Source of the DNA: an archaeon | GTDB lineage: Archaea; Asgardarchaeota; Thorarchaeia; Thorarchaeales; Thorarchaeaceae | Reading direction: 5' to 3' | DNA length: 32,000 nt | NCBI GenBank assembly: GCA_024275415.1 | Contig: JAJRZD010000125.1 | Coordinates: forward strand, 1 to 32,000 | Shown here: positions 1 to 32,000 of the stretch, piece by piece | Numbering within the stretch: the first letter of the stretch is position 1 | Layout of the letters: every line of letters begins with the position of its first letter | Program-made: the position numbers and the translations under genes | The notes under the pieces: model-generated | The model's input: only the letters and a program-made list of their open reading frames with translations | Database searches by the model: none | Told to the model about the DNA's origin: nothing

Positions 1-1107
1 TCCTGACTCCACCTCCATCGTGATATCCTTCAGGATGTAGTCCTGTTGCAAATAGCTGAAGTAGACATGATTGAATGTGATTTTGCCCTGTATCTCGTGT
101 TCAATAGGGTTCTGGGGGTCATGTACACTGTATTTGTAGTCCAAGATATAGAACGCTCGCTCAACAGATGCTGAAGCCCTTTGGTACATTCCGACCGACC
201 ATGAAAGGAATCTGGCTGGAAGCATCAGCATCCCAATGAGTGTGACAAATCCCACAAAGACGCCATATGTCAGGTCGCCCAAGATGTAGGAGTATCCGCC
301 GACATAGATGAGCAGCCCTATCACAAGTCCGAAGAGTGTGGGGAGCAATGGTCTATAGAACGCAAACAACCGGAATGCCTCGATCCTTGTTTCCGTGAAT
401 TTCCGGTTCTCCTCCTCGACACGCTTGGCTTCTCTCTCGCCGGCTGCATAGGACTTTATGACCTTCATCCCAATGATATTCTCGGCAAGGACGGAGCTGA
501 GACTCCCGTATTGCTCTCGTGCCTGATAGAACACGGGCCGGACCTTTCTTGCGAAGCTATAGATGAAGAAGAACATTATCGGGATGATTAGCAACATATA
601 TCCCGTGATAAGAGGACTTAGCGAATACATGGCGACATAGACGCCCAGCGTCATTATGATCCCGATGAAGATTATCCTGTAACCCCAGTACGTGAATTCC
701 CTGATCTGTGTCACATCAGTTGTGACCCGTGCGAGGATCTGACCACTTTCTTCAAGGTCATAAAATGCCATATCCTTCTCCATCAACGCGTGATAGAGGT
801 CTCGACGGATGTCATAGATGATATTCTGGGAAAATATCGCAGCACCATATCTCCCAGCAACATCAAATAACATATACAGGACTGCCAAAGACAGGTAAAG
901 CAGAACCTGCGGGATGAGAAGATCATATTGACCTCCGTAAATCGTTTCATCAATGATGTCTACCATTACCAGAGGGGTGAGGATGTTGAATACCTGCCCA
1001 ATACCCGCAAAGGCAAGGAACCCAAAACACAGTTTCTTATGTCGTAGTGCATATCCGTTCAACCTTCTCATGTAGCCCATAATCCAGCCCCTCTTATCGC
1101 CGTGCAT
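1..1107 (-). CDS. ABC exporter, fused transmembrane + nucleotide-binding domain (multidrug/lipid type); runs off the left edge
   Basis: Manual translation from ATG at 1107: MHGDKRGWIMGYMRRL..., hydrophobic helices, FYDLEESGQILARVTTD (ABC_membrane-like), ending ...FSYLQQDYILKDITMEVESG at base 1, which is the typical run-up to Walker A. Absent from the ORF track because it is truncated. Confidence 0.9.
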   Translation of the reverse strand, partial: MHGDKRGWIMGYMRRLNGYALRHKKLCFGFLAFAGIGQVFNILTPLVMVDIIDETIYGGQYDLLIPQVLLYLSLAVLYMLFDVAGRYGAAIFSQNIIYDIRRDLYHALMEKDMAFYDLEESGQILARVTTDVTQIREFTYWGYRIIFIGIIMTLGVYVAMYSLSPLITGYMLLIIPIMFFFIYSFARKVRPVFYQAREQYGSLSSVLAENIIGMKVIKSYAAGEREAKRVEEENRKFTETRIEAFRLFAFYRPLLPTLFGLVIGLLIYVGGYSYILGDLTYGVFVGFVTLIGMLMLPARFLSWSVGMYQRASASVERAFYILDYKYSVHDPQNPIEHEIQGKITFNHVYFSYLQQDYILKDITMEVESG

Positions 1108-1148
1108 TTGCTATGATAAGACTTGCGTATCGTGCCATATGCTTTTTA

Positions 1149-1562
1149 TCAACCACAAGCATCTGCGAGGTCTTCTCCAAGTTTGCTACACGCAGCAAGC
1201 TGCTCTTCGTTTGGATAATCCTTGACTTTCAGAGGTTCTCCTATCATCTTGCCCCCCTTCCCGACCAGCCCTTTTGCTATCTCGTCTGGCGCCTCACCGC
1301 TCCACCCGAATGACCCAAACGCAGCTGTGGGAATGCCATTCAATTCACTCATCTCTGCGAGGATCTGCTTGACCTTTGGTAAGGTACGTTTCATCCGTGT
1401 CGAGCTTCCCACCGCGAGGGCACAGGCTCCCTCGATACCATTGAACTCTTTGGCATCAACAAGTTCGCACTCTTTTCCCTTGGCTTTCACTCCTTCGCAT
1501 ATCGCCTGAGCCATCGCCTTTGTCCGTCCACGCGTGGATTCGAATATGACAATCACTTTCAC
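1149..1562 (-). CDS. Short-chain flavodoxin / flavodoxin-domain protein
   Basis: FESTRGRTKAMA FMN phosphate loop, AVGSST, AFGSFGWSGEA; GTG start. Confidence 0.9.
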   Translation of the reverse strand: MKVIVIFESTRGRTKAMAQAICEGVKAKGKECELVDAKEFNGIEGACALAVGSSTRMKRTLPKVKQILAEMSELNGIPTAAFGSFGWSGEAPDEIAKGLVGKGGKMIGEPLKVKDYPNEEQLAACSKLGEDLADACG

Positions 1563-1658
1563 GATGATTACCTTCCTTTGCGTGAATAGACACGTATTAC
1601 GGAAGAACTAAAGCGTATTGGAGTGGTCGTTCTCACTACACTATCTTGGTGAAATCTC

Positions 1659-2330
1659 TTGTTATCCATTCAAACAAAAGCAGAGAAGATTTGTGAACTG
1701 TTGATTGAGAACTATGGAAACACTATCGTGGAACGGGAGATGGAGCCAATTGATGAACTCGTTTTGGCCATACTCAGCCAGAACACCACTGATGTGAACA
1801 TGTTCAGGGCATTTGAGAACCTCAAAGCTGTATATCCCACTTGGGAACAAGTCCTTGCAACTTCTGAAGGTGAGCTGGCTGAGGTCATCAAACCGTCCGG
1901 TTTTTTTCATGTCAAGGCAAATCGCATTCAAGCCACACTTAACGAGATACATCGCAGAGTAGGACGGCTCGATATCTCCCACCTCAAAGACATGCCACTG
2001 CCAGATGCCAAAAAATGGTTGACCTCATTGCATGGCGTGGGCCCGAAGACCGCTTCAATCGTCCTCCTGTTCTGCTTTGGCAAGGCGACATTACCTGTGG
2101 ACACACACGTATGGCGAGTGACAAAGAGATTGGGTCTTATCCCAGAGAAGACGAGCAGAGAGTCCGCTCAGCCTCTCCTCGAGGAGATACTCCCTCACGA
2201 CTGTATCTACTCGCTGAATCACAATCTCATCAGGCATGGTCGAGAGGTATGTCTGGCAAGACGTCCACGATGTGCTTCCTGTATCCTGCAAGGTGAGTGT
2301 GATTACTTCCAAAAGACGACATGCCACTAG
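1659..2330 (+). CDS. nth: Endonuclease III (HhH-GPD DNA glycosylase/AP lyase with [4Fe-4S])
   Basis: ILSQNTTD, HhH LHGVGPKTA with catalytic Lys, VDTHV with catalytic Asp, C-terminal CLARRPRCASCILQGEC cluster; TTG start 6 nt after GGTGA. Confidence 0.93.
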   Translation: MLSIQTKAEKICELLIENYGNTIVEREMEPIDELVLAILSQNTTDVNMFRAFENLKAVYPTWEQVLATSEGELAEVIKPSGFFHVKANRIQATLNEIHRRVGRLDISHLKDMPLPDAKKWLTSLHGVGPKTASIVLLFCFGKATLPVDTHVWRVTKRLGLIPEKTSRESAQPLLEEILPHDCIYSLNHNLIRHGREVCLARRPRCASCILQGECDYFQKTTCH

Positions 2331-2345
2331 GAATGATAACGTCAA

Positions 2346-2368
2346 GCAAGGAACTAGGTGTTTCTTGC
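2346..2368 (+). terminator. Possible stem-loop downstream of nth
   Basis: GCAAGGAAC-TAGGT-GTTTCTTGC: 9-bp stem with one G-U pair, 15 nt after the stop. No U-tract follows. Confidence 0.3.
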
Positions 2369-2515
2369 AGATGAGGTTCACTCACAATCCCTTGCAAGAA
2401 CTATGCTATTTGATATCCTTTGCGTCTGAATGGCTGTTGTTAGAACAACAGCTTCAAAAGGTACTGCCCTTTTTGTATAGTCTGCTATCTATACAAAACA
2501 GGTGATTGTCACCAA

Positions 2516-3832
2516 ATGCTCGAAGTGGGACCTCTTCTCATCATCGGCGCTGCTCTAGTTCTTTCGTTTGGCGGTGCCACCATCATGAGAAGGGTGGGGA
2601 TTCCTCAAATCCTTGGGTTCATGTTAGCAGGGGTCTTTCTTGCCCTGACCGGATTGTTCACTCCAGAGTTGAGGGAATCACTATTTCCTGTTGTGGATCT
2701 TGCTTTGGGACTTATTGGATACAACATAGGGATGGAGATACGCAAGGATATTTTTGCTGGGAAAGTTCGTCGGATGGGCGTGATTCTTCTATTCGAGTCT
2801 ATCCTCACGTTCCTCCTTGTATCCCTTTTGGCATACTGGATCACTAATCAGCTTCATATCGCCGTGGTCTTTGGTGCAGTAGCGGCTGCAACAGACCCCG
2901 CATCCACGGTCATGGTGATCTGGGAACGTCATTGTAAGGGGACATTAACTGATACTCTCATGTTCGTGCTAGCGTTGGATGACGTTGTTGCAATCGTCTT
3001 GGCAAACGTGGCGATTTCCCTCGCAGTGATTTTCTATGCGGTTCCCGGCACAGTCACCGTGCTAGGTGCACTGTTAATCACATCCTTTGACCTGATTTTC
3101 TCAGTGCTAGTAGGTTCTATTGCTGGCTTTGGAATGGTACGGTTCATTAACGCTGAGAAGGATCGCAATCGGCTTCTGGAGTTGGAACTTGGGATCATCA
3201 TCTTGCTTGTGGGTATAATGAATTTCTTCGAGATTAACGCTATTCTCACAAGCATGGTATTCGGTTTTGTCGTAGGAAATTGGGTAGAGCCAGAGAAGGA
3301 TCCTGTCAATCACACGCTGAACTCTATCATGTCCCCTGTCGTCATGATATTCTTCGTATTCGTGGGTGCTTCTATCGACCTGTCAGTCCTGCTTCTTCCG
3401 TCAATCATCATCCTTGCGATAGCGTACGTGCTTGGTAGAAGTGTCGCCAAATACATTGGTGCGTACACTGGAGCGAGAATAAGCAGGACCGATCCCATGA
3501 CAACAAAATACCTTGGACTATGCCTCATGTCGCAGGCCGGGGTCGCAGTCGGCCTCACACTTGTTGTTGAACGGAGTTTCCTCGCTATCAATGACCCGGC
3601 CGCTGCTGCTGCTGGCATATTGATACTGAACGTGGTTGCATTGACCACGATGATCCTACAGGTCATCGGCCCCATATCTGCGCAGATTGGTCTTGAGCGG
3701 GCAGGAGAGACCCCCGCGAATCTCACAGCAATAACCGATTTCGAGTTCTTTGAGGATGATACACTTCCTGCAAAGGCATCTGCCAACCCTTCGGCAAACC
3801 TTACAGGCGAAGAAACGGACTTTCAGGAGTAA
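2516..3832 (+). CDS. Cation:proton antiporter (Na+/H+ exchanger, CPA family)
   Basis: About 12 hydrophobic segments, AAATDPA and LALDDVVAI motifs, GLCLMSQAGVAVGL; AGGTGA upstream. Confidence 0.9.
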   Translation: MLEVGPLLIIGAALVLSFGGATIMRRVGIPQILGFMLAGVFLALTGLFTPELRESLFPVVDLALGLIGYNIGMEIRKDIFAGKVRRMGVILLFESILTFLLVSLLAYWITNQLHIAVVFGAVAAATDPASTVMVIWERHCKGTLTDTLMFVLALDDVVAIVLANVAISLAVIFYAVPGTVTVLGALLITSFDLIFSVLVGSIAGFGMVRFINAEKDRNRLLELELGIIILLVGIMNFFEINAILTSMVFGFVVGNWVEPEKDPVNHTLNSIMSPVVMIFFVFVGASIDLSVLLLPSIIILAIAYVLGRSVAKYIGAYTGARISRTDPMTTKYLGLCLMSQAGVAVGLTLVVERSFLAINDPAAAAAGILILNVVALTTMILQVIGPISAQIGLERAGETPANLTAITDFEFFEDDTLPAKASANPSANLTGEETDFQE

Positions 3833-3881
3833 GCAGGAACATCCAATTGGCTTATCTGTCAGTTTCCCAACTATTGCTATC

Positions 3882-4178
3882 ATGAACGATTCGAAGTGCA
3901 TCCGTTCTGAGCCGTGGCATGTCCTTTGCAAGGTCATCAAACAGGAAGGAGAATGTGCAGCCGGACACAAGGTCGGCGATGAGGTTCTATTCACAGTGAA
4001 CGGGATTAAAGGCAACCTCTGCATCAGCGCATTGTATTCGGTTCTTCCCAAGGTATTTGCGATGATGTTCAACGCCAATTTTCCATGGCTTGATGACCAG
4101 TGCAAGGCAATCCATGCCTGCCCCGATCCTTACAATCCAGTCGTCCTAGAACTATCTCGGGTCGAGCCTGAGCAGTAG
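3882..4178 (+). CDS. TIGR04076-like small Cys protein
   Basis: Start moved to ATG 3882 to remove the overlap with the antiporter. Motifs CAAGHKVGD, LCISA and ACPDPYNPVVLEL. Confidence 0.75.
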   Translation: MNDSKCIRSEPWHVLCKVIKQEGECAAGHKVGDEVLFTVNGIKGNLCISALYSVLPKVFAMMFNANFPWLDDQCKAIHACPDPYNPVVLELSRVEPEQ

Positions 4179-4179
4179 T

Positions 4180-4536
4180 CTATTCGTAGAATATCTCGTC
4201 TTCATCAATGGCAGACCTGTTTCTTAGCTCAGGATAGGTTTCTATCAGATCCTCAAGGACGGCATCTTCCTCAGGCCGATTGGTCATGTAGATTGTCAGC
4301 CTACCGAACCATCCGCAATCAAGACAGTAATATGCTGGCTGGAAAGCACCAATATATCCTAAATCTGCAGATGTGAGTTGAACCAGCCTCACGCTCTTGC
4401 AATTAGGGCACAGCTGAATGTCGGCATCAATTCCTCTTCGCTTGAAATCGTCGAGAGTTTCTTTGACCAACAACAATCTCCGCAGTTCTCGTAGTTCCTT
4501 CTCCGAAAGATGTCCAAGAGTCTGAGACCGTGACAA
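4180..4536 (-). CDS. Zinc-ribbon hypothetical protein
   Basis: CPNC ... YYCLDCGW Cys pairs, acidic C-terminus; TTG start after GGGGA. Confidence 0.7.
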   Translation of the reverse strand: MSRSQTLGHLSEKELRELRRLLLVKETLDDFKRRGIDADIQLCPNCKSVRLVQLTSADLGYIGAFQPAYYCLDCGWFGRLTIYMTNRPEEDAVLEDLIETYPELRNRSAIDEDEIFYE

Positions 4537-4649
4537 AATAATTCCCCAATCTAAGAGGCACTCGTTGTGTTATACGGCTTTCGTTGCATACTGTATCCCT
4601 CTTAATGAGTCGTCGTTCTCACATCCACCTTCTTTCGCAGTGCAAGTGA

Positions 4650-4656
4650 TTTATAA
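4650..4656. promoter_or_regulatory. TATA-box candidate in the divergent intergenic region
   Basis: TTTATAA between the divergent 4536(-) and 4757(+) starts. The TTATAA core is palindromic. Confidence 0.4.
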
Positions 4657-4756
4657 CTCTTCAAAGAATGTGAATTTTGAGCGGGCGCGCAAAGGATGCT
4701 GTGAGAGGAGAACCCAATAGAATTCTTGCCCGGTCGGTGGAAATAGGTGTATCACA

Positions 4757-5251
4757 TTGAACCCCATCTCTGAGAGCATGTGGAAACGGCTTGATGTGGC
4801 ACTCATCATCCTAACAGTGGGTGTGCTGTCTGGCGCAATTTGGGTCTGGTTGCTTGCCATGCCCATACCGCGTGAAACCGTGTTTCTTGCTGCGACCATT
4901 GCGCTGTTCATCGCATTGGTTCTTGTGGTAAATGTGGCTGTCCTTGTTGTGCTAAGGCTTCAGCATAGGGTGTCTCATCTAGAGAGGATGATGGCACCGC
5001 AGGAAGTCACCCCTCAAAGATATGAGCCAGAAGTGATAGTCGTGACCCTCACAAACACCGAGCGAAGAGTGATCAACAGACTTGAGGAGAATGGTGGGAG
5101 CCTTGCACAGGACGAATTGCGAAGAGCGACAGGATTGAGCAGGTCTACCTTAAGCGTCACACTGAAAGGACTTGAGAGGAAAGCTCTAGTTTCTAGGGCA
5201 GAATCCGGTAGAACCAAGATTGTCCGATTGGAACGGAGAGTGCCCAGATGA
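4757..5251 (+). CDS. Membrane-anchored winged-helix DNA-binding protein (two TM helices + C-terminal wHTH)
   Basis: Two hydrophobic helices, then LTNTERRVINRLEENGGSLAQDELRRATGLSRSTLSVTLKGLERKALVSRAESGRTKIVRL. TTG start 6 nt after AGGTGT. Confidence 0.85.
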   Translation: MNPISESMWKRLDVALIILTVGVLSGAIWVWLLAMPIPRETVFLAATIALFIALVLVVNVAVLVVLRLQHRVSHLERMMAPQEVTPQRYEPEVIVVTLTNTERRVINRLEENGGSLAQDELRRATGLSRSTLSVTLKGLERKALVSRAESGRTKIVRLERRVPR

Positions 5252-5309
5252 TCACGATTGAACTGTTCACAGATACTACCTATTACCGTTTCCTGCACAG
5301 GATGAATTA

Positions 5310-5329
5310 CACGATTTATCGTGGAGGTG
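5310..5329 (+). promoter_or_regulatory. Palindrome CACGAT-TT-ATCGTG abutting the GGAGGTG ribosome-binding site
   Basis: Inverted repeat at 5310-5323 and SD GGAGGTG at 5323-5329, 6 nt before ATG 5336. The SD is clear; an operator role is speculative. Confidence 0.45.
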
Positions 5330-5335
5330 TATTGA

Positions 5336-7114
5336 ATGAATAAACAACACTTGAAATACACACTAGCAATCATCATCCTTGGAACTCTGCTATTTAGCGC
5401 GCAGCCGGTCGCAGGATCTCCTGTGAACCGCATGACTCCCGCTCAAATAGTGGATCCATTCGAGGAGATGATGACCGGAGTCTATGCCGCTACACAGTGG
5501 TGGAACGAGTCAAGTGATGATTGGGGTGATACCAATTTCACGGGTTCCTACGACCACTACTATCCTGTCGAGGATACTAGTGGTAACGTGTACTGGATTC
5601 GTGAGCAGGACACCTATGACATCTATGACGAATGGAACTTTTCGAATCTTCTTGTCGTCATCATTCTTGATCCAGATGCGTCAGTGATGGCATGGCTGGC
5701 AGAGAATCCTGATGGTGCTCCCACATATCCCGATGAGAACAGTACCTTCTCTGAGCCTGTATATTACGAGGTCGTAGATCCCAACACAGGCACATCATAC
5801 TTTGACCTCTGGACGCTCTTTTGGAGTCCGCCAGTTGAAGCCATGACGGGAGACGAGGTGTTCGTCTATTCCTCCTTCTATTTTAGCTATTACTACACGG
5901 ATTACTACTACCAGACCAACTTTACTTGGTACGATGACGACATGGTGGAGGTTGACCCCAACGATATTATCCCAGTGCTTGCCGATGATTACGAATGGGC
6001 ATCTTGGATGAACGAGTCTTGGACATATGACGACGAGTGGTCATACTATGGTTTTGGCTATGACATCTCAGAGATGACAAAGGCTGGTGACCAGCTTCAG
6101 TGGATGAACCATTATTACTCGGGCATGAGCGCCTATAACGATTCCAACAGGAATGGTATTATGGACATGGTGTACAAAGAGGTGGAATACGACTTTGACA
6201 ATGATGGAGTAGTCGACTGGACGACATACGTCATAGATGCTGAGAATTCCGAGAAGGTCTTTGACTTCTACTCCGATAGTGCGACCCTTGGAGAAATCAA
6301 TCTCCCAGCGCTGAATGACGCTGGTCAGATCGAGTGGAGTGCCGAGGTCGTGAATGTGAAAGGTGACTTCTGGGAATATACTCCCTGGGAGGCTCTTTGG
6401 ATGGATGATTCACTAAACGTGTCCGAGGGCTATGTTGAACCGGAGTATATTCCTGTCGAAGTAGAGTATCTTGAGATGGTGTATCGATTCGAGGTCACTG
6501 AAGATGCGGCTGTTGTTAAGATCGATCAGCTGATTGGCGACTTCACTGATCCCGTGACCGGTCAACCAGTTCCTGAGCTTGAAGGGTTGGGATTGACAAT
6601 GAACTACTGGAGTTCATTCTCAAGCTACACGATCACCCCTGAAACATCAGAAGGGTCGCTTGACTATGGTGGTGTCTATGAGGCAGAACCAGCACCTGAT
6701 GGCAATCTGGAGTTCGTTCAGGAGAATACGAGTGAACTCATATCCGTCAGCTTTGGAGGCACCTATGTCTGGGAATACGATGGAGCGACATACGATGTTG
6801 GCACCATAATCCTCCCTGACTACTATTCCTACGGCTACGCCTATATGGAAGGTTCCTATGATTCAGCCAGCATTTCTGCACAGGATACGAGCTGGGCATA
6901 CAGCACTTTCTACTATAGTTCGTGCTACTCCAATTGGGACGGCTATGCAATCGTACACGACCCCATCTATGCAGTCTATCCAACAATCGCACCCGGACAA
7001 GTATCTGGTGTGATGAGCGGACTTGTCACCGCATCTCTGGCAATCGGGATTGTCGGCATCGCCGCAATTGCGATAGTATTCACACGTAGTTACAGCATTC
7101 GAAAACTGAAATAG
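5336..7114 (+). CDS. Secreted, C-terminally anchored acidic surface (glyco)protein
   Basis: N-terminal signal peptide, body rich in Asp/Glu/Tyr/Trp, many N-x-S/T sequons, DxDxDG-like loops, IVHDP motif, then a TM helix and basic tail RSYSIRKLK. Confidence 0.85.
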   Translation: MNKQHLKYTLAIIILGTLLFSAQPVAGSPVNRMTPAQIVDPFEEMMTGVYAATQWWNESSDDWGDTNFTGSYDHYYPVEDTSGNVYWIREQDTYDIYDEWNFSNLLVVIILDPDASVMAWLAENPDGAPTYPDENSTFSEPVYYEVVDPNTGTSYFDLWTLFWSPPVEAMTGDEVFVYSSFYFSYYYTDYYYQTNFTWYDDDMVEVDPNDIIPVLADDYEWASWMNESWTYDDEWSYYGFGYDISEMTKAGDQLQWMNHYYSGMSAYNDSNRNGIMDMVYKEVEYDFDNDGVVDWTTYVIDAENSEKVFDFYSDSATLGEINLPALNDAGQIEWSAEVVNVKGDFWEYTPWEALWMDDSLNVSEGYVEPEYIPVEVEYLEMVYRFEVTEDAAVVKIDQLIGDFTDPVTGQPVPELEGLGLTMNYWSSFSSYTITPETSEGSLDYGGVYEAEPAPDGNLEFVQENTSELISVSFGGTYVWEYDGATYDVGTIILPDYYSYGYAYMEGSYDSASISAQDTSWAYSTFYYSSCYSNWDGYAIVHDPIYAVYPTIAPGQVSGVMSGLVTASLAIGIVGIAAIAIVFTRSYSIRKLK

Positions 7115-7140
7115 GGAAGAGCATCTCTTCCCCTTTTTTT
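7114..7140 (+). terminator. Hairpin + oligo-T terminator
   Basis: GGGAAGAG-CAT-CTCTTCCC perfect 8-bp stem starting at the stop codon, followed by a T run and CTATTTTT. Confidence 0.8.
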
Positions 7141-7366
7141 CTATTTTTGTGCTTCTGTATCCTTTTATCGTTCATTGCAAGTTGTACAAGCTTTGACACC
7201 AGAGTGTTGTACTCCCAGACAACGACACTGGGTGGACTCTGTGAGGCCGTTTGTGTTTCATGTCCGACTTCATACTCCTATATGAGTGGTCGAGAACATA
7301 AAACCGTAGCTCACCCTATAATTTACTTCGAGTGTCCATCTAAGGGATGTCCAAGTTTGGGCAAGT

Positions 7367-7915
7367 CTAGCGCAGCTGTTGGTAACCCTCAAGGAACTCT
7401 TCAATCCGTTTCTTGATATGGTCGCAAAGCGATTCGAGCTCTCCTCTTAGAGCAGAGTCGATATCTATTCTCCCTTCGAGGATTGCGACTCTATGCTGGA
7501 CTTGCAGGTCTTCGTTGTAGTGCGTGATGTCAGAGTATATGTCCCACAACTTTCTGCGGTGTTCCTTGCATAGGTACTCAGCCCGCCCGGATCGGATCCC
7601 AAGAAGCCAGAATCCCTTTCGTAACGGGATTCCTTTCCCGATAAGCGTCAGGTTGACACGTAGCTCCTCTATGAGATCCTCCAACAGGCTCTGTCCTGTG
7701 TTCTTATTGCTCCGTGATTTCATCATCTCTGATAGAGACGTTCCAGCCAGCACGCCCAAGAAGATAGATAGAAGCCTGTAGCCATTCGATAGCATATATT
7801 CCACGCTTGTCGGAAAGACTGTCCCATCTGGGATTAGCAAATTGATGAAGATTACAACACTCCCTACGATAATCACGACAACAAATGATAGCGACCATAA
7901 TCTCATGTCATCCAT
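7367..7915 (-). CDS. Hypothetical membrane-anchored protein (two N-terminal TM helices + helical soluble domain)
   Basis: Start moved to ATG 7915, which leaves room for a divergent promoter before 8060. No family recognised. Confidence 0.6.
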   Translation of the reverse strand: MDDMRLWSLSFVVVIIVGSVVIFINLLIPDGTVFPTSVEYMLSNGYRLLSIFLGVLAGTSLSEMMKSRSNKNTGQSLLEDLIEELRVNLTLIGKGIPLRKGFWLLGIRSGRAEYLCKEHRRKLWDIYSDITHYNEDLQVQHRVAILEGRIDIDSALRGELESLCDHIKKRIEEFLEGYQQLR

Positions 7916-8059
7916 AGGTTTCACATCTGACTCCAATATGCAGTTTCCTCTAAGAATCATTCGGGAGCATCCACAACATACCATCAACCTTTGAAGGATG
8001 CGCGAAAACTTTTCATAGCTGTTTTGTTCATCAACTCCTGCGTCAAAGGAGGATCTAAA

Positions 8060-9079
8060 ATGAAGCACGCCAAAAGTATCATTATAGGAGTCCTAGTCCT
8101 TTTCATGATATACGCCATCCCCGTCGTTCACTCCATTCCCGTGAGTCGTGCAACACCAGTCATTTCAGACTGGCCGGGTGGCTTGATTATCGACCATACA
8201 TGTATCGACTTGGAATCAATACCGGCTGAGTGGATTCAGGCTGCACAAACCAATGTCAGAGTGCATTATGCTCACACAAGCCATGGCAGTCAGATAACCA
8301 CGGGTCTGACACGAATCGAATCGGCTGATGCAACCTATAGTCAGGTGTCTATCACAGGATCACTGCCCACTGAAGAGGGAGCATTGTGCATCCTCGACGG
8401 AAATCCCCCTCATTCCTACATCACGCCTGACCTGTATTGGGAAACGGACGATGGCATTGCCATCACGCAGCAGACACTAGATGACAATCCGACAATCACA
8501 GTTTCGATGTGGGCGTGGTGTACCCAGCTCAATTACTACGACAGCACTGCTGTCCAACAATATCTGGATGCAATGAGTGCTCTTGAAGAAGCCAATCCTG
8601 ATGTGACCTTTGTTTATATGACATGCAATGCTCAAGCAAGTGATGCGGAAGGTTATAATCGATGGCTCAACAATGAGATAATCCGAGAGTATTGCGCCAC
8701 GAACAACAAGGTTCTTTTCGATTTCGCAGACCTTGACGCATGGAGCAATGGTGAGCAGAACACCTACCAATACAGCGTGGATGGAACGACATACACTGTC
8801 CCCCTTGAGCACGAAGATTTTAACGGCGATCAAGCCGGACATACCACATATACGAGCTGCGAGCAGAAAGGCAGAGCCTTCTGGTGGCTTGTGGCAAGTC
8901 TGGCAGGTTGGAATGCGCCCACGGTTTCAAGTACAGGGGCATCAAGTGACACGGCAACCGGGATCAGTTCGAAGCCTGCACTTGGCTCATCAGACTATCT
9001 CTTCCTAGGTACGACACTAGGGCTGGTTGCGGTTCTTGTTGTTGTGACAGTTCTGTACAACAAACACCTGAATCGATGA
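8060..9079 (+). CDS. Secreted, membrane-anchored SGNH/GDSL-like hydrolase
   Basis: AAGGAGG SD before ATG 8060; signal peptide; HYAHTSHGSQ (block I-like), FDFADLD, DQAGH (block V-like); S/T linker and C-terminal TM helix. The fold call is by motif resemblance only. Confidence 0.6.
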   Translation: MKHAKSIIIGVLVLFMIYAIPVVHSIPVSRATPVISDWPGGLIIDHTCIDLESIPAEWIQAAQTNVRVHYAHTSHGSQITTGLTRIESADATYSQVSITGSLPTEEGALCILDGNPPHSYITPDLYWETDDGIAITQQTLDDNPTITVSMWAWCTQLNYYDSTAVQQYLDAMSALEEANPDVTFVYMTCNAQASDAEGYNRWLNNEIIREYCATNNKVLFDFADLDAWSNGEQNTYQYSVDGTTYTVPLEHEDFNGDQAGHTTYTSCEQKGRAFWWLVASLAGWNAPTVSSTGASSDTATGISSKPALGSSDYLFLGTTLGLVAVLVVVTVLYNKHLNR

Positions 9080-9194
9080 GTTACCAGTGTTTCAGGCTTG
9101 GACTTCTGTCTGGATTGGTGTGTTGCCTAACCGAGCGGGCAGCACTCACGCCAGACTTAAGTTCACGCATGGCTTGACATCCGTGGAGAATACC

Positions 9195-9485
9195 ATGTAC
9201 AAAGTCATAGCGAGAGTCCATGAACTCCGGACCACAGAAGGGCATGATCCATGTCCCCTCTTCAAGTTGAACGAGGAGTTTGACCTCTCAAATCCCCAAG
9301 AACGTACGAAGATATGCAAGTGGGCCATCAACTCTATGTTCCCGGGCGAGATTGCACTAGAGTATGGCGGTTCGATTCCCTTTGGAGAACACACTGATAG
9401 GATTAGGATTGCCTGTCCAGACCCAGATCGGATTGTGGTCTTTGAATTGAGGCAAGAAGAGAAGAAATCTGAAACAAACGAGTGA
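9195..9485 (+). CDS. TIGR04076-like small Cys protein (second paralog)
   Basis: GGAG 6 nt before ATG 9195; motifs PCPLFK, ICKWA and ACPDPDRIVVFEL. Confidence 0.75.
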   Translation: MYKVIARVHELRTTEGHDPCPLFKLNEEFDLSNPQERTKICKWAINSMFPGEIALEYGGSIPFGEHTDRIRIACPDPDRIVVFELRQEEKKSETNE

Positions 9486-10655
9486 TCATGAGATGGGAAC
9501 GAGGCGTCTGTTCACGAACTCGGACAACTCGTTTCTTGTTTGCTCGATACTATCTAGCGCATCTCTTGAGAGATCCGTGAAAAGGCCATAGACTATCTCA
9601 GCCTGCCCGTCCCGTTTTTCTATCTCCCACCTGCCTACAATCGAACCATCGACCCATATGGATGGCCTAATTTCACCTGACACGATGATTCCCTTCCTAG
9701 GTTCTGAAAGTGGTGGCTTTAACTCGGGTGGCCAATAGTCATCTCGAATCTTCGGGAATATCATTTCGGTATGTTCCTCTATGATGTACCATGAGCGGAT
9801 CTTGTATGCCTTTGGGAAATGATCCTCATATGGAAGAAAGAACGGTTCAGGTCTCTCATCAAGTTCGAATGCTCTGAACTTGTCGAAATCGTCATTGGTC
9901 ATCAGGAGTTTCTGTCGGTCCATCTCCACCTCGACCAGACCATCTTTGATTTTCGCAATGATGCCTTTCGTTTCCCCAATCCTTAGCGAAAGCCACCATG
10001 CGATGTCCTTGATGGTGACAGGACCAAAGTGGTCAATATACCTGCGAGTCACTTCAGCAAGGGCAGTTTCCTCGCTCATTGAGGATCTCTCGAATCCTTT
10101 GAGCCAGCGTTCTGCAAGATCATAGGTCAATCGAGTGCTTCGTGCATGTTTCCCTCTGGCTCTTATGATCTTCCCCATCCCGATGCCGACAAGCAGAAGC
10201 CACCTCATCTGATTGCCAAGGTGTGGCAGTCGTTTCTTCAGCTCTCCTATACTCAACTGCCCCTCTTGCAATGCAAGCTCGATTTCCCTGATTTTCTCAT
10301 CAATCTCAGATTGCGTGAGGTTCTTGATTGGAGGTGCTTGTCGCATCGTCCTGACCAATCTAGGACCAAGGGCGTTCTGTACAATCGCATAGTTGTCTTT
10401 GTGGATGATGTGCTGAGTGTTGCGAAATGCAGGCATTCGCACGAATTCTTTTCCTGAGTTCAGGGTGTCGAAGATATCGCTTGAAGCGTAATCACCGATG
10501 CGCGCCCACGCTGAGAGATATGGTGTCCAATAGTCCGTGGAGTGTAGTCCCAATGAAGCCCTAGCGACATCGGAGAACGTTTTGTAACTGTTTCCCACCA
10601 GACCTTGTTTGTACAATTGGTAAGTCCTGACCTGCTCAGAATCACAATCCGCCAT
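9486..10655 (-). CDS. AlkZ/YcaQ-like (HTH_42) winged-helix DNA glycosylase family protein
   Basis: GLHSTDYWTPYLSAWARI, RYIDHFGPVTIKDIAWWLSL, FLPYED, IWVDGSIVGRW match the HTH_42 pattern. Confidence 0.85.
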   Translation of the reverse strand: MADCDSEQVRTYQLYKQGLVGNSYKTFSDVARASLGLHSTDYWTPYLSAWARIGDYASSDIFDTLNSGKEFVRMPAFRNTQHIIHKDNYAIVQNALGPRLVRTMRQAPPIKNLTQSEIDEKIREIELALQEGQLSIGELKKRLPHLGNQMRWLLLVGIGMGKIIRARGKHARSTRLTYDLAERWLKGFERSSMSEETALAEVTRRYIDHFGPVTIKDIAWWLSLRIGETKGIIAKIKDGLVEVEMDRQKLLMTNDDFDKFRAFELDERPEPFFLPYEDHFPKAYKIRSWYIIEEHTEMIFPKIRDDYWPPELKPPLSEPRKGIIVSGEIRPSIWVDGSIVGRWEIEKRDGQAEIVYGLFTDLSRDALDSIEQTRNELSEFVNRRLVPIS

Positions 10656-10698
10656 CGAATCTCAGTCATCCCATTTGCTCTATCAATCTAACGGAAAC

Positions 10699-11499
10699 CT
10701 AGTCAGTCTGCTTCTGAAGCATGTATCTCGCAATTGGTTCGCCTTCAGGAAACTCCCAAGTGCCTTTTACACCTGCCTTTAGAGCGCCAATCTCAAGATG
10801 GAGCATCGCTATCCCACAATCGAGTCGTGGGGAGATGCTCTTTGAGGCGAAGGCATTCTTGAAGAATATCTCTATCGAGTCACCAACGATCCTGAACCTC
10901 CAAGGCTGCCTGTTCACGGCAGAGGGTGCAAGCCTGGCCGCCTCCAACGCGTGACGTGTCCACCCCGTTGGCTGCTCGCTTCCTAGATAGAGAAGCTTCT
11001 GTATCTCTTTTCTCCTTCGAGACCCAATGATTCCCGACATGACTTTCTCTGTCCTGCTCTTGCCAGTGGATGCAAATCCTACCGCTATGACTCCAAGTAT
11101 CTTCTCATACTCTCCAAGGTCAATCTCACTGCTGATGCTCTCCTCTCTGAAAAAGCCCCCGACCCAACATGTATCCACTCCATTGGCTGTCGCCTCTAGC
11201 ACCAGTCCTTCACCATGGAATCCTACCGCTTCCTGAACCTGCTGCTGGATCATGTCCCCAATTAGGACAATGCAATGAGGCGAATCAGTAATCGCTCCGT
11301 ATGAGCCAATAACACCTTTGAATAGGTCGCTGGGTGGCTCTGCTACGATGATGGAGCGTGCCCCAGGAATAGGATGGAATGAACTTGATATATCATCGAG
11401 TCTATCAAGAATCTCATCAGGCACCGGTTCTCCGGTGTATCGTCTCCGAGAATGTCTCGTTCTTATTGCCCCAAACCATCTATCGACTGGTATCTTCAT
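10699..11499 (-). CDS. Nitroreductase family protein (tandem domains)
   Basis: RHSRRRY FMN-binding start, GVDTCWVGG, ARLAPSAVNRQPWRF, RLDCGIAMLHL. Confidence 0.9.
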   Translation of the reverse strand: MKIPVDRWFGAIRTRHSRRRYTGEPVPDEILDRLDDISSSFHPIPGARSIIVAEPPSDLFKGVIGSYGAITDSPHCIVLIGDMIQQQVQEAVGFHGEGLVLEATANGVDTCWVGGFFREESISSEIDLGEYEKILGVIAVGFASTGKSRTEKVMSGIIGSRRRKEIQKLLYLGSEQPTGWTRHALEAARLAPSAVNRQPWRFRIVGDSIEIFFKNAFASKSISPRLDCGIAMLHLEIGALKAGVKGTWEFPEGEPIARYMLQKQTD

Positions 11500-11611
11500 G
11501 AGCTATCATCCTGAGATTGAGTCAAATTAAGAAAAGCATTGAGATAGAGTTCATTTCACAAACCACAAACAATAACTCACCAGCTCCCTTGCTCTCTACG
11601 AGGCGAACGAA

Positions 11612-11866
11612 TTGTCGTCACCCGAGGATATCATAGTCAGGAATCTGACAATCTACTTTGGTCTGGGGCTGCTACTCCGAATCGTACTTTACGGATTTCC
11701 TTCGTTGGAGTTAGTTTGGCTATACGTTACTCTATCTTTTTCGGTAGGTGTTGGTGGGGCCGCATTGACCATCGGTCGTGATTATGGGAAACGGAACTAT
11801 CTTGCTGTTGGCATTCTATTTGTCATTCTCGGACTGCTTCCGATCCATTACCTCTTTGTCGTCTAG
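11612..11866 (+). CDS. Small hypothetical membrane protein (3 TM)
   Basis: 84 aa, almost entirely hydrophobic; TTG start 6 nt after GAGGCG. Confidence 0.6.
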   Translation: MSSPEDIIVRNLTIYFGLGLLLRIVLYGFPSLELVWLYVTLSFSVGVGGAALTIGRDYGKRNYLAVGILFVILGLLPIHYLFVV

Positions 11867-12458
11867 GGATGAACATGGGCACATTCTCAAAATACGCAAT
11901 ATATTCGCTGCCGAACTCTCGCACAAGTTCCTTCTCTTCCTTCTTGCACACTACATAATCTCGCGCTATGATGATTGGTGTGACCAGTAGGGAATAGAGT
12001 TGTGAGAGAAGCAACGACATTCCAACATGTGACAGGATGGCTCCAAGATACTGAGGATGTCTTACCTTTGAGTATAGACCGCCGATGACCACTTTTTCGG
12101 CACGATGGGTTTCTGAAGCCTGCAATCCCAAGTCCCTGACACCACCAATACCAAGCCAGACTCCTAATGCGATGAACATCCCTCCAAAGATGATGTCAGC
12201 GGTCGAGAAGACGAAGGTGTTCTCTACGATCAGAATTGGTATATCAATGAATGGTAGTGCGAACTGTGGTTGTGGTGATAGCCAGATGCCGAAGAGGAAG
12301 ATGAAATATCCCCAGCCAGATACCATACCGAGAGCACTACCAATCTTCTTACCTTTCTTCATACCATATCTGGCATCGAGTCTGGTATGCTCCACTGATA
12401 GGAAGTGAAGTGGAAGTAGTAACAGGATCCCGACCAGTGAAATTAGAAACCACACCAT
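11823..12458 (-). CDS. Isoprenylcysteine carboxyl methyltransferase / PEMT-family membrane methyltransferase
   Basis: GLYSKVRHPQYLG, EEKELVREFGSEYIAYFENVPMFIP; start moved to ATG 12458, 6 nt after AAGGTG. Confidence 0.88.
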   Translation of the reverse strand: MVWFLISLVGILLLLPLHFLSVEHTRLDARYGMKKGKKIGSALGMVSGWGYFIFLFGIWLSPQPQFALPFIDIPILIVENTFVFSTADIIFGGMFIALGVWLGIGGVRDLGLQASETHRAEKVVIGGLYSKVRHPQYLGAILSHVGMSLLLSQLYSLLVTPIIIARDYVVCKKEEKELVREFGSEYIAYFENVPMFIPRRQRGNGSEAVRE

Positions 12459-12526
12459 TACAAGCACCTTGCCCGTAATGATTTGTATCTCTTTGAGATG
12501 AGCTTTCCGATTCCGGGGATGCACAT

Positions 12527-12994
12527 CTACTCGTATCCCGCGATAGTGATATTCCCTATAGAGTTCATCTGTCGGACTTCGATGATCCTTGCTCCGAAGC
12601 CTCCGACAATTCCGGCGTAGAACCACGCCTGATATAAGAGGTCCGAAAAGACTGGTAACTCCAATGCGCTCCATCCAAGTGATGACTTCAGTGTGCTCCA
12701 CACCATTGGATCCACTGCTATCGCAATGAGCATGAAGATAAGTCCTACTAATGCACCTTTCACGAGAGCACATATCTGGTATTTCAGGCTACAACCTCCA
12801 CCGACAAGATGCTTGTAAGTCACAGGGGCTGCAAGGAGAAAAATGGTCGGGATCGACACGACCCAGTAAAGACTCGGAGATGCCAATACGCTCGCTGTGA
12901 TTCCGGCTCCTAACATCAGGATATATACGATGGCCCAGTATTGTACCACCCAGAGCCAGCTTTTGATATCATCAGTGACGCTCATATCACTCAT
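12527..12994 (-). CDS. Hypothetical integral membrane protein (about 4 TM)
   Basis: Start moved to ATG 12994, just after the upstream stop at 13008. Hydrophobic helices with a GGGCSLKYQIC segment. Confidence 0.7.
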   Translation of the reverse strand: MSDMSVTDDIKSWLWVVQYWAIVYILMLGAGITASVLASPSLYWVVSIPTIFLLAAPVTYKHLVGGGCSLKYQICALVKGALVGLIFMLIAIAVDPMVWSTLKSSLGWSALELPVFSDLLYQAWFYAGIVGGFGARIIEVRQMNSIGNITIAGYE

Positions 12995-13007
12995 CCTGTT
13001 TGTGTTT

Positions 13008-13805
13008 TCAGATTCCCTGATTATTCCTTCGATATGACTTATTGGTCGAGAGCCCGTGATGCGCAAACTCCATCTCTTCGCCCCCCAAAAAGATACGGGC
13101 TTCTCCATCTGATAACCTGATCCCTATTCCCCCAAGGAATGGCTCTCTGTCTTGAGCGCCGATTTCCCTTTGAAGGAACATCCTCTTCGCTGCCATCAAT
13201 GCAAGGTCATGTGTCACATGGATATGCATTGACCCGGCATCGTCGGCAGCAAGTCTGTCAAACAACTCTGCCTTTAGTCGGGATTCGTAGTCTTGAAACC
13301 GCTCTATCTTATCGTCAAACTCTCCATCCGCCCACCTGTTGATGAACACATCGATGTTCATTCCGTCAGGCTGGAGTTCATGCCAAACGCTCTGATCCCT
13401 GATCTCAGGTGTGGCTAGGATGGATAACGTTTCGAATTCCTCAACGCTCCCGCCTCTACTGCTGAACCCCTTCACAATCTCGTCCGCGGTCTGATAGCAG
13501 CGGGATACGAAGCTGAAGAAGATTCTTGTCTTCCGGTTCGTTGGCAACTTACTTCCAAACTCGGTGGACATCCTACATCCTGTAGGAGTGAGCCCTGTGC
13601 TCAGTTGGGCAGCATGATTGTTGATGACCTCTCTATGAGAATGACGGATCATTAACAGAACATTGGTACTTGGAGAGAGTGCAACAACCCACTCTATCAG
13701 ACGTTTCGCGCTTTTTAACCAGTCCAAGGAGTCCCATTCAGTTTCGTTTTTCACAGTGGACGTTCTACTCCTTCCATTGAGTGTTTTTTGGCTTACGACA
13801 TCCAT
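13008..13805 (-). CDS. Histidine phosphatase (phosphoglycerate mutase-like) family protein
   Basis: LMIRHS (RHG-type motif), SFVSRCYQTA, HIHVTHD second His. Confidence 0.85.
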   Translation of the reverse strand: MDVVSQKTLNGRSRTSTVKNETEWDSLDWLKSAKRLIEWVVALSPSTNVLLMIRHSHREVINNHAAQLSTGLTPTGCRMSTEFGSKLPTNRKTRIFFSFVSRCYQTADEIVKGFSSRGGSVEEFETLSILATPEIRDQSVWHELQPDGMNIDVFINRWADGEFDDKIERFQDYESRLKAELFDRLAADDAGSMHIHVTHDLALMAAKRMFLQREIGAQDREPFLGGIGIRLSDGEARIFLGGEEMEFAHHGLSTNKSYRRNNQGI

Positions 13806-13833
13806 GATAAAATAGTATGTTCGTACCTAGTTC

Positions 13834-15093
13834 CTATCCTGTGCGCTTCAAGAATTCTCTAATTGCGATTGCAGCAGACGCTCCCTCTCCAGCAGCTGAT
13901 ATGGCTTGGTTCGTGGCACCTGCCCTACAATCCCCGGCAGCAAAGACACCCATGACACTCGTCTGCATTCCAATGTTAGTTGTTATGAATCCCCGGTCGT
14001 CGGTCTTGATGGTGCCTGCAACGAATTTCGTGTTAGGCTTCAAACCAATGAAAACAAAAAGCCCGTCTGGCGAGTACTCCTTCAGCTCCCCGGTATCAAT
14101 GTGCCTTACCATCACGGACTTGAGCTGGTTCTCACCCTTGAGTTCTACCACCTCTGCATGTGTGATTATCTCAATTCCTTCTTTATCCCCAACCTTCTCC
14201 TGAAGGATTGGCGATGCAGACGGTTTCTCTCCCCGCACGATGATAGTCACTTTCGTGGCGAATTTCTCCTTCAGGTACAACGATTCTTCGAAAGCCGAGT
14301 CACCTCCACCAATGACGAAGAGTTCCTTCCCCTTGTAGAACGCGCCATCACAGGTGGCACAATAGTGGATACTGATTCCTGCTAGATCATCAGAGCCAGG
14401 GACTACTAATTCCCTGTAGTTGCTCCCTGTTGCCACAAGGACTGCATTGCAGAAGAGTTCCGTTCCGTCTGAGGTCACCACTTTCTTGTGGGCACATCTG
14501 TCGAATGACCCCCCGTCTTTCACATCGTGACAAGGAGAGATATCTACTACATCATATGGGAAGAGTATCTCGACACCGAACTTCTTGACTTGCTTCTTCA
14601 GATTCTCTGCGAACACCTCTCCTGTGATGCCTTCAGGAAAGCCAGGGTAATTGTCTAATCTGTTCGTGATGAATGCCTGCCCACCAATCGTCGAACGTTC
14701 GATTACTAGAACCTCATAATCATCTCGTGCAAGATAGAGTGCTGCAGTGAGGCCCGCTGGTCCTCCTCCAATGATGATCACATCATAGAATGTGCTAGCA
14801 GCCTCGGTGGCAAGTCCTAGTGCCTTTGCCAGTTCAACATTGCTAGGCTCGATCAAAAGATGCTCTGACTGCCCCTCCACTATCTGAATCACAGGGATTT
14901 TTTTCATCGGTTTTCCATACATCTTCTCATTCGCAGCAAGAACAAAGTCATAGGCTTCTTTTGATTCAGAGGTTTCAAGCTCGATATCTCTCCATTCATA
15001 ATGGATTCTTTGCTCACCTAGGTATTTTTTTGATCTTCTACAATCCGAACACCAATTGGCGCCGTAAACAACAACCTTCCTCTTTTCACTCAT
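13834..15093 (-). CDS. trxB: Glutaredoxin/NrdH-like domain fused to thioredoxin-disulfide reductase
   Basis: N-terminal YGANWCSDC; FAD motif IIGGGPAGLTAA, active site HYCATCDG, GGGDSA, GVFAAGD. Confidence 0.9.
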   Translation of the reverse strand: MSEKRKVVVYGANWCSDCRRSKKYLGEQRIHYEWRDIELETSESKEAYDFVLAANEKMYGKPMKKIPVIQIVEGQSEHLLIEPSNVELAKALGLATEAASTFYDVIIIGGGPAGLTAALYLARDDYEVLVIERSTIGGQAFITNRLDNYPGFPEGITGEVFAENLKKQVKKFGVEILFPYDVVDISPCHDVKDGGSFDRCAHKKVVTSDGTELFCNAVLVATGSNYRELVVPGSDDLAGISIHYCATCDGAFYKGKELFVIGGGDSAFEESLYLKEKFATKVTIIVRGEKPSASPILQEKVGDKEGIEIITHAEVVELKGENQLKSVMVRHIDTGELKEYSPDGLFVFIGLKPNTKFVAGTIKTDDRGFITTNIGMQTSVMGVFAAGDCRAGATNQAISAAGEGASAAIAIREFLKRTG

Positions 15094-15165
15094 CTGTATC
15101 CCTTACAAACAGACATATTGTTATGGAAAAGATTTGCTGTATAACCAGAAATGAAAACAAGTATT

Positions 15166-15186
15166 GAGGGGAATTGAATTCCCCTC
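15166..15186 (-). terminator. Perfect hairpin downstream of the Gfo/Idh/MocA gene
   Basis: GAGGGGAAT-TGA-ATTCCCCTC (9-bp stem), 16 nt past the stop at 15203. On the minus strand it is followed by AATACTTGTTTTCATTT. Confidence 0.7.
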
Positions 15187-15202
15187 TTTGCATCACAATG
15201 AA

Positions 15203-16237
15203 CTAGATGAGGTCAGTGACAATCTTATCTGACCACTTCTGTGCTGCAATCGCGTCCGTATAGTCGAACTCTGGCTTTTCATTCCCAAGGCATGCTTGGA
15301 CAAAGTGTGCTATCAGCTGTCGGTGACCCCATATTCGTGGACCCTTGCCTTCTACTTTCCAGTTCTGCGTTTCAGCACCTAGAAGGGACACATCGAATAT
15401 GGACGGATCCTTACTTGGAACCCAATCGACAACGATTGTTTTGCCATTGTTCCCGAATATCTCAAACCTACTGGTGTCCAATCCCTTTTCCACTGTTGAG
15501 CCGTACATCAGTTTTCCAACGACGCCATTTTCAAGCCGGATGACCCCTACTGTCTGGTATCCTTTGAAGTCATCAATGCCTTCGATTGGCATATAGTTTG
15601 CAGCCCATTTGACATTCTCAATATCCGTGCCGAAGAACCAGCGGAACATATCAAGTGACCAGACTGACAATGTATAATCTGGATAACCACCACTCTTTTC
15701 GATGTCCCATGCCCACGATGAAAGTGGCCACTGATCAGCCAGGTCTTTTGCAGCAATGAACTCCCTGAATGTTATTGCGATAGGCTTTCCGATGGCCCCA
15801 CTCTCATAGAGCTCTTTTGCCTTGACATAGCCGGGACATCTTCTAAAGTTAAGTATCGGCATGAGCACGACGCCTTGTTTCTCTGCAAGCTTGCCCAACT
15901 CCTCGGCCTGCTCGAGTTTTGGTGCGATAGGCATTTCCAGATAGACATGCTTACCACCCTCGAGTGCTTCTTTGGCCATTGGATAATGGAACGGGGTGGG
16001 TGTCGCTACACATACCGCGTCAACCTCTGGATCCTTGCATACCTCGCTCCAGTCGTAGTAGATATTGATACCGTACTTCTCTTTCAGTTTGGTTGCGATT
16101 TCCTCGCTTTTTCGCCCCTTTCTCGCAATTACTCCCAAGAGCTTTGAGTTAGGTACTTTCCGAAATGATGGTACATGTGCCTGTCCACCAACAAACCCGA
16201 GACCTGCACAGACCGTTTTAAGTTCCTTATCTGCCAT
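15203..16237 (-). CDS. Gfo/Idh/MocA family oxidoreductase (variant active site)
   Basis: Rossmann CAGLGFVG, VDAVCVATPTPFHY, KHVYLEMP, C-terminal RFEIFGNNG. Start placed at ATG 16237. Confidence 0.9.
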   Translation of the reverse strand: MADKELKTVCAGLGFVGGQAHVPSFRKVPNSKLLGVIARKGRKSEEIATKLKEKYGINIYYDWSEVCKDPEVDAVCVATPTPFHYPMAKEALEGGKHVYLEMPIAPKLEQAEELGKLAEKQGVVLMPILNFRRCPGYVKAKELYESGAIGKPIAITFREFIAAKDLADQWPLSSWAWDIEKSGGYPDYTLSVWSLDMFRWFFGTDIENVKWAANYMPIEGIDDFKGYQTVGVIRLENGVVGKLMYGSTVEKGLDTSRFEIFGNNGKTIVVDWVPSKDPSIFDVSLLGAETQNWKVEGKGPRIWGHRQLIAHFVQACLGNEKPEFDYTDAIAAQKWSDKIVTDLI

Positions 16238-16472
16238 TCCATTCTCGCTCCTTTTCATCATATGAGTCAGATAGTCATGTTATGGTTGGGAGAACATAGT
16301 TCACTCATTCCGTTCACAACTATTGACTCTTGTTTTTGATTGCAGTATGAACGACCTCTGCCTTTTAAGGAATAGGGCTTATTGTAAAGGTGCAAGAATT
16401 TCTTTGTCTTGTTACAAAACGTAAACGACCTGCTATCTTCCTATCGAAATACTGCTGGATTACCTCGGTCTA

Positions 16473-17117
16473 TCATCTTATCGCTTTCAGAGCTCTACTT
16501 GCAACGAACCAGCTTATGTTTCCGAGCATCTCGTGTGGGAGATAGAATATCGAATTTCTGTCAAAGAGCATACGGGCACTTGCTGGGAACTCCTCGTCAG
16601 CCTCTTCAAAGATTATGAGCACTTTTACCATGGGGAGAAAGGACAGCTCAAACCCTACATCTCCGTAGTCTACTCTCTTCGCACCTAACCGCTCGAATGC
16701 TGTATAGAGCTTCTCCCTATTCTCAATAAAAGCAGCAAGGAGTGCTTTGATGTCTTCTTCGTCAAATGAATACCTGCAAGCCCACGACCCTCTCAATGTG
16801 TTGAACTTCACCCATTCGTTCCCGATGCCCTTGTCCTTTGCCTTGCTGTAATAGAAGAGATATGGAATCAACCGGCTGGGTGATGTTTCTGTATTTGTAA
16901 ACGTATCGACAGTCCTTCCTGTTTCAAAATATAATCGGATACCAAGAATGTCCACATATTCGCTTCCCAGTCCAAAATGGTTCCTGATGGACTGGATGTC
17001 ATCCTTGAAATTCTCCCAGCTCCACATTGCTGAACTCGTATCGAACTGCTCGATGTCGTGCTTATGCGCTATCTCTCGCGCGACACCCATCCAATACTCT
17101 AGAATATCGTCCGGCAT
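16473..17117 (-). CDS. DUF3786-like protein
   Basis: C-terminal LSFLPMVKVLIIFEEADEEFPASARMLFD...LPHE resembles DUF3786; AGGTGA 6 nt before ATG. Confidence 0.75.
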   Translation of the reverse strand: MPDDILEYWMGVAREIAHKHDIEQFDTSSAMWSWENFKDDIQSIRNHFGLGSEYVDILGIRLYFETGRTVDTFTNTETSPSRLIPYLFYYSKAKDKGIGNEWVKFNTLRGSWACRYSFDEEDIKALLAAFIENREKLYTAFERLGAKRVDYGDVGFELSFLPMVKVLIIFEEADEEFPASARMLFDRNSIFYLPHEMLGNISWFVASRALKAIR

Positions 17118-17172
17118 AGAAAATCACCTACTCTGATACATCCGTTCCTATCAGTTTTTACAAACGCCATGC

Positions 17173-17964
17173 CTATTCCTTCTTGGCTTTCTCAGGTGCC
17201 GACCTGCAATCCTCAATTCCTGCAGCCTCGCATACAGCATAGCGTGCCTGATACCCTGCAACATGGAGGAGCGCATCACCGACTTCTCTATCCTTAGCCA
17301 TTGACGCCGTGCACGGGTATGCGTGATGGGCTTTAGAGATCACATCGAATAGGTCATCTGTATCTGCTATCGACCGTCCTCTGACCTTCTGGCTGACATA
17401 CCATGTACATCCGCAAGGAGCAGAACGTTTTGGCCCGATCTCGGCAATGATGTCGCCTTTCATGTCCACATAATGGATTGGTCGCCCTAGTCTGTACTGC
17501 TCGATGAACTCGTCAATCAAAGCACCTTCTCCTGGTTCGAGAGTACAGAATGGCTTTGGAAACGCGGATTCAATACCTATCTCATCAAGGGTTTCCTTGA
17601 CTTGCGCGCGCAAACCTGGGGGTATCCATGTTGGATCCTCGATTGGCGCCAAGACGGCTCTCGCACCTGTTATCTTGATCATGTGATCGACCGAAGCAAT
17701 GATGTCGTGGTGGATTGCGACAATCAATAGGAGGTCGCACTTTTCTAGCCCGATTTCGTTGATGTATTGCTCAGGGTCTTCGATAATGGTGGGTGAGGGG
17801 GGGTCAATGGGATAGATTCCCACAATATCGCCCACATAAGATCCATAGGTAGATCTGCATTCTGAGCAGCTAGGCTCACATGCCTGACAGAATGTCCGGA
17901 AGTTGATTAGGTTCCCTATAACTCGCTCAGCGAAGACATCGCCGTAAATGGTCGCTATTCGCAT
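17173..17964 (-). CDS. DUF166-like protein with Cys-rich insert
   Basis: FAERVIGNLIN, FPKPFCTL, RSAPCGCTWYV, HHAYPCTASM, GDALLHVAG; ATG 17964 lies 5 nt after AGGTGG. Confidence 0.75.
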   Translation of the reverse strand: MRIATIYGDVFAERVIGNLINFRTFCQACEPSCSECRSTYGSYVGDIVGIYPIDPPSPTIIEDPEQYINEIGLEKCDLLLIVAIHHDIIASVDHMIKITGARAVLAPIEDPTWIPPGLRAQVKETLDEIGIESAFPKPFCTLEPGEGALIDEFIEQYRLGRPIHYVDMKGDIIAEIGPKRSAPCGCTWYVSQKVRGRSIADTDDLFDVISKAHHAYPCTASMAKDREVGDALLHVAGYQARYAVCEAAGIEDCRSAPEKAKKE

Positions 17965-18090
17965 AGTCGCCACCTAGAAGTGTAAAACGTATCTTAGCAT
18001 GTTACATAAGGATGTTGTTTGCGGCTCTTTCCATCTCCCTAACGGAAATATAATAACTTACAGATGCGCTGACGAATCTGGTGATGCAAC

Positions 18091-18498
18091 ATGGTTCTAG
18101 GTGACCTGCTCTTCCCGAATATCGAAATGAAGCTCGTTATCACACATGATTTTATGAGCGATGTGGAAGCCGCACAGAACAGGATGTCCAATGAGTACCG
18201 GAATGCGACTGCCCTCGTTCGGTTGAGCAAAGGGGATATGCAGAAGCTGGGTCTGAAAGGTGAATCGAATGTGAGCATCCAATCAAAGGCTGGTTCAGTT
18301 GTTGTACATGCGGTAATGGACGAGAACGCTAAGGATGGCCTCGCCGTCGTCCCCTATGGTCCTTGGGCACTTGCACTTGTAGATGTCCCACCTGATGGAT
18401 CTCCGCCACAGTACCACGGGATTCCTGTGACCGTGAAACGGAGCGATGAACAGATTACTCCTCTTCTTGACCTTTTTCAGGACTCTTCATCGTCTTGA
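18091..18498 (+). CDS. fwdD: Formylmethanofuran dehydrogenase subunit D-like protein (divergent)
   Basis: SNEYRNATALVRLSKGDMQKLGL, GSVVV, VPYGPWA, GIPVTV fit the FwdD fold; GGTGA 6 nt before ATG 18091. Confidence 0.82.
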   Translation: MVLGDLLFPNIEMKLVITHDFMSDVEAAQNRMSNEYRNATALVRLSKGDMQKLGLKGESNVSIQSKAGSVVVHAVMDENAKDGLAVVPYGPWALALVDVPPDGSPPQYHGIPVTVKRSDEQITPLLDLFQDSSSS

Positions 18499-19816
18499 TT
18501 AGTTTGTCCACACGACCTCGTTCGACCTGCAGATGGTGTCTTGGCTTCTTCTTGAGGAGGTTTCTCAGATCCTGAGCAGCCCGCATTGCTGCTTTCCTTT
18601 CACCATCTACAGAGTCCCATGCTTCATGTTGTTTGATTTGCTGGGATTCTTTCCTTGCGATATCGACCACGATATCTCTTTCGAACAACCCACTCGATGG
18701 TGGTGATATCCCTACAATGGATTCGAAGGCCCGTTTTCTTGCCGCTTCCCATTCTTTTGCTCTTTCAATCTGGTCTACGTTGTACCCTTCTCGTTTGATG
18801 TCCAACACATCATATGGACATGCTATGACACATGCACCACAATACATGCAATGCTCCAAGATCTCTATCTTGTCTGCCGTTCCTGTGGGGTATATTGCCT
18901 TGATAGGGCAGATGTTGAAGCAATTATGGCACCCTGTCGGATCACATTTATCAAGCTGCTTGATAATGACCTCGCCTGAGAATGGTTTTGTCACTTCAAG
19001 TGCTTCGTATGGGCATACCTCTGCACAGAGTCCACATTTTACGCAAGTTGTGTTATCATGCTTGAGTTCTCCTGTTATTTCAGGCTGTTTGATAGTACGC
19101 GGTCCCGATTCTATGCATTCTACAGAAATCGCATCATCCGGACATATATCTGCACAGAGACCACAATAGTCACAGTGATCCTCATTGACTCTTATCCCGA
19201 CAGCAGGGCGGAAATCTGGAGGCTCCACGGCTTCTGACCAATAGATGGAGATTGCATCAGGACATAGAATCTCACACAGTCCGCAGAAGGAGCATTTCTT
19301 CTCATCGATGTTGATGGTGCCCTTTGCGTATTCTTCACCTTGATACGTGACCAAAGATTCCTTCCGGTTCACTTTCACATCCACTTCAAGGGAGTCTGTC
19401 GGACAAACCTTCGTGCAAAGCACACACGGGGCACATTTCTCTTCATCAATGCGATGGATTCCATCAATCCGCTCATACTCGTTGATGGCTCCCTCTCCCT
19501 CATAACGTGCTTCGAAAGCTCTGAATATACATGCTGAGTCACAGAGGCCACAAAAGGTGCATAGGTCTGGATCCACATTCACAAGGGGTGCTCCCTCAAT
19601 CAGTCCTGAAGCAGTTTCCTTTACGGGTCCCATGGTTATGGCATCCCATGGGCAGATCAAACAGACTCCACATCCCACACATTTTGCTATCTTGTGATCA
19701 AGCACTCTTGTCAGGATTGAGGTCTTCCAGATATAGATTACAGTGCCGTTTGTAACATCCATCGTGACGGTAGGCTTCTCTCCTACTGAAATCCCAGTTC
19801 GCTTTCCCTTATCCAC
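18455..19816 (-). CDS. fwdF: FwdF-like polyferredoxin (8 [4Fe-4S] motifs)
   Basis: Eight ferredoxin motifs: CVGCGVCLICP, CTFCGLCDSAC, CAPCVLCTKVCP, CSFCGLCEILCP, CDYCGLCADICP, CVKCGLCAEVCP, CDPTGCHNCFNICP, CMYCGACVIACP. GTG start at 19816 overlaps the hdrA stop and follows GAAGGTG. Confidence 0.85.
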   Translation of the reverse strand: MDKGKRTGISVGEKPTVTMDVTNGTVIYIWKTSILTRVLDHKIAKCVGCGVCLICPWDAITMGPVKETASGLIEGAPLVNVDPDLCTFCGLCDSACIFRAFEARYEGEGAINEYERIDGIHRIDEEKCAPCVLCTKVCPTDSLEVDVKVNRKESLVTYQGEEYAKGTINIDEKKCSFCGLCEILCPDAISIYWSEAVEPPDFRPAVGIRVNEDHCDYCGLCADICPDDAISVECIESGPRTIKQPEITGELKHDNTTCVKCGLCAEVCPYEALEVTKPFSGEVIIKQLDKCDPTGCHNCFNICPIKAIYPTGTADKIEILEHCMYCGACVIACPYDVLDIKREGYNVDQIERAKEWEAARKRAFESIVGISPPSSGLFERDIVVDIARKESQQIKQHEAWDSVDGERKAAMRAAQDLRNLLKKKPRHHLQVERGRVDKLIKTMKSPEKGQEEE

Positions 19817-22247
19817 GGCCGGCCACCTTCTTGGTTTTAGTACGATGTGAGGCTTTGGCATTCTTGGAGTTTTCACTTCCAAGCGGCCCTAGCTCCGTGA
19901 TAGTATTCACAAAGTCCTCAATCTGTTCGGCGAAAAGATCTGCTTCTGCTGCTGACACACTGCCAAAGTATAGCCGCCGCCCATCTATCCCGATCGCCTC
20001 CAACACTTCACGGAGATTGTCTGTCCTGTCCTTAGCGTATCTAGCTCCTGTCCTGTAGTGACAATCTTGGACATGGCAACCCATCACCGCGACCCCATCC
20101 GCCCCTTCTGAGAATGCAGTGAGGATGTTGTCGATATTAAGCCTTCCAGTACATGGCACTTGGATGTTGATTATATTTGGCGGATAGCGAATCCTTGAGG
20201 TCCCAGCTCTGTCTGCTGCGCCATAGGCACACCACCTGCACAGAAAACCAACAATCGCCGGCCTAAGTGGATTGTAATTCACAGCAGCCCGTGTTGCATT
20301 ATCAAGTTGGTCGTTGTTCAGACATGGAAGATCCATCGCACTAGACGGACACGCACCTACGCATCCACCACACCCTCGACAGGCCGCAATATCGATAATA
20401 GGAACCTTTCCATCATTGAACTTTATCGCATTTGGCGCACACACCTGTTCGCAGAGCCTACATCCGATACAAAGACTCTCATCACAAGATGGCGCACAGA
20501 CTTCCGAAATGATATGCCCTGCAACGAAGAGGGTCTTTACCTTCGAAGCCGCCAGTCCTGCGTGTGCGACCGAATCGGCAATGTCTTTCGGCCCCTGAGC
20601 GACCCCTGCAAGGAATACCCCTTTAGAGTGTGTACTACTCGGGCCAAGTTTTGGATGTTGTTCCAAGAAGAAACCATTCTCATCCAGCGGTGTCTTGAGC
20701 ATCTTTGACAGTTCCACGTTAGTAGGGCTCGCATCCATCCCGACCATCAATACCACGAGATCGACTTCCATCTCTACCAGTCTATGGAGCAGAGTATCCT
20801 CTCCTCTCACGACAGTCTTCCCAGATATAGGGTCCTGAGCAATCTCACCTACCGCCCCGCGCACAAAGACTGCTTTGAACTCCTTTGCCGCACGCAGATA
20901 GAGCTCTTCTTGTCCTTTCCCAAAAGTGCGAATATCATTATAGAACACGTATGATTCAACATCTGGCAATTGCTGTTTGAGTTGGATGACCTCTTTCACT
21001 GCCGCAGCACAGCATACCCTGCTACAATAAGGTCTATTGAATCTGATTGACCTGCTTCCAACACATAGCACAAAGACGACTCGTTTCGGCGGCTTTCCGT
21101 CTGAAGGTCTGACCACTTTTCCACATGTGGGTCCTGCGGGATTGATCAATCGCTCGAACTCTAACGATGTTACTACATCAGGGTTCACCCCATATCCGAG
21201 CTCCTCCACGACCGTCGGGTCGAAAGTTTCGTATCCAGTAGCAGCCACAATCGCTCCGACATTGATGATTTCGGTTTCTTCCACCTCGTCATAACGGAGT
21301 GATTTTGGCTCACAAACGCCTGCACATGACTGACACCCGATGCAATTATCGATATCGATGTAGGGTGCGATTGGCACAGTATCCATTGAGGGTCTGACCA
21401 TCGCCTTTCTCTTGCCAATTCCACTGTTGTACTCATCAGGCACCTCCACTGGACATACCTCAATGCACCGGTTGCACCCCGTGCAAGTGTCTATATCCAC
21501 ATATCGTGCTTTTTGTTCGACCGTCACTTTGTATTGTCCTACGCTGCCTCGAATCCGCTTTACTTGAGCAAGAGTCATTATCCGTATCTTCTCGTGTCTT
21601 GACGCTCTTGCCATCATCGGGCCAAGAATACAGATGCCGCAATCGAATGTCGGGAAAAGTTTATCCCACTTTGCCATATGCCCGCCAATGAAACCCTCTT
21701 TCTCTATGATTACTACTTCTATCCCTGAATCAGCCAATTCTAACGCTGCAGTCAATCCTGCGACTCCTCCACCAATTATCAACGCGCGTTGTGAGATAGG
21801 TGTCTTATACAATGACACAGGTTCAGAGTCACGGATCTTGGCTATGCTCGTATCAATGATTGCTCCTGCTTTCAGCGTTGCTGTTTCTGGGTCATCATAG
21901 TGTACCCAACTGCAATGTTCTCTAATGTTTGCCATCTGCAAATGCCCAGCGTCGAGACCTGCCTCTCTGACAGCATCAGAGAACAATTCCTTGTGGAGCA
22001 GAGGTGAGCATCCAGCAATGACCACTTTTTCAACATCGCTCTGTTTTATTTTCTTGATGAGATCATGCACTCCCTGTTCTGAACAGAGATGGTCATCCAC
22101 CTCCACTAATGGGATGCCCTCTTTCTCATATTTCTCCCTAAGCATTTCCACATCGATGACATCGGCAATGTTGGTTCCACAACGACAAAGGAACACACCT
22201 ATGTTCTTTTTCTGCTTATCCTTGCTTTTTCGTTTCTTACGACTCAG
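19809..22247 (-). CDS. hdrA: Heterodisulfide reductase subunit A fused to C-terminal MvhD [2Fe-2S] domain
   Basis: IGVFLCRCG, AGCSP, REHCSW, GGGVAG, FPTFDCGIC, TSLEFER, LCVGSR, YCSRVCC, inserted and C-terminal ferredoxins; MvhD motifs FLCRWCAYGAAD, VPCTGR, GCHVQDCHY. The start is uncertain: CTG at 22247 is proposed, while the ORF track uses an internal GTG at 22196. Confidence 0.93.
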   Translation of the reverse strand: MSRKKRKSKDKQKKNIGVFLCRCGTNIADVIDVEMLREKYEKEGIPLVEVDDHLCSEQGVHDLIKKIKQSDVEKVVIAGCSPLLHKELFSDAVREAGLDAGHLQMANIREHCSWVHYDDPETATLKAGAIIDTSIAKIRDSEPVSLYKTPISQRALIIGGGVAGLTAALELADSGIEVVIIEKEGFIGGHMAKWDKLFPTFDCGICILGPMMARASRHEKIRIMTLAQVKRIRGSVGQYKVTVEQKARYVDIDTCTGCNRCIEVCPVEVPDEYNSGIGKRKAMVRPSMDTVPIAPYIDIDNCIGCQSCAGVCEPKSLRYDEVEETEIINVGAIVAATGYETFDPTVVEELGYGVNPDVVTSLEFERLINPAGPTCGKVVRPSDGKPPKRVVFVLCVGSRSIRFNRPYCSRVCCAAAVKEVIQLKQQLPDVESYVFYNDIRTFGKGQEELYLRAAKEFKAVFVRGAVGEIAQDPISGKTVVRGEDTLLHRLVEMEVDLVVLMVGMDASPTNVELSKMLKTPLDENGFFLEQHPKLGPSSTHSKGVFLAGVAQGPKDIADSVAHAGLAASKVKTLFVAGHIISEVCAPSCDESLCIGCRLCEQVCAPNAIKFNDGKVPIIDIAACRGCGGCVGACPSSAMDLPCLNNDQLDNATRAAVNYNPLRPAIVGFLCRWCAYGAADRAGTSRIRYPPNIINIQVPCTGRLNIDNILTAFSEGADGVAVMGCHVQDCHYRTGARYAKDRTDNLREVLEAIGIDGRRLYFGSVSAAEADLFAEQIEDFVNTITELGPLGSENSKNAKASHRTKTKKVAGRG

Positions 22248-22308
22248 GGGAACCGCCTCGTGTTCATGGATTACTTGTACTCGACCAGTGACGTTTCCAT
22301 TTTCTAAG

Positions 22309-22316
22309 TATAAATA
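22309..22316. promoter_or_regulatory. TATA box candidate in the hdrA / fwdG divergent region
   Basis: TATAAATA on plus; TTTATA on minus, about 60 nt upstream of the proposed hdrA start. Confidence 0.5.
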
Positions 22317-22423
22317 TGAGCATTAGGGACACCGCCTCCATTTATGCAACTACCATATGATTCATGTACCGTTGATTGTAACCTCTGAAGGAGCTTTCCA
22401 AAGACACTCTCTGAACCTATGAC

Positions 22424-22897
22424 ATGGAGACCTCAAAAGTGAAACTTAATCCCATGGAGATGTATAATCTCCTTCCCAAGACCAACTGTAGACAATGTGA
22501 GCCGAAGACTTGCATGGCATTCGCCACCAAGCTTGCTCTTGGCGACGTGAACCCTGACGATTGCCCTCCGCTGCTTGAAGAAGGATTCGAGGCGAATCTA
22601 CAAAAGATTCGTGACTTGGTTGCCCCAATGCAGTCCGCTGCAGAAACAGGTATCAAGCTTGATGAGTCTAAATGCACAGGTTGTAGCAACTGTGTCGTAG
22701 CATGTCCGGTAGATGTCGCTGCTGAACCTCCTACAAGTGAGGGAAAAGCCGCCCAAGTAGGAACCACAGTGTTCTGGGTGGAGAATGGGATTTCAAAGAT
22801 TATCAACTTGGAGAAATGCAGACGCTTTCCCCCTAATCGTCTGAACTGCAGAGTTTGCGAGCAATACTGCTGCACTAATGCGATCGAAATATGGTAG
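22424..22897 (+). CDS. fwdG: FwdG-like ferredoxin with an N-terminal CdhE-type Fe-S domain
   Basis: LLPKTNCRQCEPKTCMAFA...CP domain, then CTGCSNCVVACPV, GK...VFWVENG, and C-x9-CRVCEQYCC. Confidence 0.8.
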   Translation: METSKVKLNPMEMYNLLPKTNCRQCEPKTCMAFATKLALGDVNPDDCPPLLEEGFEANLQKIRDLVAPMQSAAETGIKLDESKCTGCSNCVVACPVDVAAEPPTSEGKAAQVGTTVFWVENGISKIINLEKCRRFPPNRLNCRVCEQYCCTNAIEIW

Positions 22898-24199
22898 GTG
22901 GCACTGATGGAAGAGATAGTTTGTACAGGATGTTATTTGCTCTGTGATGATTCCACAATTGAAGTCAAAGATGGCTCTTTGAGGTCTCTAGGACTCTGCA
23001 GGCTGGGACATGCACATCTTGAGTCTGCTATTGAACATGCAACACCCAAGGCATTTGTCCGGACGGATGGCAAAAGTAATGAAATTGCGATTGACGATGC
23101 AATTCAACAAGCGGCAGACATCCTTCTTGAGGGTGGTTCACCTCTTCTTATCGGGTGGTCTCAGACCTCCGACGAAGTGATTAAAGAGGGCTTGGATATG
23201 GCTGCTAGAGTGAAGGGCTTCTTTGATTCCATGTCCAGTTTGGGAACATCACAAGCAATGCGCCATGAGATGCACTCATTGAAGCTAGAAGCCGACCTAG
23301 AATATGTTAGGAACCACGGTGAGTTCATCATTTACTGGGGGACTGACCCTAGTGAGAGCCTGCACAGACACCCGAGCAGGTTCGCAGTCCTACCTCGTGG
23401 AGAGAAAATCCCCGAGGGTGTAGAGAGCAGGACTCTTGGCGTGGTCGATGTGCGACAAACAGAAACGATGAAAATAGCCAACCATCGTTTCATCATTCCC
23501 ATAGGGAGCGATGCTGAGCTTCTTGAAACATTGGCAGCAGATATCACTGGTACCTCGAAGATTGATAGTGATGTTCTTGGGATACCAGCGACTGAGGTCA
23601 TAGGCTTCTCCCAGCGGTTCCAGAAATCAGACTGTACTGCGATTTTCTATGGGAGTGGGATTTTGAATTCGGGGAAGCATGCAGATAATCTCGCTGGAAT
23701 ACAGAAGCTTGTTGAGGCAATCAGGTCTATAGGCAAGGAAGCGTTTGCCTTCCCGATGTTCACCGAACCCAACTCGATGGGTGTGATAAAGCATGTGGCC
23801 GATGTCACCTCAGTTCCATGCTCTATTGACTATTCCTCTGGAACTGGTGTTCATAATTCCGATGTGACAGCACTTCAGAAGCTGGTACAAGGCGAGCATT
23901 CAACATCGCTTGTTGTGGGGGATGATGTTCTGGCAGCACTCCCAAGACCCGCCGCAATGGCACTGGCAAAGACACGGATTATTTACATCGGTACCCCGAA
24001 TGCTATCTGCGATAGGTTTGCAGAGATTTCCATCCATACCCCTGATCAGATGCTCGAATCTGGTACAACGATGGAACGGATTGACATGGTCACAGTGACC
24101 TTGAAGGGACTTACACCCCCTGTAGGTTCTAAGCCCACTATACTGGAGGTCATTACGAAGCTCAATGCAGCAATCCATGACCGAGGTGGCGTAAAGTGA
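22898..24199 (+). CDS. fwdB: Formylmethanofuran dehydrogenase subunit B-like protein lacking W/Mo catalytic residues
   Basis: CTGCYLLCDD...C cluster, PLLIGWSQTS, IIYWGTDP, RHPSRF, VVDVRQTET follow the FwdB backbone. The canonical SVCHG and MRGHYN motifs are replaced. Confidence 0.85.
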   Translation: MALMEEIVCTGCYLLCDDSTIEVKDGSLRSLGLCRLGHAHLESAIEHATPKAFVRTDGKSNEIAIDDAIQQAADILLEGGSPLLIGWSQTSDEVIKEGLDMAARVKGFFDSMSSLGTSQAMRHEMHSLKLEADLEYVRNHGEFIIYWGTDPSESLHRHPSRFAVLPRGEKIPEGVESRTLGVVDVRQTETMKIANHRFIIPIGSDAELLETLAADITGTSKIDSDVLGIPATEVIGFSQRFQKSDCTAIFYGSGILNSGKHADNLAGIQKLVEAIRSIGKEAFAFPMFTEPNSMGVIKHVADVTSVPCSIDYSSGTGVHNSDVTALQKLVQGEHSTSLVVGDDVLAALPRPAAMALAKTRIIYIGTPNAICDRFAEISIHTPDQMLESGTTMERIDMVTVTLKGLTPPVGSKPTILEVITKLNAAIHDRGGVK

Positions 24200-25002
24200 A
24201 GGTCGCAGTCGCAGGAAAGGGCGGAGTAGGAAAAACGACCGTCGCAGGAACCATTGCCCGCTTGCTTGGTCGTGATGGACTGAAGATACTTGCCGTGGAT
24301 GCTGATCCCAGCTACACGCTCTGGTCGGCGATAGGCATCCCTCAAGAGGTCGCAGACACAATTGTTCCCCTGACCGAGAACGAGGAGCTCGTGGAAGAAC
24401 GGTTGCAGATCAAGGAGGTTGGACCTACCTCGACAGGCGTGTTCAAGCTGAACCCACGAGTCGATGACCTCGCCATAAAATTCGCGGTTCCTGGTCCTGA
24501 CAATGTGCATCTCCTTGTGGCCGGTACTGTTGATACTGGAGGTTCCGGATGCATGTGTCCTTCAGCCACATTGCTGAAGTCGTTGATGCGTTATCTTGTT
24601 ATTGGAACCGACGAAGCTTTTGTGATGGACATGGATGCTGGTGTTGAGAATCTTGGACGTGGCACGACCCGAGGGATGGACGCGTTGATTGTCGTTGTCG
24701 AGCCGGGACGGAGGTCTCTTGACATCATGGGGAAAATAAAGAAGCTTGCAGCAGACATTGAGGTCGGACTAATTCTTGCCGTCGGGAACAAGGTAGTCAC
24801 TCCAGAAGACTCGGAGATGATCCGTGAGCGCGTTTCAGCCGAAGGGATCCCTCTCCTAGGGCTTGTCCCTCTAGATGAATCGATTCGAAAGGCTGACCGA
24901 AAGGGAATTGCACCTATCGATTTGAACGACCAATCTCCCGCCATGCTGGAGATTAGGGACATAAAAGAAAGACTTGTCGAGAGAATCGCCCAAGTTTCAT
25001 AA
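24196..25002 (+). CDS. cooC: CODH nickel-insertion ATPase (CooC/AcsF family)
   Basis: Deviant Walker A GKGGVGKTT, VDADP, Ni-binding GCMCP, DMDAGVENLGRG; GTGA overlap with the fwdB-like stop. Confidence 0.93.
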   Translation: MKVAVAGKGGVGKTTVAGTIARLLGRDGLKILAVDADPSYTLWSAIGIPQEVADTIVPLTENEELVEERLQIKEVGPTSTGVFKLNPRVDDLAIKFAVPGPDNVHLLVAGTVDTGGSGCMCPSATLLKSLMRYLVIGTDEAFVMDMDAGVENLGRGTTRGMDALIVVVEPGRRSLDIMGKIKKLAADIEVGLILAVGNKVVTPEDSEMIRERVSAEGIPLLGLVPLDESIRKADRKGIAPIDLNDQSPAMLEIRDIKERLVERIAQVS

Positions 25003-25188
25003 TGAAACCCGCTCGTTTTCTTTTCAAAAACATATCTCTCCTCAGAAGGGTTTTCGTAATCGAACTTCTCTTTCCGCTTAATTAATGAAATCGAACATCA
25101 TTTTTTACTTTCAGCCGTCCATTCATAACTTTCTTATGGTCGAATGTTTCAATTCAAAAGCACCACGCACACAGGAACTGAGCTAAAC

Positions 25189-32000: not shown

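What the first reader, a model, noticed from the sequence alone, without database searches (positions are those of the whole stretch)
18455..22247. HdrA-MvhD fusion translationally coupled to FwdF, without hdrB/C or mvhA/G nearby
Seen: the hdrA-mvhD stop (TAA 19811-19809) overlaps the fwdF GTG start (19816), with an SD inside the hdrA tail, forming a two-gene unit. HdrA keeps TSLEFER and the Lys after YCSRVCC. No hdrB, hdrC, mvhA, mvhG, fwdA or fwdC is in the window. Established: in the methanogen Fdh/Mvh-Hdr-Fmd megacomplex, the FmdF polyferredoxin docks on HdrA and carries the low-potential bifurcated electrons. Inference: this genome hard-wires the HdrA-FwdF interface genetically, and the high-potential acceptor and the donor docking on MvhD may differ from those of methanogens.
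Basis: partly seen in the sequence, partly recalled or inferred. Interest (0 to 1): 0.75.

Follow-up and report, generated by a model that had tools for sequence, protein, structure and literature searches.

The report
HdrA-MvhD and polyferredoxin operon, Thorarchaeota
The overlapping gene pair is real, but it is the Asgard version of the hdrA2-polyferredoxin operon already known from Methanosarcina, part of a widespread, biochemically untested "Fwd-Hdr" gene set that here has a disabled CO2-reductase-like subunit and sits at the head of the acetyl-CoA synthase genes.

Summary
On the minus strand an HdrA-MvhD fusion (19809-22196) ends in TAA inside GTGGATAA. The GTG of an FwdF-like polyferredoxin with eight [4Fe-4S] motifs (18455-19816) lies in that same octamer, 6 nt after an AGGTGG.

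The pairing is not special to this genome. HdrA-MvhD lies directly upstream of the polyferredoxin in 66 of 75 informative archaeal loci, from Asgard, Bathyarchaeia and Methanomethylicia to Methanosarcinales and Geoglobus, usually with an overlapping start. It is the hdrA2-polyferredoxin operon of Methanosarcina acetivorans (MA2867-68), whose hdrC2B2 are also unlinked.

That five-gene set recurs in Asgard, Bathyarchaeia, Methanomethylicia and Methanosarcinaceae. It matches the "Fwd-Hdr" cluster noted in 2025 in Methanonezhaarchaeum.

In Thorarchaeota the FwdB-like protein has lost the catalytic Cys, His and Arg. fwdG'-fwdB' run straight into cooC-cdhABCDE.

A complex model places the polyferredoxin on HdrA's inserted ferredoxin domain (score 0.76, best control 0.37). 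This may reflect solved methanogen complexes.

hdrBC, mvhAGD and fwdABCD exist elsewhere in the genome. The donor, the high-potential acceptor and the end of the low-potential wire remain open. This scan has flagged the same module on other DNA (at least 13 genomes).

The parts
19809..22196 (-). hdrA-mvhD fusion (795 aa from GTG 22196). A conserved Lys/Arg-rich leader in orthologues aligns with a CTG at 22247, so the true start may lie there.
   Evidence: Pfam FlpD/MvhD covers residues 648-770, alongside Fer4 and FAD domains. NCBIfam HdrA2 NF040770 scores 899.6 bits, below the cut-off of 1100. It aligns end to end with solved HdrA and MvhD chains. All cluster cysteines, K401 and R349 are invariant, and E348 nearly so, in 27 orthologues. 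N-terminus comparison.
18455..19816 (-). FwdF-type polyferredoxin (453 aa from GTG 19816) with eight [4Fe-4S] motifs and a C-terminal extension of about 90 aa that FwdF lacks.
   Evidence: FwdF NF042909 scores 225.4 bits, below the cut-off of 375. Residues 18-364 align with FwdF 5T5I_F residues 3-344. 32 cysteines are invariant or nearly invariant (8 x 4), and W356 is invariant. It is the only FwdF-like gene in the genome.
19809..19828 (-). Gene junction: SD-like AGGTGG (19828-19823), GTG start (19816-19814) and hdrA stop TAA (19811-19809).
   Evidence: Read directly from the sequence. In related loci an overlapping start is available in 52 of 66, and it is the only option in 14.
22197..22423 (.). 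Divergent intergenic region between hdrA and fwdG', with an AT-rich TATA-like element near 22309-22320.
   Evidence: Read from the sequence. No promoter test was possible.
22424..22897 (+). FwdG-like ferredoxin with an N-terminal CFeSP/RnfB-type Fe-S domain (157 aa).
   Evidence: Pfam PF04060 covers residues 17-49, plus Fer4. PDB matches to FwdG chains and to the N-termini of CFeSP large subunits. Conserved beside the pair in 28 loci.
22898..24199 (+). FwdB-like protein (433 aa). The N-terminal [4Fe-4S] motif is kept; the catalytic Cys, His and Arg are replaced.
   Evidence: TIGR03129 scores 249.4 bits, below the cut-off of 327.8. It aligns end to end with FwdB 5T5I_B: SVCHG becomes SLGTS and PMRGHYN becomes PMFTEPN.
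18091..18498 (+). FwdD-like protein (135 aa), convergent with the polyferredoxin and overlapping its 3' end by 44 nt.
   Evidence: Pfam PF01568. PDB matches to FwdD/FmdD chains. It holds the same position in Thor, Hermod and Bathyarchaeia loci.
24196..32000 (+). cooC (24196-25002, 4-nt overlap with fwdB') followed by cdhA, B, C, D, E (CODH/ACS), running off the window.
   Evidence: cdhA TIGR00314 scores 1075.7 bits. Pfam CO_dh, CdhC and CdhD. The same order is seen in eight Thorarchaeota loci; the Hermod locus shows cooC beside fwdB'.

Best explanation
The two genes encode a flavin-based electron-bifurcating core, HdrA with MvhD fused to it, and its dedicated eight-cluster polyferredoxin. They are made in matched amounts from one coupled message. 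This is the Thorarchaeota orthologue of the hdrA2-polyferredoxin operon of Methanosarcinales. It is also the centre of the five-gene 'Fwd-Hdr' set: fwdG', fwdB', hdrA-mvhD, the polyferredoxin and fwdD'.

Proposed mechanism:
- The polyferredoxin docks on the inserted ferredoxin domain of HdrA (clusters HA5/HA6). It carries the low-potential electron of the bifurcated pair along its cluster chain.
- The high-potential electron goes to an HdrBC pair encoded elsewhere.
- The fused MvhD is the entry point for a donor that is still unknown.
- In this genome the far end of the wire is most likely the co-encoded FwdG'/FwdB'D' module. That module has lost its CO2-reducing residues, so it probably acts as a scaffold or relay. 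Beyond it lies the CODH/ACS, whose operon these genes head. The canonical FwdABCD elsewhere in the genome is the alternative end.

Shown: the gene anatomy, the conservation of the pair and of the five-gene set, and the loss of catalytic residues.

Inferred: complex formation (in silico only), bifurcation, the direction of electron flow and all partners.
For: - Junction and SD-like motif.
- Domain content, and alignment with solved HdrA, MvhD and FwdF over nearly the whole length of each.
- FAD-site Lys and Glu and all cluster cysteines are conserved in 27 orthologues.
- HdrA-MvhD is directly upstream of the polyferredoxin in 66 of 75 informative loci. In 64 of the 66, at most 250 nt separate the hdrA stop from the first aligned polyferredoxin residue. 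An overlapping start is available in 52.
- The window's HdrA sits in a clade of polyferredoxin-linked HdrA-MvhD proteins from Asgard, Bathyarchaeia and Methanomethylicia.
- FwdG', FwdB' and often FwdD' lie within 8 kb of the pair in Thor, Hermod, Bathyarchaeia, Hecatellales, Methanomethylicia and Methanosarcinaceae. They also lie close in most Asgard genomes where both genes fall on one contig.
- hdrC-hdrB follow the polyferredoxin in Bathyarchaeia, Hecatellales and Methanothrix loci.
- Complex model of HdrA 125-640 with the polyferredoxin: ipSAE 0.76, best of 3 controls 0.37. That mark was reached by 58 of 80 solved complexes and 2 of 110 mismatched pairs. The runs share at least 82% of contacts and partner pLDDT is at least 80. 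The interface is HdrA 230-302 (both cluster motifs of the inserted ferredoxin domain) against polyferredoxin 12-111 and 354-386, which includes the invariant W356.
- Literature: hdrA2 is in an operon with a polyferredoxin and hdrC2B2 are unlinked (PMC5296606, PMC4561719, PMC2838876). A Fwd-Hdr cluster was proposed in strain YNP3N (PMC12700198). FmdF or MvhB receives electrons from HdrA HA5/HA6 in solved supercomplexes (PMC13580544).
Against: - No expression or protein data exist for this organism.
- The complex score may come from the model's memory of solved HdrA-FmdF complexes. HdrA was modelled as a truncated monomer, although HdrA is a dimer.
- In M. acetivorans a partially reconstituted recombinant polyferredoxin neither replaced ferredoxin nor stimulated HdrA2B2C2. 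It was also not needed for electron transfer from CODH/ACS (PMC5296606).
- PMC13580544 considers FmdF groups 3-6, found outside Class I methanogens, Methanomicrobiales and Methanocellales, unlikely to build supercomplexes like the solved ones.
- Both proteins score below NCBIfam's curated cut-offs.
- The HdrBC partner is not identified. The best candidate, C73:41466-42808, is only 32% identical to a polyferredoxin-linked HdrB.
- With FwdB' lacking Cys, His and Arg, the wire has no obvious catalytic end within its own cluster.
Confidence: 0.65

Rival explanations
1. One reading: the polyferredoxin is the FwdF subunit of the canonical formylmethanofuran dehydrogenase (fwdDBA on C113, fwdC on C118). 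HdrA would feed bifurcated electrons directly into CO2 reduction to formyl-methanofuran, as in methanogen Hdr-Fmd supercomplexes.
For: It is the only FwdF-like gene in the genome. The canonical fwdD-B-A and fwdC loci carry no F or G subunit. Every Asgard family in the sample that has the polyferredoxin also has FwdA. Solved supercomplexes show this wiring (PMC13580544; PDB 7BKB and 9SW6).
Against: About half of the FwdA-positive Asgard genomes sampled lack the polyferredoxin (48 against 96 of 151). That includes 8 genomes of this same family, so Fwd works without it. The polyferredoxin travels with its own FwdG'B'D' paralogues.
Confidence: 0.2
2. The Fwd-Hdr model of Kohtz et al. 2025: FwdB'D' oxidises formate (or reduces CO2). 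FwdG' and the polyferredoxin couple this to HdrA(BC) for bifurcation.
For: The gene content matches that proposed for strain YNP3N (PMC12700198). FwdB' keeps its N-terminal [4Fe-4S] motif and the fold of FwdB over nearly its whole length.
Against: In this genome and all Thorarchaeota orthologues the metal-ligating Cys is Gly, and the catalytic His and Arg are replaced. The Arg is missing in all 27 FwdB' sequences compared, and the His in 26. No hdrBC lies in the cluster.
Confidence: 0.07
3. The pair works as in M. acetivorans HdrA2B2C2. HdrA2 oxidises F420H2 or reduced ferredoxin and reduces a disulfide through an unlinked HdrBC. The polyferredoxin serves only as an optional input from ferredoxin-reducing enzymes.
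For: Orthology by synteny with MA2867-68. The activities of HdrA2B2C2 have been measured (PMC5296606). hdrCB follow the pair in Methanothrix and Bathyarchaeia loci.
Against: cofH, needed for F420 synthesis, was not found in this 92.9% complete genome, and the Mer-like hits fall below the cut-off. I know of no CoM-S-S-CoB metabolism in Thorarchaeota, but I did not search this genome for it. The conserved link to FwdG'B'D' is left unexplained.
Confidence: 0.15

Closest known systems
hdrA2-polyferredoxin operon of Methanosarcina acetivorans (MA2868-MA2867; called 'hdrA1 pfd' in Rohlin & Gunsalus 2010), part of HdrA2B2C2 (Yan, Wang & Ferry 2017)
   Same: HdrA with a C-terminal MvhD fusion is followed on the same strand by a polyferredoxin of about 440 aa with eight clusters, usually with overlapping stop and start. 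hdrCB are encoded elsewhere. FwdG-, FwdB- and FwdD-like genes lie a few kb upstream on the opposite strand in Methanosarcinaceae loci.
   Different: Identity is 40-43% for HdrA and 33-40% for the polyferredoxin. The host is a non-methanogenic Asgard archaeon. Here FwdB' has also lost the Cys that Methanosarcinaceae keep. The set abuts cooC-cdhABCDE. FwdD' has moved to the other side of the pair.
'Fwd-Hdr' gene cluster of Ca. Methanonezhaarchaeum strain YNP3N (Kohtz et al., Sci Adv 2025, PMC12700198)
   Same: A second FwdBD set is colocated with Hdr, together with an FwdF polyferredoxin and FwdG that are proposed to link them electronically. It is separate from the FwdABCD of the Wood-Ljungdahl pathway.
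   Different: In YNP3N, HdrB and HdrC are in the cluster and formate oxidation is proposed. Here hdrBC are absent from the locus, FwdB' lacks Cys, His and Arg, and the genes head the CODH/ACS operon.
Methanogen Hdr-Fmd supercomplexes (Fdh-Hdr-Fmd of Methanospirillum hungatei, PDB 7BKB; Mvh-Hdr-Fmd of Methanothermobacter marburgensis, PDB 9SW6; PMC13580544)
   Same: An FwdF-type polyferredoxin takes the low-potential electron from HdrA. The predicted contact here is on the same inserted ferredoxin domain.
   Different: In those complexes FmdF is encoded with and bound to catalytic FmdABCD, and MvhD is a separate subunit. Here the polyferredoxin is encoded with HdrA, has a C-terminal extension of about 90 aa, and FwdA and FwdC are absent from the locus.
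fwdG2B2D2 cluster of Methanosarcina (Rohlin & Gunsalus 2010, PMC2838876)
   Same: A three-gene FwdG/B/D set without FwdA or FwdC, of unknown role. Its composition and order match the genes found upstream of hdrA2 in Methanosarcinaceae loci. The equivalence is my inference; locus tags could not be checked.
   Different: Methanosarcinaceae FwdB' keeps the Cys. In the Thorarchaeota version FwdD' is detached and the Cys is lost.

Membership tests
HdrA2-type HdrA-MvhD fusion (NCBIfam NF040770) | Full HdrA architecture: N-terminal domain, FAD/thioredoxin-reductase-like domain, inserted and C-terminal ferredoxin domains, with cluster cysteines and the FAD-site Lys and Glu. | tested here: met
   Aligned with solved HdrA over residues 2-640. 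Cysteines, K401 and R349 are invariant, and E348 nearly so, in 27 orthologues.
HdrA2-type HdrA-MvhD fusion (NCBIfam NF040770) | MvhD domain fused to the C-terminus. | tested here: met
   PF02662 covers residues 648-770 at 3.4e-45. MvhD chains of 5ODC, 7BKB and 8RVU match residues 645-773.
HdrA2-type HdrA-MvhD fusion (NCBIfam NF040770) | Score above the curated cut-off (1100 bits). | tested here: not met
   899.6 bits. A paralogue on C34 scores 1027 bits, also below the cut-off.
HdrA2-type HdrA-MvhD fusion (NCBIfam NF040770) | F420H2- and ferredoxin-dependent heterodisulfide reduction together with HdrB2C2. | not testable with these tools
   This is a biochemical property (PMC5296606). cofH was not found in the genome.
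FwdF/FmdF polyferredoxin (NCBIfam NF042909) | Four fused ferredoxin domains with eight [4Fe-4S] motifs, collinear with FwdF. | tested here: met
   Eight four-Cys motifs are conserved. Residues 18-364 align with 5T5I_F residues 3-344.
FwdF/FmdF polyferredoxin (NCBIfam NF042909) | Score above the curated cut-off (375 bits). | tested here: not met
   225.4 bits.
FwdF/FmdF polyferredoxin (NCBIfam NF042909) | Encoded with, and a subunit of, catalytic FwdABCD. | tested here: not met
   FwdA is on C113 and FwdC on C118. In 66 of 75 loci the upstream gene is hdrA-mvhD. Physical association is not testable here.
'Fwd-Hdr' gene cluster (PMC12700198) | A second FwdB/FwdD set colocated with HdrA, FwdF and FwdG. 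| tested here: met
   FwdG' 22424-22897, FwdB' 22898-24199 and FwdD' 18091-18498 flank hdrA-mvhD and the polyferredoxin.
'Fwd-Hdr' gene cluster (PMC12700198) | HdrB and HdrC in the same cluster. | tested here: not met
   No CCG-domain match on contig C112. hdrCB are adjacent to the pair in Bathyarchaeia, Hecatellales and Methanothrix loci only.
'Fwd-Hdr' gene cluster (PMC12700198) | FwdB able to interconvert formate and CO2: metal-ligating Cys with the catalytic His and Arg. | tested here: not met
   Cys becomes Gly, His becomes Thr and Arg becomes Phe against 5T5I_B and the genome's own canonical FwdB.
Methanogen Hdr-Fmd supercomplex | The polyferredoxin is bound to HdrA at the inserted ferredoxin domain (HA5/HA6). 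| tested here: inconclusive
   In silico only: ipSAE 0.76 against a best control of 0.37, with the interface on HdrA 230-302. The pass may reflect likeness to solved complexes.

The most novel reading that the evidence does not exclude
In Thorarchaeota and related Asgard archaea the Fwd-Hdr set has been turned into a bifurcation-driven wire to the acetyl-CoA synthase. In this reading HdrA-MvhD splits electron pairs. The polyferredoxin, FwdG' (which carries a CFeSP-type Fe-S domain) and a cofactor-less FwdB'D' scaffold then pass the low-potential electron directly to CODH/ACS, replacing soluble ferredoxin. The electron would serve CO2 reduction to CO or reactivation of the corrinoid protein.
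Probability: 0.2. Interest if true: 0.75.

Novelty: new variant of a known kind. Interest (0 to 1): 0.42.

Why it matters
How non-methanogenic archaea that use the Wood-Ljungdahl pathway obtain electrons of low enough potential for CO2 reduction is unsettled. That question bears on models of Asgard metabolism and of syntrophy at the origin of eukaryotes.

This locus shows that the HdrA-polyferredoxin unit studied in Methanosarcina is an old, widely shared module. It also shows that the module's Fwd-like partner has been disabled in Thorarchaeota while staying linked to CODH/ACS.

That gives a concrete, testable candidate for a ferredoxin-independent electron route. It also points to Methanosarcina, which is genetically tractable and carries the orthologous genes, as a place to test it.

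The pair on its own adds only a new host lineage to a known operon.

Tried and rejected
- RNA evidence for co-transcription: no RNA holder was listed for window 18400-22950.
- Supplementary files of PMC13580544, to see which FmdF group this protein belongs to: none are held.
- Locus tags of fwdG2B2D2 in M. acetivorans: a search for MA2869-MA2872 found nothing relevant. The equivalence with the genes upstream of hdrA2 therefore remains an inference.
- Assigning the HdrBC partner by similarity: the best match to a polyferredoxin-linked Bathyarchaeia HdrB is an hdrCB pair at C73:41466-42808, not directly adjacent to an hdrA, at only 32% identity. That is too weak to call.
- Monophyly of polyferredoxin-linked HdrA: the quick tree puts the unlinked paralogues (C34, and the second HdrA of Methanolobus) between the Asgard/Bathyarchaeia/Methanomethylicia group and the euryarchaeal linked group, in an open fork with long branches. 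A single origin is neither shown nor excluded.
- F420H2 as donor: considered and down-weighted, because cofH was not found. This is not excluded, since the genome is 92.9% complete.
- Formate oxidation by FwdB'D': rejected for this genome because the catalytic residues are lost.
- The sigma-70 promoter/terminator scanner was not used, because it does not cover archaeal promoters.
- Only one complex job was available. It went to HdrA with the polyferredoxin, so the contacts of the polyferredoxin with FwdG'/FwdB' and with CdhA were not modelled.

Full report
**What is there**

The window is contig C112 of a 3.5-Mb, 92.9% complete genome. Earlier notes of this scan assign it to Thorarchaeota, and the nearest database proteins agree.

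On the minus strand lie two open reading frames:
- An ORF of 795 codons (19809-22196, first canonical start GTG).
- An ORF of 453 codons counted from GTG 19816 (18455-19816).

The first is an HdrA with MvhD fused to its C-terminus.
- Pfam finds FlpD/MvhD at residues 648-770, plus FAD and 4Fe-4S domains.
- The best NCBIfam model is HdrA2, NF040770, at 899.6 bits, below its cut-off of 1100.
- The protein aligns over residues 2-640 with solved HdrA chains and over 645-773 with solved MvhD chains.

The second is an FwdF-type polyferredoxin.
- NF042909 scores 225.4 bits, below its cut-off of 375.
- Residues 18-364 are collinear with FwdF of Methanothermobacter wolfeii (5T5I chain F, residues 3-344).
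- Eight four-cysteine motifs are conserved.
- About 90 further residues form a C-terminal extension that FwdF lacks.

The minus strand reads GAAGGTGGCCGGCCGTGGATAAGG.
- hdrA ends with TAA at 19811-19809.
- The polyferredoxin GTG is at 19816-19814, an 8-nt overlap.
- AGGTGG lies 6 nt upstream of the GTG.
- The GTG start matches the N-termini of homologues of about 450 aa. It is the only possible start in the closest relative (L026).
They are conserved across 27 orthologues: K401 and R349 invariant, E348 nearly so.
- No HdrB-type CCG domain, NiFe hydrogenase large subunit, FwdA or FwdC is on this contig.

One correction concerns the hdrA start. Position 22247 is a CTG, not a usual start codon. 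Orthologues nevertheless have a conserved Lys/Arg-rich leader that aligns with it, so the start is uncertain.

The pair is flanked by Fwd paralogues.
- Divergently upstream lies a 157-aa protein. It joins a CFeSP/RnfB-type Fe-S domain (PF04060) to an FwdG-like two-cluster ferredoxin.
- It is followed without a gap by an FwdB-like protein (TIGR03129, 249.4 bits, cut-off 327.8; aligned with FwdB 5T5I_B over nearly its whole length).
- Next comes cooC, which overlaps fwdB' by 4 nt, and then cdhA, B, C, D, E.
- Convergent with the polyferredoxin, and overlapping its 3' end by 44 nt, is an FwdD-like gene.

FwdB' keeps the N-terminal CxxCxxxC...C cluster motif. Where FwdB has SVCHG it reads SLGTS, and where FwdB has PMRGHYN it reads PMFTEPN. 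The metal-ligating Cys and the catalytic His and Arg are therefore all replaced. The genome's own canonical FwdB on C113 keeps all three.

**Conservation of the pair**

I searched one genome per species with an alignment of polyferredoxin homologues and kept 80 loci.
- Of 75 loci with enough upstream sequence, 66 have an HdrA-MvhD gene directly upstream on the same strand.
- In 64 of those 66, at most 250 nt separate the hdrA stop from the first aligned polyferredoxin residue.
- In 52 an overlapping start codon is available. In 14 it is the only choice. In 32 it is the 4-nt ATGA/GTGA/TTGA type.
- The hosts are Thorarchaeota, Hermodarchaeum, a Promethearchaeota bin, Bathyarchaeia, Hecatellales, Methanomethylicia, Methanosarcinaceae, Methanothrix, Methanoperedens, Methanocellales, Methanoliparia and Geoglobus.
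- The nine exceptions are all labelled Methanosarcinales, ANME-2, Methanogaster or Methanobacteriota/Methanomicrobia bins. This agrees with a published remark that in ANME the polyferredoxin is often found elsewhere in the genome (10.1101/2021.09.25.461819).

**Conservation of the wider gene set**

- FwdG' and FwdB', often with FwdD', lie within 8 kb of the pair in Thor, Hermod, Bathyarchaeia, Hecatellales, Methanomethylicia and a Nitrososphaerota-labelled bin. The same holds in Methanolobus and Methanosarcina.
- In Methanosarcinaceae the order is fwdG'-fwdB'-fwdD' on the opposite strand, about 1.7 kb from hdrA2.
- In a sample of 151 Asgard genomes, 48 have the polyferredoxin, nearly always as a single copy.
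- In most cases where the polyferredoxin and a close FwdB' fall on one contig they lie 2-7 kb apart. Two families are exceptions.
- hdrC-hdrB follow the polyferredoxin in Bathyarchaeia, Hecatellales and Methanothrix loci, but not in Thorarchaeota or Methanosarcina.

**Comparison with what is known**

[quoted passage not shown] Rohlin and Gunsalus call the pair 'hdrA1 pfd' and showed by PCR that it is an operon (PMC2838876).
- The same 2010 paper lists a three-gene fwdG2B2D2 cluster of unknown role in all three Methanosarcina genomes.
- In 2025 Kohtz et al. described a 'Fwd-Hdr' organisation in the cultured methanogen YNP3N. There a second FwdBD is colocated with HdrABC, FwdF and FwdG. They proposed that it couples formate oxidation to heterodisulfide and ferredoxin reduction (PMC12700198). 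I was led to that paper by earlier notes of this scan and read the passage myself.
- A 2026 structural study shows electrons leaving HdrA through HA5/HA6 into polyferredoxins. It states that FmdF groups 3-6, found outside Class I methanogens, Methanomicrobiales and Methanocellales, are uncharacterised (PMC13580544).

The pair is therefore a new host lineage for a known operon, and the five-gene set is a known but untested cluster type. Three things are distinctive here and in other Thorarchaeota:
- The FwdB' Cys is lost. Methanosarcinaceae, Methanomethylicia and the Nitrososphaerota-labelled bin keep it.
- hdrBC are absent from the locus.
- fwdG'-fwdB' are placed at the head of cooC-cdhABCDE. 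This holds in eight Thorarchaeota loci; the Hermod locus shows cooC beside fwdB'.

**Rest of the genome**

- C34 carries hdrA(mvhD)-hdrC-hdrB-hdrA.
- C97 carries a GltD-HdrA fusion, hdrC, hdrB, hdrA, an MvhD-like gene, mvhG and mvhA. C46 carries mvhD, mvhG and mvhA.
- Canonical fwdD-B-A is on C113 and fwdC on C118.
- The polyferredoxin in the window is the only FwdF-like gene.
- cofH was not found.

**Does the polyferredoxin bind HdrA?**

I modelled HdrA residues 125-640 with the whole polyferredoxin, each chain supplied as an alignment of orthologues.
- The score (ipSAE) was 0.76 in three runs, against a best control of 0.37.
- That mark was reached by 58 of 80 solved complexes and 2 of 110 mismatched pairs.
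- The runs share at least 82% of contacts, and partner pLDDT is at least 80.
- The confident contacts join HdrA 230-302, which holds both cluster motifs of the inserted ferredoxin domain, to the first ferredoxin domain of the polyferredoxin (residues 12-111). They also reach residues 354-386 at the start of the C-terminal extension, including the invariant W356.
- This is the site used in solved methanogen complexes. Because such complexes are solved, the pass may show likeness rather than independent evidence.

**Most likely working**

HdrA-MvhD is a flavin-based bifurcating core, and the polyferredoxin is its low-potential wire. The two are made together by translational coupling. The high-potential branch needs an HdrBC from elsewhere, and the donor at the fused MvhD is unknown.

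The end of the wire is the main open point. I rank the options as follows:
1. The co-encoded FwdG'/FwdB'D' acting as a non-catalytic relay towards CODH/ACS.
2. The canonical FwdABCD. Every Asgard family with the polyferredoxin also has FwdA, but half of the FwdA-positive genomes lack the polyferredoxin.
3. A Methanosarcina-like ferredoxin- or F420-dependent disulfide reductase.

Formate oxidation by FwdB'D' is unlikely here because the catalytic residues are gone.

**Verdict**

The pair alone is ordinary for archaea with this module. The Thorarchaeota form of the wider module is a variant of a known, untested cluster. This scan has already flagged the module in at least 13 other genomes.

Noticed in passing
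window 22196-22247 (minus strand); L019:2201 region: The first canonical start of hdrA (GTG 22196) leaves only two residues before the first cluster cysteine. Orthologues share a Lys/Arg-rich leader of about 17 aa that aligns with a CTG at 22247. In L019 no ATG, GTG or TTG precedes the cysteine motif at all. A non-canonical start codon may be used.
   Followed up: partly
G000:C97:6529-7047 (L015): An MvhD/VhuD-like gene between hdrA and mvhG has two in-frame TGA codons.
   Followed up: no
window 24196-24199: fwdB' and cooC overlap by 4 nt, and fwdG' abuts fwdB' without a gap. The two Fwd-like genes therefore look like the first genes of the cooC-cdhABCDE operon.
   Followed up: partly
window 18455-18498: The FwdD-like gene (plus strand) and the polyferredoxin (minus strand) converge and overlap by 44 nt at their 3' ends. 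The same convergent layout is seen in other Thor, Hermod and Bathyarchaeia loci.
   Followed up: partly
window 16473-17973: DUF166 (17173-17973) and DUF3786 (16473-17117) genes follow the module on the minus strand. They are conserved at that place in Thorarchaeota loci; in a Promethearchaeota locus DUF166 lies next to cdhA.
   Followed up: no
G006:C1:920786-924079, G076:C3:96292-100266, G017:C11:23740-26781: In two Asgard families the FwdB'-type gene does not sit with the polyferredoxin. Instead it sits beside a divergent FwdA-like gene (250-310 bits, below the cut-off), which is a different arrangement of Fwd paralogues.
   Followed up: no
L031:3988-4029: In a Hecatellales locus the first polyferredoxin residues are read in the hdrA frame before its stop. 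This suggests a frameshift in the assembly or an unusual junction.
   Followed up: no
window 13834-15093: A thioredoxin-reductase-like protein has an N-terminal glutaredoxin domain (419 aa), a possible disulfide-handling enzyme a few kb from the Hdr genes.
   Followed up: no
G000, whole genome: The F420 FO-synthase subunit cofH was not found, and the Mer-like matches are far below the family cut-off. Yet the genome has FwdABCD and CODH/ACS. The cofactor use of its methyl branch is unclear.
   Followed up: partly

What the first reader, a model, noticed from the sequence alone, without database searches (positions are those of the whole stretch)
22898..24199. FwdB paralog stripped of its tungsten/molybdenum active site (pseudo-enzyme or FhcB-like subunit)
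Seen: where FwdB/FmdB read DNTASVCHG, this protein reads DSMSSLGTS (Gly116 codon GGA at 23243-23245, Thr next). Where they read PMRGHYN it reads PMFTEPN (23753-23773). GWSxTSCE has become GWSQTSDE, while the N-terminal [4Fe-4S] motif CxxCxxxC...C is intact. Established: the CH pair supplies the metal-ligating Cys/Sec and adjacent His, and RGH supplies the CO2/formate-site Arg and His. FhcB of methylotrophic bacteria is a known pterin-less FwdB homologue. Inference: this subunit cannot reduce CO2 but is kept full-length in an operon with cooC, so it probably acts as a structural, Fe-S relay or formate-channel subunit. I do not know of such a subunit described next to archaeal CODH/ACS.
Basis: partly seen in the sequence, partly recalled or inferred. 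Interest (0 to 1): 0.85.

Follow-up and report, generated by a model that had tools for sequence, protein, structure and literature searches.

The report
Catalytically dead FwdB beside CODH/ACS
An Asgard (Thorarchaeota) archaeon keeps a second copy of the CO2-reducing subunit FwdB that has lost its metal-site residues but kept its iron-sulfur cluster. It most likely serves as a non-catalytic relay or scaffold in an Hdr-linked electron wire that serves the acetyl-CoA synthase operon.

Summary
ORF 22898-24199 (433 aa; likely start ATG 22907) is a full-length FwdB homologue (TIGR03129 249 bits against a cut-off of 327.8; model TM 0.85-0.88 to solved FwdB). It keeps the CxxCxxxC...C [4Fe-4S] motif. 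It has Gly for Cys118 and has lost His119, Arg288 and His290.

This is a family trait, not an error. Of 118 relatives, 114 have Gly and none has a Cys within 3 columns. The family is found almost only in Thorarchaeota. dN/dS is 0.08-0.17, so selection is purifying but 2-4 times laxer than on the neighbouring genes.

The genome also has a canonical fwdABD on another contig, plus moaC and moeA.

Within the class, B* occurs only in genera that have CdhA.

B* is not FhcB-like, because it keeps the Fe-S domain and a D partner. My best reading (about 0.6) is a non-catalytic Fe-S relay or scaffold of an Fwd-derived wire between Hdr and CODH/ACS. Whether pterin is bound remains untested.

The scan noted the same module earlier in another Thorarchaeota genome (e1-2790923).

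The parts
22898..24199 (+). FwdB* : FwdB paralogue without metal-site residues (likely start ATG 22907; stop TGA 24197-24199 overlaps the cooC start)
   Evidence: TIGR03129 E 4.8e-74, 249 bits, below the 327.8 cut-off; no Pfam hit. 26% identity to the genome's own canonical FwdB. AF2 model pLDDT 84.6, pTM 0.86. Foldseek top hits are FwdB 8rja_B, 5t5i_B and 7bkb_H.
22922..22999 (+). Codons for C9, C12, C16 and C34: the retained N-terminal [4Fe-4S] motif CxxCxxxC...C
   Evidence: Kept in 116-117 of 118 family members. These residues lie in the predicted interface with the Fe-S partner.
23243..23245 (+). Gly116 (GGA) at the position of the W/Mo-ligating Cys118 of FwdB
   Evidence: Gly in 114 of 118 relatives, against Cys in 24 of 24 canonical sequences.
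23753..23773 (+). PMFTEPN in place of PMRGHYN (Arg288 and His290 lost)
   Evidence: The Arg column is F, Y or W in 98 of 118 relatives.
23372..23440 (+). Residues 159-181: the family's most conserved segment. It forms much of the predicted contact surface with the FwdG-like protein.
   Evidence: Invariant or near-invariant in 118 sequences. Low pLDDT when folded alone. Residues 159-162, 165-168 and 174-175 are in the modelled interface.
22424..22897 (+). Small Fe-S protein: a CdhE/RnfB-type N-terminal 'FeS' domain plus an FwdG-like two-cluster ferredoxin (12 conserved Cys, enough for three clusters). Its stop abuts the B* start.
   Evidence: Pfam PF04060 and Fer4. Alignment A4 is 78-90% identical across Thorarchaeota. 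Complex model with B*: ipSAE 0.89 against a best control of 0.00.
18091..18498 (+). FwdD* : FwdD-like (MopB domain IV) protein with degenerate capping motifs
   Evidence: Pfam PF01568, E 2.7e-10. Present beside the polyferredoxin in 30 Thorarchaeota loci at 45-66% identity. The TGR, GPWAN and GMPxFK motifs are replaced.
18455..19882 (-). FwdF-like polyferredoxin
   Evidence: NF042909 FwdF 225 bits (cut-off 375). Six CxxCxxCxxxC motifs plus one variant.
19809..22196 (-). HdrA2-MvhD fusion, divergent from the small Fe-S gene and B*
   Evidence: NF040770 HdrA2 E 1.6e-270 (below cut-off). Pfam FlpD at residues 648-770.
24196..25002 (+). CooC-type P-loop ATPase (CODH nickel insertion)
   Evidence: Pfam CbiA/ParA/NifH-type. 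Follows B* in every complete Thorarchaeota locus.
25144..32000 (+). cdhA (25144-27534), cdhB (27537-28082), cdhC (28084-29490), cdhD (29487-30674), cdhE (30675 to the window end): archaeal CODH/ACS
   Evidence: TIGR00314, TIGR00315, TIGR00316 and TIGR00381 all above cut-off. The last ORF has PF04060 plus CdhD-family domains.

Best explanation
FwdB* is a non-catalytic descendant of the CO2-reducing subunit of formylmethanofuran dehydrogenase. It cannot form the Cys/Sec-ligated W/Mo centre or bind CO2/formate as FwdB does. It keeps its N-terminal [4Fe-4S] domain and the fold.

Together with a co-degenerated FwdD-like cap it forms the core of an Fwd-derived module. An FwdG-like three-cluster protein docks on that core, and an FwdF-like polyferredoxin extends it to an HdrA2-MvhD flavoprotein.

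By analogy with the methanogen Hdr-Fmd supercomplexes, this chain of clusters would carry low-potential (bifurcated) electrons. Here the terminal CO2-reducing site is gone, and the module is genetically tied to CooC and CdhABCDE. The likely recipient or donor is therefore CODH/ACS: the C-cluster, or reductive activation of the corrinoid through the CdhE-like mobile Fe-S domain of the small protein.

Shown: loss of the catalytic residues, purifying selection, fixed gene order, and co-distribution with cdhA. Modelled: the B*-small Fe-S protein interface. Inferred: absence of cofactor, electron flow, and the link to CODH/ACS.
For: 1. Catalytic residues. Cys118 is Gly in 114 of 118 relatives with no nearby Cys, and His119, Arg288 and His290 are lost. 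The roles of these residues are given in PMC6926001 and PMC11656701.
2. It is a functional gene. dN/dS is 0.08-0.17 over 25 pairs, against 0.02-0.07 for hdrA2, the small Fe-S gene, cooC and cdhACD. Mean pairwise identity is 55% for B* and 55% for D*, against 73-85% for the neighbours.
3. Of 83 columns conserved in canonical FwdB, 37 are kept, 16 are changed to another conserved residue and 30 have become variable. The losses cluster at the active site and in segment 305-326, which is deleted in 101 of 118.
4. FwdD* has lost TGR, the Asn of GPWAN and the Lys of GMPxFK. The FwdD-like partners of Cys-bearing sister proteins keep Asn and FK.
5. Gene order FwdD* / polyFd / HdrA2-MvhD | small Fe-S / B* / CooC / CdhABCDE is identical in about 40 species loci.
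6. In 87 genomes of the class, B* (41 genomes) and the small Fe-S protein (44) occur only in the 5 genera that also have CdhA. Eight genera with canonical FwdB but no CdhA have neither. The one genome with the module but no CdhA carries truncated hdrA2 and B*.
7. The complex model places the FwdG-like part on the Fe-S domain and on the family-specific invariant loop. ipSAE is 0.89, best control 0.00; that mark was reached by 58 of 80 solved complexes and 2 of 110 mismatched pairs. The runs agree in at least 98% of contacts and the partner's pLDDT is at least 86. FwdB-FwdG is a solved pair, so this pass may reflect likeness to that structure.
8. The tree nests the family (support 100) inside a group of FwdB-like proteins that always sit with a small Fe-S protein, HdrA2-MvhD and a polyferredoxin.
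9. There are precedents for non-catalytic MopB subunits: FhcB (PMC6926001) and an HdrA-linked Molybdop clade in Methanosarcinales/ANME (PMC12054007).
Against: - No metal, pterin or Fe-S measurement exists, and no expression data.
- Many residues shared with canonical FwdB are still invariant (D184, R186, D205, F250/G252/G254, N292, D343, R394, D396). Some may be dinucleotide-binding positions, so a bound pterin or nucleotide is not excluded.
- MopB enzymes without a protein ligand to the metal exist (arsenite oxidase; my own knowledge).
- In canonical Fwd the FwdB cluster is the end of the wire, so a relay role needs an exit route that has not been identified.
- No hdrBC or electron-donor module lies in the locus. 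The genome has about 20 CCG-domain genes elsewhere.
- Physical contact with CODH/ACS is untested.
- Co-distribution across genera involves related lineages, so it is not a set of independent events.
Confidence: 0.6

Rival explanations
1. B*D* still holds a pyranopterin cofactor, either W/Mo-bisPGD with no protein ligand (as in arsenite oxidase) or a metal-free pterin or nucleotide. It would use it for a reaction or redox step other than CO2/formate conversion.
For: A dedicated FwdD-like cap is retained in every locus, whereas FhcB lost its cap (PMC6926001). Many fold and nucleotide-type motifs remain invariant: WGxDP, VDxRxTET, GxD, FYGxG, RxD. The family has its own invariant polar residues that the modelled interface does not explain: H123, H126, N195, H196, R197, D245, C246. 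The cell makes the cofactor, since moaC, moeA and a canonical fwdB are present. Sister proteins keep Cys-His but lack Arg288, which suggests a non-formate chemistry already existed in the ancestor.
Against: All four first- and second-sphere residues are gone, and the columns that replace them are variable apart from Gly, which is not what a new active site would look like. An aromatic residue replaces Arg288 in 98 of 118. FwdD* lost its capping motifs in step with B*. Bacterial Cys-less FwdB-like proteins keep the same WGxDP and VVD motifs, so retaining these motifs does not prove cofactor binding. Both B* and D* evolve 2-4 times faster than their neighbours.
Confidence: 0.2
2. B* is an assembly or maturation factor for CODH/ACS, acting with CooC in nickel or cluster insertion rather than in electron transfer.
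For: The B* stop overlaps the cooC start. B* is found only in CdhA-bearing genera. A related cluster has cooT upstream and cooC-cdhA downstream of the Hdr/FwdB-like genes. His and Cys residues are conserved in the family.
Against: Related FwdB-like proteins occur with a small Fe-S protein, HdrA2 and a polyferredoxin but with no cooC or cdh within 8 kb. The constant partners are electron-transfer proteins. No MopB-fold metallochaperone is known (my own knowledge).
Confidence: 0.08
3. B* is an FhcB-type scaffold of a formyltransferase/hydrolase-like complex that releases or channels formate.
For: It shares with FhcB the loss of Cys118, His119 and Arg288 (PMC6926001).
Against: No FhcA/FwdA, FhcC/FwdC or Ftr gene lies in the module. 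B* keeps the Fe-S domain and a D partner, both of which FhcB lacks. Fold similarity to FhcB is TM 0.66 against 0.85-0.88 to FwdB. B* does not branch with the bacterial Cys-less group.
Confidence: 0.03
4. B* is a decaying relic with no function, carried along in the operon.
For: It evolves faster than all its neighbours. It has an indel-variable segment.
Against: It is an intact ORF in 41 species genomes. dN/dS is 0.08-0.17. There are 63 invariant columns in a 16-sequence alignment, including a family-specific invariant loop. It is truncated only in the one genome that lacks CODH/ACS.
Confidence: 0.03

Closest known systems
FwdB/FmdB with FwdD, FwdG and FwdF of formylmethanofuran dehydrogenase (M. 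wolfeii 5T5I; M. hungatei Fdh-Hdr-Fmd 7BKB)
   Same: Same fold over the full length (TM 0.85-0.88). Same N-terminal [4Fe-4S] motif. A separate D subunit, a ferredoxin docked on the Fe-S domain, a polyferredoxin, and genetic linkage to HdrA.
   Different: Cys118, His119, Arg288 and His290 are lost. The FwdD capping motifs are lost. No FwdA or FwdC. The score is below the TIGR03129 cut-off. The FwdG-like partner carries an extra CdhE-type Fe-S domain. The genes sit in the cooC-cdhABCDE operon rather than with fwdAC.
FhcB of the methylotroph formyltransferase/hydrolase complex (6S6Y; PMC6926001)
   Same: An FwdB-derived subunit that lost the metal-site residues and acts as a scaffold.
   Different: FhcB also lost the Fe-S domain and has no D subunit. 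It works with FhcA, FhcC and FhcD in aerobic bacteria. B* is an independent loss within an archaeal, Hdr-associated branch.
Non-catalytic 'Molybdop' protein in hdrABC-mvhD-fdhB clusters of Methanosarcinales/ANME (PMC12054007)
   Same: A MopB protein without the key Cys, encoded beside hdrA and proposed to be a structural subunit of an Hdr complex.
   Different: That clade is related to FdhA/FdhG and is paired with FdhB (F420). B* is FwdB-derived, is paired with FwdD-, FwdG- and FwdF-like proteins and with CODH/ACS, and occurs in Asgard archaea.
NuoG/Nqo3 C-terminal domain of respiratory complex I
   Same: A MopB fold without the pterin cofactor, kept as part of an Fe-S-bearing electron-transfer subunit (Foldseek hits).
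   Different: It is fused to other domains, belongs to a different branch, and lies in a membrane complex.

Membership tests
FwdB/FmdB (TIGR03129, formylmethanofuran dehydrogenase subunit B) | Score above the curated equivalog cut-off | tested here: not met
   249.4 bits against a cut-off of 327.8. The genome's canonical copy scores 552 bits.
FwdB/FmdB (TIGR03129, formylmethanofuran dehydrogenase subunit B) | MopB domains I-III fold with an N-terminal CxxCxxxC...C [4Fe-4S] motif | tested here: met
   Model TM 0.85-0.88 to 8rja_B, 5t5i_B and 7bkb_H. C9, C12, C16 and C34 are conserved.
FwdB/FmdB (TIGR03129, formylmethanofuran dehydrogenase subunit B) | Cys or Sec ligand of W/Mo with the adjacent His (Cys118-His119) | tested here: not met
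   Gly-Thr here. Gly in 114 of 118 relatives, and no Cys within 3 columns.
FwdB/FmdB (TIGR03129, formylmethanofuran dehydrogenase subunit B) | Arg288 and His290 of the CO2/formate site (PMRGHYN) | tested here: not met
   PMFTEPN here. The Arg column is F, Y or W in 98 of 118.
FwdB/FmdB (TIGR03129, formylmethanofuran dehydrogenase subunit B) | FwdD partner that caps the bis-PGD cofactor | tested here: inconclusive
   An FwdD-like gene is present and conserved, but its TGR, GPWAN and GMPxFK motifs are replaced.
FwdB/FmdB (TIGR03129, formylmethanofuran dehydrogenase subunit B) | Encoded and working with FwdA and FwdC | tested here: not met
   There is no fwdA or fwdC in the window or in about 40 related loci. 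fwdA-fwdB-fwdD lie on contig C113.
FwdB/FmdB (TIGR03129, formylmethanofuran dehydrogenase subunit B) | Bound W/Mo-bisPGD | not testable with these tools
   Needs metal and pterin analysis of the protein.
FhcB (formyltransferase/hydrolase scaffold) | Loss of Cys118, His119 and Arg288 | tested here: met
   PMC6926001.
FhcB (formyltransferase/hydrolase scaffold) | N-terminal Fe-S domain absent and no domain-IV (FwdD) partner | tested here: not met
   The Fe-S motif is intact and an FwdD-like gene is conserved.
FhcB (formyltransferase/hydrolase scaffold) | Encoded with fhcA, fhcC and fhcD | tested here: not met
   None is in the locus.
HdrA-associated non-catalytic Molybdop clade (PMC12054007) | No metal-ligand Cys; gene clustered with hdrA | tested here: met
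HdrA-associated non-catalytic Molybdop clade (PMC12054007) | FdhA/FdhG-related sequence paired with FdhB | tested here: not met
   The best families and structures are FwdB. There is no FdhB in the window.
Hdr-Fwd type electron wire (HdrA - FwdF - FwdG - FwdB cluster) | Polyferredoxin gene coupled to hdrA; two-cluster ferredoxin docking on the FwdB Fe-S domain | tested here: met
   FwdF-like hit of 225 bits, with ORFs overlapping hdrA2. Complex model ipSAE 0.89 against 0.00 for the best control; the mark was reached by 58 of 80 solved complexes and 2 of 110 mismatched pairs. The model supports binding but does not show it, and a like complex has been solved.
Hdr-Fwd type electron wire (HdrA - FwdF - FwdG - FwdB cluster) | Physical complex and electron transfer to a terminal catalytic site | not testable with these tools
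   Needs purification and cryo-EM or enzyme assays.

The most novel reading that the evidence does not exclude
B*D* is the docking adaptor of a new supercomplex in which HdrA2-MvhD flavin-based bifurcation is hard-wired, through FwdF- and FwdG-like clusters, to archaeal CODH/ACS. Thorarchaeota would then reduce CO2 to CO/acetyl-CoA, or activate the corrinoid, without free ferredoxin. This would be an Asgard counterpart of the methanogen Hdr-Fmd supercomplex, built by disabling and re-using an Fwd module.
Probability: 0.3. Interest if true: 0.8.

Novelty: new variant of a known kind. Interest (0 to 1): 0.6.

Why it matters
Non-catalytic MopB subunits are known: FhcB, NuoG and a Methanosarcinales Hdr-linked clade. 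This is an independent case with a different anatomy. The Fe-S domain and the D partner are kept, both B and D have degenerated together, and the module is fused into the CODH/ACS operon of an Asgard lineage.

If the module wires Hdr bifurcation to CODH/ACS, it changes how carbon fixation and energy conservation in Thorarchaeota should be modelled. It would also extend the supercomplex principle beyond methanogens.

Practically, these genes are often annotated as 'formylmethanofuran dehydrogenase subunit B' (JGI names). That label overstates Fwd copy number in metabolic reconstructions. The wider sister group, in which Cys is kept and Arg288 is lost and which always sits with HdrA2, points to an unstudied Hdr-linked MopB enzyme family.

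Tried and rejected
- Sequencing runs holding window:18091-25002: none was listed, and no RNA holder was listed. There is therefore no statement on expression.
- Pfam gave no hit for B* at E up to 0.01.
- Five literature searches found no paper describing this Thorarchaeota family or an FwdB-like gene in a cdh operon. This covers only the held open-access library.
- I tried to judge pterin binding from motif retention and dropped it. Bacterial Cys-less FwdB-like proteins keep the same WGxDP and VVD motifs, so the test does not discriminate.
- I could not superpose the model on 5T5I to look for clashes with the pterin, because model coordinates are not returned.
- I considered a complex job of B* with CdhA or CdhB but did not run it. 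B* plus CdhA exceeds the size limit, the prior for CdhB was low, and the single job went to B* plus the small Fe-S protein.
- Pseudogene or assembly-error reading: rejected.
- FhcB membership: rejected (see the membership test).
- HdrBC as neighbours: not in this locus. The genome has about 20 CCG-domain genes elsewhere, so no partner can be named.
Full report
**1. The observation**

ORF 22898-24199 (+) translates to 433 residues without a stop. Gly116 is GGA at 23243-23245, followed by Thr. PMFTEPN is residues 286-292 (23753-23773).

HMMER against PDB sequences gives FwdB of M. wolfeii (5t5i_B, E 1.1e-37) as the best match. In that alignment DNTASVCHG pairs with DSMSSLGTS, and PMRGHYN pairs with PMFTEPN. 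BLASTP against the genome's own canonical FwdB (26% identity) shows the same pairing. NCBIfam TIGR03129 matches end to end at 249 bits, under the 327.8 cut-off. Pfam finds nothing.

The N-terminal CxxCxxxC...C motif is intact. The GWSxTSCE to GWSQTSDE change is real but uninformative, because the genome's own canonical FwdB reads GLSSTEND. The likely start is ATG 22907: the database copy is 430 aa, and the small Fe-S gene's TAG ends at 22897. The stop overlaps the cooC start as GTGA.

**2. A family trait, not an accident**

A word-indexed search found more than 100 clusters at 45-63% identity. Nearly all are from Thorarchaeota/'Promethearchaeota' MAGs, with a few labelled Odin or Sif. NCBI calls them hypothetical and JGI calls them FwdB.

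In 118 of them the Cys118 column is G 114, A 2, I 1, S 1, and no sequence has a Cys within three columns. The His119 column is variable. The Arg288 column is F, Y or W in 98. The His290 column is mostly E or Q. The four Fe-S cysteines are kept in 116-117.

Pairwise dN/dS for 25 pairs with dS below 1.6 is 0.08-0.17. The values for hdrA2, the small Fe-S gene, cooC, cdhA, cdhC and cdhD are 0.02-0.07. Mean pairwise identity is 55%, against 73-85% for those neighbours. The gene is therefore under purifying selection, but clearly relaxed relative to its operon.

**3. The genome has a normal Fwd as well**

TIGR03129 finds a 552-bit copy on contig C113 with SSVCHG and PMRGHYN, flanked by fwdA and fwdD. 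moaC and moeA are present. The cofactor is therefore available, and its availability does not discriminate between the readings.

**4. Surroundings**

On the + strand the order is:
- small Fe-S protein (22424-22897; PF04060 'FeS' domain plus ferredoxin motifs; 12 conserved Cys);
- B*;
- CooC;
- CdhA, B, C, D, E.

Divergently on the − strand lie HdrA2-MvhD (19809-22196) and an FwdF-like polyferredoxin (18455-19882). Convergent with the polyferredoxin is a 135-aa ORF (18091-18498) with the Molydop_binding domain, i.e. an FwdD-like protein.

tblastn of these proteins against 40 Thorarchaeota loci from species-representative genomes shows the same order and orientation wherever the contig reaches. 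The FwdD-like gene is present in all 30 loci that extend that far, at 45-66% identity.

**5. B and D degenerated together**

Canonical FwdD proteins share LxTGRTxxQG, GPWAN and GMPxFK. The Thorarchaeota FwdD-like proteins read LVI[AST][HR]xF, GPWAL and PPQxHG. The FwdD-like partners of Cys-bearing sister proteins keep the Asn and the FK. An earlier first-reader note (e1-5445724) suggested this comparison, and I tested it here.

Of 83 columns at least 85% conserved in 24 canonical FwdB sequences, 37 are kept in the family, 16 are replaced by another conserved state and 30 are variable. The losses cluster at the two active-site loops and at segment 305-326, which is deleted in 101 of 118 members.

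**6. Evolutionary position**

An exhaustive HMMER search gave 667 representatives. Many FwdB-like clusters lack the Cys.

A quick ML tree of 101 sequences (LG+G4, SH-aLRT) puts the Thorarchaeota family in one clade with support 100. That clade is nested, at 93-100 on the nearer nodes, in a group with the signature CTGCSLLCDD that has lost Arg288 but mostly keeps Cys-His. The deep split from canonical FwdB is weak (69), and the root is only a midpoint.

Contexts of six members of that group, plus Sif/Borr/'Prometheus' loci, always show a small Fe-S protein, the FwdB-like gene, an HdrA2-MvhD fusion of about 790 aa and a polyferredoxin. They often include hdrBC and an FwdD-like gene, and three times a cooC-like gene; one locus has cooT ... 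cooC-cdhA. B* is thus a derived, Cys-less branch of an Hdr-associated FwdB-like family. It is not a relative of the bacterial Cys-less group.

**7. Link to CODH/ACS**

Among 87 genomes of the class:
- canonical FwdB is in 66;
- B* is in 41;
- CdhA is in 46;
- the small Fe-S protein is in 44.

B* and the small protein occur only in genera g1, g3, g6, g11 and g12, all of which have CdhA. Eight genera with canonical FwdB but no CdhA have neither.

Apparent CdhA-only genomes are explained by contig ends, or by a second cdhAB-only locus. One closed MAG chromosome (L042) lacks CODH/ACS. It carries hdrA2 cut at residue 472 and B* cut at residue 182, both flanked by unrelated genes. These genera are related, so the pattern is suggestive rather than a statistical proof.

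**8. Structure and partner**

AF2 with the family alignment gives pLDDT 84.6 and pTM 0.86. Only residues 165-176 fall below 50, although that loop is invariant.

Foldseek ranks FwdB chains first (8rja_B, 5t5m_B, 5t5i, 7bkb_H; TM 0.83-0.88). NuoG and FhcB (TM 0.66) follow.

A complex model of B* with the small Fe-S protein and four [4Fe-4S] ligands supports binding. ipSAE is 0.89 against a best control of 0.00; that mark was reached by 58 of 80 solved complexes and 2 of 110 mismatched pairs. The runs agree in at least 98% of contacts, and the partner's pLDDT is at least 86. FwdB-FwdG is a solved pair, so the pass may come from likeness to that structure.

The interface uses B* residues 16-20, 28-39 (the Fe-S domain), 151-168, 174-175 and 189-193. 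It contacts the ferredoxin part of the partner (residues 84-152). That accounts for much of the family-specific invariant surface. The CdhE-type N-terminal domain of the partner is left free.

**9. Interpretation**

The roles of Cys118, His119, Arg288 and His290 are established (PMC6926001, PMC11656701). Direct wiring of HdrA to FmdB through polyferredoxin clusters is established in methanogens (PMC13580544, PMC13518236).

Here the same parts list is present (HdrA, MvhD, F, G, B, D) without A and C and without the catalytic centre, and it is welded to cooC-cdhABCDE. My best reading (about 0.6) is a non-catalytic Fe-S relay or scaffold of an Hdr-linked wire that serves CODH/ACS.

The main rival (about 0.2) is that a pterin or nucleotide is still bound and has some other role. 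A role in CODH maturation (about 0.08), an FhcB-like role and a relic are less likely.

**10. Novelty**

I found no description of this family in the held literature. A MopB survey counted 83 Asgard FwdB homologues and noted Cys-less hits without analysing them (PMC10100899). A conceptually similar dead MopB sits beside hdrA in Methanosarcinales/ANME (PMC12054007).

The scan had already noted the same module in another Thorarchaeota genome (e1-2790923), and first readers noted the system on this window. My verdicts rest on the tests above.

Noticed in passing
L042:7669-11056 (CP070658.1, Thorarchaeota bin8 chromosome): This is a remnant of the module. hdrA2 is cut after residue 472 and B* after residue 182, while the small Fe-S gene is intact. 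ABC-transporter and malic-enzyme genes flank it, and no CdhA was found in that genome. It could be real decay after loss of CODH/ACS, or a MAG assembly artefact.
   Followed up: partly
L100:9355-12236 and L101:9652-12545 (G067:C94, G065:C21): Some Thorarchaeota carry a second locus with cdhA-cdhB only, at 80% identity to the window's CdhA. It has no cooC, no cdhCDE and no B* module. In L100, HdrA-like genes lie within 8 kb.
   Followed up: partly
L044, L045, L049, L083, L085-L091: A wider family of FwdB-like proteins keeps Cys-His but has lost Arg288 (PM[AISV]GH or PMAE). It always sits with a small Fe-S protein, HdrA2-MvhD and a polyferredoxin, and often with hdrBC and an FwdD-like gene. It occurs in Sif/Borr and other archaea. 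The substrate is unknown, and the family looks like an unstudied Hdr-linked Mo/W enzyme.
   Followed up: partly
window 15203-17973 (-): DUF166 (17173-17973), DUF3786 (16473-17117) and a GFO/IDH/MocA oxidoreductase (15203-16261) lie next to FwdD*. They recur in the same place in many Thorarchaeota loci. Their function is unknown.
   Followed up: partly
window 23810-23860 (B* residues about 305-321): This is a presence/absence polymorphism. The window's protein and 16 other members keep a segment of about 20 residues that is conserved in canonical FwdB, here diverged. The other 101 members have deleted it.
   Followed up: partly
L086:1785-3735: In one Hdr-associated FwdB-like cluster (P0134), an FwdD-like gene is followed by an FwdA-like amidohydrolase of 516 aa. 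Some sister modules may therefore still be complete enzymes.
   Followed up: no
proteins P0162, P0168, P0170, P0174, P0184, P0187, P0194, P0195, P0197; L063, L072 (Acidobacteriota): A large group of FwdB-like proteins, bacterial in the two loci whose organism is known (L063, L072, Acidobacteriota), keeps the N-terminal CxxCxxxC motif but has no Cys-His and no RGH. They differ from classical FhcB, which lacks the Fe-S domain.
   Followed up: no
window 13834-15093 (-): A glutaredoxin domain is fused to a pyridine-nucleotide disulfide oxidoreductase (419 aa) a few genes from the Hdr module.
   Followed up: no
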